From assembly GCA_965202585.1 (NCBI GenBank), contig OZ241826.1, forward strand, positions 42,222,001 through 42,286,000: a stretch of DNA of 64,000 bases, given 5' to 3'. The stretch's first letter is position 1; each line of letters opens with the position of its first letter. Positions 1 through 64,000 of the stretch are shown one piece after another. The stretch is from Thalia democratica. Taxonomy: Eukaryota. Position numbers and translations under genes: made by a program. The notes under the pieces are model-generated. The model did not search any database. It had not been told where the DNA came from and saw nothing but the letters and a program-made list of their open reading frames with translations.

Positions 1-3000
1 AAACGTTTCTTAGGCTTTCTAGTTACTGAACATTTTGTTTTTTTTAGATAAAAACAAACTAAAAATACTTTTTTAAGACCTCAAAGTTCGGCTAAATTTC
101 TTCAAAAATTTTCTAAAGAAAAGTACATTAGTGTGACGATTGGACTATAATCGATATTAAACTTTATTTAAACTAACTAAAAAACATATAAAAACGTTTC
201 TTAGGCTTTCTAGTTACTGAACATTTTGTTTTTTTTAGATAAAAACAAATTAAAAATACTTTTTTAAGACCTCAAAGTTCGGCTAAATTTCTTCAAAAAT
301 TTTCTAAAGAAAAGTACATTAGTGTGACGATTGGACTATAATCGATATTAAACTTTATTTAAACTAACTAAAAAACATATAAAAACGTTTCTTAGGCTTT
401 CTAGTTACTGAACATTTTGTTTTTTTTAGATAAAAACAAATTAAAAATACTTTTTTAAGACCTCAAAGTTCGGCTAAATTTCTTCAAAAATTTTCTAAAG
501 AAAAGTACATTAGTGTGACGATTGGACTATAATCGATATTAAACTTTATTTAAACTAACTAAAAAACATATAAAAACGTTTCTTAGGCTTTCTAGTTACT
601 GAACATTTTGTTTTTTTTAGATAAAAACAAATTAAACATACTTTTTTAAGACCTCAAAGTTCGGCTAAATTTCTTCAAAAATTTTCTAAAGAAAAGTACA
701 TTAGTGTGACGAATGGACTATAATTGATATTAAACTTTATTTAAACTAACTAAAACACATATAAAAATGTTCCTTAGGCTTTTTAGTTACTGAACATTTT
801 GTTTGTTATAGATAAAAACAAATTAAACATACTTTTTTAAGACCTCAAAGTTCGGCTAAATTTCTTCAAAAATTTTCTAAAGAAAAGTACATTAGTGTGA
901 CGATTGGACTATAATCGATATTAAACTTTATTTAAACTAACTAAAAAACATATAAAAACGTTTCTTAGGCTTTCTAGTTACTGAACATTTTGTTTTTTTT
1001 AGATAAAAACAAATTAAAAATACTTTTTTAAGACCTCAAAGTTCGGCTAAATTTCTTCAAAAATTTTCTAAAGAAAAGTACATTAGTGTGACGATTGGAC
1101 TATAATCGATATTAAACTTTATTTAAACTAACTAAAAAACATATAAAAACGTTTCTTAGGCTTTCTAGTTACTGAACATTTTGTTTGTTATAGATAAAAA
1201 CAAATTAAACATACTTTTTTAAGACCTCAAAGTTCGGCTAAATTTCTTCAAAAATTTTCTAAAGAAAAGTACATTAGTGTGACGATTGGACTATAATCGA
1301 TATTAAACTTTATTTAAACTAACTAAAAAACATATAAAAACGTTTCTTAGGCTTTCTAGTTACTGAACATTTTGTTTTTTTTAGATAAAAACAAATTAAA
1401 AATACTTTTTTAAGACCTCAAAGTTCGGCTAAATTTCTTCAAAAATTTTCTAAAGAAAAGTACATTAGTGTGACGATTGGACTATAATCGATATTAAACT
1501 TTATTTAAACTAACTAAAAAACATATAAAAACGTTTCTTAGGCTTTCTAGTTACTGAACATTTTGTTTTTTTTAGATAAAAACAAATAAAACATACTTTT
1601 TTAAGACCTCAAAGTTCGGCTAAATTTCTTCAAAAATTTTCTAAAGAAAAGTACATTAGTGTGACGAATGGACTATAATTGATATTAAACTTTATTTAAA
1701 CTAACTAAAACACATATAAAAATGTTCCTTAGGCTTTTTAGTTACTGAACATTTTGTTTGTTATAGATAAAAACAAATTAAACATACTTTTTTAAGACCT
1801 CAAAGTTCGGCTAAATTTCTTCAAAAATTTTCTAAAGAAAAGTACATTAGTGTGACGATTGGACTATAATCGATATTAAACTTTATTTAAACTAACTAAA
1901 AAACATATAAAAACGTTTCTTAGGCTTTCTAGTTACTGAACATTTTGTTTTTTTTAGATAAAAACAAACTAAAAATACTTTTTTAAGACCTCAAAGTTCG
2001 GCTAAATTTCTTCAAAAATTTTCTAAAGAAAAGTACATTAGTGTGACGATTGGACTATAATCGATATTAAACTTTATTTAAACTAACTAAAAAACATATA
2101 AAAACGTTTCTTAGGCTTTCTAGTTACTGAACATTTTGTTTTTTTTAGATAAAAACAAATTAAAAATACTTTTTTAAGACCTCAAAGTTCGGCTAAATTT
2201 CTTCAAAAATTTTCTAAAGAAAAGTACATTAGTGTGACGATTGGACTATAATCGATATTAAACTTTATTTAAACTAACTAAAAAACATATAAAAACGTTT
2301 CTTAGGCTTTCTAGTTACTGAACATTTTGTTTTTTTTAGATAAAAACAAATTAAAAATACTTTTTTAAGACCTCAAAGTTCGGCTAAATTTCTTCAAAAA
2401 TTTTCTAAAGAAAAGTACATTAGTGTGACGATTGGACTATAATCGATATTAAACTTTATTTAAACTAACTAAAAAACATATAAAAACGTTTCTTAGGCTT
2501 TCTAGTTACTGAACATTTTGTTTTTTTTAGATAAAAACAAATTAAAAATACTTTTTTAAGACCTCAAAGTTCGGCTAAATTTCTTCAAAAATTTTCTAAA
2601 GAAAAGTACATTAGTGTGACGATTGGACTATAATCGATATTAAACTTTATTTAAACTAACTAAAAAACATATAAAAACGTTTCTTAGGCTTTCTAGTTAC
2701 TGAACATTTTGTTTTTTTTAGATAAAAACAAATTAAAAATACTTTTTTAAGACCTCAAAGTTCGGCTAAATTTCTTCAAAAATTTTCTAAAGAAAAGTAC
2801 ATTAGTGTGACGATTGGACTATAATCGATATTAAACTTTATTTAAACTAACTAAAAAACATATAAAAACGTTTCTTAGGCTTTCTAGTTACTGAACATTT
2901 TGTTTTTTTTAGATAAAAACAAATTAAACATACTTTTTTAAGACCTCAAAGTTCGGCTAAATTTCTTCAAAAATTTTCTAAAGAAAAGTACATTAGTGTG

Positions 3001-6000
3001 ACGAATGGACTATAATTGATATTAAACTTTATTTAAACTAACTAAAAAACATATAAAAACGTTTCTTAGGCTTTCTAGTTACTGAACATTTTGTTTTTTT
3101 TAGATAAAAACAAACTAAAAATACTTTTTTAAGACCTCAAAGTTCGGCTAAATTTCTTCAAAAATTTTCTAAAGAAAAGTACATTAGTGTGACGATTGGA
3201 CTATAATCGATATTAAACTTTATTTAAACTAACTAAAAAACATATAAAAACGTTTCTTAGGCTTTCTAGTTACTGAACATTTTGTTTTTTTTAGATAAAA
3301 ACAAATTAAAAATACTTTTTTAAGACCTCAAAGTTCGGCTAAATTTCTTCAAAAATTTTCTAAAGAAAAGTACATTAGTGTGACGATTGGACTATAATCG
3401 ATATTAAACTTTATTTAAACTAACTAAAAAACATATAAAAACGTTTCTTAGGCTTTCTAGTTACTGAACATTTTGTTTTTTTTAGATAAAAACAAATTAA
3501 AAATACTTTTTTAAGACCTCAAAGTTCGGCTAAATTTCTTCAAAAATTTTCTAAAGAAAAGTACATTAGTGTGACGATTGGACTATAATCGATATTAAAC
3601 TTTATTTAAACTAACTAAAAAACATATAAAAACGTTTCTTAGGCTTTCTAGTTACTGAACATTTTGTTTTTTTTAGATAAAAACAAACTAAAAATACTTT
3701 TTTAAGACCTCAAAGTTCGGCTAAATTTCTTCAAAAATTTTCTAAAGAAAAGTACATTAGTGTGACGATTGGACTATAATCGATATTAAACTTTATTTAA
3801 ACTAACTAAAAAACATATAAAAACGTTTCTTAGGCTTTCTAGTTACTGAACATTTTGTTTTTTTTAGATAAAAACAAATTAAAAATACTTTTTTAAGACC
3901 TCAAAGTTCGGCTAAATTTCTTCAAAAATTTTCTAAAGAAAAGTACATTAGTGTGACGATTGGACTATAATCGATATTAAACTTTATTTAAACTAACTAA
4001 AAAACATATAAAAACGTTTCTTAGGCTTTCTAGTTACTGAACATTTTGTTTTTTTTAGATAAAAACAAATTAAAAATACTTTTTTAAGACCTCAAAGTTC
4101 GGCTAAATTTCTTCAAAAATTTTCTAAAGAAAAGTACATTAGTGTGACGATTGGACTATAATCGATATTAAACTTTATTTAAACTAACTAAAAAACATAT
4201 AAAAACGTTTCTTAGGCTTTCTAGTTACTGAACATTTTGTTTTTTTTAGATAAAAACAAATTAAACATACTTTTTTAAGACCTCAAAGTTCGGCTAAATT
4301 TCTTCAAAAATTTTCTAAAGAAAAGTACATTAGTGTGACGAATGGACTATAATTGATATTAAACTTTATTTAAACTAACTAAAACACATATAAAAATGTT
4401 CCTTAGGCTTTTTAGTTACTGAACATTTTGTTTGTTATAGATAAAAACAAATTAAACATACTTTTTTAAGACCTCAAAGTTCGGCTAAATTTCTTCAAAA
4501 ATTTTCTAAAGAAAAGTACATTAGTGTGACGATTGGACTATAATCGATATTAAACTTTATTTAAACTAACTAAAAAACATATAAAAACGTTTCTTAGGCT
4601 TTCTAGTTACTGAACATTTTGTTTTTTTTAGATAAAAACAAATTAAAAATACTTTTTTAAGACCTCAAAGTTCGGCTAAATTTCTTCAAAAATTTTCTAA
4701 AGAAAAGTACATTAGTGTGACGATTGGACTATAATCGATATTAAACTTTATTTAAACTAACTAAAAAACATATAAAAACGTTTCTTAGGCTTTCTAGTTA
4801 CTGAACATTTTGTTTGTTATAGATAAAAACAAATTAAACATACTTTTTTAAGACCTCAAAGTTCGGCTAAATTTCTTCAAAAATTTTCTAAAGAAAAGTA
4901 CATTAGTGTGACGATTGGACTATAATCGATATTAAACTTTATTTAAACTAACTAAAAAACATATAAAAACGTTTCTTAGGCTTTCTAGTTACTGAACATT
5001 TTGTTTTTTTTAGATAAAAACAAATTAAAAATACTTTTTTAAGACCTCAAAGTTCGGCTAAATTTCTTCAAAAATTTTCTAAAGAAAAGTACATTAGTGT
5101 GACGATTGGACTATAATCGATATTAAACTTTATTTAAACTAACTAAAAAACATATAAAAACGTTTCTTAGGCTTTCTAGTTACTGAACATTTTGTTTTTT
5201 TTAGATAAAAACAAATTAAACATACTTTTTTAAGACCTCAAAGTTCGGCTAAATTTCTTCAAAAATTTTCTAAAGAAAAGTACATTAGTGTGACGAATGG
5301 ACTATAATTGATATTAAACTTTATTTAAACTAACTAAAACACATATAAAAATGTTCCTTAGGCTTTTTAGTTACTGAACATTTTGTTTGTTATAGATAAA
5401 AACAAATTAAACATACTTTTTTAAGACCTCAAAGTTCGGCTAAATTTCTTCAAAAATTTTCTAAAGAAAAGTACATTAGTGTGACGATTGGACTATAATC
5501 GATATTAAACTTTATTTAAACTAACTAAAAAACATATAAAAACGTTTCTTAGGCTTTCTAGTTACTGAACATTTTGTTTTTTTTAGATAAAAACAAACTA
5601 AAAATACTTTTTTAAGACCTCAAAGTTCGGCTAAATTTCTTCAAAAATTTTCTAAAGAAAAGTACATTAGTGTGACGATTGGACTATAATCGATATTAAA
5701 CTTTATTTAAACTAACTAAAAAACATATAAAAACGTTTCTTAGGCTTTCTAGTTACTGAACATTTTGTTTTTTTTAGATAAAAACAAATTAAAAATACTT
5801 TTTTAAGACCTCAAAGTTCGGCTAAATTTCTTCAAAAATTTTCTAAAGAAAAGTACATTAGTGTGACGATTGGACTATAATCGATATTAAACTTTATTTA
5901 AACTAACTAAAAAACATATAAAAACGTTTCTTAGGCTTTCTAGTTACTGAACATTTTGTTTTTTTTAGATAAAAACAAATTAAAAATACTTTTTTAAGAC

Positions 6001-8290
6001 CTCAAAGTTCGGCTAAATTTCTTCAAAAATTTTCTAAAGAAAAGTACATTAGTGTGACGATTGGACTATAATCGATATTAAACTTTATTTAAACTAACTA
6101 AAAAACATATAAAAACGTTTCTTAGGCTTTCTAGTTACTGAACATTTTGTTTTTTTTAGATAAAAACAAATTAAAAATACTTTTTTAAGACCTCAAAGTT
6201 CGGCTAAATTTCTTCAAAAATTTTCTAAAGAAAAGTACATTAGTGTGACGATTGGACTATAATCGATATTAAACTTTATTTAAACTAACTAAAAAACATA
6301 TAAAAACGTTTCTTAGGCTTTCTAGTTACTGAACATTTTGTTTTTTTTAGATAAAAACAAATTAAAAATACTTTTTTAAGACCTCAAAGTTCGGCTAAAT
6401 TTCTTCAAAAATTTTCTAAAGAAAAGTACATTAGTGTGACGATTGGACTATAATCGATATTAAACTTTATTTAAACTAACTAAAAAACATATAAAAACGT
6501 TTCTTAGGCTTTCTAGTTACTGAACATTTTGTTTTTTTTAGATAAAAACAAATTAAACATACTTTTTTAAGACCTCAAAGTTCGGCTAAATTTCTTCAAA
6601 AATTTTCTAAAGAAAAGTACATTAGTGTGACGAATGGACTATAATTGATATTAAACTTTATTTAAACTAACTAAAACACATATAAAAATGTTCCTTAGGC
6701 TTTTTAGTTACTGAACATTTTGTTTGTTATAGATAAAAACAAATTAAACATACTTTTTTAAGACCTCAAAGTTCGGCTAAATTTCTTCAAAAATTTTCTA
6801 AAGAAAAGTACATTAGTGTGACGATTGGACTATAATCGATATTAAACTTTATTTAAACTAACTAAAAAACATATAAAAACGTTTCTTAGGCTTTCTAGTT
6901 ACTGAACATTTTGTTTTTTTTAGATAAAAACAAATTAAAAATACTTTTTTAAGACCTCAAAGTTCGGCTAAATTTCTTCAAAAATTTTCTAAAGAAAAGT
7001 ACATTAGTGTGACGATTGGACTATAATCGATATTAAACTTTATTTAAACTAACTAAAAAACATATAAAAACGTTTCTTAGGCTTTCTAGTTACTGAACAT
7101 TTTGTTTTTTTTAGATAAAAACAAATTAAACATACTTTTTTAAGACCTCAAAGTTCGGCTAAATTTCTTCAAAAATTTTCTAAAGAAAAGTACATTAGTG
7201 TGACGAATGGACTATAATTGATATTAAACTTTATTTAAACTAACTAAAACACATATAAAAATGTTCCTTAGGCTTTTTAGTTACTGAACATTTTGTTTGT
7301 TATAGATAAAAACAAATTAAACATACTTTTTTAAGACCTCAAAGTTCGGCTAAATTTCTTCAAAAATTTTCTAAAGAAAAGTACATTAGTGTGACGATTG
7401 GACTATAATCGATATTAAACTTTATTTAAACTAACTAAAAAACATATAAAAACGTTTCTTAGGCTTTCTAGTTACTGAACATTTTGTTTTTTTTAGATAA
7501 AAACAAATTAAAAATACTTTTTTAAGACCTCAAAGTTCGGCTAAATTTCTTCAAAAATTTTCTAAAGAAAAGTACATTAGTGTGACGATTGGACTATAAT
7601 CGATATTAAACTTTATTTAAACTAACTAAAAAACATATAAAAACGTTTCTTAGGCTTTCTAGTTACTGAACATTTTGTTTTTTTTAGATAAAAACAAATT
7701 AAAAATACTTTTTTAAGACCTCAAAGTTCGGCTAAATTTCTTCAAAAATTTTCTAAAGAAAAGTACATTAGTGTGACGATTGGACTATAATCGATATTAA
7801 ACTTTATTTAAACTAACTAAAAAACATATAAAAACGTTTCTTAGGCTTTCTAGTTACTGAACATTTTGTTTTTTTTAGATAAAAACAAATTAAACATACT
7901 TTTTTAAGACCTCAAAGTTCGGCTAAATTTCTTCAAAAATTTTCTAAAGAAAAGTACATTAGTGTGACGAATGGACTATAATTGATATTAAACTTTATTT
8001 AAACTAACTAAAACACATATAAAAATGTTCCTTAGGCTTTTTAGTTACTGAACATTTTGTTTGTTATAGATAAAAACAAATTAAACATACTTTTTTAAGA
8101 CCTCAAAGTTCGGCTAAATTTCTTCAAAAATTTTCTAAAGAAAAGTACATTAGTGTGACGATTGGACTATAATCGATATTAAACTTTATTTAAACTAACT
8201 AAAAAACATATAAAAACGTTCCTTAGGCTTTCTAGTTACTGAACATTTTGTTTGTTTTAAATAAAAACAATTTAAACATACTTTTTTAAT
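1..8290 (+). repeat. 191-bp tandem satellite array, ~43 copies (open at the window's left edge)
   Basis: The marker aacgtttc recurs at a fixed 191-bp period (c at 4, 195, 386, 577). Monomers differ only at a few diagnostic sites. The array degenerates at ~8290. No unique spacers. Confidence 0.98.
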
Positions 8291-8360
8291 ATCAAAGTTT
8301 GATAACAATTTTTTAAGCATTTTTTCTTATCCAAAAGATATACAACTATGACGTACATTG

Positions 8361-9251
8361 TTAAGATAAATTTTTATTCAATAAGTCAAACAATAATACA
8401 CATACATTCAAAGTAAACACAAAAATAGAAAATAAATGTATTTTTAATCTTGGCATATCATATTTTTTTTCGACATTAAATTCTAAACCAAATGAGTTAG
8501 ACTTAGTTTCTGAGGCTTTTTTTTCAACAACTTTAACAAATGCAGATGGCTTATCTACAACTTTACAACATTTAGTGCTTACAATATTAGAACTTTTATG
8601 TACAACTAACTTACTATTACCATTAGAATAAAAACTTGCATTATCAACGAACTCATCATCAGAGCTATCTAAATTAGGCCTTTTAACTTTTGAACATAAA
8701 CTGTTGTTATCAACAAATTTTCTTTTTCTACTAATATTACTTTCATCTTTACTTTTTACAATATGAGAGGCTGAGCTAGATGGTATATTAGCTCCTGTAA
8801 ACATTTAAAACTAAGAACAACTACAACTATGAAAAAAGCAAAATAAACTTATCTTCACAAAACAAAAACTTTGAAACAAAAGTATTATAAAACGACAAAA
8901 AATGGTACTAAAAATATTTTAATTTAACAAATACTGTTAAAAACAAAAACTGTACTATATAAATTAAAAAAACCATTAAAAATAGAAATAAAGAAGTAAA
9001 AAACCTTTTAAAACCGTCTCATACATCTCTTGAATGCCATTACTGTTATTTAGCCAAGCTCTTCTAACCATCTGTATATCTTTAAACTGTACATTTGCTG
9101 CCTTACAGTTTTTGTATTTCTCGACTACCTTCTTACAGGCTTCCCTCTGATTAGTTGCAAAAATAACTTTGAAATTAATACTATGCATAATATTTACAAG
9201 CTTTTTTGTGTCTTTAAAAAGACATAAAGCAGTTTTTCGTTTCACCATCAT
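8361..9251 (-). CDS. Putative two-exon orphan gene between the inverted satellite arms (exons 9251-9005 and 8794-8361; ~226 aa, 3' end uncertain)
   Basis: ORFs 8976-9251 and 8361-8804 join in frame (phase 1) via donor AAAG|GTTTTT (9005/9004) and acceptor TTTACAG|GA (8795/8794) across a 210-bp very T-rich intron. The product has basic RKRK/KRP and acidic DSSDDE patches. No family recognised. Confidence 0.4.
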
Positions 9252-9379
9252 GAAAGTTTCAATAGTTCACTAGAAGTTTCAGTGTATACTAAACTTTATC
9301 TTTAGCCTAGACAAAACCGCGCGAAAAGGTGTAGTGTTTCTAAATTTATATCTTAAATTGAAGTTTCAGGAACAGAAAT

Positions 9380-10328
9380 TACTTTTCTTTAGAAAATTTT
9401 TGAAGAAATTTAGCCGAACTTTGAGGTCTTAAAAAAGTATGTTTAATTTGTTTTTATCTAAAACAAACAAAATGTTCAGTAACTAAAAAGCCTAAGGAAC
9501 GTTTTTATATGTGTTTTAGTTAGTTTAAATAAAGTTTAATATCAATTATAGTCCAATCGTCACACTAATGTACTTTTCTTTAGAAAATTTTTGAAGAAAT
9601 TTAGCCGAACTTTGAGGTCTTAAAAAAGTATGTTTAATTTGTTTTTATCTGAAACAAACAAAATGTTCAGTAACTAGAAAGCCTAAGGAACGTTTTTATA
9701 TGTTTTTTAGCTAGTTTAAATAAAGTTTAATATCAATTATAGTCCAATCGTCACACTAATGTACTTTTCTTTAGAAAATTTTCGAAGAAATTTAGCCGAA
9801 CTTTAAGGTCTTAAAAAAGTATGTTTAATTTGTTTTTATCTGAAACAAACAAAATGTTCAGTAACTAGAAAGCCTAAGGAACGTTTTTATATGTTTTTTA
9901 GCTAGTTTAAATAAAGTTTAATATCAATTATAGTCCAATCGTCACACTAATGTACTTTTCTTTAGAAAATTTTTGAAGAAATTTAGCCGAACTTTGAGGT
10001 CTTAAAAAAGTATGTTTAATTTGTTTTTATCTAAAACAAACAAAATGTTCAGTAACTAGAAAGTCTAAGGAACGTTTTTATATGTTTTTTAGCTAGTTTA
10101 AATAAAGTTTAATATAAATTATAGTCCAATCGTCACACTAATGTACTTTTCTTTAGAAAATTTTTGAAGAAATTTAGCCGAACTTTGAGGTCTTAAAAAA
10201 GTATGTTTAATTTGTTTTTATCTGAAACAAACAAAATGTTCAGTAACTACAAAGTCTAAGGAACGTTTTTATATGTTTTTTAGCTAGTTTAAATAAAGTT
10301 TAATATCAATTATAGTCCAATCGTCACA
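9380..10328 (-). repeat. ~5 inverted copies of the same 191-bp satellite monomer
   Basis: Reverse complement of the left-array monomer. tacttttc recurs at 9380, 9571, 9762, 9953 and 10144 (period 191). Ends at ...tcgtcaca (10328). Confidence 0.97.
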
Positions 10329-10520
10329 TGCGTGTACTAGAAAGTAATTTGCAAAATATTAGCCTATTTTAGTAGCATAATTACTCATGCGGAACATTAG
10401 ATGTTCGATTTTGCATAATCTTAGCCTAGAAATCTTAGCCCAAACAGATCGCAATCAATATTGACCATGTAAGCATAGTCTACAAGTTTTATATTTCATT
10501 GCATTTTTTAGGTTTACTCA

Positions 10521-11319
10521 TGTAGAGAGGCAACAAGAACAATGTGAATGCACATCAGGGTTTCCCAAAGTGGGCCATGACAGATATTCAGCAAGCCATG
10601 AGCAGCAGAGGGGCCAAAGGGGGGACATATGCAGTTAAGGAGGCCACAGGGGTCATGAGGTCATAATTTGAAACTTACAAAAGATATTCTGGAGTTGTTG
10701 ATGAAGAGCAAAACAAAAAGGTCTTAGGTGTTTTAAATGGTAGTTTTAAAATTTACACTAGATATTCTGGAGTTGTTGTTAGAAAGGAAAAAAAAAAAGT
10801 ATTTAGGTGCTTTTAATAGTATTTTTTTGAGTAATCTTGTTGAAGAGGGCTAAAGCTTTTTTAATTTCTTTAAAGTTGGCCATTTGAAAATTGATTGGGA
10901 AACCCTGACGTACATGATCATAAAAGTCAAAATCTTTGGGAGGAGGCGGTGTGGTGCCCATAGTAGACTATGTTTTCATAGTTAATATTGGCAGTAATTG
11001 GTTTAAAAAAAGTACATACCATTTTTTTTTGTAGAATTAATATTTTTTGTTTAATTAAAGTAATAAAAAACAAAATTCATTTATATTAATGTTAAAGTTA
11101 AATTTTATTTAAGTTCAAATAAAAACTTACTAAAGTTATTTACAAAATATATGGTGTAGGGATCAATGATCAAAATGTCTTTCTTCACACCATTCATCCA
11201 TTGACCGAAGTTGTTCACATTTTTCTTTCTTTCTACCATTTGCTCCATTTTGTCCCCTCCCTTATATTTAGATTTTAGTGATCATTTACATTCACATTTT
11301 TCTTGTTGCCCTTTCTACA
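10521..11319. mobile_element. Older inverted-repeat element interrupted by the hAT MITE
   Basis: The left arm tgtagagaggcaacaagaacaatgtgaatgcacat[MITE]gatcataaaagtc...gggagg matches the reverse complement of 11254-11319 once the MITE is removed. Confidence 0.5.
10556..10907 (+). mobile_element. hAT-type MITE (non-autonomous), copy 1
   Basis: 13-bp perfect TIR cagggtttcccaa...ttgggaaaccctg. Flanking 8-mers atgcacat/acgtacat (6/8) fit a decayed 8-bp TSD. Internal sequence is homologous to the copy at 21866-22098. Confidence 0.75.
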
Positions 11320-13159
11320 AGAGCTACCACAAAAAAAAGGCTTTAAATGTTAAAGTAGTCAGATTCTTGTGAAAAAAACGCAACAACAACAAAAAGAATT
11401 AAATTCATAAATTAAAACTTATTTCTTACAGTAATAACTGCAGTGTCAAGTAGGGGTTAGCAATATTTTGAACGAACTTGCTTATAAAATCTTATCTTTG
11501 ACCAGAAAAATCAAGTAAAAAGTATTTTGTGGTATACATATTTATTTTCAAGGGTTTACTGAATAAGTTAAAAAACAAATATTTAAAAGTGTGAATGTTA
11601 GAAAAATACAAGTTTTTGTTCAGCCTGTGAGATAATGATACTAATGCAATATGTACAACAGGTAGAAAAGTTATCTATAAAAACACCAATATCTTTAGAT
11701 CCTTCAGTTTGTCACAACATATAGTTATATCTTTAAAGTTTTATGTGCACATTCATAAATTTTTTAAAAATAATATTCTGAAGTTTTTGATCATCAAATT
11801 TACTTATATCCTAAACTGACTTCCAATAACAAAATTTCTAGTTAGTTTTTCACATAAAATTATACACAAAACAGGTTTTTGTAAAGATAATTTTTATTTA
11901 TTTGTTGGTTATTTATATTCAGTTTTCACACTCAAAACTAGAATACACTACACATAATCAATCAACTACTAAAAGAAAAATCAATAGAATATTTACAATG
12001 AGGTAAAAACTATCACCAATTAAGTAGTCTTACTACTGGGTTGGTACGCAAAAAGCCAAATCAGAATAAATCAGAGAAATAAAATAAATATTTTTTTAAA
12101 CAATATTAGAAAAAAGTAAGTTTTTCTTAGTTCAAATGCTTAAAAATTTGTGAATTAATAAAAAAAAAATCAGTGTGTCTTTAAATGGATCATTTAAAAT
12201 GTATATATTTTTTCAAATATAATTTTATATTTAGCCAAGTACTATGTGAGCCAGCTTTCTGAAAGTATGTTAAATATGTTTGTATTTTTTACATGACAGT
12301 TCAAGTTTTAAAAACTCAAATAATTATGGTATTTCTAATAGTATATCAAAAAAAAGTCTTAAAATGAAAATAGTAAAAATACCACTAATATTAAAGTGTT
12401 TTTGTCTCACTCAAAAATCTACTACACACAGAAAGTTTCTTAAACATTGTAAATTACATATTTTTTATTTCAAATTTTTATATTTGAAATCTGTTATTTG
12501 TGATTTGTTATTTCAAATTTTTATATTTATCCACTCACCATAAAAAGTACATTGGGCAGCTAACAGATCATTCACGACTTAATAAATCTTACAATCTTTG
12601 ATGAAAAGTTCAACACCACTGACTGATAACTATCTGCAGGATTTCCAAGCACTAACTAAAATACTCAGACAACTTAGGTCAACTCAGGCTAGTTTGATCT
12701 TTTTAGAAAAACTCAGGCTGACTTTGGCTAGCTTGATTTAACTAATGCTAGTTTTTTTTTTGTCTCATAGATTGGCAACCCTGTATTTAAAATCTTATCA
12801 CAAAATCATACATCAAAGTCTACAAAAAAAAGTCACATATTAGTCAGAACAAGATTTCAAAAACACAAATTACATCACACAGAACCTCTACAACCCTAAA
12901 GAGCTCATTAATTTGCAATAAGTTTGCATTTAGGCTGATTACATTCATATAAACAAGACTAGTATATTCTTTACAGAATTTCACACTCTTTTAGTTTAAG
13001 TAATGTTTATAAGTTATGTTGGAAATACAAAATTTATCAATTTTTAAAAACAATCATAGTTTTGTTTCTATAAAGAATAAAATGAATCATACAGTAATAC
13101 TTGAAACTACATTTTTTAAATGACTTAAATTAAAATTTTTCTCATTATGACATACGCAA

Positions 13160-13346
13160 TATCAGAATAAAGCATGAAGCAACCGTTTGCTTGTATTGAT
13201 CAGTGACGTCAGTATTGACCATATTCAATACAAGAATACCAGATGTCTTGCCTAGTGGACAATGTGTCAAGCGTTGCACAGCAAAAGACAATGCTGATGT
13301 CACTGATCAATACCAGCAAGCGGTTGCTTCATAATTTATTCTGATA
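13160..13346. mobile_element. 187-bp MITE with ~58-bp TIRs and TA ends (Tc1/mariner-type target)
   Basis: tatcagaataaagcatgaagcaaccgtttgcttgtattgatcagtgacgtcagtattg pairs with the reverse complement of the right end with few mismatches. TA is present at both termini. Confidence 0.8.
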
Positions 13347-15538
13347 AGTTGTTTGTAGATTAATGACTGCAAGTTTTTTGGTTGGTGAGTTCTAATAAGG
13401 ACAAAACTGGTCTCAGTCTACCAAAATCTTGTGGTCTGATTGTTGAATTGGCATGGTCAAACCTTACGTTAACTTTTACATTAGAGGTTTAAGTTTTGTT
13501 TGTAGTAAATTACCAAAAACAACTTTGATACTAGTTATTTTTATGGGCCAGAGAGATTAAAAAAAAAAATATTAAAGAAAAAATCTCAGAATGACACAGG
13601 ATAGTTTTTGGTCACTCAGGCTGACTTTTTTGTCTCAAAAAGTGGCAATAACTGTTAGATTTATTCCATATAGATGTTTAAAATTGCTAACACATTTTAA
13701 TGAAATTATTTTACAATTAAAAAGTATTAGTTTTTATAAATAAGTTTCAATTTGTTTTAAAGTTCTAATTTATATTTACTTTTTAGATGATATAGGGTAG
13801 ATTATTAACGGAATATACGTAAACTTTGGTATCAACTATAAAAGGTATGTTGAATTTTTGACTTTTTATAGTTTGCACTTAAACTACTTAACAATTACTA
13901 ATTGGATAACTTAAACTTTTTAAATAAGTTTTTACTATGTTTGATAATTGAAACATCTATAGAGGTGTCAGAGAACTTATGCAAGTTGACATTGTTTTTA
14001 AGTTGGAAGCTTAAAATTAAAGCTATAGAGTATGCTTTTATGAAAATAAATTTGTTGATTTACTGATGAGATGGAGTAAAAATAAATAAGTTTTCAATGC
14101 AAATAAATTTTTATAGATTATTTTTTTCATAAATTCAAAAATTTTAAAATTTCTTCTCTTCCTAGTATTTTTAAACTTAAATAGCCTTGCAAATAAATTA
14201 AATATTAAAATAAATTGAAAAGTATATTTCAAGCCTTGAAATTTTTAGTAAATCCATCTTCTTCAATTAAAATATTTTTTAAAAGAAGTTGTAAAAAATA
14301 TATAAATGACTTATAAAAAGTGCACTGAAATAGTTTAAGTAGCAGTTTTTTACAACATAAATCGATTTATATTAAAAAAGTATTTTGTTATTTTTTATAT
14401 ATTATTTATTTGTCACCTTCTATAGGGAGCATATAACTGTACATTCTTACATTGACATTTTATATCTTAAAAGTTACTTTAAGTAAATAAAAAATAATAA
14501 GTAATTATTAATTTATCAAAATAAGAACAAATTAATAAATAGCTTTTAACTTTTCGTAATGGCCTAAAATCTATTGCATAGAAGAATTCATTTTATCTTG
14601 TAGTTGTAAATTGCTATACTTATTGTTCTTATAGCATTAAAATATTAAGTTAATTAAATATTAACAATGATTTTTTGCTTATATAGAAAGCTGTATGTAA
14701 AAAAGTTTTCTAAAGTTTTTTTTTTTCAAATTAGTTTTATGAAGTTTGTTTTTTTCTATCAACCATATGATTAAAGTTTTTGTATAAGTAAAATCACTGT
14801 TAGAAAGTTCTAGTTGTCTATAAAAATAAAATAAAACTTTTATTTAAACTTAGTTTTTGAAATTAAAAAAAAATGTTATAATAAATAAAATGAACAGTCT
14901 TTAAAAATTCTTAAAAATTAAACTATTTTCTGTTTTTTTAAAACTCTTCCTTTCAATTATTGTAAAGATTTTAAAGTAAAAAAAGATGTTGATATTGTTT
15001 TACAACTTTACAACTTAAATAACATGACACAACCTTTTAAAACCTTAAAACTTTTCATTAAGTTTTGTGGGATTAACTTAACTAAATTTCTGAATAAAAA
15101 TATACGAAAGATTTATAAACTTGATAATTGAAAAACATGTGCTTTTTAAATACAATAATAAGTTTTTATGTATCCCTAAGTTCAAATAAACATTAATTTA
15201 TTTATATACTGCCATTAAGTTATTTGATTTTACTTAGTTTTTGTCATTACTTGAACATTTTTACAAAATAGTAGTATTGTGACAAAATAATATGTGTTAG
15301 AGTTGAAAAACTTTTACAAATATTAGTGTGTAACATGTGGAATTCGGTTAAAAAAAAAATTGGTCTAAAAGTTGAGTTTAAAAAAAATTTAAATTAAAAA
15401 ACAAAAACAAATGTGTATATATAAATAATATTGTTAAACTAAAGTTACTTGTTGTTGACTTTTTAAATTTATTTAAAGTATAGTTGTACTCTTTAATCTT
15501 TTACAATAATTTTTTCATTTAATCATTTTTTAGGAATC

Positions 15539-18061
15539 ATGAAGACATATTTTGCATCTTTAACATGCTTCATTGTGCTTGCTACAATTTCACTGTTAAT
15601 AACAAAAAAGCCAGGTAAAACAAACATAAGCACCAAAAGTCTGGACAAGTTTCAAATGCACCACAACTCTGCACAGGACAACACATTCATAATAGAAAAG
15701 ATTCAATCCATACTGTCTTCTGTAAACTTTGAAAAAGATGTTGCTGGAGATGTTGATTACACTTATAGGCTAAATGAGCTCAACGCAGCAATGAACATGC
15801 AAAATTACTTATCAAACTCCTGGGGCTGTGAGAAAGTTGGTGATATTGATGTTGGCGAACTGAAGACAGTTGCTGATGGGTTTTACATCTACAATGCGGT
15901 GTACAACGGTTCAATGCAGATTTTAGTGCAAACTTCAAAGTACGATGTTGAAAAGTTGATTTCTTCTGGCTGTGGCTTGCACAGCTCTGACAAGAGTCAG
16001 TCTAACCAAGACAGGTGTTTTCTGATGAAAAACTCACAGTTAGTTAAAAGTTCAATCAGCTTGAATGATCTTACTAACCACAGAAATATGGCTAAAATGA
16101 AAGGTATTTGTATTCAGAACTCAAAGAATCAAGTTTTCAATGACATAAAGTCATCTGGTGTGTATATTTTTTATGAGAACAATGATTCTTTTATACTTCA
16201 CAAAGCTAAAAGATTGCCTTTTTTGAGGAGACTGAAAATATGCACGCAGCTCCTTAATTTAGCTGAGTACTTTTCAAACTCTCATGTTGGATCAGTTCTC
16301 TTAAAAAATTGGACTCCTGACAACTTTGTGTTCGATGGTGACATTATAAAGCTTCAGACAGTAAAAGCTGAATTCAGCACGACAGAAAAATCTTGCTTCA
16401 GCAATCAACAATGCAGCATAAGGGACATCGGAGTTTCTTGCATCGAAGGAACCTGCCAAGAATACAACATCAAAATGAACTTGCTTAAGTTGTCATCTGA
16501 AATACTACTTGAGTTGCTTTCGGAGCCTGACAGTGAACTGGATGAGGATTCCAGTTCTGCTCTTCAGAACTTAGTTGTGGGACTTCAACATTTGCAGCTG
16601 AGCACCAAACAAGCCATCTACAGTGTCAACAAGCTAGCAAGGCTGGTGGAAAGCAGCAGGCAAAACGTGAAACTAATCTATTCTGAAAAGGAAGGAGGTA
16701 TGATCATTGACACCAGCCAGAGGAGGGCTGTCAAAGTAAAAATCAATGAAGTCACAGCAGAAAAGTTTGTTCCTCAGCATTTTGAAAAACCTGCTGAAGC
16801 AAAGAGTGAAGCAAAAGCTCCTGCTTCAAACAACCTAAACTCTCTAGAGATGTTTGAGAAGAAGAGTGACATAGACTTTTCCCGCGCCTACAACTTCAAC
16901 TGCCCCTCTGTGAGCCAGGCAAACTGGGGTTGCGTGGTAACTGCTGACTCTTTGCAGGACATTGCAGACCTGTGCCTCAGAGAGAAGCAATGCAAGTCTT
17001 TTGTGGTCATTCCTGACAAGAAGAACCCAAACGTGATAATTGCAGTGCTAAAGAATGAGGACTCAGACTGGCATAAGCGCCAAGGGGTGGTCTCATATGT
17101 GCTAAAGATTAACAAGGAGCAAGCCATTGTGCAGGTGTTTAACTCAACAAGCTGCCTGTCTGAAACTTACGACGCCAACACAAAAAGCAGAAACCAGCAT
17201 CAGGTGAAGTTAGTAGAAGCTTTTGACTCTGTGGTCTGGAATGACATGACCTGGGAGGCCCTTGCTTCAGACGTCCTTGTCAAAAAAGCCAAAAATTTTA
17301 AACGTCCAGCTGGGAAATCAAACGGGGGCGGGCAGATGAACGTTGTCTTTGAAACAGTAAAGCATGGAGACATTGGTGCCCTGTTTGTTGCCAAGGAAGG
17401 GGAGGAAGAGTACTCCTCATCCCAACTGCTGACCTACCACCTGGACAGGTTGCTGGGGCTGTACAAGACCCCGCCCGTTGTTGAGAGGGTGATGAGTCCT
17501 GAAGAGCTGAAAAGTGCTGGGTTTCCTGTTGATGAGGGAGGCAACAAGTTTGACGAGTTCAAGAAGGTCAAGTTTGAGGATGGGTCCCTGATGGGGGTGT
17601 TGATACCAACACTGGACGCATGGACTGTGGAGCACCACATATCAGTGCCAAAACTGGAAACTTTGACTGAATCAGTGACTCCTTTCAATGAAAAGCAAGT
17701 GAGCGATCTTGAATACTTGCTACTTGGACACCTGGCTTCACTACCCATGCCAAAGAAGCACGTGTCTTCCAAAGGACTGCTTATACACACAAAAACCGAC
17801 AACGCGTTCCACCACCCTTCACAAGGCGAGTACCTGAAATACTTTAACAACTGCCAGTTCACAAACAACATGCTTATGGTTGAGGAAGCTGTGAAGGAGT
17901 GCAAGTTGAGTGGGGAGGTGCACAGCATCAGCGGTCAGTTCATTCCTCCACCTCCCAACTTCAGTGAAGTGCTCGATGGTAATTTTGAGGAGTTTTCAAA
18001 AGTGGTTCAAAAGTGCGTTGAGAGGTTTGGAAGGAGCGCTGTTTGCACAGATTGTAAGTGA
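15539..18061 (+). CDS. Secretory-pathway (type II anchored) multidomain protein: PKDCC/VLK-like extracellular kinase domain + PAN-like Cys module + FAM20/four-jointed-like kinase domain; both kinase domains look degenerate
   Basis: 840-aa uninterrupted ORF with a hydrophobic N-terminus (aa 5-21). PKDCC-like segment RLKICTQLLNLAEYFSNSHVGSVLLKNWTPDNFV...C..C..C..C..N.K.NL. PKDCC C-terminal-like YNFNCP...GCV...C...CKSFVV. FAM20/Fj-like GGGQ...ALF...YHLDRLLGL..TPPVV.R and IHTKTDNAF. A strong acceptor (tttttag, 15533) lies 5 nt before the ATG, implying a 5'UTR intron. Confidence 0.85.
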   Translation: MKTYFASLTCFIVLATISLLITKKPGKTNISTKSLDKFQMHHNSAQDNTFIIEKIQSILSSVNFEKDVAGDVDYTYRLNELNAAMNMQNYLSNSWGCEKVGDIDVGELKTVADGFYIYNAVYNGSMQILVQTSKYDVEKLISSGCGLHSSDKSQSNQDRCFLMKNSQLVKSSISLNDLTNHRNMAKMKGICIQNSKNQVFNDIKSSGVYIFYENNDSFILHKAKRLPFLRRLKICTQLLNLAEYFSNSHVGSVLLKNWTPDNFVFDGDIIKLQTVKAEFSTTEKSCFSNQQCSIRDIGVSCIEGTCQEYNIKMNLLKLSSEILLELLSEPDSELDEDSSSALQNLVVGLQHLQLSTKQAIYSVNKLARLVESSRQNVKLIYSEKEGGMIIDTSQRRAVKVKINEVTAEKFVPQHFEKPAEAKSEAKAPASNNLNSLEMFEKKSDIDFSRAYNFNCPSVSQANWGCVVTADSLQDIADLCLREKQCKSFVVIPDKKNPNVIIAVLKNEDSDWHKRQGVVSYVLKINKEQAIVQVFNSTSCLSETYDANTKSRNQHQVKLVEAFDSVVWNDMTWEALASDVLVKKAKNFKRPAGKSNGGGQMNVVFETVKHGDIGALFVAKEGEEEYSSSQLLTYHLDRLLGLYKTPPVVERVMSPEELKSAGFPVDEGGNKFDEFKKVKFEDGSLMGVLIPTLDAWTVEHHISVPKLETLTESVTPFNEKQVSDLEYLLLGHLASLPMPKKHVSSKGLLIHTKTDNAFHHPSQGEYLKYFNNCQFTNNMLMVEEAVKECKLSGEVHSISGQFIPPPPNFSEVLDGNFEEFSKVVQKCVERFGRSAVCTDCK

Positions 18062-19180
18062 ATTTGTTATTTTTAAACTTACACTTGTGTGAAAATTTCA
18101 GAGTGACTACAGCCTTGATGTTAAAAGTTAATAGTTCATATATAATATTTTAAAAATTTGTTTTAAAATACTTATCAGACATACAAGTTTAAAATGCTTA
18201 TATGCTGCTTACAATTTTCAACTTATTTAGTTTTTTAAAGCTAAATGTTTTTTAAATTTTATCAAAATACAAAAATATATAGTTTTGGGTAACATATTAA
18301 TTTTTTTTGAATAGCTTCATGTTTTAAATTCTAATTTATCATTTTTATATCATCGATCATAAAGCTTAAAAAATCTAATTCCCATATAACTATGTGAATA
18401 CATTTCGTATACTTCATATACTTTATATTTTTCAATTAATAAGTTTCTTTTCTTCGAAATGTTGTTAAATGTGCAATTTTCAGGAGTTGCCATTTTAAAT
18501 ATTTTTGTTTATTATGCTTTATAATTATTTAAAAAATATAGTGCTTTATTTACTTTTTTGTACAAGTTTGATCTTTTTGAGTTGTACGTTAGTTTCTTTG
18601 CCAAATTATCAAAATTCGTTGTATATAACTAAACAAAAAGCAATTATATCAAATTTTAAAAAACGTATTTTAATTTGACATATCAGTTCCACGAAATTAA
18701 TAATAACCTGTGACACTCTTTATTTATTAATATGTTTTATATCACGAATTAATACTTTTGCAATATTCACTTTATTGTCGATTGATTTAAACCTTGTGCC
18801 TTAAGTCGGTTTTATTTTAACTTTGAACTCTTCTACTTGCCAAATGTTTTATGTTTAAGCGCTATGGTTAGTGCAAAGTGGAACCTTTTTGATATTTTAA
18901 AACCTTGTTTTATTCTTTTCTTGACAAATTGGTAAAAAAATTCTGTTAAGCTTAAAACTTTTTGAATTTTCAGGTTAATTGCTTGCAATTTTAAGATTTT
19001 GATTTTATGCAGTTCAATTACTCAATTACATTCTTTATAATGAATTTTAAAACACACCTTTTTAAATCAGTTTTAAAAAAGCAGTTTCAATTTACGTTGG
19101 AATAGTATTTTTATTCCTTATACTTCTCCATATATTAAGTACAATTGTATATTTTAGTTTCACACAATTCTTTTTTAATG

Positions 19181-19384
19181 TAGTTATTGATATTATTTAT
19201 AAGTTGAAGCAAAATTTGAATGTTTTCAGAATTTCAAGTAGTAATTTATAAATTTTATTAAAAACATTTGTATAAATTTTAGTTATTGACATTATTTATA
19301 AATTAAAGCAAAACTTGAATGTGTTGAGAATTTTAAGTAGAAATTTATAAAGTTTATTAAAAACATTTGTATAAATTTTAGTTT
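19181..19384 (+). repeat. Two-copy ~99-bp imperfect tandem duplication
   Basis: tagttattga(t/c)attatttata...aaaacatttgtataaattttagtt starts at 19181 and 19280. Confidence 0.8.
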
Positions 19385-21039
19385 TAAGACTAAAACAGCA
19401 CTTTAAGTAAGTAAACAAATTGTTTGTTCTAAATGATTGTCTCAAAACTACAGTTTCATATTTCTTTTTTTTAGCTTTTAAAAATAATTAAGATTTTTAT
19501 AAACATTTTATGGTACAAAATAATTTAAGATAAATTAATAAAAATTATGTTTTTGTTTTAGAATAGCTTTTCTAAAAAGTCATGTTTTATTTTGTAAATT
19601 AAAGTATCAAAAAATTTTGTTTAGATTTTTGAAACAATCTGGTTTCAAGCTTAGATAATTAATTTTGGTATAAGTTTGAAATAATTGACCCGAAAAAAAA
19701 AACTTGATAATGTGTTTTAAGTGCATTTTAAAGAATTTTATCTATTCATACTTAAAAAAAAAAGAGGCTATTTTAGCAATTATATTTTTTATAATTTTTT
19801 TTAGTAAGTTAAACATGTTCTATTAATCTAATTAAATTTGAAAAAAATCCTAATAAGGCTAAGAATGACTAATACTTAATTATGATGTTATTATAAGAAC
19901 TTTGGACTCAAAAACGAAAATAGTGGTAACCAGATGTTATGGTTGAAAATTCAGTTACTAAGTCATTTATAATATTTAACTTATTTGTATTAATGTTGTA
20001 ATCAGGATGACCATTAGACCTCAGAAATGGTAGAAGTTGGTAATTGAAAAAAAAAACTTGAAACTTTAGAATATACTAGAATATTTAACTTTTTAATATG
20101 ATAACAGTGTTAATTAAACTTCTGTTCAAAAGTACAAACTATAAACTAATTACTTCAATATTCTAATAAGTGAACATTACACATATCTAAGTATAAAAAC
20201 CTAAATTTTCATAAAGAAATTCTTCAAAAATATGTTATTAAAAAGTTTACGAAGTACTTTTTTGACTAATAAAATGTTTTTACATCACATTGTTATGGTT
20301 ATAAAGTATATACCTAGTTAAAAAAATACAGTAAACAAAAATGATTGAAAGAAAATGTAATAAAATAATTAATAGAACATAATAAAGCAAAAGTAGTGTT
20401 ATACGTATTAAGACTACTAATATCGTGTATTAATGATAAGCAACTAAACACAAAGTTATAATATTTTATGATACACAAATATAGTTATTATTTATTCTTC
20501 CTAGTTTTAGTATTTCATTTAAGAGTTTATAGTTATTCTAATTTGTATGTTTAAAAATAAAATGTATACAAATAACTTAAAATAAAATCTTAAAAATTTG
20601 ATTATTTATAAATTACATTTAATAAGTCAAATAATAAGGTAGTTTTTGTAAAATAAAAACAAGCTTAAAATTTACTAGGTATTAGTTAATAATCATTGCC
20701 TATGGTTAACAGTGATACAAATACCCTCGAATTTTTTTAGCCTAAAGTATTGTCTACCTTAGGCATAGCCTCAATGTTTTCTCAAGTATCTAATTTAGTT
20801 TTCAAAATTTAATTGTAACTAAAGTTTCATTAACTTTATTGATTAACTGATCGAAATTTACTTTTGTATTTAAGTATCAGTTAGTGTATCTATTTGTCTA
20901 AGCAGTTTCAAAATAAAGGTTTTCAATAGTTTTTGTTAGACTATTTTTAAATTAGCGAAAATAGAGATTTTCAGATTTATTATGCAAGAACAACAAATTC
21001 ATAGAGTGTTAAGTTTTTTATAAAGTTTTTGAATCTGCA

Positions 21040-21570
21040 GTACGTCATGAAAAAATTTAATGGAATGGGATATCTAAAGATGGCGGAAACCCAACACTCT
21101 CCAATCACATAAAATTATAAAAGCAAATACAGTGTGGAATTCGAAGAGATCTACAAGGCAAATGGCTAAATACAACATGTGAGTGTGACCTCAATAAGAA
21201 AAACCATCAAAAATAATCTCAAACTGCTTTTCTATATGATATAAAACAAATAACTTGTCCATAATCAAACTTGTCCAAAACTTAAAAAAATCGTGAAAGA
21301 GCAACGATTCTCACTGTCGGTATGAAGATTGGCATGGAAGAGCTATATATCGACGTTTTCTTTATTAAAATTTGGAACCGTCGAAACTATTCGTTGCCAA
21401 CTAGAACGATGGAAAGCACACCAGCAGTGTACACAAGTGTTGGGTCCGTGAGAAGAGTCTACTGCTGACAAAAGCAATTTCCATTTATGTTGTGGTCCGG
21501 TAATATCGGAAGTCGCTTTCGATTTTGGTTCAACAGCAGTTTGAAAAGTACACAGGTTTTTAGATCAGTA
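21040..21570 (+). mobile_element. Degraded IS630/Tc1/mariner-family transposase fragment
   Basis: Across frameshifts it reads NSKRSTRQMAKY / VSVTSIRKTIKNNLKLLFY (HTH region typical of Tc1/maT-like transposases) and FMLWSG (VMVWxG-like). Many stops are present. Confidence 0.6.
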
Positions 21571-21865
21571 TTTTAAATCAAGCTTTTGAAGAGATGTAAA
21601 TACATTTTAAACATTAACCACTTTCTTTTTAAGAACATAAAGCATTAAAAAAAGCCCAATACGTATGAAAAAATTGTTTTTGTAGATCTTTGAAGAGAGA
21701 TATTTAGTACCCTGCATTGCAGAAAATCAGAACCTGGACGGAGTTCTGGAAAATCTGGAAAATTTGTCGAAAAAACTAGCGTTTCGCCTGTTGTAAATAA
21801 GTCAATTAATTTACTATATAAATAGTTTTTCACATCATTTTCAAACACCTAGATTATATCTAGAC

Positions 21866-22098
21866 CAGAGTTTCCTATTTTTTTTCATAAGCCCTTTAAA
21901 AAAATAAAAAAAAGCTACGCCCCTCATATAAGATTTCTCAAAAACTACCGAGACCTTTTTTTTTCGCTCTTCATCACCAACTCCAGAATATCTAGTGTGA
22001 GTTTCATGTTGTGGCCCCCCTGTGTCCCTTTTCATACTCACGCCCCCCACCCCCTCTTTGACCCCTTTGCTGCTTATGATCTACTTTGGGATGCCCTG
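21866..22098 (-). mobile_element. hAT-type MITE, copy 2 (shorter, reverse orientation)
   Basis: Ends cagagtttcc / ttgggatgccctg. Shares agatattctggagttg-tgatgaagagc...aggtct with copy 1. Flanks atctagac/acctggac (6/8) resemble the nTCTAGAn hAT target. Confidence 0.65.
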
Positions 22099-22873
22099 AC
22101 CTGGACTAAAGCTAAAAAAACAGTTAATAAATTTTAAGTTTATAAAAAACTGCTTTCATGCTAATAGTTTAGATATATAAAAGTATAAATTTGGAGTAAT
22201 TTGTTTTTACACTTGTATAATAGGTTTTGTAATCTTTTTTTTTAAACTTTTTGTTTAAAAATTACCGAATGCTGTTTTATAATAATTTTTTTATGTAGTA
22301 GCTGTTTCTTAAATATATCTTTTAGGGGTACATTCTAAAAGACTAAAAATTAATGGTTTACCGGATCCGGAATTTTTTTCAAATAGTAATCCGGTCAGAC
22401 ACAGATATTCAGAAATTTATTATTTAAGCTGGACTTCGCAAGTTAATTTTCCATTCGTTTATTATATATAGAAGGAGTGAGAATCTTTTTATCCTATGGG
22501 TTATATTTAACAAAAAAGGTCCTGCAAGCCAAAAATAATAGAACAAAATTCTTTTCGGAAGAAGTGTATTTAGAAAATGTACAATTTTTTTTAACTATTA
22601 AAAGCACAGTTGTATTGGAATAATAATTTTTGAATACTACTATATAGAGGAAATCAAACTAATAATATATTTTTTAGCACATTTATTATAAAAAGCTCAG
22701 TTTTAGTTGTTTTCTACAAGTTGGTTTTAAACTAAAAACGACTTAACACACATGAGGTTATTTCTAATTTGTGGACCCCTTTCCCAATCCTGTCCAAAAA
22801 AAAAAAAGCTGTTAGTTAAGATTTGTTAGATAGTCGATTTCTAGTTTTTTAAAGTTTATTTTAATAAACAATA

Positions 22874-23567
22874 CACTTTAGCATGGAGTGACATTTGGCA
22901 CGTCGTCACTTTAGCACTGAGTGTCACTTTAGCACGGAGTGACATTTAAGCACAGAATAGTTTTAGATCAAAAACGTTCATTTATGATGTTCAATTACTT
23001 AATAACTATTAAGTTAACAAAAAATAAATGCGAACACTAGTTATATTACTTTTAAAAGTATCGTCTTAAAAAAATTAAACAAAGTTTTTACTGGTAGCAC
23101 TTTAACTTAGGCTATTTTTTAAAAGTTTCACAGCAATAAAGATAACAAAAAAGCTAAACAGGTAGAACAATTCTCAATTTAAGTAATTTACCTGTATAGC
23201 TAACTTTGTATAATTTTTATAACATAAATAACATAACGTAAATATGAAATAAAAAGTATCAAAATATTTTCTTTGAAATATATATACTAAAAAAAGTTAA
23301 TATAGTTTGTAAACTAACTTTTATTTTAGTTCTACTTAAAGTTTCAACTTGTTACACATTTAAGATTGTTAACTTTTGATTTACATGTTGAATAGTTCGT
23401 TAAAATTTTTGAAACATAATAGTACGAATATTATTTTAGCATATTACAAAGAATTGTAAAATAAATTTTGTTGTAAAGTGTCACACCGTGCTAAATTCTC
23501 ACTCCGTGCTAGAGTGACCCGTGCTAAAATGTCACTCTTTGCTAAAGTGTCACTCCGTGCTAAAGTG
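22874..23567. mobile_element. MITE-like element with repeated subterminal ~18-bp units in inverted orientation
   Basis: The left side has arrays of cactttagcacggagtga, the right side arrays of tcactccgtgctaaagtg, with an AT-rich interior. No TSD identified, so exact ends are uncertain. Confidence 0.65.
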
Positions 23568-24054
23568 CTTTTCTGACCCATTCCCATTAAAATATACAGT
23601 GACTCATGCAGCAGACAAGTTACAAAAATGATAAACTCCACAAAGTACAGTGGACAAAACTACTCACTCTAAACTGTTCCTATTGGGCTTATCGATTTTT
23701 TCTACTAACACAAAAGTTTTTTTTTTCTTTCTGTTTATTTTTTTTGCGTTAACTTAACATTTTGTCTCTAAATTCAGTATACATGCGTAGTTAAATTCTA
23801 TAGTGCTTCTATTTAGTACTTTTTAAGGGATAAGGTTTTGAGAAAAAATGTTTATAAACTAGTTGATACACTTGATGTTATTATTTTTATATAGAAGAGT
23901 TTTAAAACATTTTAAGTTCTTTAAACGTTGTCTAAAACTCTGCTTGAAAAAGCACAAAAAATGTATTGGAAAATTTATTCTACGCTTAGCAATAATACGA
24001 ACTATGTTTAAAAAATCAAAAAAAAAGCTTTATGACTTAATGGGGAGTAAACAA

Positions 24055-24960
24055 TTATATACGAATAGAATTATATCGATAGATTATATCATCATGGGGT
24101 GCGATATGACCAGGGTTAAATTTTATCGCACCTCGAGGTCTATATTCTAAACCATTTTTTCTACCAAACTGTATCAATTCATTTGGTTGTTTAGACTTTT
24201 TCAACTCTGTTTTAAAGTTGTTCCCGCTGTAACGCCTAATCCAACCCAAATAATGGGACACGCTCGTGTAGGCTCCTGGAAAACCGGAGGACCCGACCAA
24301 ATCTTCGTACTCAATATTTTCTAACTTATGACCTCCGTACGCGACCCCTTATATTTCTCCTTCACCCACGAGCCCGCCCCTGAATCACCTGGCAACGCGT
24401 AGGGGGCGTTTTATTTTTGTTTTAGGGGGCGTTTTTGGCGTTTTATTCTTGTTCATTTTGGGTATCACCGATTGAAATTTTGTCATTAAGATAAAAAGCC
24501 GCAAAAGTCTGCTCCTTTTCTTATTTGACTTTGACATTTTAACCTCAGCAGCGCGCAAAGCACGAATTTAACTCCCGGCTCCAGGTACAGCAGCTTCCGT
24601 GTCTCCCAACCGCCAACTTCATATTTATTTCATTCAACGCGTTTCAGTGATAGAAATTTTTAATTTAACTCATTTATTCTGGTCGCCTTTGATTTTTTCA
24701 TTCTGTCGTAACTGTTGCTAATCACGACCTCCCGCGCCTCTATCCAGTTTTCTTCACCACGGTCTGTTTGAATTTTTCGCACCATTCCCGCGACCGCATG
24801 CATCCCAATCACCTCTGCAGCGCCTTCGCCGGTAAAAAAATGTGGGCGCAGGACAACATAGTGTATTCGGATATGATGATTCCGCTTCCGCGGAATATAG
24901 TTCTACTATGATTGTTTTCGTTCAAATACACCACGTATGTTTGAGCTTGGTAACTTATAC
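24055..24960 (-). pseudogene. Frameshifted, intron-less trypsin-like (S1) serine protease remnant
   Basis: Motifs occur in the correct order on the minus strand but in different frames: GSGIIISEYTMLSCAH (His, ~24842-24890), VAG...EVVISNSYD, VGGW, FCG, PGDSGAG (Ser, 24378-24389), GVAYG, FPGAYTSVSHYLGWIRRY. Several stops and frameshifts. Confidence 0.75.
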
Positions 24961-24979
24961 CTCTTCAGAGCTCTAATAT

Positions 24980-26082
24980 TTTTAGTAATAAAATAAAGTT
25001 AGCTAACAGTATGGCCAACGGGCACCCAATAAATTTACCATTCAGACCTAATTTTTTAGCATAGTTGTGTTAATGTAAGATGTTGTGAGTAAAGTAATTT
25101 CAATGATTGTATTATTTTTATAAGCAAATTTTTTTGATACACTGATCAGGTTGGCGTGGCAAAAAAGAGCAACCAATATCAATAAAATTTTACCGCTCAC
25201 GCCGTTAAAAGTTGTGTAAATCTATTTCTTATCTTAGGAAAGGTTAGCATATTAGGACAAAAATTAATAAATGTACTGAAGTTAGGAGTTTTTATTGAAA
25301 AAATTGATTTAAGTGTTTTTTGCATGAAAAAACTAGTTTGTTACTTTTAGTTTGTTTATTTTCAAGTAATAATTATACACTAAACGTTTTTCGTTTTGTT
25401 TAGTTTTGTCGATGATTGAGAGGTATTTCTGTACATCAATTTCTTTGACCATATTTACAAGAGTAGATTTCTTTACTTCGTTAAATAAACTTAACTAAAT
25501 TTTATCCAAAATGACTTAATTGATTCTAAATCACTAACTACAAATAACTTACTTTTGAAATTTTAAAGTAAACACTTGTAAAATATAAATTAAACAAGCA
25601 TAAGCAGTACTTTTGTTTTTTTTTAATGTAAAAGTTTTAAACAAGTTTAAACTAATATTAAAATTATATTTAACAAAAAAAGCTAAACGAAATAGTTAAA
25701 AATTGCTTCTAATATACAGAAAACAGTAACTCTAGTAGCATATTACTATTTAAATCTAAAAAAATTAGAAGTTTATAACCAGTAGCAATGTTTAAACTTT
25801 TTTCTTTAATTTAACAAGCAATATTAGAAATTATCAACTATGGTTTATATAGAAAATTTATAATTGTACTAAATTAACTGGAGCTGATTTTCACAAAAAG
25901 ATCACATTTTTCAAAAACTCTTTTAGTAATAAAACAAAATTAGCTACCATTATGGCCAACGAGCACCCAATAAGTTTACCATTCTGACCTAATTTTTAAG
26001 CAGAATTGTATTAATATAAGATTTTGTGAGTAAAGTAATTTCAACGCTTGTATTATTTTTGCAAGCAAATTATTTTGATAGA
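24980..26082 (+). repeat. Dispersed ~162-bp direct repeat pair (24980-25141 and 25921-26082)
   Basis: ttttagtaataaaa...tatggccaacg(g/a)gcacccaataa...gtgagtaaagtaatttcaa...ttttgata is present twice, 941 bp apart. Confidence 0.85.
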
Positions 26083-28200
26083 CGTATGCTTACTTAAAAT
26101 AGTACATTTTAAAGCAGGCACGTGGCTTGGTACGTTTCTGCAAATCTACAGAAACGTATACTTATATGCAAAAAAAACTTGCTTTTATTTCAGCTTAAAA
26201 AGACTCTGCTTTCTTAGCTTAAAATATTCATATAAACTTAGTTATGCACTCCTGAGAGATAATTTCGACATGTATGTATTTTCTAGCACTTTTAGTGTCG
26301 TAAAAATTAAACGAATTAGATACATCCAAATTGTAACATTTAGCGCGTTAAAGCTTTAGTTTGTCAAAAAAATGCATTGCAAAATTGATGCTAATGGAAG
26401 CTGTAGCTTCAAAAATCAAAATCATACAAATTTATGTTACAAAAATTTGCATAACTTGTTGTTACTATTGACTACGTTAAATGTATAATTTTTAAATGTT
26501 TTTGAGTTAAATTGTGATTTTTTTATACTTTATTTAAATGAATGTTTTCTGGGTTATATAAGTGGCATGACATAAAGAGTCATAGGGGGTGTGGAGCAAA
26601 ATAAATTGCCTTGTATACAGTTATCACTCGTACTTCAGCATTCAATTTTTGATGTGTTAACATAACTGCATAGACTCAGATTAAATTCAATAACATTAGA
26701 GGTAGTCTAAGTTGCTGTGTTCCCGCTAGGACGTTATCTGCCGTCATTTAAGATGTTTTAATTTTTGTAGATTCGTAACTTTTTTGAGCTAGCTACGTCC
26801 CTGTTTTAAAGTATCTGTGTCTTACAGTCGCTATATTTGAAGAAGAATTAAATTACGGCACCTATGCACCCAAAGTACTTTGTATGAACAAAACTTTTAA
26901 ATTTAGTAACTACAAAAATACACTATATAATTTATGTTTATACAGTTTTAACATTTTTTTTTAACTTTCAATTGCAGTTTTCAATTAAAAATGTATAGAT
27001 TTTTTTATATTAAATTAACCAAGTTAGAATCGGTTTATTTTTGCGTATTGAGTTTAAAATCAGTTAAGTAAAAAAATAATCGTATTAAAATATAGTCTAA
27101 AATCAAAAATACATAACTATTAACAAAACATAAAGTCGCCTTAATGCGTGCTTTGATTGATTAGTTAATATAAACAATATCTAAAATTAATACCTATATA
27201 TTTTTCTTTGGGATGAAAAACTAAAAAAAAAAAACTTTCGCTAACAGTCTAATTTGAAACTGTATAAGTTGCTCAACTTAAAATACGATTAATTTTTAAC
27301 AGAGCATTTATTTACCAAAGAAAAAGAGTTTTTAGAAACAGTACGAAATACTACCTTAAAGTAGTTTTTTTAACTAAGTATCTTAACAAAGTCCTAAAAA
27401 GACACTAATGCTTTAAATGGGAATTAAAAAAAAAACATAGTTTATTAAAATATCATTTGACTTAAGAGTATGTTTTGATAGTTTACAAAAAAACATTACT
27501 AAAAACTAATTAAGCATAAAGTAGTATACCTAACCAGCTATTAGGTCTTGTTTTAAACTAGACAACCTTTTTTGTTTAAATTTGGTTTGTAACATCTTTT
27601 ATTTCAACTAAAATACTGAATTGAAGATTATACTATACAATATACAACTGAAAACTTTTGAAAAAAAGTTATCCATATTTCTTTATTAAAGCAGCTGTAT
27701 TCAAATTTTCTGTGTCTAAAATGTTTAAATTTAGTTTTTGTTTTTGATGAAGTTTGGTAATTTTGTATATATAAATTAAATATCAACATTTAAGGGGTAA
27801 CTTTCTAGAAAAATAGTAATTAAAATGTTGCAGTTCAGTCCTAATATTAATGTAAAAAAAAAACAAAGCATTTTATTATTAAATTAAGCCAAGCTTTTAT
27901 ATTCTAGTATTATTTTGTAAAATTAAAACAAATGTGTTTTTTATGCTGTTTGTTAATAACTATAAACCTAACGACACATTCAAAAACAGATTTTTTGAGT
28001 TATTTACAAATGAAAAAATAAAATGCAGTAATTTTAATGATTTTTATTTGAAATAACGTACGTTAATTTTAAAAGTATAAATATAGTAAAAAACAAAGGT
28101 TCCCTTGAATAATATGTCTATTGCTTCTCACAACATGATTCAACCTTTCTCTGTTTTTTTTTTCGATCCTGCAAACCTTCATAATGGTACGCTTCTCTAC

Positions 28201-31200
28201 TCACTGCAGTTGGAACTTGTAGGTCTCCTCATCATTGCGATAATCACATTGCGCGTACGAGTAAGATTGCGCTTGAGCGTATCCGTCGTTGTAACCTTCG
28301 CTCGAATACCCGTTCATCTGAGGCTGGTACGCTTGATCGAGGGCGTTCAGATAAGCCTGCTGCTGGTTGATGTAGTTGCCGTGGTAACCGGCGCCCATCT
28401 GGGAGCACATGAAAGTGGGTGCCGACATCTGAGACATGTGATTGGCGGACACGAAGGAGGCGTTAGCTTCAGGACCGTACAAGGAAACTGCTTCGGTTGG
28501 GGGCAAAACTTGCTGGTTCCAAGGGTTGTTTGAGCCGCCTTTTTTCTGTATTTCATTTTCTTCAGCTAATTTGTCTTCTTGAGTTGTAAACGTGCCCACC
28601 TCTTTCAGACTGCTCTTTTCGACTACAGTGTTATTTGAAGCTACAACAGAAGTTTTGTCTGTGGATTCGGCCCCGCGAGAATCTGATTCTGCAGAAGAGA
28701 CCTTTGGAGTCAGGCTCAGCTTTTGATTCTCCTCTGACAACTTTCTTATTGAATCAGGAGTTTTACTTGACTGCTGGCTGTTTTGCTTGTCATCATCTGT
28801 GCATTTAGAAAGTTCTGCGCTCGGTTCTGGCTGACTGCCGGCTTTGACTTTGCTTTTTGTTTGCTCCTTTTGTTTCTGTTGCTGAGTTTGTTGTCTGCAT
28901 TTTGCCCGGCGGTTTTTAAACCAGACCTATAAAAATTAAGCTTTTTTTATATCATAAATTTTAACTTAAAAGTATGTAAAAACTAAAATCTTTCAAAACC
29001 ATAACCACAAGATAATTTTAAATTAAAGTAGCTTTTGATGATTTAGTGTTTTATTTTTATCAAAAGTTTTGAAAGATTTTTAAAAAAGGAAGTCAGTTGT
29101 AAATGTGTGAAATAAAAAAAAAATATATTTATTTAGTACCTAAATCTATGTGTAAAGTAAAGTAATTAAATAAAATTTCAAATTAATTTTAAAACTAAGT
29201 TATTTTTTAAACTTTTAATTGGTTCGTTAAAACGAAAGTTTTAAAACAATCAATAAAAAAAGGTTATTTTTAATTAGATTAAATTTGCACTCAATTTTTC
29301 CTAATTATAAAACCAATAACTTTTGAATATTTTGTTCTAATATGTTCTTAAAAGTAAAAATTAAGGTTTGTAACAACTTTTGTTACACATTTTTTAGTAA
29401 TAAACTACTTTAGATGATACTAAAACACATTTATTATAAATTAAAAAGACTCTATTAAGAAGGTCTCACTTATTTGATAAAATCAATACCTGAACGCGAG
29501 ATTCGGGAAGGTTGATCTTGATGGCGACTTCTTCTCTCATGAAGATGTCAGGATACCTCGTTTTTGCGAACAACTGCTCGAGAAGTTCCAACTGGGATCT
29601 GGTGAATGTTGTTCTCTCCCTTCGCTGTTTGCGCGATCCTGTAGTTTGACTATGTTTTAAGGTGCTAAGTTTTTTGAGTAGGATTTTCTGATTGCATTGA
29701 CAAAATTTAAAACAAAGGCTTAATAAATATAAAGAAAGTTTTCAAAAGCAAGTTTGAGAGTTCAAGTTACTGGCTCCAAAAATGTTGTCTCAGTAAATCA
29801 ATGTAAAACGAAGGTATGTGTACATTGAATAGTTAGGTAAAAAAATCAACACAAACACTAATAGTACTAGTATTTTTTGTAATTTTTACTAATACTGTAT
29901 ATTAGAACTTAAGAAGAAGAATAAAAATTCATTTTGGTAGAAAAATAAAATTGGATATTTACAAATTAGAAAAAAACCAAGACTTTTTGGAGTTTCTGTG
30001 TACAGTTAACTACTTTCTATGCATACTACTGTAGACAGATGTAACAATAACACATAGGACCTTTTAATGAATAACAATTGATAAAAGTAGTGTTACATAA
30101 AAATAAACACAACTTAAAAAAGCTAGTCAAAAAACTTTTAGTATTTGTATTAAATAAATTTAAATGTTAGTAATTTATTTTTACTAGTTCCAAAAAGCAG
30201 TACAAAAGGACTATATAAAAAATCTCTTTTTATAAACTAAGCATAGATTTGGTAACAAAATATTGAGCTAAGGTACCTGTAACTCAATGAATGCTAGATT
30301 TAAAGTTTTAAGCAAAGTATAATTTATTATTCATATTTTTAAACTAACAACGCAACAGAACTGCTTTTAAAGTACAAATTTTAGTTAAAAGGTTATATTT
30401 TGTATTATTCGAAAGTGATAAAAATTATTGGTTTTAGAAGGGGAGTATTTTTCTTCTATTAAGCACAATTTATGAACAGAACATCAAAATGTGCTAAAAC
30501 TTAACTTATTAACTTACTAAACAGTAATATTTAAAAAAGTGATCAATCAAAATTAGGAGAGAAAGTATAAGTATATATAAACAACTTTTTAATATGAAAC
30601 TTAAGTATAAATTAAAAAGAGTTACCACTAAAAAAGAAAAGAAAGACAGCAACGCTGTCTTCACAACCAAAATATGTATTTTAGAAGAACAAAAAACACT
30701 AATCAATAACAAAAACAGCAACTAAATAAAATTAAAACAAGAACAAACAAGGCAAAACAAAACATAAGTTAACTTGTACAGAAGTTGTTTTTAAGATTAG
30801 CTAAGTAAAAAGTATTCAATTTCATTTGTAACGTCATAATGTGTATTTTTTTGATTCTTAAAAAATGTTTGCTGTTTGCTTTATTATTGTTCTGATGAAT
30901 TGTGTAATGCGTAGAAACTACAGTAAACAATACGAACATTAGTTTTGTTTTGTAATACTAAATAAATAAATATATATAAATATATATGTATCTATTTAAA
31001 AACAATGTTTTAGTTAACGTAAGAAAATAACGATTTGATAAAAATTTTAATTCAGATGTACTTTGGTTTTAATATTTCTTAATCTGAATAAAAAAAAACA
31101 AAAAAAAAACGTAAAAAATAGGGTTTTAAAATGGAAATGAAAAAAACCCTTTAAAAAAAAAACAGTAAAACGAAGCTAACATAACTTTTAACACAATTAT

Positions 31201-31609
31201 TTGTATTGGTAAGCTTCTTAGAATGTGAATCTTTTAAAAATTACAGCTTTTTATCACAGCCACACAATTTTAAACACAGTATAAAATACCATATTTATAA
31301 CTTATCTGAATTTAGCAAGAAATACATTGAATTTAAAAACTACGAAATACACTTCTTATTAACAAATGTATAATTAACTTCCAACGTTTATAAAACCAAC
31401 ATACCATACATCTGCTGCGGCATGTACTGTCCGATGTTCTTCTGATGATGACCGTTCTGCATGCCTTGAATTCCTGCAATAAAAATTGATTAGCCACAAA
31501 CAGCCAACCAGTGCTTTATCGTCTTTGTTAAAAACGTTTAAAAAATAATTAAAAAACCGCTGGCAGAAACAGGCTCGATGTTGTAGGTTCCTGAAACAAT
31601 GGGTGCCAT
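28201..31609 (-). CDS. Otx: Orthodenticle/Otx homeobox transcription factor, paralogue A (331 aa; exons 31609-31558, 31473-31405, 29638-29490, 28926-28201)
   Basis: Homeodomain [46 protein letters not shown]|[13 protein letters not shown] has K50 and the PRD-class intron between Q46 and V47. C-terminal Otx-tail-like [14 protein letters not shown]. The exons sum to 996 nt in frame. The first exon has a weak GTTTTT donor and is less certain. Confidence 0.93.
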
Positions 31610-33692
31610 TGTAAAAGTTCCTGTGAACGTATGTTTTGTGCTGCCTTTTTTTGCGGCTCATGACAAAAGTGCCATCGGCCAGTAATTGCAAAGTCAAACA
31701 AGAAAGCCGCAGCGCTCAACAATGGCAGCGCGTGTTGTGAGATGTTGGTTGCGGAAGGTAATCTTTATGAGTGTACACAAGCTGCAAAGTGCGCAATCAA
31801 TTTCCACAAGTAGTTTCGTGTGTTAGGCAATTGTAGGCGCGATCATTGCTAATTTGATTAAGATGCTTTGACAAAACGCACTTTTTCAATTGCTTCTTTA
31901 TGTTCTTACAGTCTGTGTAGGTTGAACTTTTATCAAAGCATGTGAAGCTTCTGTAACGCAGTCGAACCTCAGTACTTTTAAGTTTTTGAACTTAAAGCTA
32001 GTTTTAAGGTTAAGTTTTTGTTAAAATGTATTGTAAGTTTAACTTTTTTTGGTAAAAACACTATTTTTTAGTATTTTGTGCCGTTCAAAACAAGTAAACT
32101 GTGTTGTAGAGTTCTAATTACTAGGTAAAGACGATTGTACATATTATTTTGTTGTTAAAACACACTTTGTCAACTTTTTTTTTTAAATGTAGGTTTATTG
32201 TACAAATAATCGGATTTGTATATAATAAATTCATAAAAAATATATTTTTTATTTTTATGCACAAGCTTTTTAAGATTTTTAATTATAAAAATTACGAAAA
32301 CCAAGTTGTTTTAAAATTTTGAATCTTTTTTATAAAAAAATTTGGTATTTTACTATTATGTCAAGATTATGGAAACTAAAACAGTTGTAAAAGTATTGAA
32401 AGTTTAAGCACACTAAAACGATACTGTAAATGATATACTATTTAGTTTGGTTTTATAAAAAACATATAGTTTATACTTTTTTTAACAACTAAAAAGCATT
32501 ATTTACTATAAGTAAGCTGTATAAATGCACGGACTTGTTTTGTTCTTTAAAGTATTAGAAAAAGTTATCTATGTTTAACTTTAATTGAAAAAAAACATTG
32601 ATAACACCATACATATTTAAAGAATAAAAGTCATATTATTGAGTTAAGTATAAATAATAATTAATTAAAACAGCACTCACTTTGAAAGTAACCGGCAGGA
32701 TCACCTGTAAATTGTATATGTTTTTAACAAGCAATTTAATTTATTCTTTCGATATCTTCCACATATACTTTTCTTATTTATAAAGTTTTTAAACTAGTTT
32801 TAAACCTTGTAATTTATAGCTCTTTTGTTTACCTGGAAATAAACAAAACTGTTTTTACATCATAACAGCTTATCAATAAAAGCGTTTAAATGTCGAAGGT
32901 CATTAAAAAAAATCGCACAAGAATTCAAATAAAACATTTATATAAAGTACCACTGAAATTCACTATCTCAATGCTACAAGCAAATTAAAACTAAAACTCA
33001 CTGTGATACGGGACCAGCTGGTGTGTTAACGACATGTCGGAATGGTTTAGGGGAATACCAGAATAACCGCTCATTGCTTGTTTTAAATACGACATTTTTA
33101 AAGTGCTCTGTATTATTTTTTTCGTTTAAACACATATTTTCATGCAAATCTTTATTTTGATTTTTTTTTCTGTATCTTTTTTATTGATAGTTTGAAACAG
33201 TGTTTAGGTAAACAATAGCGACTTGGGCTTCAAAAGATATTTTCTTGAATGTTTTTATTATGTATTAAACGTAAGTTAAATCAAAAAGTCTAACTTACAA
33301 TACTATTGAATTTAAATTCAATTAAGTTTTAAAAAATTAAATTAAATCTATCTTTGACATATTTTTGGAATTACTTGCAACTTGTGTTGTAAAGAAATTA
33401 AATTTCTACAAATTTTAATTTCTTTAAATAAATCCGGATAATAATACATTATACTTATAAAAAATACGTAAACTTAGCTGAGTTTTAATGATAATATTTG
33501 ATACTTTAAAATAAATACAGTTAAAATTGAACAATCTACAGTACTGAAGTATAAAACTCACTTGACAAAAGATAACTTTCTGCTTCTTTGTGCTTTTAAT
33601 AAAATTTAATAAAACCTGAAAAGTGTTATAAATAGACAAAATGTTACTTCTTTTGTTCAATAGAATTGATTATGATCAAACTAATTTCAAAC

Positions 33693-33714
33693 CACTTTCT
33701 CTGTCTGACATCAT
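33693..33714 (-). other. Possible additional upstream coding exon of Otx-A (MMSDRES+G, phase 1)
   Basis: ATGATGTCAGACAGAGAAAGTG|GTTTGA could splice in frame to the acceptor ttcacag|ga just upstream of the 31609 ATG. MMS resembles Otx N-termini. No independent support. Confidence 0.2.
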
Positions 33715-34579
33715 AACACAAAGATGTGTTGATTTACAAAGAAAAAACGAACTCAAAAATGTGGTCGTTTTGTGTTTGTTATATAAAACAAGAAGCAAAC
33801 AAGAAATTTCTTTACAACAACAACAAAGAAAAGGCCAACACTTTCTTGTAAAAACCCGCCGGAAACTAGGCACTGATGCCAAGCTGCAACTCTCAACGTC
33901 TGCATTGTCTGCATGAAGCTTTCTTGTTTTCGTTTGCGAGCGCTTTGCAGTTCAACAAAGAAAACAGCTCGTATATGTATGTATATGCATGCGTGTGCTT
34001 GCAAGAAAAATTAACTTCCTTTGTTTTCAAAGCCGCACAAGTCTCTTTGTTGGGAGAAGGAAGTGTTACTGAAACAAGATGGAAATTAATTTTGTGTTTT
34101 TGTTCCGTTTAACATACTTACAGCTATTTAGAATGTAAATTACTGAGAAGAAAAGTTTGCACAACAAAGGATTTTATAGGATAAAAGCTTTGCATACTAA
34201 AATAAAGCTTGTAAATGTTTGCTTATACTGTTAGGTTTACTGTGTAAACGTTATATTTAAAGAAAATAAGTACTAAAGAAAATAAAAATAAAAATTGTAA
34301 AAGAAAATTAAAACATAAAACAGTTTTAAAATGTTTTTGAATAAAAAAAGCAGCACTTATGATTAATGATCAATTTTGTCACTGGAAATAACATTTTAAC
34401 ACTTAAACAACTGCTAATGAAGAAAGTGTAATATTTCTGTTCCAATAGAGGAAACTTTAACAGTAACAAAGAAAGTTACCAGCTCACGCAGGAGAGCCTG
34501 TATCTACTTTGTTGTGTAGTGGAGCGTCGGGCGAAATCGATAAAAAGCCAGTTTAGTTCAAGTGGTGCGTCGGTGTGGT

Positions 34580-34618
34580 GTTGCCATGGAAACGCGTTAC
34601 TCTGCCGCATCTTAATCC
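34580..34618. promoter_or_regulatory. RFX X-box (GTTGCCATGGAAAC) with adjacent K50-homeodomain site TAATCC
   Basis: Near-consensus X-box at 34580-34593 and TAATCC at 34613-34618, inside a GC-rich island upstream of Otx-A. Confidence 0.5.
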
Positions 34619-37600
34619 CCTTGAACGACCCAACGTGCCGAAAATGGGGGAGAGCAAAGAAGAAACAGGCTGCGCCGAACAGTTTCAGAGGCTTTTTGAA
34701 GAAAATTGTCCCAAATTGTCCCTTAACTGTGTGTACCGAAGTATCGTAACATCTGCTGTTAAAAGTGGTTTTACATGCATTTTTAAAGCAAAAAGATTTT
34801 ACGAGATTAAGTAACTGAAACTTAAAAGGACTAAATTACTTCTTAAACTGTAAAATGAAACATAGTTTTTAAAGTAAACTAGTTGTTGTTTTTTAAGGGA
34901 GAATAAATTGGACAGTTTACAGTCGTTGACTAACCTTTGCTTTTCTGTATTTTCAAAAACACAGAAAACCATTTTAAGATAATAAATGACTCATTGCAAT
35001 AAACACGTTCTTATAATTAATTATTAAAACTCTAATATAAATAAATATAAATGATAGTAAATAACTTATAATAATTTTTGTATTTTAAATTAAAAAAATT
35101 ACACATCATTTATGATTTTAAGCAACAGCTTTACACATTTTAAAAAATGTGTAGTTGCTTAAAAACGACTTTGTTTCCACTTAAAAAATCCCAAAAAAAA
35201 ACGTTAAATGGGTTTATCCAAACATTAAGCTGCCTGTACTGTGCAGCCTTCGTTTTGTATTATTTTTACAGCAAATAATACGAAAATTAAAATATAAATT
35301 TACACAACAACTCGCAAAGTTACAAAACCTCCCTCCCTCTCTATCTCTCTCTGTGCACTGAGGTGCACGCGTTTGTTTTGAAAATTAATTAGCAAGTTCC
35401 GGAATGGAGGCCCAATGCAGTGCGGCCTTTTAACTGACTTTTAACTAGCGTTAATAGCGAATTTGTTATGTTTCGAACTTGTAAAAATAACCAATGCCGC
35501 TCAACACAAGTCTGTCCCGCGGGCTGTGTCGATTCTTCAGTTCAACGCGAAAGCTTTTTAATTTGCAAGTCTGCAGCCGCTGCTCCAGTTGCAAATCAAC
35601 GCAAATTGAATTTGGAAGCTCTTTATGTTGGATGTTGCTCGGAGACAAACAGAATTGATTTTTAAATTCCAATCAGACACAGCACAATTTCGTTTTTCGC
35701 ACGAGAGTTATTAATTTGATTTTGAGCTCGAACGTTGTGGTAATGAACTTTTAACATGCCAGCTTATCAATAAAAACTAGAATGTGAGTTTAAATAACCA
35801 AGTTGATAATACTTATATTAAATGAAATACTAAATAAAATTATACACTAATCAAATGCATAAAAACATAATTTTCATAATTAACTTTTTAAGAAAAGACT
35901 TTGGTTAAAAACTGAAAAACATGTTTTCAAAAACTACCTTATAAATATTTATAAAAAAACGAAAAACAAGGAAACATTCTATGTTTGTACTGTAAATAAT
36001 CATAATAAATTAACACAAACAAATGTGCGTACACTTTCTTGAATTAGTCATGCAAATTTAGCAAGGTGCAAAAAAAACGTGGCTCGAAAACCGAGCTTTG
36101 CCAGACGCTTTTCACAAAATCAAATTACACGGCAATTAGAAAAAACCGTAAATTAAAGCAACCTTTGCGTATTACAAAACTTGTTGTAAACTGAAATTGC
36201 AAAGTTGATACAAAAAAGACAAGCATTCAAAAGTTCACGGCTCTGTAATTAAAAATTCAACAGCTGTTACGTGAATTTTCCAAGTTTCGTAACGCTGCAA
36301 AAACTGTTTAAAATATCAACTTTTATTTTTCGCTTTGAAATTTAGCACAATGCCAGCAAAGATAACGTGCGTAGATATCAAATGTTCAGCGTCGGATAGA
36401 AGTAAGTTTTCATAGATGTGACGACGCGGGCCGCAGCTACTCTGGAGACAACTTTGACAAGTTAATAGTCTTGCTGGGTGCAACTTAAATTGGTTTCGCT
36501 TTGACTTGTTCAAAGAAAACGATAAAGTAACTTGTATGAGACAAGCTGAGGACTTTGAAGCAATTGCGGCATAAAATTGTTATCTGCATCAAACAAATTT
36601 ATGGGAATATAGTAAACATCTATAAGTTGTGATTGCTATCAGAAAGTGAGCTCGTGACAGGTTTTCTGTTTGTGACATCATCCCTAAATACGAAGAAAAA
36701 GCTATAAAAAACCACTATTTTACTACAAGCTTATGTTTTTTTTCTATAAATTGAAGATTTTTAAGTTTATATTAGTCTTTTTGTGACTTTTAAACGCAGT
36801 TATATATGCTTTTTTATTATTTTCTAACACTTTAATAATGTATTTTATATTCAAAAACATTTAACTTAACAACTTATCAATAAACTTTATTTTTCTTCAC
36901 ACACAACTCAATTCAATAACTTACCTTAATCAACTGTTGCTTAATATGAAATTGCGTGACTGAAAAGGAAAACTCAACTCTTCCTAGGAATTACAAAACA
37001 AGTTACACTTTTAATTTTTTCAGTTGAAACTTTACGTAATTAAATTCTCTCGCGACAACACTTCAACAAGTCAAATTAAAATAGCTATGACGTCAAAACA
37101 GCATCACAAAAATGTTTCAATTGATACCTGCCCACGACGCTGGCCTTGAATTAATTTGTGGCATCACCCACCAAAGTGGCTTCCGAAACTACATCATCCG
37201 GACCACACAGGCGACCGTGGCGCCTCTCAACGACGCTTTCAAAGCGCACGAGATCGTATTAGCCGCTCGTAATCTAATGAGCTGTCTGCTGCAAGCTGTA
37301 TTTTGTTTCAATTACATGCTCGCTGGTAGAAAAAATCACTGCGCGGAAAAAAATGAGCATTTTTTCGAAATAGCCTGCTATTTTATCAATCAAACATACA
37401 AACGGTGAAAGTACGGCGCGCGCGTTTAACAACAGTGACAACTTTTTTATTTTCGCTCAAAAGTGCTTTACGGGCGCCTTTTTTGACAGCCAGGCCGTCT
37501 GCAGATCTCGAGCTTTTCGTTCAGCACATGGACGCCTTCGTTGGCTCTGCAGGCTGCAAATAAACAAACTGCTTCACAGGCTCTCTTTGGTGGGTTCAGA

Positions 37601-40600
37601 GTGTTGACAAGTGTTGCCTTTTATTTATTCAAGGAAAACGATGAAAAACGGAGATAAATGTTGAAACGTGAAGTAAGAAAAGTAACACTTCACCTTGGCA
37701 TTCAATTTTTTTTTGAAAATTAAGAAAAGCTAATATATATACAAACGCAACGTTTTAATTTTAAAATATGAAACAAACAGCACAGAGTTTTTTATTTTAG
37801 TTATTAAAACAACTATAAGGTTTTAAATGTATAAGTAAAAAGCTTTAATTAAGCAAATTTAACATTTGTTGATTTTTTTTTTCAAAACTTTAACAAATGC
37901 TAGTACATACATTTTGCTAAAAAATGGTAATCTCAATTTATTTAACTAATACAAATATGCTTGTATACTATCTAATTTCGTCCAATTTGTTAAAACAAGT
38001 TTAAATAACATTTGATGTAGCACTAAAACTATACTTTAGTCAATACGTTTTATTCTTTGTTTTAAATTAAAAAAAAACAGCGAACACTGCTAATCAAAAC
38101 TCAAAATATTTCTCATCGTAGTTAAACTTTCAAAATTTGCACAACAACTGTTTCAACTTAATTTAAACGATGGGAACTTCCAAAAAATTAAAACAAAACA
38201 ACCCAGGACCTGTTCCTTTTGGTTTTGATGTTGAAAAATTTATTTTGAAAACAATCACCTGGACATACGAAAGCTCAAGGTTAAGTGCTCGCAGAACTAA
38301 TTACTCGATAGCAACCATCCGAACACGTGTTGCAGTATTTTGGCTGCAGCCCGAAGTTTGTTTAAGCATCTAAATATTTCAACATTTAATTGCCTGCTCA
38401 GACTACAAAGTCAATTGCTGCTGATGTTTGTTTAAGAAATAGCACTCTGGTATTGTTGCAATGTAATATACAAGTTCATTATATAAATTTAGATTATAAA
38501 AGCGCAGAGTACTTAGCAGTTCTTTAGATTTATAACGCAATTTTGTTCCTCTACTGAAAACAAACAAATTAAGTGTTTTGAAGTAAGTACACTTAACTTG
38601 ACAATGAAACTTGTTAAGCTTTTTTAAAGCTATTTAACGGTTTTTAAATTACCACTAAAACTTTAAATTATCACTTTTAATACTAAGTATATTTATCTTA
38701 GAAAAATACAAAATTAGGCAGTTTTGTAAAGGTTTGACTTTGAGGTAACTCTTACAAAAAAAAGTTATATTCCTAGAAATAATATTCAAACTTCATGTTA
38801 TAGATACAAGATTCTTTATAATAAAATTTTTAATGTATTTTTTATAAGACTATTTAAGGAAATAAAAGATGTAGCACAATCTAGTTTATACGTTAAAAAA
38901 AAAAAAAAACTATAGATAGCTTATCATTTTATCAAGATAACACTTTAAAATTAATGTTTTGGGTAAAAGTTCATCTCTTTTGTGTATACTCTTTTATATA
39001 AAAAAATTACACCTCTTGTTTAGTAAGTTTTAACAATTTTTACTGAATACATTTGAAAAAAAACCTACGTAAAAGTTAAGTTTGATAACAGATTTGCTTA
39101 GTTTAAAACTTTATACAATGTAATGATATGGTTTAATGGTAACTTGTTTTTTTAAGTTCTAATCCCAAAATTTTGATCTAATATTATTTTAGTTCCACTT
39201 GTCATTTTATTAACTCAAGCAAACTTATTATGCAACACAATGGTGCAACTAAACAGAGAGAAACTTATCAATTTACCTAACATAGTCCATATACGTTTTT
39301 TAAGTGTTTTATTTTTCCATAACCTTTAAACATTTACCATAAACCGTAAACATTATAATTAACTAAAATTAAACTAATATTTTTATCTAAAGCTTGTATT
39401 TTTTAGACTAACAAATGCTTTGCTTAAATACAACTTGCCCAGAAAGTACTTTAAAACTTTAAACAACATAAAAAATAAAATAATTTACAATAATAGTACA
39501 ATGGTTAAATGACTATTTTTTTTTCAACTTAAATATGTAAAGTTGTGAATTTTAAGAAGAAGGTAACAATTTAACCAACATAAAACATTTACAAAACCAA
39601 TAGAATTTTTTTATAAAGAAAAAATAGTAAAAATACAACTAATTTGTCCTAAAATTTAACTTTGTTAAAAAAAAACGAACAGTAAGTAAATATAAAAAGT
39701 TTTTTTTTTTTTGATTTTCCGTTATATAGTGTTCATTAGAAATATAATGTAATAATCATATGACACTGACGACAATATAATGTTTCATGCCTTAATTCTT
39801 AAAAGTTTAAAGCTTAAACTTTAGGCTTAAAAAGAGAAATAATAGATGGTGCGACAACACATAAAAACTTCACACACAAAACAATTACTCATTTACAAGT
39901 AAACATTACAAACTGTAACTAGCGATATTTCATCAGTTAAACAAAGAAAACTCCTCAGCGAAAAATGCACTTATGACGTCACAATGTGCGTCACCAAGCG
40001 TCACAGGTGTCGAATCGTAAAGATTGATTCTGATACAACTGTTATTAAAATTCAAATAAACAATTTTTTTTCCAAGTGTGTCATGTTGGATACAAGAATT
40101 TTATGTAAAAAATTAGGAACTTATTTTTGTATTAATTATTTTGAAGCAACGGATATAAAATACAGAACTTTAAGGAGTATCTAAGGAAAGAAATATCTAA
40201 GAAAATTTTAATATTTGAAAAATAACATTGCGAAACTAAGAATTTGTTCTGTTTTTGTAGCAATTATTATTTAGACCAAAGAACAGTGCTTTGTAGCACT
40301 AATCATACTATAAAGCAACTTCGAATAAATAAGACTCCTTACCATACCTATCTAAACTCAAAATACCATTAAATCACTTTTAACTATTTAATTTACTGTA
40401 AAATTCCTTCATGAGCTTACACGATTTTGAGTTTATTTAAACAAAAAATTTGGAAAAATTCGACGTTTTTAAAATGGCGACAGCGCGCGTTAAGAGATTT
40501 GTTTTTGTAAACATAAACGAATTGGCCACAGACGAGTACTAACTGCGATGCTGAGGTATGAACTGCAAAAAACCCATGGTTTGTATTTTCAACTGCACGG

Positions 40601-43114
40601 TTGATTAAAACTTTCCCTCATCTATGCTTTCGCTATCCTCGGCTTTTGAAAATTGTTTTTAAACAATTGTTACTTAAAAAGAGTATATAAAATCTTATTA
40701 TTTTTGATTTTTAGTATACTTTTTAGGAAACTCAATATTAATTTTTCAAAAAAGAAAAAGTTGAAAGAAAAGTTTACACAAAAATAATAAAACCGTGATG
40801 TTTATATAAAATTAACTCTTAAAATAAATCTAAAAATGCCTATATAAAGTTAGTAGCTATTCAAACTCTATTATTAAAATGAGTATTTGTTCTTGTAAGA
40901 CTTTGAAAAAATTAACCCGAACTACTTTGCTACAACTAATGTTTTCCTTTATTGTATATTTAGTGTTTGTCTGGTCGTTTATACCACTAAGGTTTAACAT
41001 AACCAAAGCGAAAAACTAAAATAGTCACTTGTTTATACAACGACCTATAAAATTTTTGAAAAAAAATATTTTTTAAATACTATTACTAAACTTGACTGAG
41101 AACTTTAAAGCTACTTAAACATACTACTTTTTACAAAAAACAATGGAAATTTTAAAGCTTTCAGTTTGTTTTATTTTTATCATTATGTATCTTTATATGC
41201 AAGTTTAAATTTGTTGATGATAAAATAACTTTAGTAACATAGAAACATTTAGTTATAGGGTAAGTAAGGCTATATCAAAAAAAAACATTCGGACTAAAAC
41301 CGATGTTAAAAATTCAGTCACTCAAGACTTTGTGTATTGGAAATAAAAACACAAATTTGTAATAATAAAGAGAAACTAAGCTTTTGTGGGTTTTAAATAA
41401 ACCTACACAGTCAGTAAATTAGAACCCTACCCCTTTTAAATGGCCACTTATCAAAACAAAGCTCTTTTTGTAATGTATTCTTAAAAGACTAGACTGAATA
41501 AAATGCTTTTTTAGCTTTTTTTCTCAGCGGTTTTGTAGCTTTTCGAATTTGTGTATCTGTAAAACAGGCGTCATGCTTTTTTAACAATAAATTAGTTTTA
41601 GCCTTTTATCAAAAGTTGATTGAAAATGTTTTAAAGTTTTCAAAAAAAAAAAAAGAACAAAGCAAAAAAACAAACAAGTTTATTATCTAAAAATTTTATT
41701 TTTTATTAGTTTTGATATTAGGTTGATTTCGGCTTCCCTACACATTTGTAATTCACAATGCTTATAATTTTGTTTAAACACAATCTGCTCTTTTAAAACC
41801 CAAAAAGTATCTAAAAATAATTTAAAGCATAAAACAACACTTTGTTATGTAAAACAAAACAGCTCACAGTAGCTAACTCACGAAACAAAAGCTCGGCGGC
41901 CGCAATTGAAACTTCGTCCCTCGCTCAAGTCGCTTTCCACTGAATGATTAATCATGATAAATGAGCTTTTCCCCACCAGACAGCCTGGGAAGGTAGGCGA
42001 GCGCTCCACGTCGCCGCAAGTGGTCGAGCTGAAGCACTTTTAAAGCACTCTCTGCGTTTCAACGAGGGTAGCAATAGGGGGGTGCACTTGGCAGTGATTT
42101 CTCGCATATTGCATGTTATTCTCTGCCTGTAACTTTCAGTCGAGTTTTTTTTGAAACCAATGTCGGCTTGCTTTCCTAATGAGAAGTTATTAACTTTTTT
42201 GGTTTGGTAACACTTTTGGAATGGGTTTTGTCGGAAGTGTTAATATGTGCAAACGTCAAGTGGTAACATTGAAGCTTTTTTTCTAAAGTACACTGAAACG
42301 CTTTAACAAGTATTCACTGTGCTTTAGCCTTATTAAAAAATAAACAAATGTTTCATTTTTAGTAAAAGCACGAAAGAAAGTGTTAGTTTAAATACTTTTT
42401 AAAAAAGTTTAATAATAACTAATACTCTAAGCCACAAGTGAATTGAGTTCAAGTTTGAAAAGGGTTGATTTGCTTATAAAAACAGTCAAATAAAAAGTTG
42501 TCTTTAAACAATATCATGAGTGAAAAATTATCAATACAGTGTTGAAAATATAATTTTGAAGTTTAAAAACTGCACGTCAACTTTTTATAGCACTAAAATA
42601 TTCTACTGCATTGGGTGGTCTGTTTTAATACTTCTGAAAGCTTTTATATGCGTTTATACCGTAATTTAGTGTTGAACTTATAGTCAACGTTTTGAATATC
42701 TTGTTAGCTTTTATAATTGAAGGTTCAAATTTAATGAAAAACAATTTTTATTAGCTATCGATAAGTAACAGTTTAAAGTTACAGTTTATGCAGCACAAAA
42801 ACATTTAAATTTATACATTAATATTAATATTATAAACACAGTCCAAACAAAACATTCAAATTTAAATAAACAATTAGTACTTAAACTAATAATCCATATT
42901 TTGAGTAATAACCTGTTATTTTTGTTCAAGACTCCAAAAAATAAAGTTTTCCTTAAAATACACTTTAAGGTTATGACTTAAATAACTTTTTAAAGTTTGT
43001 ATCGTGAACTAGATACAATATAAGAGTTTAGTTAGCTTTTAAACTTAGTACTGTTTAGTAAAACCTTGAATGTAAAAACAGTGTTTTGTTAAAAGAATTG
43101 GTTACATGACAATT

Positions 43115-43505
43115 CAAATTCGGACTACTCAAATTCTGATAATTCAAGTTCTTAAAAAAATACTTAAAAGAATATATCTCAAAAAGAAATACAAATTTGA
43201 AAAAAATAAAAAATACATATGTAGATATTATTAAAGTCTACAAGCCACTTTTTGTTTTTTGCAAAGTCTTAAATATTATTAGAGATATTTTAAAAATACT
43301 AAAAATAACTATGTTTTTTACTTTTTTAAGCCATTTTTCAAAAAATATTTAATGTTTTGCAAGAAGAAAAAAAACGGCTTTTAGATTTTAATAGGACCTA
43401 CATATGTCTTTCTTATGTTTGACAAACATACATTACTATTTTAGTTGTGACCCTTTCAAGTTTTTTATAAGAATTTAAATTATCCGAACTTGAATAGTCG
43501 TGCAC
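43115..43505. mobile_element. Possible decayed MITE (~31-bp imperfect TIRs)
   Basis: gactactcaaattctgataattcaagttctt vs the reverse complement of aagaatttaaattatccgaacttgaatagtc (5 mismatches). No TSD seen. Confidence 0.35.
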
Positions 43506-44479
43506 CCAAAGAACCAATCAATATAAAGTAAAAGTGTTAGAAAGTGTCATGCAGATAATCAAACAAATTAAAATAATATTTTTTAATCGAAACAGTAGTT
43601 TTGTAAAAGTAGTTTTATAATATATTTCTTAATAAGAAACTGTTATTCAAAATTTATCAAAATCTAGAGTCGTACAATTTCATTTTAGTGTTTCATTATT
43701 AATTTTCAAATAATCAAAACAAAATTTGTATAAATTTCTCAAATTCGTCCGGGACAGAGTCAATTTATTACTTGTGAACTTTTTACTTTTATTTACTTAG
43801 TTGCATGAATGTGTTTCAGTTCTTTTAGTTTAATTAAGTTCACTGAGGACGGACTGTTGTCTGAAAGCGCTCTGAACTTAATTAGTATGCATTAAACTTG
43901 TAGATTATTTGTAACAAATAATCAAAACAAAGATATTTTATTTTTAAAAATAAAAGGTTTCCAGTAATTAAAGATAAAAAAAAAGTTTCAAAAAATTAAA
44001 ACTAAAAAAAGGTTTCTAATAAATAAAAATGTGAAAAAAGTTTCAAAGAATAACAACCGAAAAAAAGTTTTAAATAAAAAAACAGAAAAAATCAAATAAT
44101 AAAAACAGAAAGCAACGTTTACACAACGCTAATTACATCAAATATCTTTTATAGTTTTAATATTTAAAAAAATGTATCGTGAAAAAATACAATTTCAAAG
44201 AAAAGTTAGTATATTAAATTATTACTATTTAATACAAATATAAGTTAAAACAATGTTTAGTTAGAAAGAATTAATCGATCCAAAGTGTTAATAAGTGTTA
44301 TGAAAATAATCGAAAAATAATGTTTTTTGTTACCTTAAACAATAGTTTATTTAAAATTAGTTTTATAATACATTTGCTCATGAGAAACTTTTAGCAGACA
44401 TTTCTCAAAACCTAAAATTTTTACAATTTCTTTTGCTGTGCTTTAATAATAATATCTAAAAAATCAAAACATACATTTT

Positions 44480-44870
44480 GTTGTTTGGAAAAAGTTTCAA
44501 ATAATCAAAACAGACAGCACATAGCAAATTACAGCAAGCCATGCCTGAAGCGAATCGAATTACCAGTAATTGCATCACCGCTTTCTCATCACCTGCTAAT
44601 TTCATCACCCACTGACGTCACAGCGGCTGCATGCCAGTACCCACCACGTTGCCATGCCAACTCGGTCACGGCCCGTCGCGCACGTGAAAGGCATTGTGAC
44701 GTCAATGGGGTGTTCATGACAGGCCGGTTTTCCCACCCTTCAGCCCCCTTAATTTTGTTGCTAGGTAACAACGTGCGTAACAACGATTGGGTGAGATTTG
44801 TAAATGTTTGCGTTTTTATTTGGTGTAAATGTCAGGGAGCAGTTGTTTGCACAAGAGTCTGAAAGAAAAA
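44480..44870. promoter_or_regulatory. Candidate cis-regulatory module: 2 CRE palindromes, 2 X-boxes, E-box
   Basis: TGACGTCA at 44613 and 44697, GTTGCCATGCCAAC at 44648, CACGTG at 44681, GTTGCTAGGTAAC at 44757. Confidence 0.5.
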
Positions 44871-44937
44871 TTTGAAAAGGCAAACATCGTGAAGTTATTT
44901 AATTGCAAACCAAGCAATAACAGTCATATAAAAAAAA

Positions 44938-45328
44938 AAGTTCTAGTATAAAACACTTAAAGTTGTTTTAAAGTATTTTAAAATGTATTGAAACTAAAAT
45001 AATGAATGAGTTGAATGAACAACTTGCTTAATTAAGTTACAAATTAAAAATTAATATAGGTGTATAGATTAGAAAAGTTCTAGTATAAAACATTTAAAGT
45101 CTTTTTTTTTAAACTTATAAAACCACTAAACTTAAATAATGAATAAATTGAATGAGTTATTTACCTAATTAAGTTACAAAATTTTAAATTAATAACAGTT
45201 ATATAGAAAATAAAAGTTCTAGTATTAAACATTTAAAGTTTTTATTAAAATTTATAAAAATATTAAACTTAAATTATGAATAAATTGAATGAGTTGTTTA
45301 CTTAATTAGGTTACGAAATTTAAAAGTT
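44938..45328 (+). repeat. Three imperfect ~138-bp tandem repeats
   Basis: aagttctagtat...ttgaatga...taatta(a/g)gttac units start at 44938, 45075 and 45214. Confidence 0.8.
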
Positions 45329-48300
45329 TCTTTGCATGGTTGTTAAAGAAATCAATTGGAAAATAACCTTCACACACCAAACTAATTGCTCACAAGACGT
45401 TTTTAAAAAGAATTTGCTTTTGTTAAAAAATTGAGTAGTTTTAAAGCAAGTTGTTTCTATATCTATAAAAAAAAAAAACAATACTTGAACTAAGTTGTAT
45501 CTTACATTCACATAAAAGTGTCCAGAAACCATAAGCTTGAACTACAAAATTAATATGTTATGTAAACTTTTAAAGATATCAATTGTTACTAGTTAATTTT
45601 GATAGTTTTATATAAATGTAAACTCTTAAAAAAAGTTTATTTCCATGAACGTATGGTGTAGATTGCAATAAAAATGGCAAATTAAAGTAAAGCTAAGTTT
45701 TTGTAATAGTCTAGTAATTTATTATATAAGTTTCCCTATCTAACTTTAATAAAAAGCACAAAATAAGTCTTATCACCATTTGTAAGGTTTACTGTATGTA
45801 TTATTTGTGTACATACTTATAAACTTTAACTGTTTAAAATAGTTTAATCGTAAGGTTTATTATTAAACACGACTATAACTTTAATTGAAACAAGGATTAA
45901 ACAACATTCAAGACTCAACATTTTTGTATTTACTACTGTAGGTGCTGGAAAAAATATACGGTAAAATAAAGTATGCTATATAAAAACTACCAGTTATTTC
46001 AATAAGTAAATATACCATACCCCAATAATAAAGTTGTGACGAATACAAAGAGTCTGTACTCACTGATGGTGGCCTTGTGCAGCTTTTATAATCCAAACAA
46101 TGAGCACGGTTGATGGATTGATCGTGATGCAAGAAAGACTCACTGTTATATTCTTAATAAAACAGCAGTGACATTATTGGTTTTACTTCAGGGTTAAAAA
46201 AAAAACAAAGTGTTGTTAGATTGGTAAAGTAAAGGTACAACAAAATATGTTTTGGTTATAATAATAAACAAGTTTAAAATTTGAAGTTAAGTAAAACTTT
46301 AAACGACTACCAGTTGAGGTCTTCAGCCACACAAAAGATGTTTTACTTTACTATAAAAGGTAATTTCAAATGCATACAAAACACTTTTTATTCTCAAAAT
46401 GTATCAATTAAGATTTATCAGCACCTAAGCACTTCAAAAGTCGTTTATGAGCGTGACCGTAGCCTGCCGTCTGACCGCAATTTATTCAACTAGTTTTATT
46501 TAGCATTAAAACAAAACTTATCAGTTTCCGCGCTCGATCTCGCTTTGAAACGATCGCTAATTGCTTATTGGGAGGAATTACGAGGCTTACGTCGGAACGG
46601 GCAGACTTTCAGGCAGCACAAGTCGGACCGTCAACAGCAAACAATCATCTCAGAACTTTTGGCACCGAAAGGCTTTCGCATCAACTTTTGATGAGGGGAA
46701 ACTTCGGCGCATCTCGTTTTATTTCACAACAAACAAAAGTTTTGGCTTGGAGCTGAAATTTTCAGTTTCCGCACGTAATGGGAACACTGTGCACTTTTTA
46801 TACAAATTGCCTGTTGATTTTAAAGAATATAAAGAAATGCATGTACTGTTTTTTAGTCCATGAACCATTAACTTTGAAAAGATACCCCATTTGACTTAAA
46901 TTTTTTAACGTTTGAATTTTGCATATTTGCACTTATTGATAATTTATAAATGTTTTTTTTTGTTCTTTTTAAAATAAACTACTTGGTGTTATTAAAATTG
47001 TATTAAGAAAAGTGTAAGCAAAAACTGAACTAGATAAATAACGTTTTAAAAAAATATTTTTGTTGTCATTTTGTTATACTTTAGAATATAAACATATGTC
47101 AGACTCGTGTAAACTGTTTTCTTGGCAATTAATTTCCATTTTTTTGACTACTTTAAAGTTTTGAAAAACAATATATCACTACTATATTTGTAATAAACTA
47201 CGTAGTCTTTGTATCAAAAAATACAATCTATTATTAAGATATGAAGTTTACATTCAAAAGTACATTAATTTAGAAACGACTAGTTTAATATCAAAATGAT
47301 TTTATTAAAATTTAAGAACTAAACATATTTAAAAAAAGTTTTCTTAAATTTTAACCAAAAAAATTTTTAATCAAAAGTTTAACTTTAAATTTTATAAACT
47401 ATGAGGGACAACAACGTAATACTTTAAAGAATGTTTTACAATATTTATAAATAAACTTGTAAAAACTTAATTTTGAAGAACCCAATGATTATTTTTGCAA
47501 GTATACTTTACAAAAAGCTATGGTAAAATATTTTCATAAATCATGAATTAAAAAAAAATAATGACATGATAAATTAATTGATAATACTTAAGTGAGCACT
47601 TGCACCACCATGGGGATATAATATAATCAAAATATCGTTTACATTTCAATTTCAACAAAATTCTGTACTTGAAACTTGAACTTTGAAAACCTTCAAAGTT
47701 TTATAAATGCTCTTTAATTCATAAATACATAAAGAATATAAAACAATTGTTTTTAAACAACAATACACTGCTTTAACAATGTAAAAAATGTATTCATAAA
47801 GTGTTTCTCTTTAAACATATGTGATTTTAGCTTTTACTTTATAGATACAATTCTTTAAAATCTCAAAGTTTTAAATAAGTTTCTAAAAAAAACAATACGT
47901 ACTTTAACTTTCTATAACCTCTTTTATTAACATACTCGTTAGTTGCTAAAAAAGCAACTAAATTCTGCTGCGATTTTGAAAAAATACCATTTTTTACAAA
48001 CAAACTTGTTTTTATTAACAAGGCCAACATTCTATTAATATTTTCACCTTAAAATTTTTTTATTTAAAGTTAAACTAGCAACCGACGCGTTTTCAACCCT
48101 TTTTTAAATAAGAGCCCTTACCCGGAAAACCCAATTACCAAATCAAATAATCACTCGGGTGTCAGCCTTCACAAAAACAGCACTTTCGTTGAGTTAACAT
48201 TCAAACTCACAGTCAAGTGCAGCAACTTCAAAGCCCAACTTGTTTTTGTTGCGAGCGCCAATTTCGAGCTGCAATTTTGGGATTAACCCCGCCGAGTGCC

Positions 48301-50989
48301 CCGCTTAAAAGGCCTTTGAGTTTTTTACTGGAAGCCGAGGCCTTTCGCGGGTCCAAAAATACTTTTTATTAACAGCTAATTCGGCTGTTTTTGTTTCGTG
48401 TGGTCTGTGAACGCCTGCACGCTTTGTAAAAGATACTTTTATCATATATTTAGTTTGATAAAATATTATTTTCGATAAGTCTGAAATTTTTTAGAAAAAA
48501 CACTGTTAAAAAATTTTCAGAACTTCAAACTTATTTTACATGATGGGTGTACAAAACTATAAAGTTGTAATAACTTATAGTTTACTGGTTACGTTACAAC
48601 TTGTTAAATATATTTTAATTAGTGCATATGTTTATACAACTATTTATATGAGGTAAAAAATACAAAGTTGTTCATTTTTTTTAAACTATTGAAAACTATA
48701 ATGATGTTTGTATAAAGATACTAAAACAGTTAAACTAAATTAACCTTTTTTTATTTTTAAAAAATATTTAATTTGTAATTAAGCTAGTTTATATGAAAAC
48801 ATTAAAAAAATATTGCAAATATTCTTTTTCCAACTATAAATTTTTGTATAAAGTTGTTGTACTACTTGTATCTTGTTTTAGCATAAAGTACTAAAGTCGA
48901 TGCAAAGGAAAAAATAACTTAAAATTTTTAATTTCCTTCATCAAAACAAGTAGTTGTGTCTGAATGAGCATAAAAGTTAATTGTAGAGAAATAAACTTCA
49001 AAAGCTTTGTTTATGGTAATTAGTGTTCGTACGAAATTAAACGGATATAGCTATGTTTTGTTTATGCAAAAATAATAGCTAAAAAAACGCAAAATAAAGT
49101 ATAATAGCCTAAAGAGTTATTCTTTAATTTCTTAATAAAACAAAACTGTGCTAAAACTATTATTAAATAAAGTTTTCTGTAGTTTGTGTAGACTTATTAC
49201 TTTATACTTTTCACTTTTTAGAATGATTTTTATTGTGCTTGATTTTTACTTTAGTTAACATAAAGAAAAACTGTCAACATTTTGGTATTACTATAAATTA
49301 TCTTAAAAATAAAATAAAAAAAAAGGAAAATTATAAAAGTATGTTAGAAATAGTTACCATAAAATTACTTTAAGCCTAATCAGTTAAAATTTTCAAAATA
49401 TATGTTAAAGGTTTTATTTTAGATTTTACCATACTTTGTAACATTTCCAAATTTACTAAAAATAGAAAGGTGTTATATAAACTTTTAAAGAAGATGTAAT
49501 GAGCATAATTCATCAACATTACTACCATAGAAGTTGGTGATACAATGCGGTATATATATTTTTTTTTTTGAATTGTGATTTATACTTTATTGAAGTAGCC
49601 ATACATCTGTTCGAAACACCCACACAAATTACAAAACCTCTTTGCTTTAAAAAAAAATACAAACTTTTAGTTCTAAAAGACTTATTAACTTTAAAAAAAA
49701 GTTACAAGTTTTAGACATGCGAGGCACTTTAGACACTGAAAGTACATCTCACCGGAAATATGCGTTGAGACACACTAAAGTTGCTGCACAAAAGAAATTA
49801 GCTGGCGGTTTCGCAAAAGTTGATTGTAATTTATCGCGTGTCATTCATCACACCAGCGATTTGTAATTAGCCAGCGCTTGTTGCGTGTAAACAAGTTGAA
49901 AAAATCATTGAAAAAAAACATCGCTACCGGAAGCCTTTCAGCTTCTAAGTGTGTATTGTGTACGCACACCGAGACGCCTACCGGTCTCACACAATCGTAA
50001 TTGGATGTTTTGTATTAATTTGTTTTGTGCGACTTGTGTGCACCAAACACGATTGTTCGAGACGAGAAACATTCAGCGAGGTTTTTGAAGCGAAGGCGCG
50101 ATAGACTTTTGTTTTGTAAACGGGCACACTTTTAAACCGTCTAACAGAGCTAGACTCTTTTCGAGAATAATGGTATTTTTTTGTTTTGGCAAAAACAACC
50201 GGTCAAAGGTATTTTGTAATAATTTTGTTAATAAAAACGGAAGAGAAAAAAAAACATTCTATTTACCCATACTTTTTACTTTAAAATCGAAAAGTTGTTA
50301 AATAACTTTTACTACATAGCTTTTATTTTAAAATTTATGAAATTAAAACTATTTACTAATTTCAGTTGTTTTATTTTTATTTACTGACTTGATGTATTAA
50401 CTTATGTTATTTTGTTTTAATCTGTTTATATAGTTTTTAAAACAAACGTTTTAAGTTTGATATTTAGTTTATTATAATAGCAATGCTTTGTCGAACCTTA
50501 TGATAAAATATTTTAAATGTTTTCAACCTAAAAAAAAATATTCATGTTTATATCCTACGACAAGCTCTAATTGGTATTTAAGAAGGCAATTATATATAGG
50601 AGTTGAAAAGAAGTAAAAAATTAAATACAGAAAAACACAAATTAATTTATACATTATACGAAAATTTTAGCTAATATGAGTAAAATTGTTGTATGTACTA
50701 CTATTTTATAAAAGCTAAAAAAGTTATTTAGATGCTAAATGCTTTAGTTTTTTAACCTTTTGTGTAAATTATATTCTGTAGTATGGTATATATATTTCTT
50801 TTTTTCTTTTTTACTGTTCCTAAGGTGCTTAAAATTCACATACTATAATACACCTCAAGTTTTTTTGACCAATAATGTATTAAAACTAACCAAACACGCA
50901 ACTTCATTCAAACACAAGTATTTTGTAAAATAAAGTTTATTTGCTTGTAATACACATCAACGTCACGGAAACACAAAATTTGGCGACTT

Positions 50990-51065
50990 TGATTGATCAC
51001 TGGGTTGGCGGTGACCCGCAGACGGATGGCGTCGCCAGTAGTGACGTTGCCTAGCAACCAAAACA
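50990..51065 (+). promoter_or_regulatory. Duplicated 76-bp conserved non-coding element, copy 1 (X-box GTTGCCTAGCAAC at 51046)
   Basis: 64/76 identical, ungapped, to 56984-57059, with dissimilar flanks. Confidence 0.6.
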
Positions 51066-54000
51066 AGCGTCCTGCCGACGAGCAGTCAGAGTGGAATCTT
51101 ACGGTACCAAATTGTCGCGTTGCTAGGCACTTTCGGTCGCGTAGCAACCAAGGTCACAGACGCCGATTATCGCGATTGTTGACCCACAACAAACACCGAG
51201 TTGATGAAAAATTAAATTTAAAATTTTCAACTCTGTAGTAAATTGTAAGGTTTTTCACCAGAAAATTTTCGGTTATTAAAACGAGTCAATCAGGTTTTAA
51301 TAGCGGAATTACTTACAGCGTGATTCCCAACTTTGCGAAATTTTCAAAGCCACTCTTGAACTTTTATTACGCGTGCCACCGCTTTTAAGTATTCTGACAT
51401 TTATTCCGAAGTTAATTGCAGCTTCTGATTTCACTTAAACTTTCTTAACGATCAGCAGTCATCGTAAACTAGGCTGTTTTTTTTAAGTAAAAAGCCAAAC
51501 CAATCCGCTTAGATTTGAAAGGATGTTCAGAAAGTAATAAATTTCAGAAAAACAACACTTGAATTTTAAATGTCATAAATACTTTAATTGCTATACTTGT
51601 AGAGCTCCTGTTTCTACGTTTCTAAAAAGCACTTTGTTTAATATTATTATGTTCAAAAATAATGACATGCTAAGTTAATTGTTTTGACTTACACTTAAAG
51701 AAGTTGTTGAATTAAAAAAAAAATATCTTACCGAAAACTTTTTATGCTATACATAGTAAAAAACATCCAAAAAAAGTAAAACTTGAAATTATTTTCTAAT
51801 AAAAAACTTGAAGTTTTTAAAATCTATTTTCGAACACGAGATGCCATCTATTCATGTTTGTTTGTTTACCAACAAAATTGAAACTAAAATAAACGTGATT
51901 ATATTCAACGAATCTAAAAAAGTACGCTCTAACCGTCCTTTAAAATATTGATAAAATTTCAAAACAAAACTGCATAAGGTATACTTATAAACACTTAAAT
52001 AGCTCAATTTATAAACTAAATATAAAATTTTAATCAGATGTTTTTTATACAAAAAAAAAAGAAATTCACTTTATTATAGAAGATACTTACAAAATTAAAA
52101 CATTAATTATTTAGTAACTTTAATTTTTTTTAAATTTTCTATTACAAAGAAGAACAACTTTTATAATACATGTTTTTAGTTGCTTATCTAAAACCTAATG
52201 GTTTGTTGTAATTATTTACTAGCAATGTTTACTTAAACAAATTTTACACTAAAACCCTAATAGTGAAGTTTGTTAAAGAGTTTTAGTTTTTTGCTAACGT
52301 AGACATTTTATAAAAAAAAAAGCCTTATAAACAAACAACAATATGAAAGTAGTTACTATTCAATACTCGTTTTCAAATATTGTCTTGTATAAACAATTAC
52401 TTTTTTGGTAAATAAAACGACTTATACTCATCAAAATGTATTAATCTGTCATTTTGATTATTGTATAAGTTTAGCAGATGATAAAATTTAATTTTTGTGA
52501 ACTTCTGAATTGAAATTTTATTATTGTCCAACTGAAAATATTTTTTTAGTTTTTTTTTTATAAAAGTTTGTATTCTGTAATGATATTTAGTTTTAAACGT
52601 TTATAAAAACTTTGCCTACGATTTATCTTGACTCTAGCAAATTAATAACAGATGCTTATATATTTAATAAACTAGTTTTTGAACAGTTTTCATTTTTTAA
52701 ACATTTTAGCTACAAAACAAGATCAGAAACTTTGCATAATGTCATCAAAGGAGCTTCGTCAAGTTGGTTTTATAACAGAGTAATTAAAAGTAGATTAAAA
52801 AGTAATGTTACTTTTCAAAGCTTTGATCTTCTTAAATACATAACGTTTAACGTTTATATAAAACAAAATTAATCTGATATTTTGTTGGTCAGGGTAAAAC
52901 CAATTAATTTTTTTAATAAAACTTGTAACCGTTTTTTCTTAAAAAAAAACTTCATGTGGTTTTGTGCTTCAAATGTATAAACAAAGATATTTCACAAAAC
53001 AAGATTAACTAATTTAAGCTAGTGTTAATTAACTTAATCTGTTGTTTCAATCATAACAATTACTAGGTAGTCTTACCTTGGTTGCTTTGGAAGGTAGCCA
53101 CATTTGTAATAGTTTGTAGTTTGCACAAACAACAACATTTGTCTACATGCAGCAAAATTTAAATCCTAACTTTTTCAATATTTTCAATCTGTAGCGGAAT
53201 GTTGTGATACTCAAAGTAATTTGAAAGAAAAGTTTAAAGTAAAACGTTTTTATTTGCTTTAAATTAGCTAAACAGACATTTACATTATTTTTTCTAGGTT
53301 TAATTTTACTAAAATATTTTCTAAAAAAATACTATATGATTCTAATAAGCATAATTTTTTATAGATGTTAGTTTTGGATTAACAAATAAACTAGTGTTTA
53401 TGTTAATACAACACATGCTTTTTACTCATTTTCTACCAAAAAGTTTTAAAATAATTTAATTTAAAAGTTTACATGTTAATGAGAATGTTTGTTTAGTGTT
53501 TTATGTAATACAGAAAAACATACAACAACTACAGTTTGTCGAAAATTACCATCAAAATACTAGAACACTCACCTAATTTACAAGACTCGCAAGACTACAC
53601 AAGATTCTCAGCGGAGCGCAAAACAGCAGCAAATTGCTGCAATGACGTACATCTGATTGGCAATGAAAGAAACTCAACAGTCGTAAGCCAATCGCCAAAC
53701 GTCAAGCTGTCTTCACATGCGAATCCACTGGCGGGACAAAGAAACCTGACAGTTTGGTCCAATGGACCGCATGGGAGAATGGCAGTGGCGCGTGACTGTG
53801 AGTCAGTGGATTGGGTTGCCATTTGTAAGTGTCGGCTTAATTGGCAGGCGGATTTGATCAAGCGAAAGGGGACACTGCGAGTGATGTAAGTTGGATTATC
53901 TTTTGCGGGCTCAGATTATCAACTGAGGGTATTGACGTGTGTGCAGTCTGCAGGTAGTAAAGTCTTCTAAAGCTGAACGTAAACTGCTGATAGAGATTAT

Positions 54001-56983
54001 TCAAAATCTGATTGTTTTGTCTGATACATTTATTCAAGCTAAACTGTGCGTTTAAATCTAAAATGGCTAAACTAGATTAAACAGAATCAGGTTTAACTAC
54101 TTATGAAACAGTACAAAATTAAGAAAAAATTGATAACGCGTTGAACAACCTACATAAAATTATATAAATTACGTTTTATCTTATGTTTCACTTTAAAGTT
54201 TTGCAGAATAAAAATAGTTTAAAGTTTTCAAGTAGATATTTGTTAGAATATTTAGTCTTCTTAAAACCAGCATAAAGCAATTATTCATAATTTTCTTGAA
54301 TATTATATAAATTCAAAGCTGAAAAGTAACAAGCAACAACAATCTAGTTGTCAATGTATTGTTCATTTTAGTGAGTAAATAAGTAAGCAAATGGTTATAA
54401 CGAGCTTTTTCAAATTTATCTTTTATTATTTTTATCTTATATGTTTTGTAAAACATTTAAAATTTGATGTTTAGATTCAATGTTGTTAAACCATTCTTGA
54501 AACAGATTTTAAACATGTCATGATGCTCTTTTATACCTTCTTGTAAAAGAAAGCATTTGTAACTGTTAGCAAACAAAATGTGAAAAACAAACTCTTCAAG
54601 TCCAAAGAAAGTCCCAGAGCGCAGAAATTTCACCAACAGTTGAGACATGAAAGACCACACATTTCACATGTTTGCGTTGGCACCCATTCGCTTTAATATC
54701 GAGTTACTGGCGACGGGCGGACCCGATTCAAAAAGGCAAATCCGTCATAAGTCAATTATTAATTTGGCGAAAAGACTTCCTAGCCGGCCGCAAATCGGCC
54801 TTGTTATCGGCGACTTATCTCCGTAATTCGCCCGCGTCCGCAACCCAAATTGAAAGCTCAAACAGCCGTTGAGTTGCGTTGCGTTTCTTATCATGTTTTT
54901 TAAAATATAAAAAGATACTTTTATTTTTGACGCGCGTGTGGCAAATACACTGATTGTTTGTGTATAATTATCTGATATTATCTTCGGCCGGGTAATTTCA
55001 GTCGAGTTGGTTTCAAACAGAGATCTTTGAGTTAGAAAAACCTTAGCAGCTTATAGCATTAATATGTACGCCTTTAGTGAAGTTGGTTTTATTTTAAATA
55101 GAGTAAAACTTCTATACAGCAGTGACAAGCGTGTTATTATAACAAATCTTTTCAAGTCAACACTAAATACCTAAATAACTCACTTTAATAAGAGATATTA
55201 AAGCAATATCGCGAACGGCGTTGTGGTATTAATTTAACAAAGTAGACAAACTATTTCAACGTATTAGCACAGATCAACTCAAGCAAATCGTCAAAAATGA
55301 CAGCAGTTTTCTATTTCAACTTGAAAATGCAGTACAGTGGGTGGCCATATAAAATTATCATTTGAAAAAAACTCAGTTTAATTGCGTGTAACAATAAGTT
55401 GCACACACTGAACTTTAAGGTGATATTTTCTTAAAAGACTAGCGAACCGTATTAATAAATTTTAGTACTTTCAGTTTGAAAAGTTTTTTTTTAACTTTTC
55501 TGTTATAATACATTATCTTAAATGATGTACAATCAAGCTTTATAAAAAAAAAGAGTTTAATTAACAATTTTTTAGAGCAGTCAATTTAATTTTTTATACA
55601 TTGTATATACTACTACTTAAAAACCATTAATGTTAACTAAGTCTTAATACCACTACGACAGTGTTTTTTACCCCCTTTCCACGTATAAGGATACCTGCAC
55701 AAACTTTTTGTTTTCACAATTTTTTAAGCAAGGTCAGCTTCGAGGTTAAGTCTTGTAATGCTGTTTATACAAAAAATTCTAACGCAATCAAAACTTTCGC
55801 ACTAAACCATGTGCAGAAGGCGAAATAAAAACAGTTTACGATTGGTTTGCTCGATAAAATCTAACAGATAATTGAGCGAGCTGCCAATCAGTTGTGACTG
55901 TTACGTCACAACTGTTTGTAAATAGGGTACGAGTTGTGGAAACCGAATCGCGTGTAATTTGCGTTTCAATTTTTTCTGCTCCTGTCAAGATAAGGTGTTT
56001 CGCACAAGTCACCCAAAGTTCACCGTTGAAACAAACTGGAAATTTTAAACTTTTTTTGAAACAAAAATATTTGCTAAGCCCGTGTTTACTTATTCATGGT
56101 GAATTTTTAAGTGTATTTATGCGCATGTCGCACCGACGGCTTGAAACGGCTCCTTGTTACAATAATTTGTGTGAAACGGAACATTCCTGATGTCGTTACA
56201 TTGTCGGTTTTCTAACTGTTCAGTTATTGATTTACAAATCTACATATGTCAAAATTCTAGCTCAGTTTTTTTTTTTCAAAACAAGGCACTTTAAACTCAA
56301 CGTTTAGTTATTCTCTTAAACCTTTTAGTTTTTTAAAGTTTTTTGGACAATAAAATTTTTATACTAGACTAATATGTAAAAAGATTACAATTTTATGTTT
56401 CAAACTGTCAATAACTCTTTAAATTTAAAATCCATAAGATAGTATCTTTCAAAACATTTATGAACATGTTTGATACTTAGTAATAAAAATGATTAGACTT
56501 CTAAGCATTTCTACTCAAGTTTATAAATTAAGTTATAGATAAACGATATTAGATATATATACTTTTTTTAAGTTTGTCATAATGAAATCACTGATTACGT
56601 AAGTATAATTTTATAATTGGAAAAATAAACAAAATTGTTTACTTTATCGTACAATTTTGTATTTACAAATATATTCAACATGAAAAGTTGTTTATTCAAG
56701 AAGCTGAGTTGCTATAAATTTAACTAAAGATTAGTTTATATATCAAAAAAGCATACCAAAATCAAAAACCCAAATTTCAAAAGTCAAGAAATCAAACAAA
56801 AAATTGTTAAAAGTGAAGCATGCAGATTAGATACGATATCTTGTCACTTCAGGAAAATTTAATCACGAATTTAACGCTTTCAAACCAACACGTAATCGCT
56901 GATTACTTTCAAACGTCTGAAGTCAACACAAACTTGTCAGATTTGCGTTGAGAAAACATGATTCTCGTCACTTGCCGATATTT

Positions 56984-57059
56984 TGATTGATCGCTGGGCT
57001 GGCTGTGACCCGTAGACGGATGGCGTCGCTAATAGCAACGTTGCTAGGCAACAAAAACA
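56984..57059 (+). promoter_or_regulatory. Duplicated 76-bp conserved non-coding element, copy 2 (X-box GTTGCTAGGCAAC at 57040)
   Basis: 64/76 identical to 50990-51065. Its X-box is the exact reverse complement of the copy 1 X-box. Confidence 0.6.
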
Positions 57060-59779
57060 CCGACCGAACGTAACGTAGATGAACCCGAGTCGGAATGCAT
57101 CATTTACAGTGAAATTTAATTAATTCATCAACTTTGTTTTGACTTATTAAAAGTTAGACAAAGTAGCGAGTGCCTCAAAGATTAGTCATTAGGTTTAATT
57201 AGAGTTGATTTGTAAAAATAATACTCATACAAATGAATTTAAAGTTGAACTCTAGCACTGTTAAAGAAATAAGCGACTAATTTTCAAGTTCCGTTTGAAA
57301 AAATTACATAACTTGGTGACGCCGACGAAAACATTTACTCTAAAATACTCGCACTTAAAATACGAACGCGCAGGAACACTAACAAGCAAGTATATGATAA
57401 TTTTGAGTGCTTTTGAAGGTTTCAAGTGAGTCGATTACATTGTTTACAATTAGTCTTTGCTCCAAATGCCGTGGTCGCGTGCCGTAAAGTGCATTGGTAT
57501 TTATTTGGAAAAATTGTTTATGGGAATAATTATTGGTACTTTGAATCGTTTTGAAGTTAATAAACAAAAACTTTGGTATTCATTTGTCCAAGTTTTTTGT
57601 TACAAGTAAAGCGTCTTATTAAGAAAAAAGAAAATTAGACCTTTGACAACTATTATTCTAGAACAGAACAAGTTTTTTCTAAGTATCTATTAAATAAAAG
57701 TTTCCTGTTTCTTTTTACAAAACAGTCAAAGTACACAATTTGTTTTAAGTTTCATAAAATTTTAAAATGCACTCAAGATTTTGTCACATTTTTTCACAAA
57801 TGCTTATTAGTTTGACGGAAAATCTCATTAGTTTGACAATTTCTGTGCTTTCCATATACAATTCAAATATTACAAACACACTTTAAAGTAAATCAAAGAT
57901 TAAGTTAACATTTAAAAAAATAGTAACAAAATCTAGCTAAGTACTGAGAAATGTTCAAAGTCGTAGTTAAAAAAAATATATACAAAAAAAAACAGGTAAA
58001 CTAAAAAAAAAAGTAACTTAATTCAATATTTTTCAGCTGTGATTTTGTATCAAAAAACCCTAAGACTAGTGGAAAAAGATAATATTAAAAAAAAGTTTTG
58101 GATAAAAGCCAATGGGTTTATAATTTACACACCAATTTTCGAATTAAACACCAAGAACAAAGAAAATTTGGTTAATATGTTTCAGTAAGAACTATGTGCG
58201 ACATTTAGGTCAGTATTTAGCACAAAGAACTTTATTGTCCTGATAAAAAGAGTTAAGCTTTAAGACGAAGAAACATTTCTGTTTGGTTTTTATGCATAAA
58301 ATGGAATAAAAAAAGTTTTAAGTGTCATAAACAAGCTTTAAATTATTTCATCGTTTTATATGTGTATAATTGATAAACATAATTTATTTTAATTTGCTAC
58401 AAATGTGTAAAAACAATATAAACTATTAGCCTCATGGCAGTTTTTGTATTACAGTAACATTAAGTTCAAAACCGTTTCTTGATACTTCTTAAAATATCTT
58501 CGGTGTGAAGTAGTAATTCTTTAGCAAATACGTTTCATAAAATTGCCAGGCACACTTTTAAACTTAAAAAAATGATACCTCGCTTGAGTATGTACATTTA
58601 AGTTCTTTTCAAATAAGTTAAGTCATTTTATGTAAGTGTCCTTCGTTTAATCTATTCTGATAACAAAAGTGTCTCTAAGTTTTTTACATTAAGATTTTTT
58701 TTATCCAAAACGTTTTCTTTTTTTTATATGCTTTTGAGCAGTGGAAAGAATATTTCATTTTGAAGTTGCATTTCTGCAAATTTTATTTTTATTAGTAGTT
58801 TGCCACTTCAAGTAGTCTATAAACTTCTTTTAGGGTTTTCTTAGTTTGTCATGTACAGTTATTGGAATTTAAAAAGTTAAAAATCTTTTTAATATTTTAA
58901 AAACAAGAGAAAAAAAAACTTTACAAAGGACTAAACTAATTTAGTTTAAACACTAAACACTTAGCTATAAATAAAAACAACCAGTAATCATAAAAAGTAA
59001 ATTTATTACTCATAAATAATTTGTACAATAAACTAATATAAAATGTTTATAAATGTGCAAAGTTAGTTAAAACTTAGTAGCCTGAGTGTAAAATATCTAT
59101 GATAAATAAGTGAAAATGTCAACTTTTTTTGGACTAGAAGTGAATAAAATAATATAATTTACTTTGAAAAAGTAAAGATGAGAATTTCTTAGATTTTTAA
59201 TATATTAACGGCTGATGAAAATTTTACCAGTAATTGTTCAAGTGAATAACTATACAATGTTTAAAACTTATACAAACACAACAAAACGTTGTTAGTAAGA
59301 AGTACAATGTTATTTATAATTTGGTAACACATTATGTTTGTATAGCAGCAGTGTAAAACTATAAAAAGGATATATTTTTTAAACTAGAGTTTTATACATA
59401 ACTTAGAATTAAGCATTAAAGATTATTTTTAGATATACATTTTTTTCTCATTTTATAAAAGTATACATATAAACAAACAGCATGTTTGTTTCTAATGCAG
59501 ACTGACAAAATTAAATAAAATTTGAAAAAATGCTTCGTTGTGTTTGCTTTTTTAAGTTTAAGTTTTTCATCACGACGAGAAACCAATAAACGAAAACTTA
59601 TATAAACATTTTATGCCAAAATAGAAAAAGTTTAAAACACAAAGTGTGTCCGTCAAACACAAGTACGCCACGTTCATTAAAAAAAAATCAACCACCTAAT
59701 TCTCATTTCAATAAAAAATCCTAATTATTGACTAGTCAGCCGCCATCTCGCAAAAAGTACATTTTCGTCCTTCGAAAAA

Positions 59780-62699
59780 CTACTGAAGCGTGAACTTGTA
59801 CGTCGAGTCCTGGTGCTGCTCCTGATGCCCTGGCTCCTGCTGCTGGGAACTCCCCTGAAAACCAGCGTGCTGCTGGTACGTGTACGACTGCGCCATCAAG
59901 TGCTGGTTGCTCATCTGGGACATCCCCTGCTGCTGCTGGTGGCGGAACTGCTGGTACCCCTGGCTCATCATCTCGTCCACGTTCTGGTACGCGCCACTGG
60001 AGGGCATCTGCGAGAAGCTCTGCTCCATCGTGCCGAAGTACGCCTGGTGCGGGTAGGCGGCGTGGTGTCCCGGGTAGGCCGCCCCCGAGAATATGCTCTG
60101 CCCGCCCTGCATGTACTGTTGCGCGCTGCTGAACTGGTTCACCGCCGCCGCCAGGTACGGAGAGGTGCTGGCCCCCGAAGCGCTGCTCGAAGAAGCGTAG
60201 GCCGACATCGGGGTGCCGGTACTTTCGCCGTTCGAGTTTGGAGAAATGGAGTTGTTCCACATGTTGCTCGATGATTGTGACGTCATAGCCATCTGTGGGG
60301 TGACAACCTGCTGCTGCTGGCTCATGTTAATTGACTCCGTCTTCGGTATTAAGTCGATATCACTGCTCGACTCCTGTGCTACTTGGGCTACCTGGCTGGC
60401 ACTTTCTTCTGCTTCTGCTTGAAGGCTGCTGTTGAGCTGCTGCTGCGGAGACTCGGCCTGGTTAGCGGTAGGTGCCAGCTGGACTTGCTGATCGACCAAC
60501 GGGCTGTTATGAGCTTCCGGCTTGACTTGAGAGTCGTTTTTCGGGGCGGCTGAGACGACTTGGTCTTGTTCGGGGCTTTTTGCGCTGGGAGGAGACTGAC
60601 TCGGGTTCTGCTGGGTTTCTGAGGTTTTGGCGACTTCCTCCGACGCCTTCTTCTCTCTGGCTTCCTCCGACTCGGCTGCGCTCTTTCGGTTGGCCGCCGC
60701 CTGCTCCTTCTGCTTCAGTTGCTGCTGTTGCTGCCTGCACTTTGCGCGACGGTTCTTGAACCAGACCTGAAAAAACATCAGACGTCAAAACAGTCAAAAT
60801 TTTTCTAAGAAAACATACCAAGAAGCCAAAGCAAATTAACTTGGCAACGTTTAGATACTTTACTTTGCACATTTGAAATGTCAAACCTGAACGCGGGACT
60901 CTGGCAGGCTGATCTTCAGCGCCACGTCCTCCCTCATGAAGATGTCCGGATACCTCGTTTTGGCGAACAACCTCTCCAGTATGTCCAGCTGGGATCTGGT
61001 GAAAGTTGTTCTTTCCCTGCGCTGCTTCCTCGAGTTTCCTGGTATTTTGAGTTTGTTGTTTAAAATGTTACGCAAGTAGAAGCTTCACTGACTATTCAGC
61101 AAAAAACAAGTTATTGAAAACAGGTAGATTACAACAAATACGTTGAATCAAAAATACACGTTTGTTTATGTGTTTTAAAATCTGCGTGCTTACCGTATAC
61201 GTTTTGAGGAACGAACGGCATCTTGTTGGGACCTTGACCGGGTATGCCAGGAAACCCTGTTGTGAAAATAAATGAGCTAATTTACTTTGCAGGCTGGAAT
61301 TTTAAATGTGCGTTAGTGATACTTTTAGAACTAGATGTGATGAAATTTTGATTGAATTTGTATTTATATAACTTTGTACAAATAACGTTGAAAAATGCTT
61401 TATTTTCTTTTAAATTGATTAGAGAAGGTTATAAAGGTCATAATGAACTAGCCAAATTATGCTATAATCAAAAAATATTTGATATATAAGTTTAAAAATT
61501 TGTAAATAATTATTTGTAAAAATTGGAAGCTTTTTATCATTTATTTAAATTACAAAAGCTTTAAGTTTTGAAAAGTTTAAGTAGATAAAGATCTTAAAAA
61601 CTAACCAAAACCTTGAGTAAAGTTTACAATTTTTAACAATATTAAGCTCTTTAAAGTAACTTTAATTAGAAAAATTACAATATTCAAACTGGCTCTGTGA
61701 AAACTTAAATAGATGTTTCAGTAGTTTTAGTTGTAAAATATAAAAAGATAACAACTTACTTGGAAAGTATTGACTCGGGTCATCTGAAAAATAAAATTGT
61801 GGTAAGTAATTTTAATTTCAAAGATAAGTTTACTGAGGTATGTACTGAGAACTTAAAAAAAATAATAATCAAATCTAATAAAGATTAAAGGTTAAAACAA
61901 TATGAAACCGGTTATAGTATAGCTCAAAACAAGCATGAATGCCTTTAATATTTTATCATTAGTATAAATTGTTTACTTTATTTATATTTTCTTAAAATAT
62001 CCATTTAGGTTTGAAAGTTTTACTACTCTGCTTCAAGATGCAAATCATTTTTTTCTCAACTAAAATTTAATCACGTTTGTAAGTTTACCAACAAAATATA
62101 AGTTTCAAGGCTAGCAATACCAAAAACAACAGGTACTTTGTTTTTGGTTGAATTTCGTTACTAAACTTTGTAACTTTAAAAACTTTCAGTAAAGGTTTTT
62201 ATTTCATTTTGCAGGTTAATTTGAAACAAAAACAACAACAGAGTTAGAAGAAGAAACTATTATAACATAACATTGACTAATTTTGTTAAAAAAATATTGT
62301 GAAATAAGTAGACTGTTTATTATCTCTTATTCAACATTTCTAGTAAAAAAACTTTTATGATTTACTTTCATGAACAGGCAACTCACTGTGGTACGAGAAC
62401 ATGGAGTGAGGAAGGCCGATTTCAGGATGATTCGGGATCATTCCTGGGTGGTATCCGTTCACTCCCGGTTTCATGTAGCTCATCTTCTGAAACAGACTCT
62501 GATCACTGTGAACAAAATAAACTGTTTTATTATAGTTTTTTTACACCAACATAAAATATGAGTAAGCAAAAGAAGTTTAACACACAAAGTGTTTATATAT
62601 AACAAAAATAAAATTGTTTAATTTTTTGTTATGGTGTTTCTTCTATACATAAGTAGTTAAAAACTGTTGAACTTACTTGGGTGAGTTTGGGTAGTTCAT
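59780..62699 (-). CDS. Otx: Orthodenticle/Otx homeobox transcription factor, paralogue B (455 aa; exons 62699-62677, 62505-62387, 61783-61760, 61256-61194, 61038-60887, 60766-59780)
   Basis: All six exons have GT/AG boundaries and join in one frame (1368 nt). Otx-type N-terminal [10 protein letters not shown]. Homeodomain [46 protein letters not shown]|[13 protein letters not shown] (K50). WSP-like MWNNSISP and tail DSTYKFTLQ. An acceptor at 62759 and a GTAAGT donor at 63243 suggest an upstream 5'UTR exon. Confidence 0.95.
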
Positions 62700-64000
62700 T
62701 GCTTCAAGCTTAGTTTTTCCAATTAATAATAAAAACAATGTCTACTTAACTAATAGACCTGCAAAAGAGTGTTCGATTTAGTACTTTAAAAATTTGTTAA
62801 CGTAAAGGCTTTATACTTAGTTAGAAACAAATATCACAGTAAATTCCAAGTATTAAATGCTTAAAACAATTAAAAATCCAAACTATAAATTTACAAGATT
62901 GATATTTGATCTCAAGAATTGCAAGTATATATATCGAAAAGTTTTGAAAATAGTATTTTGGTTTCGTTCTTTAGAAATAAGTTTTCACAGAACTTTGGTC
63001 ACTATAAATAGTGTAAGAATTTAAAACAAAATTCTTTTCATTTTTCCTCCTGCTTTTCCGCATTATAACTCAAGTCACCGACTACTTTGTTTCATTGAGC
63101 GTAACATTAATTAGCTGGAAACTTTTTAAGTGCCTCAAAACCTCATTGGCCGGTGTGCCAAGCGAAGTTATCCTCTTTTGAAGGAAGTGGTGACCGCGGC
63201 ATGCTCGGAATTAACAAACTGACTTTCACCACCATTTACTTACATTGTCTGCGCAGTGCTTCGAGCCCCGTTGGGATTTTCGCTTTTAAAAGCTTTTTAA
63301 TTTGTTTAAACAGCGAAACGTGGAAATCAATGGGCTTAGCTCGCCAAAGAAAATCACGCAGTTTCAGTTGAACTTAGCAAGTTTGAAATTTTTGTTGTCT
63401 ATGTGCGAAGTTGTTTTATAGTTGTAGGTTTGGATATTTAAAAAATACTATAAAATCACGATTTTGGTTTTTGAAATGGTCAAGAAAAGCAATAAAATGG
63501 CCCTAAGAGCACGTCTGGAAGAAACAAAAATCACAAAATCAAACCAGAGCAACAATCAAAACAAGTCAAACTGATATCAAGTTCACCAAACACAAAGTTT
63601 ATCACCTCACAACCGACAGCTTTGTCGTGGAAAAATTCATTTTGTAATCGAACGATGATGCGCGTGATCTGCTGGTGCTAATTGACTTCACAGAAAACAA
63701 ATCAAACTTGAGCCAATCGCTTCAAAGCTCCATTACAACGTCCAACCACGCTTTAGGTGCCTCAGGCTACATTCTAGTGCTTTGATTATTTCGCCTGATG
63801 GTAGCACGCATAAGCTCTTAATTACAAATTTGTTATCTGCTCGGCATCGAAATTCTTTTTACTAAGTGACCGGTTTAACAGATAGGTTGGATTTTGTTGT
63901 GCAAAATATTTTTTTCTGCTTTTTACCTGTGCAGTTTTAAACTAAGAGATGTCCACTAACTTACGATAAGAAAGATTTGACAAAGTATCGAAAGTTTAAG

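Follow-up and report, generated by a model that had tools for sequence, protein, structure and literature searches.

The insertion and its ends

The window, the 64,000-bp stretch of the Thalia democratica genome analysed here, opens inside a single 12,743-bp insertion that runs from C1:42219713, upstream of the window, to window position 10455, and includes a 191-bp tandem array, a 1.08-kb core and five inverted monomers; no further pieces of the element were found elsewhere in the 64-kb window. The initial annotation had described a monomer array of more than 8 kb, a 1.1-kb spacer and about five inverted monomers, a layout borne out both by Tandem Repeats Finder and by monomer-by-monomer BLAST, the latter also setting the limits between arms and core. 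Tandem Repeats Finder reports the 191-bp array at positions 1-8289 (43.4 copies, 98% matches) and an inverted run of that unit at 9380-10328 (5.0 copies, 98%). With the BLAST limits, the in-window part of the long (A-side) arm, made of tandem 191-bp monomers on the plus strand, occupies 1-8299, the core 8300-9379, and the short (B-side) arm 9380-10328 on the minus strand, where one 185-bp and four full monomers (4.97 monomers) lie inverted relative to the long arm. The 191-bp monomer has no relation to a 190-bp array found upstream (L021:1335-6675).

The end of the element had been placed at 10328, but the true terminus and the target-site duplication are found 127 bp beyond the monomers. Both arms have the outer phase TGTGACGA in common and, further out, a 127-bp terminal inverted repeat that begins ATTGCGATCTG. 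Its left copy, outside the monomers, is at C1:42219713-42219839; its right copy, at 10329-10455 on the minus strand, is unique sequence ending in ...CAGATCGCAAT, and the two differ at one of the 127 positions. The motif GGCTAA occurs three times in this outer repeat and once in each monomer. A perfect 10-bp target-site duplication, CAATATTGAC, bounds the insertion (left copy C1:42219703-42219712, right copy 10456-10465), and a paralogous uninterrupted site, empty of the element and with a single CAGTATTGAC, was also found. Chance is excluded as the source of this arrangement because the repeats are 96-100% identical and the structure recurs elsewhere in the genome.

A foldback family in the genome

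The element belongs to a foldback family of about 40 copies in Thalia democratica. A 27-mer from the terminus occurs 79 times genome-wide (39 forward, 40 reverse; control, 0), and these termini form about 21 pairs spaced 0.6-12.7 kb apart, the window copy being the longest. The spacer (8298-9379), which the initial annotation had proposed checking for further copies flanked by inverted arms, has 31 genomic matches, in copies flanked by inverted 191-bp arms whose inner boundaries are fixed; the same arm-core-arm layout was seen in six other copies. From the end inward, each member comprises the 127-bp outer repeat, a variable number of ~191-bp monomers, and the core, with 3 to 55 monomers per arm across the family and 3-25 in the sister copies.

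All eight insertions examined have this architecture and a target-site duplication of their own, 10 bp in seven and 9 bp in one. Four other copies have the 10-bp duplications ATATTTCTGG, GTAACATGCA, CCCATCAACT and CAATTATGGC, and three more have CATGGTAGAC, GTTTAGACCA and the 9-bp TCATCAGCC. The copies at C7:19.16 Mb and C8:39.97 Mb carry an identical internal deletion and different duplications, and therefore a deleted derivative transposed. Long inverted arms of tandem repeats, discrete shared termini and duplications at independent insertions together place the family in the foldback structural class.

Taken alone, the window could pass for a satellite array with a local inversion at its edge, the core being ordinary unique DNA and no mobile element being involved. 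That appearance is all that speaks for such an inversion, to which we give practically no credence: the core occurs in multiple copies and is in every case enclosed by inverted arms whose inner boundaries are fixed, all copies share the terminus while the 9-10 bp duplication differs in each, and there is a paralogous empty site. The initial annotation had proposed a foldback-type transposon with one arm expanded into an array, and had named as grounds for abandoning it a single-copy spacer, arms with no shared terminus or duplication, and an inverted block explained by simple inversion. Each was examined, and the foldback reading came through all three.

The core and the element's gene

The 1.08-kb core at 8300-9379 carries two open reading frames that belong to a single spliced gene on the minus strand, as its exon 1 and a truncated exon 2. 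Read on that strand, its upstream part (9252-9379) is presumably promoter or 5'-untranslated sequence and is followed by exon 1 (9005-9251; MMVKRK...ETVLK), which has no significant Pfam match, by a phase-1 GT-AG intron (8795-9004, read from sequence) and by the truncated exon 2 (8459-8794). The remaining minus-strand piece, 8300-8458, corresponds to the final 159 bp of the full-length core, a segment that in full-length copies starts ~12 nt short of the PHD-finger exon's stop codon. At the junction 8458/8459, 5.0 kb is missing from the core, equivalent to positions 4810-9828 of L054 in a long copy. The core, earlier described as gene-bearing, is thus a deletion remnant that holds no intact or working gene, with exon 1, part of exon 2 and the last 159 bp left. 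Having lost 5.0 kb of core, the window copy would need to be mobilised in trans by the transposase of a full-length copy, which would recognise the conserved terminus and probably also the repeated sites in the arms.

At full length the core measures 6.1 kb and contains a multi-exon gene that, to judge from sequence, would yield after splicing a DDE-type transposase with a PHD finger at its end; one long copy lies at C1:36067884-36073991. Exons were searched one by one, with 18 exon pieces submitted to Pfam, and the PHD finger was the sole match among them (PF00628, E=2.4e-7, 31.1 bits against a cut-off of 24, at L054:9703-9840), its first two cysteines being encoded by the preceding exon. Exon frames are kept among three long copies. 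Candidate D, D, C-x2-H and E motifs occur in order (LHIDSTVGFF, VECDCS, HICGAHVMH and NNQAVEVLFSYFK) and are conserved in the three copies and in 18 database fragments. Mutator transposases have D, D, C/D-x2-H and E motifs in such an order within an RNase H-like domain; no significant alignment to a reference was obtained.

Other protein searches returned little. The 122-aa exon with the putative catalytic E, run with HMMER against 1.84 billion proteins, recovered only 21 short unannotated fragments and no full-length homologue, and the ten of these scanned against Pfam gave no significant match. A word-based protein search with the C-x2-H exon yielded no candidate, and a profile of the E exon found nothing among PDB sequences. 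A Ulp1 reading suggested by an HW...ND motif was rejected, there being no Peptidase_C48 (PF02902) match in the exon pieces and none of the 102 genomic matches (E<=1) falling in the three long copies. A 1324-aa open frame was noted at C8:20.945 Mb.

Superfamily assignment

The window insertion is best read as one copy, non-autonomous and internally deleted, of a foldback-type DNA transposon that moves by cut-and-paste and whose family most likely belongs to the Mutator superfamily and in design stands nearest to Rehavkus; we put the probability of this reading at roughly 0.85. The same transposon might instead owe its transposase to another C-x2-H DDE superfamily, hAT-like or P/Galileo-like, or to an undescribed one. 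Foldback architecture arose in the P superfamily too, as Galileo illustrates, and the motif E-x-x-F-S, which surrounds the putative catalytic glutamate and is reminiscent of the hAT signature, is one that we take to be as hAT-like as MULE-like. The Pfam MULE model PF10551, moreover, matches no exon at E<=1. The C-x2-H exon has 92 matches in the genome and PF10551 has 74; the two sets do not overlap, and no PF10551 match falls in the family.

Against another superfamily stands the size of the duplications. Those of hAT elements are 8 bp and those of P elements 7-8 bp, and neither fits the 9-10 bp found in eight of eight insertions. MULEs typically have terminal inverted repeats of over 100 bp and duplications of 8-10 bp (PMC5225508), with which the seven 10-bp and one 9-bp duplications and the 127-bp outer repeat, the arms being additional, agree. 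Neither the C-terminal hAT dimerisation domain nor a THAP domain was found in Pfam scans of the exons. The nearest named Atlas clusters of two separate exons are MULE, FAR1, SWIM and Transposase_mut, which we treat as leads only, and none is hAT. A transposase with a PHD finger combined with a subterminal minisatellite of variable repeat number is the published description of Rehavkus (PMC6446971). On this balance a transposase from outside Mutator seems unlikely, and we favour the Mutator assignment with a Rehavkus-like design.

Growth of the long arm

Upstream of the window the long arm continues for 2,160 bp, to C1:42219840 (equivalent to L053:7840), and, as read from the assembly alone, it is 10,460 bp long, with 54 full monomers and one of 148 bp (54.8 monomers). 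The 191-bp spacing is exact throughout, with no indels, and only 9 variants occur among the 54 monomers. Their pattern along the arm is ordered and non-random, the outermost monomers are distinct, and a block of 19 monomers is duplicated within the arm, its second occurrence bearing two variant changes. Monomer identity is 0.985 within the long arm and 0.961 between it and the element's short arm; against the monomers of the closest sister copies it is 0.945-0.964, and against those of the more diverged copy at C1:36 Mb it is 0.92-0.93. The small number of variants and the 19-monomer duplication therefore indicate that the long arm grew locally, in place, to 10.5 kb.

It is also conceivable that the element is real and that the assembler over-extended this arm, its true length being like that of other copies (3-25 monomers). 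Near-identical tandem monomers are difficult to assemble, and the length is that of the assembly. An artefact of this kind is nevertheless improbable, given the ordered variants, the 19-monomer block repeated with two changes, the distinct outermost monomers and the exact spacing; variation between 3 and 25 monomers in other copies, furthermore, makes length variation a property of the family. The arm 3' of the gene probably reached 54.8 monomers through repeated local duplications of several monomers at a time, by a route that may have been unequal exchange, slippage or template switching in repair.

With up to 2 mismatches allowed, a 27-mer from the monomer has 155 occurrences in the whole genome, of which 59 fall in the window element, and the long arm is the largest array of the 191-bp monomer in the genome, with 38% of the genome's monomers of this type. 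Among the 100 matches listed of the 155, every monomer lies inside an element copy and there are no independent satellite arrays. Because the long arm holds 38% of the genome's monomers, it is an incipient array and not yet a satellite. The TE-to-satellite transition proposed for the locus is accordingly right about an arm expanded into an array and generous in the word satellite, with 155 monomers genome-wide.

Significance

The window element adds a clean new case of an already known route by which mobile elements seed satellite DNA, and it leaves knowledge of how such elements work unchanged. Its value is that of a well-bounded natural case of a transposon arm becoming a long tandem array, at which one can read the termini and the target-site duplication as well as the sister copies, with their 3-25 monomers, and the history of internal duplication. 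With it, foldback elements of Mutator/Rehavkus design also reach into a tunicate genome, and since the transposase clade escapes the Pfam MULE model, annotation of the Thalia democratica genome would miss it. More tentatively, and with the odds somewhat against it, there may be a Rehavkus-like DDE-PHD lineage in chordates (in a tunicate of thaliacean type), so diverged that the Pfam MULE model would miss every one of its 90 or more genomic relatives, with the window capturing a satellite at the very first stage of its birth from the arm of a transposon. If so, the range of such elements would reach beyond the published arthropods and annelids, with one arm holding over a third of all monomers of its type.

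Comparison with known systems

Foldback elements such as Drosophila FB-NOF have long inverted arms of tandem repeats around a core that bears open reading frames, and the initial annotation was right to compare the locus with this type. Drosophila FB/FB-NOF and Tetris of D. virilis have inverted tandem-repeat arms of variable length and an often deleted core (Dias et al. 2014, PMC4079207), all of which recur here. The likeness described is one of design, and here the monomers are very regular, 191 bp long, and the termini of unique sequence. Tetris arm repeats gave rise to an emerging satellite (PMC4079207), whereas no independent arrays of the 191-bp monomer are seen among the 100 matches listed here.

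Muta1 and other mosquito MULEs of the type 2 foldback kind have long TIRs composed of a terminal motif and subterminal tandem repeats; they generate 8-9 bp duplications, move by cut-and-paste under a DDE transposase and have non-autonomous derivatives that vary in repeat number (Liu and Wessler 2017, PMC5225508). The terminal motif, the subterminal tandem repeats and their variable number in non-autonomous copies are shared with the present family. However, the Muta1 repeats are of 12-15 bp within a 145-bp TIR, as against 191-bp units in kilobase arms here, and its transposase, which lacks a PHD finger, is matched by MULE models.

The closest design is that of Rehavkus, MULE-related DNA transposons catalogued in Repbase and published from arthropods and annelids, in which a PHD finger occurs together with a minisatellite and a 9-bp duplication (Dupeyron et al. 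2019, PMC6446971). In Tribolium, Rehavkus-1_TC and Rehavkus-3_TC have arms of up to 50 monomers, and one repeat has grown into an 80.5-kb satellite array (Genome Res 2025, PMC12581902). Repeat number differs between copies in both systems. The duplications are 9-10 bp here and 9 bp in Rehavkus; that they are 10 bp in seven of eight insertions here counts against the Rehavkus reading. The present family differs further in its tunicate host and in that both arms carry monomers, set behind an outer repeat of 127 bp of unique sequence, and it is by this design, rather than by homology of the transposase, that we liken it to Rehavkus.

Architecture of the window element

Tandem Repeats Finder places a 191-bp unit at window positions 1-8289 (43.4 copies, 98% matches) and the same unit in reverse complement at 9380-10328 (5.0 copies, 98%), in AT-rich DNA (G+C 23-28%). 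For BLAST mapping, one monomer, in the phase starting TGTGACGA, was used as query against the window and the 10 kb upstream of it (C1:42212001-42222000, locus L053 of the same assembly, C1 being the window's contig). The long arm lies on the plus strand from window -2160 to 8299 and consists of 54 full monomers, spaced exactly 191 bp apart throughout in the assembly, plus an innermost 148 bp; the short arm (9380-10328, minus strand) has an innermost 185-bp monomer and four full ones, and the core (8300-9379) lies between the two. The array, core and inverted monomers to the right described in the initial annotation are all there, but the long array extends 2.16 kb past the window start.

The sequence directly outside both arms is an inverted repeat too, 127 bp of unique sequence beyond the monomers, and comparison of the window copy with five other copies fixed a common terminus, 5'-ATTGCGATCTGTTTGGGCTAAG... 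Directly outside this outer repeat each of the eight copies tabulated has its own direct duplication: CAATATTGAC for the window copy, ATATTTCTGG at C6:44.60 Mb, GTAACATGCA at C7:19.16 Mb, CCCATCAACT at C8:39.97 Mb, CAATTATGGC at C2:48.74 Mb, CATGGTAGAC at C1:36.07 Mb, GTTTAGACCA at C5:57.94 Mb and the 9-bp TCATCAGCC at C8:38.52 Mb. By its shared terminus and own duplication, the window element runs from C1:42219713 to window 10455, a length of 12,743 bp. A paralogue of its insertion site, uninterrupted and with a single CAGTATTGAC, was found in sequence flanking the C1:36 Mb copy and serves as a paralogous empty site. The insertion point adjoins another repeat: the right flank, at window 10550-10900, belongs to a dispersed repeat of high copy number, for which a first look gave 4,560 candidates genome-wide (77-86% identity).

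A candidate repeated binding motif is the hexamer GGCTAA, present three times on one strand of the outer repeat (window 10329-10455) and once per monomer, whereas elsewhere in the window its density is about 0.1 per kb.

A family of foldback copies

Genome-wide, the core is matched 31 times, and its two parts behave separately: piece A (window 8300-8458) adjoins the long arm and piece B (8459-9379) the short one. At every place examined they are flanked by inverted monomers, 3 to 25 per arm in the other copies, and the inner boundaries do not vary among copies, the A-side arm always ending inward in 148 bp and the B-side arm in 185 bp. Searching the genome for a terminal 27-mer, with up to three mismatches allowed, gave 79 occurrences (39 forward, 40 reverse; the reversed control gave 0). 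They pair up convergently in about 21 cases, at distances of 0.6-12.7 kb, and the window copy is the longest of these. Perfect termini (35 of the 79), despite older-subfamily arms just 72-82% identical to the window monomer, are consistent with functional constraint on the terminus. A local rearrangement is rejected, since copies recur genome-wide with inverted arms, fixed inner boundaries and a common terminus. The termini, duplications and copy family bear out the foldback interpretation first proposed for this locus, and we put the probability that the element is a foldback-type cut-and-paste transposon above 0.95.

Cores of 6.1-6.3 kb, mutually 94-98% identical, are present in three copies, at C1:36.068 Mb (loci L054/L055), C8:38.518 Mb and C5:57.942 Mb. 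Read against the first of these (L054 coordinates), the window copy is without 4810-9828, the C7:19.16 Mb and C8:39.97 Mb copies are both without 4932-9104, that at C2:48.74 Mb is without 5947-8871, and that at C6:44.60 Mb retains only 3885-5688. The C7:19.16 Mb and C8:39.97 Mb copies have a deletion in common and different duplications, so a deleted derivative itself transposed, which points to mobilisation in trans.

Comparison between subfamilies (L054 3884-9991 vs. C8:38.518 Mb and C5:57.942 Mb) shows 94-100% identity over the central 4.5 kb of the cores, including introns, 85-89% at the core ends and just 72-82% in the arms. This pattern suggests that the subfamilies have recombined or that the ends turn over much faster. 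The C1:36 Mb copy (C1:36066421-36076363), the only long one with young-type monomers and young-type piece B, is chimeric: its A-side end is of young type (96.9%), its B side belongs to the old subfamily type in the outer repeat (86.6% identity with that of the window copy) and in three outer monomers, and its 10-bp duplication is still perfect. At C5:57939757-57951765 (loci L062/L063) two family elements stand head to head, their termini 3 bp apart (gta), and the 10-bp duplication GTTTAGACCA matches between the two outermost ends only, as if the composite had been inserted as one unit or internally rearranged.

The core gene

The two open reading frames initially annotated in the core are present, but belong to a single minus-strand gene cut by the deletion: exon 1 (window 9251-9005), a phase-1 GT-AG intron (9004-8795) and exon 2, from 8794 and truncated at 8459, past which the frame enters piece A out of frame. 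The stop-free pieces of the gene strand stay open in all three long copies across most of the region. In full-length copies the last gene piece encodes a PHD finger (PF00628 in Pfam, at E=2.4e-7 and 31.1 bits over a cut-off of 24), with its first Cys pair on the preceding exon. Upstream of it come, in order, LHIDSTVGFF, VECDCS, HICGAHVMH and NNQAVEVLFSYFK, the putative D, D, C-x2-H and E motifs of a DDE transposase. An alignment that includes 18 database fragments shows nearly invariant N and K residues in NNQAVEVLFSYFK.

With the exons searched separately, no gene piece matched a transposase family in Pfam, and a word-based protein search found no match. A full HMMER search of the E exon against 1.84 billion representatives returned 21 fragments of 46-201 aa; those scanned or looked up were unnamed and gave no significant hit in Pfam. 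In the language-model Atlas, both exons lie beside MULE, FAR1, SWIM and Transposase_mut clusters (best MULE-bearing cluster 0.92 for the C-x2-H exon; 0.84-0.87 for the E exon), leads rather than proof. The C-x2-H exon has 92 genome matches, down to about 31% identity, none overlapping the 74 genomic Pfam MULE matches; this clade is thus unseen by the MULE model. That the transposase comes from another C-x2-H superfamily appears unlikely. One 35%-identical match (C8:20945057-20945263) lies inside a 1324-aa stop-free open frame, a possible full-length relative of the transposase clade without introns.

Growth of the long arm

Among the 54 full monomers there are only nine sequence variants (27, 7, 7, 7, 2 and four singletons), eight of which are 1-6 substitutions from one another and at least 3 from any monomer elsewhere. 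Monomers 19 positions apart have an identity of 0.994, and the variant order of monomers 10-28 (window -441 to 3187) returns with two changes in monomers 29-47 (3188-6816), the signature in sequence of a 3.6-kb duplication; the order also contains a recurring '2 3' dimer motif. Within the arm, monomers agree at a mean identity of 0.985, and with those of the short arm of this element at 0.961; for the arms of the most closely related sister copies the value is 0.945-0.964, and the C1:36 Mb copy, which is more diverged, gives 0.92-0.93. The few variants, the 19-monomer duplication and the within-arm identity together argue for local amplification after this copy's lineage split from the others, for which unequal exchange, slippage or repair-template switching would be candidate mechanisms.

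A monomer 27-mer (up to two mismatches) occurs 155 times genome-wide, 59 of them in the window element, and this locus is the largest array of the 191-bp type. Among the 100 matches listed, all lie inside element copies, with no sign of a dispersed satellite of this monomer. About 11 kb upstream of the element, at C1:42203335-42208675 (L021:1335-6675), a second tandem array (190-bp period, 28 copies, 89% matches) shares no similarity in sequence with the 191-bp monomer; it may be an arm of another repeat family.

Comparison with known systems

The element is probably Mutator/Rehavkus-like. Its 9-10 bp duplications and inverted repeats of more than 100 bp resemble the Mutator superfamily, with duplications of 8-10 bp (PMC5225508), while the PHD finger, variable-number subterminal tandem repeats and long inverted termini match the published description of Rehavkus, a MULE-related group that serves as an outgroup in MULE phylogenies, described from arthropod and annelid hosts with a 9-bp duplication (PMC6446971, PMC13359780). 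No Ulp1 protease domain was found in the 191-bp-monomer foldback family, and a literature text search for foldback, tunicate and transposon together found no paper. Subterminal repeats also occur in Muta1, a MULE classed as 'type 2 foldback' (PMC5225508), and Tetris of Drosophila virilis is the source of an emerging satellite (PMC4079207). Rehavkus arms in Tribolium contain 2-12 monomers or as many as 50, and an 80.5-kb array arose there by expansion of one repeat (PMC12581902; preprint 10.1101/2024.12.02.626372).

Follow-up and report, generated by a model that had tools for sequence, protein, structure and literature searches.

Described secretory-pathway kinases (VLK/PKDCC, FAM69/DIPK, POMK, FAM20A-C, FJX1 and GASK1) are, to our knowledge, all proteins with a single kinase fold that are encoded by separate genes. 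Tandem kinase-pseudokinases of the JAK JH2-JH1 type are cytosolic and combine paralogous canonical kinase domains, one of which is active. The PKDCC/VLK and FAM20 families are both lumenal (PMC5865150, PMC3696010), and more than half of the secretory-pathway kinases are functionally obscure (PMC5865150). In the window (the whole stretch of 64,000 nucleotides of salp DNA that was analysed), one gene was found to encode a polypeptide in which an N-terminal signal or anchor would be followed by a PKDCC/VLK-like kinase fold with a PAN/apple module and then by a divergent FAM20-type kinase fold. Such a fusion had been proposed from the letters alone (the sequence-only reading), and sequence profiles and predicted structures, each taken by itself, placed both domains in the families named there.

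Gene structure, selection and distribution

The coding sequence (CDS) was located at 15539..18061 (+) as one ORF of 840 amino acids plus the stop codon, with no stop inside (ORF list), and its assignment was supported by metagenome orthologues and by dN/dS; two marine metagenome contigs carried uninterrupted orthologous ORFs with 96% and 80% identity. Transcript-like contigs (X6) of at least 99% identity tiled 15532-18181 colinearly with the genome, domain junction included, and metatranscriptome contigs from two further sources (X1 and X2) covered 15656-18176, so that the claim of a single fused polypeptide held. The gene has a non-coding first exon (5' UTR) at 13797..13844 (+), the end of which reads ...CTATAAAAG, with the donor GTATGT coming next; position 13797 is where the transcript contig begins, and the true gene start may be further upstream. 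A GT...AG intron of 1689 nt in the 5' UTR (13845..15533, +; donor GTATGT at 13845, acceptor ttttttAG at 15532-15533, junction contained in an X6 contig) is the only intron of the gene, and the second exon (15534..18181, +; X6 and metatranscriptome contigs) holds the entire CDS and about 120 nt of 3' UTR. The 46 loose 5' letters of the X6 contig had a unique match, at 13817-13842, when the window and the whole genome were searched; a spliced leader as their source was rejected because this single upstream genomic site is followed by GTATGT. A GTAAGT overlapping the stop codon was likewise rejected as a splice donor, since the transcript-like contigs run across it to 18181. The gene is surrounded by very AT-rich, repeat-bearing DNA; neither an Rfam scan of the 64-kb window nor a Pfam search with four other ORFs of the window gave a match.

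Comparison of three salp lineages gave dN/dS values of 0.09-0.11 for the CDS overall and 0.07-0.13 in each kinase-like half; the linker (aa 389-438) gave 0.07-0.15. The gene is expressed and under strong purifying selection, and it is regarded as maintained, not dead, because dN/dS is low and spliced transcript-like contigs extend to about 120 nt past the stop codon. A paralog on a different chromosome (contig C5) bears introns and has at least four coding exons; nothing convincing was found within 4 kb upstream for its missing 5' exon(s), and the exon count is therefore a lower bound. The other genes of this genome are intron-rich, and the window CDS is intronless. The window copy is a fast-evolving duplicate with a long stem branch, which probably arose from the lineage of the C5 paralog by retroposition and recruited its 5' exon afterwards; the sole basis for retroposition is the intronless CDS, and intron loss would give the same picture. 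Among salps, the gene illustrates cleanly how a duplicate whose CDS lacks introns can persist for long and gain a 5' exon.

The same architecture was found in a sponge transcriptome (Oscarella), in many molluscs, in amphioxus and in other tunicates such as Clavelina; besides the two independent metagenome contigs, 16 further full-length proteins from other taxa share it without interruption. The fusion is an old metazoan family and not special to this salp. Database entries for its members read 'uncharacterized' or 'FAM69 domain-containing' and nothing more, so that no widely annotated family lies behind the architecture, and literature searches, with most subscription journals outside their coverage, yielded no description of a PKDCC+FAM20 fusion. 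The family is unnamed and undescribed, its architecture having existed previously only in uncharacterized database entries.

The PKDCC/VLK-like unit

A hydrophobic segment at aa 5-22 (15551..15604, +) was read from the sequence as a signal peptide or type II signal anchor; at the N-termini of family members, a stub of basic residues leads into a hydrophobic run about 20 aa long. Of the 20 Cys in the protein, 16 do not vary within the family, and six N-glycosylation sequons are also present. These features, together with the lumenal location of both parent families, identify it by prediction as a secretory-pathway protein.

A degenerate PKDCC/VLK-like kinase fold was assigned to aa 94-388 (15818..16702, +) by Pfam PIP49_C, an AF2 model, Foldseek and motif comparison. 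PIP49_C, the FAM69/PKDCC kinase domain, matched aa 226-343 with 30 bits (cut-off 25.2) and was above the cut-off in 8 of 10 relatives checked. The AF2 model of the N half reached a pLDDT of 82.5; in a Foldseek search of AFDB-SwissProt, aa 94-388 matched residues 129-404 of mouse and human PKDCC with E-values of 2e-16 and 5e-16 and a TM score of 0.65, the next family following at E 3e-9, seven orders of magnitude weaker. The PKDCC pattern that had been noticed at aa ~96-370 was thereby recovered. A linker of low confidence (aa 389-438; 16703..16852, +) follows, where the N-half model closes with pLDDT values under 50 and the alignment columns are gappy, its length varying across the family. The Cys-rich module recognised at aa ~445-525 in the sequence-only reading corresponds to a PAN/apple module with four invariant Cys at aa 439-525 (16853..17113, +), which superposed on the last 85 residues of PKDCC (408-492) with an rmsd of 2.0 Å over 88 residues and is equivalent to the PKDCC C-terminal module. 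Its identity was taken from structure, as a PDB profile search with this middle module alone gave no match.

Motif comparison with stand-alone PKDCC-like proteins placed Gln131 at the beta3 Lys, Ser171 at the alphaC Glu, Asn257 (in LLKNW) at the catalytic-loop Asp of DFKxxQF, Thr259 at the catalytic-loop Lys and Thr274/Lys276 at the DLD, TVKA (residues 274-277) standing where PKDCC-like proteins have DLDD; both of the replacements that had been pointed out earlier, Asn for the catalytic Asp and TVKA for DLDD, were recovered. As judged by these motifs, each canonical nucleotide-binding or catalytic position of the salp N domain is replaced. The catalytic-loop Asp is absent in all 18 aligned family members but Clavelina; mollusc members retain VKS, LLRE and DLDD, and none of the four motifs survives in the tunicate N domain. 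The PKDCC-like loci detected in the salp genome comprise the window gene and its paralog only, and a PKDCC standing alone was not among them.

The FAM20-type C-terminal fold

The C-terminal part (aa ~534-840; 17138..18058, +) was assigned to a divergent FAM20-superfamily kinase fold, which keeps YHLDRLLGLYKTPP, Glu624 and Asp754-Asn755. A sequence profile search of the PDB with the C half returned FAM20 chains only. For the C half the best family stood 8 Z units above the next, and Foldseek placed FAM20B (E 3e-10) ahead of FJX1 (E 2e-7) and GASK1 (E 1e-5), in line with the FAM20-type assignment put forward earlier. The window protein was not listed by the Pfam Fam20C model (PF06702) even at E up to 10, and no curated Pfam model reached threshold on the C domain of any of the 18 family members; the homology of the C domain is therefore drawn from the PDB profile matches and from structure. 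Six of the 18 members had weak matches of the Pfam FAM198 model over the alphaC motif (E 0.013-0.03, below cut-off), and the protein language-model neighbours included the FAM20, FJX1 and GASK1 families. A search of the salp's own genome with the Fam20C profile (E up to 1) had a single canonical Fam20 locus as its only match (on contig C2; FAM20B-like and multi-exon; as a count of such loci, a lower bound). Against the exons of this gene, a profile of the C domain gave only weak, collinear matches, in the alphaC exon and the last exon; the catalytic exon remained unaligned, as expected if the loop has been lost.

The catalytic loop (D..GNxDR), which had been reported missing, is indeed absent: the genome's own FAM20 reads VFDYLIGNGDRHHYE and the window protein LEYLLLGHLASLPMP. 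At the catalytic Asp of GNxDRHH (Asp299 of Hydra Fam20), own Fam20 reads FDYLIGNGDRHH and the window protein LEYLLLGHLASL, so that the position is occupied by Leu732, which is invariant in the family; none of the 18 aligned members has the FAM20 catalytic Asp. The beta3 lysine of VVFK (FK) is also absent, two possible registers of the motif alignment giving Val617 or Glu605. Judged in this way, the C domain is without the catalytic-loop Asp and without the FK lysine, both equivalences being taken from motif alignment rather than from residue-level structural superposition.

One claim of the sequence-only reading had to be corrected. The alphaC Glu had been read as replaced by Gln in the manner of FAM20A, whose Gln258 is equivalent to Glu213 of ceFam20 (PMC5413348); in an alignment of Fam20B, Fam20A and ceFam20 this position is profile column 91 and corresponds to Glu624 of the window protein. 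Gln629, five residues after Glu624, replaces another Glu, namely the second of the FAM20 motif (E/Q/D)RHNAE. The alphaC-beta4 motif HLDR.L.F/Y..PP is present together with the essential Glu (ceFam20 Glu213), and the metal-binding DN is kept, Asp754-Asn755 in HTKTDNAF aligning with MLDNAKR of own Fam20. Upon realignment the catalytic residues did not come out as intact, Glu624 being the sole exception. Across the family, all chordate members share Lys619 and the Glu624-equivalent; in molluscs this Glu gives way to A, Q, I, R, H or V. Most members keep the DN Asp, which the sponge sequence lacks. Lys608 and Lys619 lie close to the lost FK position; with these lysines, Glu624 and Asp754-Asn755 retained, a shifted active site is conceivable.

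Possible function and comparison with known systems

The reading that was favoured, with somewhat better than even confidence on sequence and model evidence, is that of a maintained secretory tandem pseudokinase, a duplicate copy in which a PKDCC/VLK-like unit and a FAM20-type fold would together serve a lumenal binding or scaffold role. Canonical phosphate transfer would be absent; the role of the protein would be one of binding or scaffolding, in the lumen or outside the cell, with a ligand, glycan or partner enzyme perhaps held by the PAN module and by the degenerate clefts of the kinase folds. Complex prediction for aa 90-535 against aa 536-840, run without a family alignment, gave a score of 0.00, which speaks neither for nor against packing of the two halves.

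An atypical enzyme, in which nucleotide binding and, through relocated residues, catalysis of a non-canonical reaction would fall to the FAM20-like half, and in molluscs perhaps also to the PKDCC-like half (glycan or lipid phosphorylation or AMPylation being candidates), was considered unlikely, yet the strongest of the alternatives. It would account for the retention of Glu624, at the position of the Glu that is essential in Fam20C and Gln in FAM20A, of Asp754-Asn755, matching the metal-binding LDN of FAM20, of Lys619 and the Glu in all chordate members and of VKS, LLRE and DLDD in mollusc N domains; purifying selection is as strong as for enzymes, POMK and SelO were formerly labelled inactive (PMC5865150, PMC7948968), and several secretory 'pseudokinases' proved active or remain untested according to reviews (PMC7948968, PMC5865150). 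However, Leu732 is invariant at the FAM20 catalytic Asp position, the FK position lacks Lys in both registers, the tunicate N domain is devoid of all four motifs, and the retained residues are not family-wide, as is seen from the mollusc substitutions of the Glu and the sponge sequence without the DN Asp.

By analogy with JH2-JH1 and FAM20A-FAM20C, the two folds might instead form an intramolecular regulatory pair, of which ancestral or mollusc forms, with Lys, Glu and DLD kept in the first domain, would bind nucleotide and perhaps be non-canonically active; this idea is speculative and was rated doubtful. If true, it would define a new lumenal kinase type, absent among the named vertebrate or ecdysozoan matches.

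The sequence-only reading had suggested an analogy to FAM20A acting on FAM20C, in which the protein would pair with a canonical secretory kinase, be it an orthologue of FAM20 or of PKDCC, and switch it on allosterically. Of this analogy the shared FAM20 fold stands, FAM20A activates Fam20C through a heterodimer without catalysis (PMC7948968, PMC5865150), and pseudokinases often pair with active relatives. It is nevertheless weakened because the Gln that defines FAM20A is not at the equivalent position, because one canonical Fam20 locus and no Fam20C-type gene were detected in this genome (a lower bound), and because the stand-alone PKDCC that could serve as a partner was not detected there; moreover, tunicates are reported with a single Fam20B-like gene, FAM20A appearing first in fish (PMC7948968). 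Such an activator was accordingly judged improbable. A mis-assembly, a read-through of neighbouring genes or a decaying non-functional retrocopy, as an intronless CDS within an intron-rich genome and very AT-rich, repeat-bearing DNA might suggest, is scarcely credible given one open frame of 840 codons, an architecture that recurs uninterrupted on the two independent contigs from metagenomes and in the 16 full-length proteins of other taxa, transcript contigs colinear over the domain junction and a dN/dS of about 0.1.

Conservation of the fusion from a sponge transcriptome to invertebrate chordates, under strong selection despite the loss of catalytic residues, suggests physical cooperation, in some animals at least, between the folds of the two principal kinase lineages of the lumen. 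The family provides a natural system for asking what role lumenal pseudokinases play and extends the FAM20/FJX1/GASK superfamily by a divergent branch that Pfam does not see; automatic labels ('FAM69 domain-containing', 'uncharacterized') conceal half of the protein.

Compared with known systems, PKDCC/VLK (SgK493), an extracellular tyrosine-protein kinase, is collinear over its full length with the N-terminal 525 aa and is likewise Cys-rich with an N-terminal signal or anchor; the window protein differs in a linker of about 50 aa between kinase fold and PAN module and in a complete second kinase fold added C-terminally. The stand-alone relatives found by HMMER are annotated PKDCC-like and keep GxGxTK, VAVK, LLKE, DFKxxQF and DLDD, all of which are replaced in the window protein. 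With FAM20 it shares (F/Y)HLDR.LG.Y..PP, the Glu213-equivalent Glu, LDN/TDN, a conserved Cys after the DN segment and a C-terminal C...G..V helix. Identity to FAM20 proteins (the Fam20B xylosylkinase, the Golgi casein kinase Fam20C and the pseudokinase Fam20A) is only ~12-17%, the Pfam Fam20C model recognises no member of the fusion family, and the window C domain, without the GNxDRHH loop and the FK lysine, sits behind a PKDCC-like unit; unlike FAM20A, it has Glu at the Gln258 position. FJX1/four-jointed and GASK1A/B (FAM198) have the same superfamily fold, with matches consistently weaker than those of FAM20B/C and all below Pfam thresholds. As in JAK JH2-JH1, two protein-kinase-like folds, at least one of them degenerate, are joined in one polypeptide, but each fold of the window protein derives from a different atypical lumenal family, and to judge by their residues neither seems to be active.

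Gene structure, transcripts and selection

The window gene is a single open reading frame of 840 codons in the ORF list of the window (15539-18061, +), with a G+C content of 44% vs 22-28% in the flanking DNA; the window lies at 42.2 Mb on contig C1 of the 802 Mb assembly. Contigs from sequencing run X6, which share at least 99% identity with the window, span 15532-18181 only and are colinear with the genome. Their 46 foreign letters are placed exactly at the AG before the start codon; the sole match of these letters in the window and in the whole genome is at 13817-13842, and a GTATGT donor starts two bases 3' of it, at 13845. The X6 5' letters and the donor define a short non-coding exon 1 (at least 13797-13844, +), and the X6 junction and the donor define the only 5'-UTR intron (13845-15533, +; 1689 nt); exon 2, traced by the X6 contigs (15534 to at least 18181, +), holds the entire coding sequence. 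A GTAAGT overlapping the stop codon was rejected as a splice donor because X6 contigs run through it. The X6 contigs look like RNA, since their 5' end is spliced and their ends are sharp at the transcript borders. Marine metatranscriptome contigs (runs X1 and X2; 90-99% identical) tile 15656-18176.

Two marine metagenome contigs encode orthologues (840 and 848 aa; 96% and 80% identity) whose reading frames are unbroken. Overall dN/dS against them (Nei-Gojobori) was 0.11 and 0.09, with values of 0.09-0.13 for the N-terminal fold, 0.07-0.15 for the linker (aa 389-438), 0.07-0.08 for the C-terminal fold and 0.08 for the middle module in the close pair, dS of that module being saturated in the other two comparisons. 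As dN/dS is low across all modules, the protein is maintained as a whole.

Elsewhere in the window, a 191-bp satellite fills 1-8289 (43 copies, 98% identity) and recurs in opposite orientation at 9380-10328 (5 copies), beyond a core of about 1.1 kb that contains a 147-aa ORF (8361-8804, minus). Neither this ORF nor one of 332 aa in a 41% G+C island (59780-60778, minus) had a Pfam match; a G+C-rich stretch lies at 60001-62000.

Fold assignment and catalytic positions

Pfam PIP49_C (FAM69/PKDCC kinase domain) scored above cut-off at aa 226-343. Foldseek with an AF2 model of aa 60-405 (pLDDT 82.5) retrieved mouse and human PKDCC, residues 129-404 (E 2e-16 and 5e-16, TM 0.65), the best match after PKDCC reaching only 3e-9; the N-terminal family profile searched against PDB returned POMK first (2e-7) and canonical kinases next. 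Stand-alone relatives from exhaustive HMMER, annotated as 'extracellular tyrosine-protein kinase PKDCC-like', carry GxGxTK, VAVK, LLKE, DFKxxQF and KLxDLDD. By motif comparison with these, the glycine loop GxGxTK is absent from the window protein, the beta3 Lys (VAVK) is Gln131, the alphaC Glu (LLKE) is Ser171, the catalytic-loop Asp and Lys are Asn257 and Thr259, and DLDD is Thr274-Val-Lys-Ala; the sequence-only reading had named LLKNW and TVKA as replacements of the catalytic Asp and of DLDD, and both hold. An N-W-T glycosylation sequon (aa 257-259, window 16307-16315) includes Asn257, with N-W-S at this position in one other tunicate member; a glycan may sit at the former active site. In an AF2 model of aa 436-840 (pLDDT 85, pTM 0.75), aa 439-525 (model residues 4-90) overlay the 85 C-terminal residues of PKDCC (rmsd 2.0 Å, 88 residues, E 1e-5).

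The C-terminal half as a single sequence matched Hydra Fam20 weakly in PDB. With the family profile the six best PDB matches were all FAM20-family chains (Fam20B 5e-5, FAM20A 4e-4, ceFam20 1.5e-3), with a second collinear match at the last helix. Foldseek against PDB gave 27 FAM20 chains at the top (E 8e-10 to 2e-7) and PI3K-type kinases next, from 9e-5; among reviewed UniProt models the ranking was FAM20B (3e-10), FAM20C, FAM20A, FJX1 (2e-7) and GASK1 (1e-5). None of the 18 aligned family members has a Pfam hit above threshold over this domain, and in the own genome the Pfam Fam20C model matches the canonical gene on contig C2 only. These matches identify the domain as a divergent FAM20/FJX1/GASK superfamily branch, outside Pfam's Fam20C family.

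Glu213 of ceFam20, where the Kbeta3-Kalpha3 loop ends, is Gln258 in FAM20A (PMC5413348). Chain offsets (index 196 of the 467-aa FAM20A chain = residue 258; index 154 of the 453-aa ceFam20 chain = residue 213) placed this position in profile column 91, which is Glu624 in the window protein. The FAM20A-like Gln previously proposed for the alphaC Glu position was thus misplaced: Gln629 corresponds to the second Glu in the motif (E/Q/D)RHNAE. The own-genome Fam20 gene reads VFDYLIGNGDRHHYE...LVMLDNAKR, and the window protein at the corresponding stretch LEYLLLGHLASLPMP...LLIHTKTDNAF. By motif alignment, not superposed coordinates, the FAM20 catalytic-loop Asp (Asp299 of Hydra Fam20; PMC5865150) is Leu732, invariant in the family; the metal-binding DN is retained as Asp754-Asn755; and the beta3 VVFK lysine falls, in two defensible registers, on Glu605 or Val617, a Lys in neither, with Lys608 and Lys619 near the lost position.

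Family, paralog and copy history

Exhaustive HMMER returned 198 relatives at E <=0.001, 16 of them below 1e-30 and nearly all of these full-length (800-995 aa). Named members, all labelled 'uncharacterized' or 'FAM69 protein-kinase domain-containing', come from Clavelina and Branchiostoma, from many molluscs (Bulinus, Aplysia, Ylistrum, Candidula, Patella, Babylonia, Sinanodonta, Haliotis, Elysia, Octopus) and from an Oscarella pearsei transcriptome. This last one (P0016, 884 aa), the sole non-bilaterian full-length member, sits on a very long tree branch, and its sponge origin is provisional because the sequence derives from a transcriptome; under one of two registers its FAM20 FK position holds a lysine (WFKVEPG), but its DN Asp is absent. 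The family has 16 invariant Cys. The first-domain catalytic-loop Asp is kept by Clavelina only, the first-domain Lys, Glu and DLD are retained in molluscs and lost in tunicates, and the FAM20 catalytic loop is missing in all members.

A paralog with the same PKDCC-like, PAN, FAM20-like order lies at C5:31000063-31003347 (minus; loci L004-L007 and L014). It has at least four coding exons, no 5' exons being found within 4 kb, and is 30-49% identical to the window protein; its catalytic loop is canonical-looking (RDWKPSNF), but its alphaC Glu is replaced by Arg and its DLD by ELG. The tree places the window protein in the tunicate clade, adjoining Clavelina, as ((window protein, metagenome orthologue), (C5 paralog, unnamed JGI protein)), with a stem of 1.25 substitutions per site for the window lineage vs 0.39 for the paralog. 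A fast-evolving copy with an intronless coding sequence next to a sister that has introns is what retroposition classically leaves behind; loss of introns could also have produced it. With an amphioxus PKDCC-like query (a lower bound), these two were the only PKDCC-like loci, and no stand-alone gene was detected. The one canonical Fam20 gene detected, likewise a lower bound, is multi-exon (C2:70796533-70801920; loci L008-L013), with VVFKQKR, DRHNAEIASFH, GNGDRHHYE and LDN intact, in agreement with the single Fam20B-like gene reported for tunicates (PMC7948968).

Interpretation and comparison with known proteins

The window protein is expressed, conserved and of secretory type; it fuses a PKDCC-like unit to a FAM20-like fold, and most of its canonical catalytic residues are lost. 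It probably works by lumenal binding or scaffolding, not by canonical phosphotransfer. Less likely, it is an atypical enzyme whose catalytic residues have moved, a reading that keeps some weight from the persistence of Glu624, Asp754/Asn755 and lysines close by. The FAM20A-like activator first suggested is improbable, as its defining Gln is missing and no partner is evident; an artefact is effectively excluded. The member sequences are in public databases; a description of the architecture did not turn up in the full-text literature and field reviews covered, which were not exhaustive.
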